Assembly (NCBI GenBank): GCA_000004985.1 | Contig: GG739304.1 | Reading direction: 5' to 3' (one strand) | From: Naegleria gruberi | Taxonomy: Eukaryota | Length of the DNA stretch: 1,923 nt | Shown: positions 1 through 1,923 of the stretch, in pieces | Position numbering within the stretch: position 1 is the first letter of the stretch | Layout of the letters: each line of letters starts with the position of its first letter | The notes under the pieces: generated by a model | Seen by the model: only the letters and a program-made list of their open reading frames with translations | What the model was told of the DNA's origin: nothing | Database searches by the model: none | Made by a program: the position numbers and the translations under genes

Positions 1-92
1 AATAATAATGATTTAATTCAATTATTAAATATTATTAATGATTTAACAAGTATTTATTATTATAATGAATTTAAAAATCAAGTAAGTTTTTA

Positions 93-113
93 TATTTAAT
101 ATTTAATATTTAA
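93..113. repeat. Short tandem repeat (TATTTAA)×3 in AT-rich spacer
   Basis: Read directly at 93-99, 100-106 and 107-113. This is low-complexity repeat content typical of Dictyostelium intergenic DNA. Confidence 0.6.
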
Positions 114-444
114 TAATTATTTAGACATTTTTAACAAATTTAAATAATATTTCAATACAACATGAAAATGAAGAAATTAAACATTTGACACAACGTTTAT
201 TATTAAAATTATTTATGAAACGTATTAAAAATTATGTTTGGTAATATAATTTATTTAATTTTCATCATTGTGCAACTCTTTTTTATGGACCTACTATGAG
301 AGGCAATATATTTATCATTATGGTCAACTTCTAACACAATAAAAATATTCATGGATGATTTATTCCTTGTTTTAACAATCATTCAATATCATTGAAAAGC
401 AGAATTGTTTAAATCGTCTTTCTGCTGTTGAATTTGGTAAATAA

Positions 445-490
445 TTTTCGAAAATGTAAGCAAATAGTTTTCGAAAATGTAAGCAAATAG
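445..490. repeat. Perfect 23-bp tandem direct duplication (TTTTCGAAAATGTAAGCAAATAG ×2). Each unit contains the 10-bp palindrome TTTTCGAAAA.
   Basis: Read directly: 445-467 and 468-490 are identical with no spacer. TTTTCGAAAA is its own reverse complement. Confidence 0.9.
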
Positions 491-566
491 TTCATCCAGT
501 AGATCTCTCATTTTCCAACAAATTTTAAGAACTGTCAAAAATCTTAATAACGCTTACTTGCCCTTT

Positions 567-776
567 TCATTCATTTGAACGATGAGTAATATAGCTATCT
601 TGAAATTCTAGCATAACAACGAACGTGTTGTGTTGAAGAGCTGCACAGCTGAATTGCCAACAATCGATTGTATTGAATTCAAATACTATTTCAGCTTGCG
701 ATGGAAATGTATTTTTGACAGTATCCAGAGTTAGATACTCTTCTTTTCTAGGAAGGAATTGGATGAAATCATTGGT
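567..776 (-). other. Unassigned open reading segment (70 codons stop-to-stop, no initiating ATG) in a relatively GC-richer block; candidate exon, pseudogene or mobile-element remnant
   Basis: Minus-strand translation: TNDFIQFLPRKEEYLTLDTVKNTFPSQAEIVFEFNTIDCWQFSCAALQHNTFVVMLEFQDSYITHRSNE*. Codon usage is Dictyostelium-like (Gln 5/5 CAA, Glu 4/5 GAA, Asp 4/4 GAT). The overlapping plus-strand open frame uses atypical codons (CGA, GTG, CAG, TTG). It is preceded on the minus strand by a pyrimidine tract plus AG (ttccttcctagaaaag|). There is no recognisable domain and no in-frame ATG near the 5' end. Confidence 0.2.
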
Positions 777-889
777 TTATACCTTGATTCTAATAATAAA
801 CATCATCACAATTTATCTATTTAATACATGTTAATAATATATTCATAATATACAATATATTCTTTAATATAATATAATGAATGATAATT

Positions 890-1492
890 TTATTGTTTAT
901 TACATTTACCACCTTTATCCTTCTTCTTTTTAATAACTTCATTTTGTTTTTTCCATTCTTCATCAACGACAGCCTTTACAGCAGCCTCAAAAACCTCACC
1001 TAAACCAGTTTGTGTTTTAGCAGAACATTCCATATAAGAGAGAGCACCAACTTTCTTTGCTAATTCTTCACCTTCTTTTCTAGTGACAGGATTAGTGACA
1101 CCTAATTGTTTTAAAGTATGAGTATCATCTCTTAAATCTAACTTGTTACCAACAATAATATATGGTAAATCAATATGTGATGTTTCTTCTAATTCTTTTA
1201 CCCATTTATCTTTAACTCTTTCAAAACTCTTTCTATCAACCAATGAAAAGAAAATTAAAAAGATATGAGCACCATTATAACTGATAGGTCTCATTGAATC
1301 ATTATCTTGACCACTTGTATCCCACAATTGTACATTATATCTATTATTTTTATATTCAACAATGGAAGTGAAATTATCAAAGGCTGTTGGTACATGTTCC
1401 TCTGGAAATTCATTCTCTGTATATGATACTAGTACACAAGTTTTACCTACACCTGTATCTCCTATATTTACACATTTAATTGTAGAGTCCAT
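890..1492 (-). CDS. Rho/Rac-family small GTPase (atypical; 200 aa, intronless). G1 GDTGVGKT, switch I T36 (YTENEFPEEHVPTAFDNF), G3 WDTSGQ, G4 NKLD, G5 ECSAK, Rho insert (DDTHTLKQLGVTNPVTRKEGEEL), polybasic C-terminus ending CNKQ.
   Basis: Complete ATG-to-TAA ORF from the six-frame track. I re-translated the minus strand by hand at the N-terminus (ATG GAC TCT ACA ATT AAA TGT GTA AAT ATA GGA GAT ACA GGT GTA GGT AAA ACT) and at switch II (TGG GAT ACA AGT GGT CAA). The protein aligns collinearly with human Rac1 from memory (IKCVxxGDxxVGKTC, FDNF, WDT[AS]GQ, FLIxFS, [TN]KLDLRDD, ECSA). Codon usage is A/T-third-position biased, as in Dictyostelium. A C/A-rich leader sits immediately 5' of the ATG on the minus strand (…aacaaaacaaacaaca ATG). 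Confidence 0.93.
   Translation of the reverse strand: MDSTIKCVNIGDTGVGKTCVLVSYTENEFPEEHVPTAFDNFTSIVEYKNNRYNVQLWDTSGQDNDSMRPISYNGAHIFLIFFSLVDRKSFERVKDKWVKELEETSHIDLPYIIVGNKLDLRDDTHTLKQLGVTNPVTRKEGEELAKKVGALSYMECSAKTQTGLGEVFEAAVKAVVDEEWKKQNEVIKKKKDKGGKCNKQ
896..901 (-). promoter_or_regulatory. Candidate polyadenylation signal AATAAA overlapping the last codons (AAT AAA CAA TAA) of the GTPase gene
   Basis: Plus strand 896-901 reads TTTATT, which is AATAAA on the coding strand. It ends 4 nt before the stop codon (1 nt before the final CAA codon). No other canonical AATAAA lies on the minus strand in the ~120 nt downstream of the stop. Dictyostelium 3' UTRs are short and AT-rich. Confidence 0.35.
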
Positions 1493-1560
1493 TGTTGTTT
1501 GTTTTGTTATATTGTTTTAATTGTTTTAATTATTTTAATTTGTTATTTGTTATTATTAGA
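1493..1560 (-). promoter_or_regulatory. C/A-rich 5' leader / proximal upstream region of the GTPase gene, containing imperfect 9-bp repeats (TTAAAACAA-like on the mRNA strand)
   Basis: The minus strand reads …taataataacaaataacaaattaaaataattaaaacaattaaaacaatataacaaaacaaacaaca|ATG. An A-rich context before the initiator is typical of Dictyostelium mRNAs. On the plus strand the units are attgttttaa (1511-1520), ttgttttaa (1521-1529) and ttattttaa (1531-1539). Confidence 0.5.
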
Positions 1561-1795
1561 TTGTAGTAGTAGTGAATGATTGTTTGACAGCAACACAGTT
1601 GAACACAGACTTGTAGAAGAAGTGGTTGAGCAAAAATGAGAGAGAGCGTTAAAACTTGTCAGACACAATCAAAAATGTGATGATTATTTTTTTTTTAATA
1701 ATGTGATGGAAAAGAGCGGTATTAGAGGATGAAGTTTGACATGCTCTAACGGTAAATCATTGATGGCATTAAAAAGATTCTGAACATTTGATTTA

Positions 1796-1803
1796 TTTTT
1801 ATA
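1796..1803 (-). promoter_or_regulatory. Candidate TATA element (TATAAAAA on minus strand) with an oligo-T run about 25 nt downstream; possible core promoter of the GTPase gene
   Basis: Plus 1796-1803 is tttttata, which is TATAAAAA on the coding strand. It is followed on the coding strand by …caaatgttcagaatcTTTTTaatg. A TATA box followed by a T-run is the usual Dictyostelium core promoter arrangement. This would imply a ~270-nt 5' UTR spanning the relatively GC-richer island at 1560-1760. AT-rich DNA yields many TATA-like strings by chance. Confidence 0.2.
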
Positions 1804-1864
1804 ATTTTAGAAAGGTTGGATATTAATTTAATAAATAGAAATAGAAGAACATACATGTAATATC

Positions 1865-1884
1865 ATTTGAATTTATTTGAATTT
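1865..1884. repeat. Tandem 10-bp duplication (ATTTGAATTT ×2)
   Basis: Read directly: 1865-1874 and 1875-1884 are identical. Confidence 0.6.
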
Positions 1885-1923
1885 AATATTATTTAATAAT
1901 TATATTTAAAATATACTAAATAA

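Follow-up and report, generated by a model that had tools for sequence, protein, structure and literature searches.

The 1,923-nucleotide stretch analyzed here (the window) encoded a Rho-family small GTPase of Naegleria gruberi whose P-loop and switch II departed from those of canonical Rac/Rho/Cdc42 proteins. Our preferred reading, that this feature is the catalytic center of a conserved atypical Rho GTPase locked in the GTP-bound form and refractory to GTPase-activating proteins (GAPs), is put at about an even chance. Databases already list both the gene and its ortholog relationship; newly noted are its atypical catalytic center and the clade of relatives sharing it, which appear to have arisen convergently among atypical Rho GTPases.

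The only long open reading frame (ORF) of the window, read from the minus-strand translation at 890-1492, was single and uninterrupted and comprised 200 codons plus a TAA stop (890-892). The product started with MDSTIKC, had no terminal extensions, matched Pfam Ras at E=7e-46, and had as its best solved relatives barley RACB, Arabidopsis ROPs, Rac1, and Cdc42 (E~1e-50, 45-50% identity), which bore out its earlier assignment to the Rho/Rac-type GTPases. It was an exact match to N. gruberi NEG-M XP_002668119.1 (EFC35375.1; D2W6C7), carrying the database label 'rop family small GTPase'. Because the source contig of that record was 1,923 bp, the window was the entire scaffold, and no longer N. gruberi contig with this protein was on record. 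The earlier note had taken the protein for an amoebozoan Rac from a Dictyostelium-type paralog set; N. gruberi belongs to Discoba, Heterolobosea, so this reading was wrong, and a Dictyostelium or other amoebozoan origin was ruled out by the exact match. The N. fowleri genome paper paired XP_002668119.1 as a one-to-one ortholog with N. fowleri 'Rac7' (NfowleriV212_g3733.t1), put the Rho gene complement at nearly 50 for N. fowleri and >80 for N. gruberi, and was silent on catalytic residues (PMC8296547 supplements). Literature searches on this clade, or on atypical Rho proteins in Heterolobosea, turned up catalogue entries only, with no description of the atypical catalytic center or of the clade. 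The features of the window were as follows:

1-244, plus strand: 3' end of a neighboring gene, oriented tail-to-tail to that of the GTPase (stop at 242-244)
890-1492, minus strand: Rho-family small GTPase coding sequence (CDS), complete and intronless (XP_002668119.1, N. fowleri Rac7 ortholog)
893-931, minus strand: polybasic stretch and CaaX-like box KKKKDKGGK-CNKQ (aa 188-200), a putative prenylation/membrane-targeting signal
1016-1024, minus strand: G5 motif SAK (aa 157-159), intact
1091-1129, minus strand: Rho insert region DDTHTLKQLGVTN (aa 122-134), placed by alignment and an AlphaFold2 helix
1136-1147, minus strand: G4 motif NKLD (aa 116-119), intact, for guanine specificity
1286-1324, minus strand: G3/switch II WDTSGQDNDSMRP (aa 57-69), placed by residue-to-base mapping
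1370-1417, minus strand: switch I region ENEFPEEHVPTAFDNF (aa 26-41), with Phe29 and the G2 Thr36 kept
1439-1462, minus strand: G1/P-loop GDTGVGKT (aa 11-18), placed by residue-to-base mapping

All five G motifs were intact (GDTGVGKT, Thr36, DTSG at aa 58-61, NKLD, and SAK), and by these motifs the protein is predicted to be a Ras-superfamily GTPase competent for nucleotide binding. Residue-to-base mapping reproduced all coordinates given in the earlier note for the P-loop, Thr13, Ser60, and switch II. Thr13 (1454-1456; 'tgt' on the plus strand, ACA on the coding strand) took the place of Ras/Rac Gly12, and Gly14 that of Rac Ala13, an arrangement of the Rab type (S/T-G) and not of the Rho type (G-A). 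Ser60 (1313-1315, AGT) occupied the Ala59 position and Gln62 (1307-1309) that of Gln61. The translated ORF agreed with the earlier claims of non-canonical residues at Ras positions 12 and 59 (Thr13, Ser60) and of a retained Gln61 equivalent and switch I Thr (Gln62, Thr36). Within switch I, Thr36 was coded at 1385-1387, Phe29 was the equivalent of Rac Phe28, and the changes were His33 for Rac Tyr32 and Ala37 for Val36. Switch II comprised 13 residues versus 14 in Rac1, a one-residue deletion whose gap was placed at Glu62 by HMMER and at Tyr64 by MAFFT; both alignments left no aromatic residue at position 64, Ser for Arg66, and Met for Leu67. The substitutions read previously as E62D and Y64N stood as regards the missing aromatic at 64 but, since switch II is one residue short and the gap placement ambiguous, represented one of two possible alignments, and the deletion had been overlooked.

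The Rho insert was ~3 residues shorter than that of Rac1 in the MAFFT alignment and about ROP length, and RACB aligned gap-free through this region. The AlphaFold2 model (mean pLDDT 88.3, pTM 0.86) formed a helix at aa 124-130 of the insert, and its confidence was low in switch I, switch II, and the C-terminal tail but nowhere else; Foldseek with this model found the RACB and Rac1 structures closest (rmsd 1.5-2.0 A, target-normalised TM ~0.9). The terminal CNKQ, with polar or basic rather than aliphatic a1 and a2, was one version of a CxxQ box common to full-length clade members (CNKQ, CRSQ, CKNQ, CKQQ, and CKTQ) and also present in other heterolobosean Racs. Under the CaaX rules a C-terminal Gln favors farnesyltransferase and polar a1/a2 residues are non-canonical; prenylation of the CNKQ tail is plausible.

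The surroundings of the gene were also inspected. The plus-strand gene at 1-244 contained a 43-nt GT-AG intron at 82-124, and the neighboring regions gave no Pfam match above the curated cut-off, with one sub-threshold DUF3196 match for this gene fragment. Region 251-800 had a coding-like GC content of 0.30, compared with 0.12-0.15 in the other spacers, and held broken ORFs only, together with a tandem duplication of 23 bp (439-492); searches there for tRNAs, Rfam or Pfam families, and proteins gave no match, neither the N. lovaniensis nor the N. fowleri locus had a counterpart, and a 69-aa ORF within it had no protein homologue. Upstream of the start codon, 1561-1760 was likewise GC-richer (0.34) but contained no ORF, matched no RNA family, and gave no RNA fold that was significant.

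The sequence comparison was extended to the orthologs from N. lovaniensis, N. fowleri, and Willaertia magna, which displayed 87-95% identity and identical P-loop and switch II residues. Thr13 and Ser60, whose conservation the earlier note had left to be checked, were kept in all three, and Rac7 of N. fowleri equaled the N. gruberi protein at every catalytic-motif residue; because the orthologs retain them, the substitutions are not errors. The gene lacked introns in N. gruberi, N. lovaniensis, and N. fowleri, and only its CDS aligned among the three loci (85-86.5% nucleotide identity) while the flanks did not, which made the gene neighborhood uninformative. The dN/dS values (Nei-Gojobori, NG86) were 0.048 for gruberi-lovaniensis, 0.027 for gruberi-fowleri, and 0.006 for lovaniensis-fowleri, at a near-saturated dS of 0.55-1.35 across the three pairs. 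The Thr13 codon was synonymous among the three Naegleria species (ACA, ACA, and ACT), and several switch II codons varied synonymously between them. The protein is under strong purifying selection. That the unusual residues come from a sequencing or assembly error, or from a pseudogene decaying on a tiny orphan scaffold, might be suspected from the window being a whole 1,923-bp scaffold and from the broken ORFs and tandem duplication next door; set against the intact ORF, the same residues in four species, and dN/dS of 0.006-0.05 with synonymous changes inside the critical codons, this explanation has a negligible probability. Sequencing error and pseudogene were ruled out by the orthologs and dN/dS.

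Relatives were sought by (i) a single-sequence search of 5.8 billion proteins, (ii) an exhaustive phmmer scan across 1.84 billion cluster representatives, and (iii) a profile search built from clade members; all three recovered the same 17 sequences, and the profile search added no further member or other taxon, its next matches being canonical Racs. The named members, from three Naegleria species and Willaertia plus a pair of Acrasis kona paralogs, were all heterolobosean, and the rest were environmental contigs, on one of which (L004) a poly(A) tail was looked for as expression evidence and none was seen. GD[ST]GVGKT was found in every member with the P-loop present (14/17), the other three being N-terminally truncated or mis-modelled, and WDTSG/FDTSG in 16/17, with a mis-modelled N-terminus as the exception. 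The gap from Gly60 to Arg68 spanned six residues in 15/15 clade sequences versus seven in 223/224 other Rho-type domains retrieved. Clade-specific positions were N9 (Rac V8), G14 (A13), V20 (L19), S60 (A59), the lost Y64, M67 (L67), D86 (S86), and G165 (K166); together they remodel the surroundings of the nucleotide pocket in a coordinated way. The next-best single-domain matches had <=50% identity and the canonical GDGAVGKT / WDTAGQEDYDRLRP, and Gly12 and Ala59 occurred together in 209/235 non-clade Rho-type domains retrieved.

A neighbor-joining (NJ) tree with 300 bootstrap replicates was built; its reference sequences included Rac1, Rnd3, RACB, and Rab7, these four checked against PDB alignments, and RhoA, Cdc42, RhoH, and HRas. 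Clade monophyly received 97% bootstrap with all columns and 88% with the P-loop and switch II masked, and the Rho proteins, the clade included, were set apart from HRas and Rab7 at 100%. Plant RACB and Malania RAC2 grouped with Andalucia Rac1 and other canonical Racs, apart from the clade. By its insert, G motifs, and phylogeny the protein is a bona fide Rho-family member and neither a canonical Rac nor a ROP; the 'rop family' label is the best hit only. Compared with a canonical cycling Rac/Rho/Cdc42, it had Thr13, Ser60, and the shortened switch II, and kept only the Gln; its substitutions agreed with those of the atypical Rho class at positions 12 and 59, with 61 unaltered.

Descent from the atypical Rho proteins of animals did not account for this agreement. 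Rnd orthology failed, since the clade joined Rnd3 in 0% of replicates and the protein kept Gln62 and had no extensions; RhoH orthology failed likewise, with the clade joining RhoH in <=4% of replicates and with the Gln and the insert present. Because the clade falls within Rho but shares no ancestry with Rnd3 or RhoH, its resemblance to Rnd/RhoH is convergent. The AT-rich DNA, the Rac-like protein, and the Ser at 59 and non-Gly at 12 in common with Rnd3 could be cited for a Dictyostelium/amoebozoan Rac paralog or a true Rnd/RhoH ortholog; both were refuted by the match to a discobid genome and by the tree, and the wholly heterolobosean named membership and the Gln61 that Rnd and RhoH lack also speak against them.

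From the known roles of Tyr64 and Arg66, both altered in the clade, the remodelled switch II would be expected to weaken the docking of RhoGAP, Dbl-type GEFs, and RhoGDI. Under the preferred GTP-locked, GAP-refractory model, the protein would bind GTP and membranes normally, and the beta-branched side chain at position 12 would obstruct the arginine finger of canonical RhoGAPs. Blocked finger and weakened docking would therefore leave it mostly GTP-bound, with at most slow intrinsic hydrolysis via the retained Gln62; its control would be mainly by abundance, localisation, or modification, as in Rnd and RhoH, and the GTP-bound state would have evolved independently of these. In Rho proteins, mutations at positions 12 and 61 cause GTPase deficiency; Rnd1-3, RhoH, and RhoBTB carry alternative residues at 12, 59, and 61, are GTPase-deficient and farnesylated, and do not respond to GAP domains owing to steric hindrance of the arginine finger (PMC6321241). 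The earlier statement that Rnd1-3 and RhoH are altered at these same positions was upheld by that source, which adds RhoBTB, and the Rnd3 motifs GDSQCGKT / WDTSGSPYYDNVRP were verified against PDB 1M7B. Taken with this background, the Thr/Ser changes and shorter switch II suggest a poor response to ordinary RhoGAPs.

The catalytic Gln gave opposite pointers, as far as residue patterns go, on constitutive GTP loading, being kept in most clade members and lost in three. Acrasis kona P0003 had Val at the Gln61 position (switch II WDTSGVASDTMRP), which is no splice artefact because WDTSGVASDTMRP is coded within a single exon; the 169-aa members P0008/P0009 had Asn there and had lost the Rho insert and tail, and none of the three had lost the other G motifs. 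These losses support a relaxed need for the catalytic Gln, which would favor the GTP-locked model, while retention in most clade lineages over deep divergence hints that hydrolysis still matters and would count against it. Among the non-clade Rho-type domains retrieved, losing Gly12 usually went with losing Gln61, which was kept in 5/21 with non-Gly12 versus 197/214 with Gly12 (Fisher p=7e-12, phylogenetically uncorrected).

The retained Gln is also where another interpretation begins, namely a normally cycling switch with a Rab-like catalytic center, in which Ser/Thr at position 12 is tolerated as it is in Rabs, catalysis relies on Gln62, and the shortened switch II is read by its own co-evolved GAP and GEF, the substitutions shifting regulator specificity and not the on/off cycle; we regard this as a tentative but serious possibility. 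Dual-finger GAPs of the TBC type turn Rab GTPases off, and Rab1 itself has the P-loop GDSGVGKS with Ser at position 12. The GDSGVGKT of most clade relatives was identical to the Rab7 P-loop (PDB 1VG1), and Rab GAPs act on such Ser12-type P-loops, including LepB, which switches off Rab1 with an arginine finger and Rab1's own Gln70 by a RasGAP-like mechanism (PMC3674391). The earlier generalization that any non-Gly residue at position 12 blocks GAP-assisted hydrolysis across the superfamily was therefore too broad, Rabs with such P-loops having working GAPs. The cycling interpretation also draws on Gln61, which most clade lineages keep and most other non-Gly12 Rho domains have lost, on very strong purifying selection across switch II, and on the large Rho regulator repertoire of Naegleria: the RhoGAP and RhoGEF sets of N. 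gruberi are large and Naegleria is rich in Dbl, DOCK, and Rho components (PMC5499878), and RhoGAP-domain genes are annotated in N. fowleri, so that a dedicated regulator could have evolved. It has to accommodate the Val (P0003) and Asn (P0008/P0009) replacements of Gln61 and the fact that all characterised Rho-family proteins with changes at 12 and 59 are GTPase-deficient (PMC6321241), and it names no candidate GAP. A more specific version, in which the clade converged on Rab/Rap-style catalysis with a Rab-identical P-loop, a remodelled switch II, a dispensable cis-Gln (Val in Acrasis, Asn in the 169-aa members), and a GAP supplying catalytic residues in trans, is improbable; that GAP could employ a dual finger or an Asn thumb, not the RhoGAP arginine finger, and this version, if true, would pair regulator and substrate in a way new to the Rho family.

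If the GTP-locked prediction is true, heteroloboseans, which include the brain-eating amoeba N. fowleri, would have made their own Rnd/RhoH-like 'always-on' Rho independently of animals, GAP-independent atypical Rho proteins would be a solution reached repeatedly by cells whose Rho repertoires are large, and the gene would offer a single-gene handle on Naegleria actin regulation. If the protein cycles instead, it would be a natural experiment on the tolerance of a Rho active site for a side chain at position 12, a question relevant to oncogenic G12 mutants. The immediate value is modest because the support is at the sequence level and the gene is already in databases.

Four known systems were compared with the clade. 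Rab7 had the P-loop GDSGVGKT of most clade relatives, with Ser/Thr at 12 and a retained switch II Gln in common, while the clade grouped with Rho (100%) and had the Rho insert; unlike Rabs, it ended in CxxQ, not CC/CxC, and was without the Rab-type switch II (ERF/ERY). RhoH has the P-loop GDSAVGKT, with Ser at position 12 where the Naegleria protein had Thr13, while its position 61 is Asn and its Ala59 is unchanged. It further differed in missing most of the Rho insert (a 7-residue gap relative to Rac1) and in carrying an ITAM-like motif, and it is described as GTPase-deficient and regulated by expression and phosphorylation (PMC2565660). Rnd1-3 resembled the protein in (i) the Rho fold, (ii) the Ser at 12 and Ser at 59 of Rnd3, with WDTSG common to both, (iii) predicted resistance to arginine-finger RhoGAPs (PMC6321241 for Rnd), and (iv) a C-terminal box that, as CxxQ, would be predicted to favor farnesylation over geranylgeranylation. 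They differed from it in the Ser at 61 of Rnd3, where the Naegleria protein keeps Gln62; in a switch II of full length (SPYYDNVRP) and extensions at both termini, where the Naegleria clade has a one-residue deletion and a Rab-type Gly13; and in placement, with 0% bootstrap with the clade and hosts in different eukaryotic supergroups. The canonical Rac/ROP proteins (Rac1, RACB/ROP, and other Naegleria Racs) were the closest of all in sequence (45-50% identity) and structure, sharing the ROP-length Rho insert, the overall G motifs, and the polybasic tail followed by a Cys box, and they were distinguished from the clade by GDGAVGKT and WDTAGQEDYDRLRP.

Four features were recognized in the regions flanking the atypical Rho GTPase gene:

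1-244, plus strand: 3' end of a second gene, arranged tail-to-tail with the GTPase gene
251-800, both strands: GC-richer stretch of 550 bp, with a coding-like GC content of 0.30
439-492: tandem repeat with a 23-bp unit AAATAGTTTTCGAAAATGTAAGC, present in 2.3 copies of 96% identity
1561-1760: GC-richer block (GC 0.34), lying upstream of the GTPase gene at 70-270 bp from its start codon

The second gene encoded an Asn-rich product and was read in frame 1 up to nucleotide 81 and in frame 2 from nucleotide 125 to the stop codon at 242-244, the two parts being separated by a 43-nt GT-AG intron (82-124); no Pfam family above threshold was found for the product of this 1-244 segment. The 251-800 stretch was distinguished from the other window spacers (GC 0.12-0.15) by its base composition, contained only broken ORFs of at most 69 aa, and harbored the tandem repeat within this non-coding sequence. 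Pfam, Rfam, and protein homologue searches of 251-800 gave no match, and the stretch displayed no similarity to the Naegleria lovaniensis and Naegleria fowleri loci; it may be a decayed pseudogene. Neither an ORF nor an Rfam match was present in the 1561-1760 block, and RNA folding of this block gave z-scores of -1.2 and +0.5; the block may represent a 5' UTR or promoter region.

The gene was also compared with its ortholog in Acrasis kona:

4001-4772 of the Acrasis kona locus L005: Acrasis ortholog of the GTPase gene

The Acrasis ortholog contained four introns and the Naegleria genes none. The Gln61 position was occupied by Val in the Acrasis ortholog, the codon lying inside one exon, and by Asn in a 169-aa subclade (proteins P0008 and P0009), the members of which had neither the Rho insert nor the C-terminal tail. 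A RhoGEF-domain gene was located about 3.6 kb upstream of the Acrasis ortholog.

Many heterolobosean Rho proteins ended in CxxQ (CNKQ, CNIQ, CTIQ, CVMQ, and CLLQ), as noted from the C-termini at window 893-904 and in the proteins P0182, P0208, P0216, and P0251. The middle two CxxQ residues were polar or basic in the atypical clade, and some environmental clade members had, in place of CxxQ, a GLFGK-type tail without Cys.

Outside the atypical clade, two co-occurrences were found among the Rho-type domains retrieved, which included P0020, P0023, P0073, P0086, and P0100: (i) Ser59 accompanied Ser, Thr, or Asn at position 12 (4/9 versus 4/214; Fisher p=8e-5, without correction for phylogeny) and (ii) loss of Gln61 accompanied a non-Gly residue at position 12, Gln being retained in 5 of 21 non-Gly12 domains versus 197 of 214 Gly12 domains (p=7e-12, likewise without correction for phylogeny). 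These 12/59 and 12/61 co-occurrences suggest a repeated origin of atypical catalytic centres in protists.
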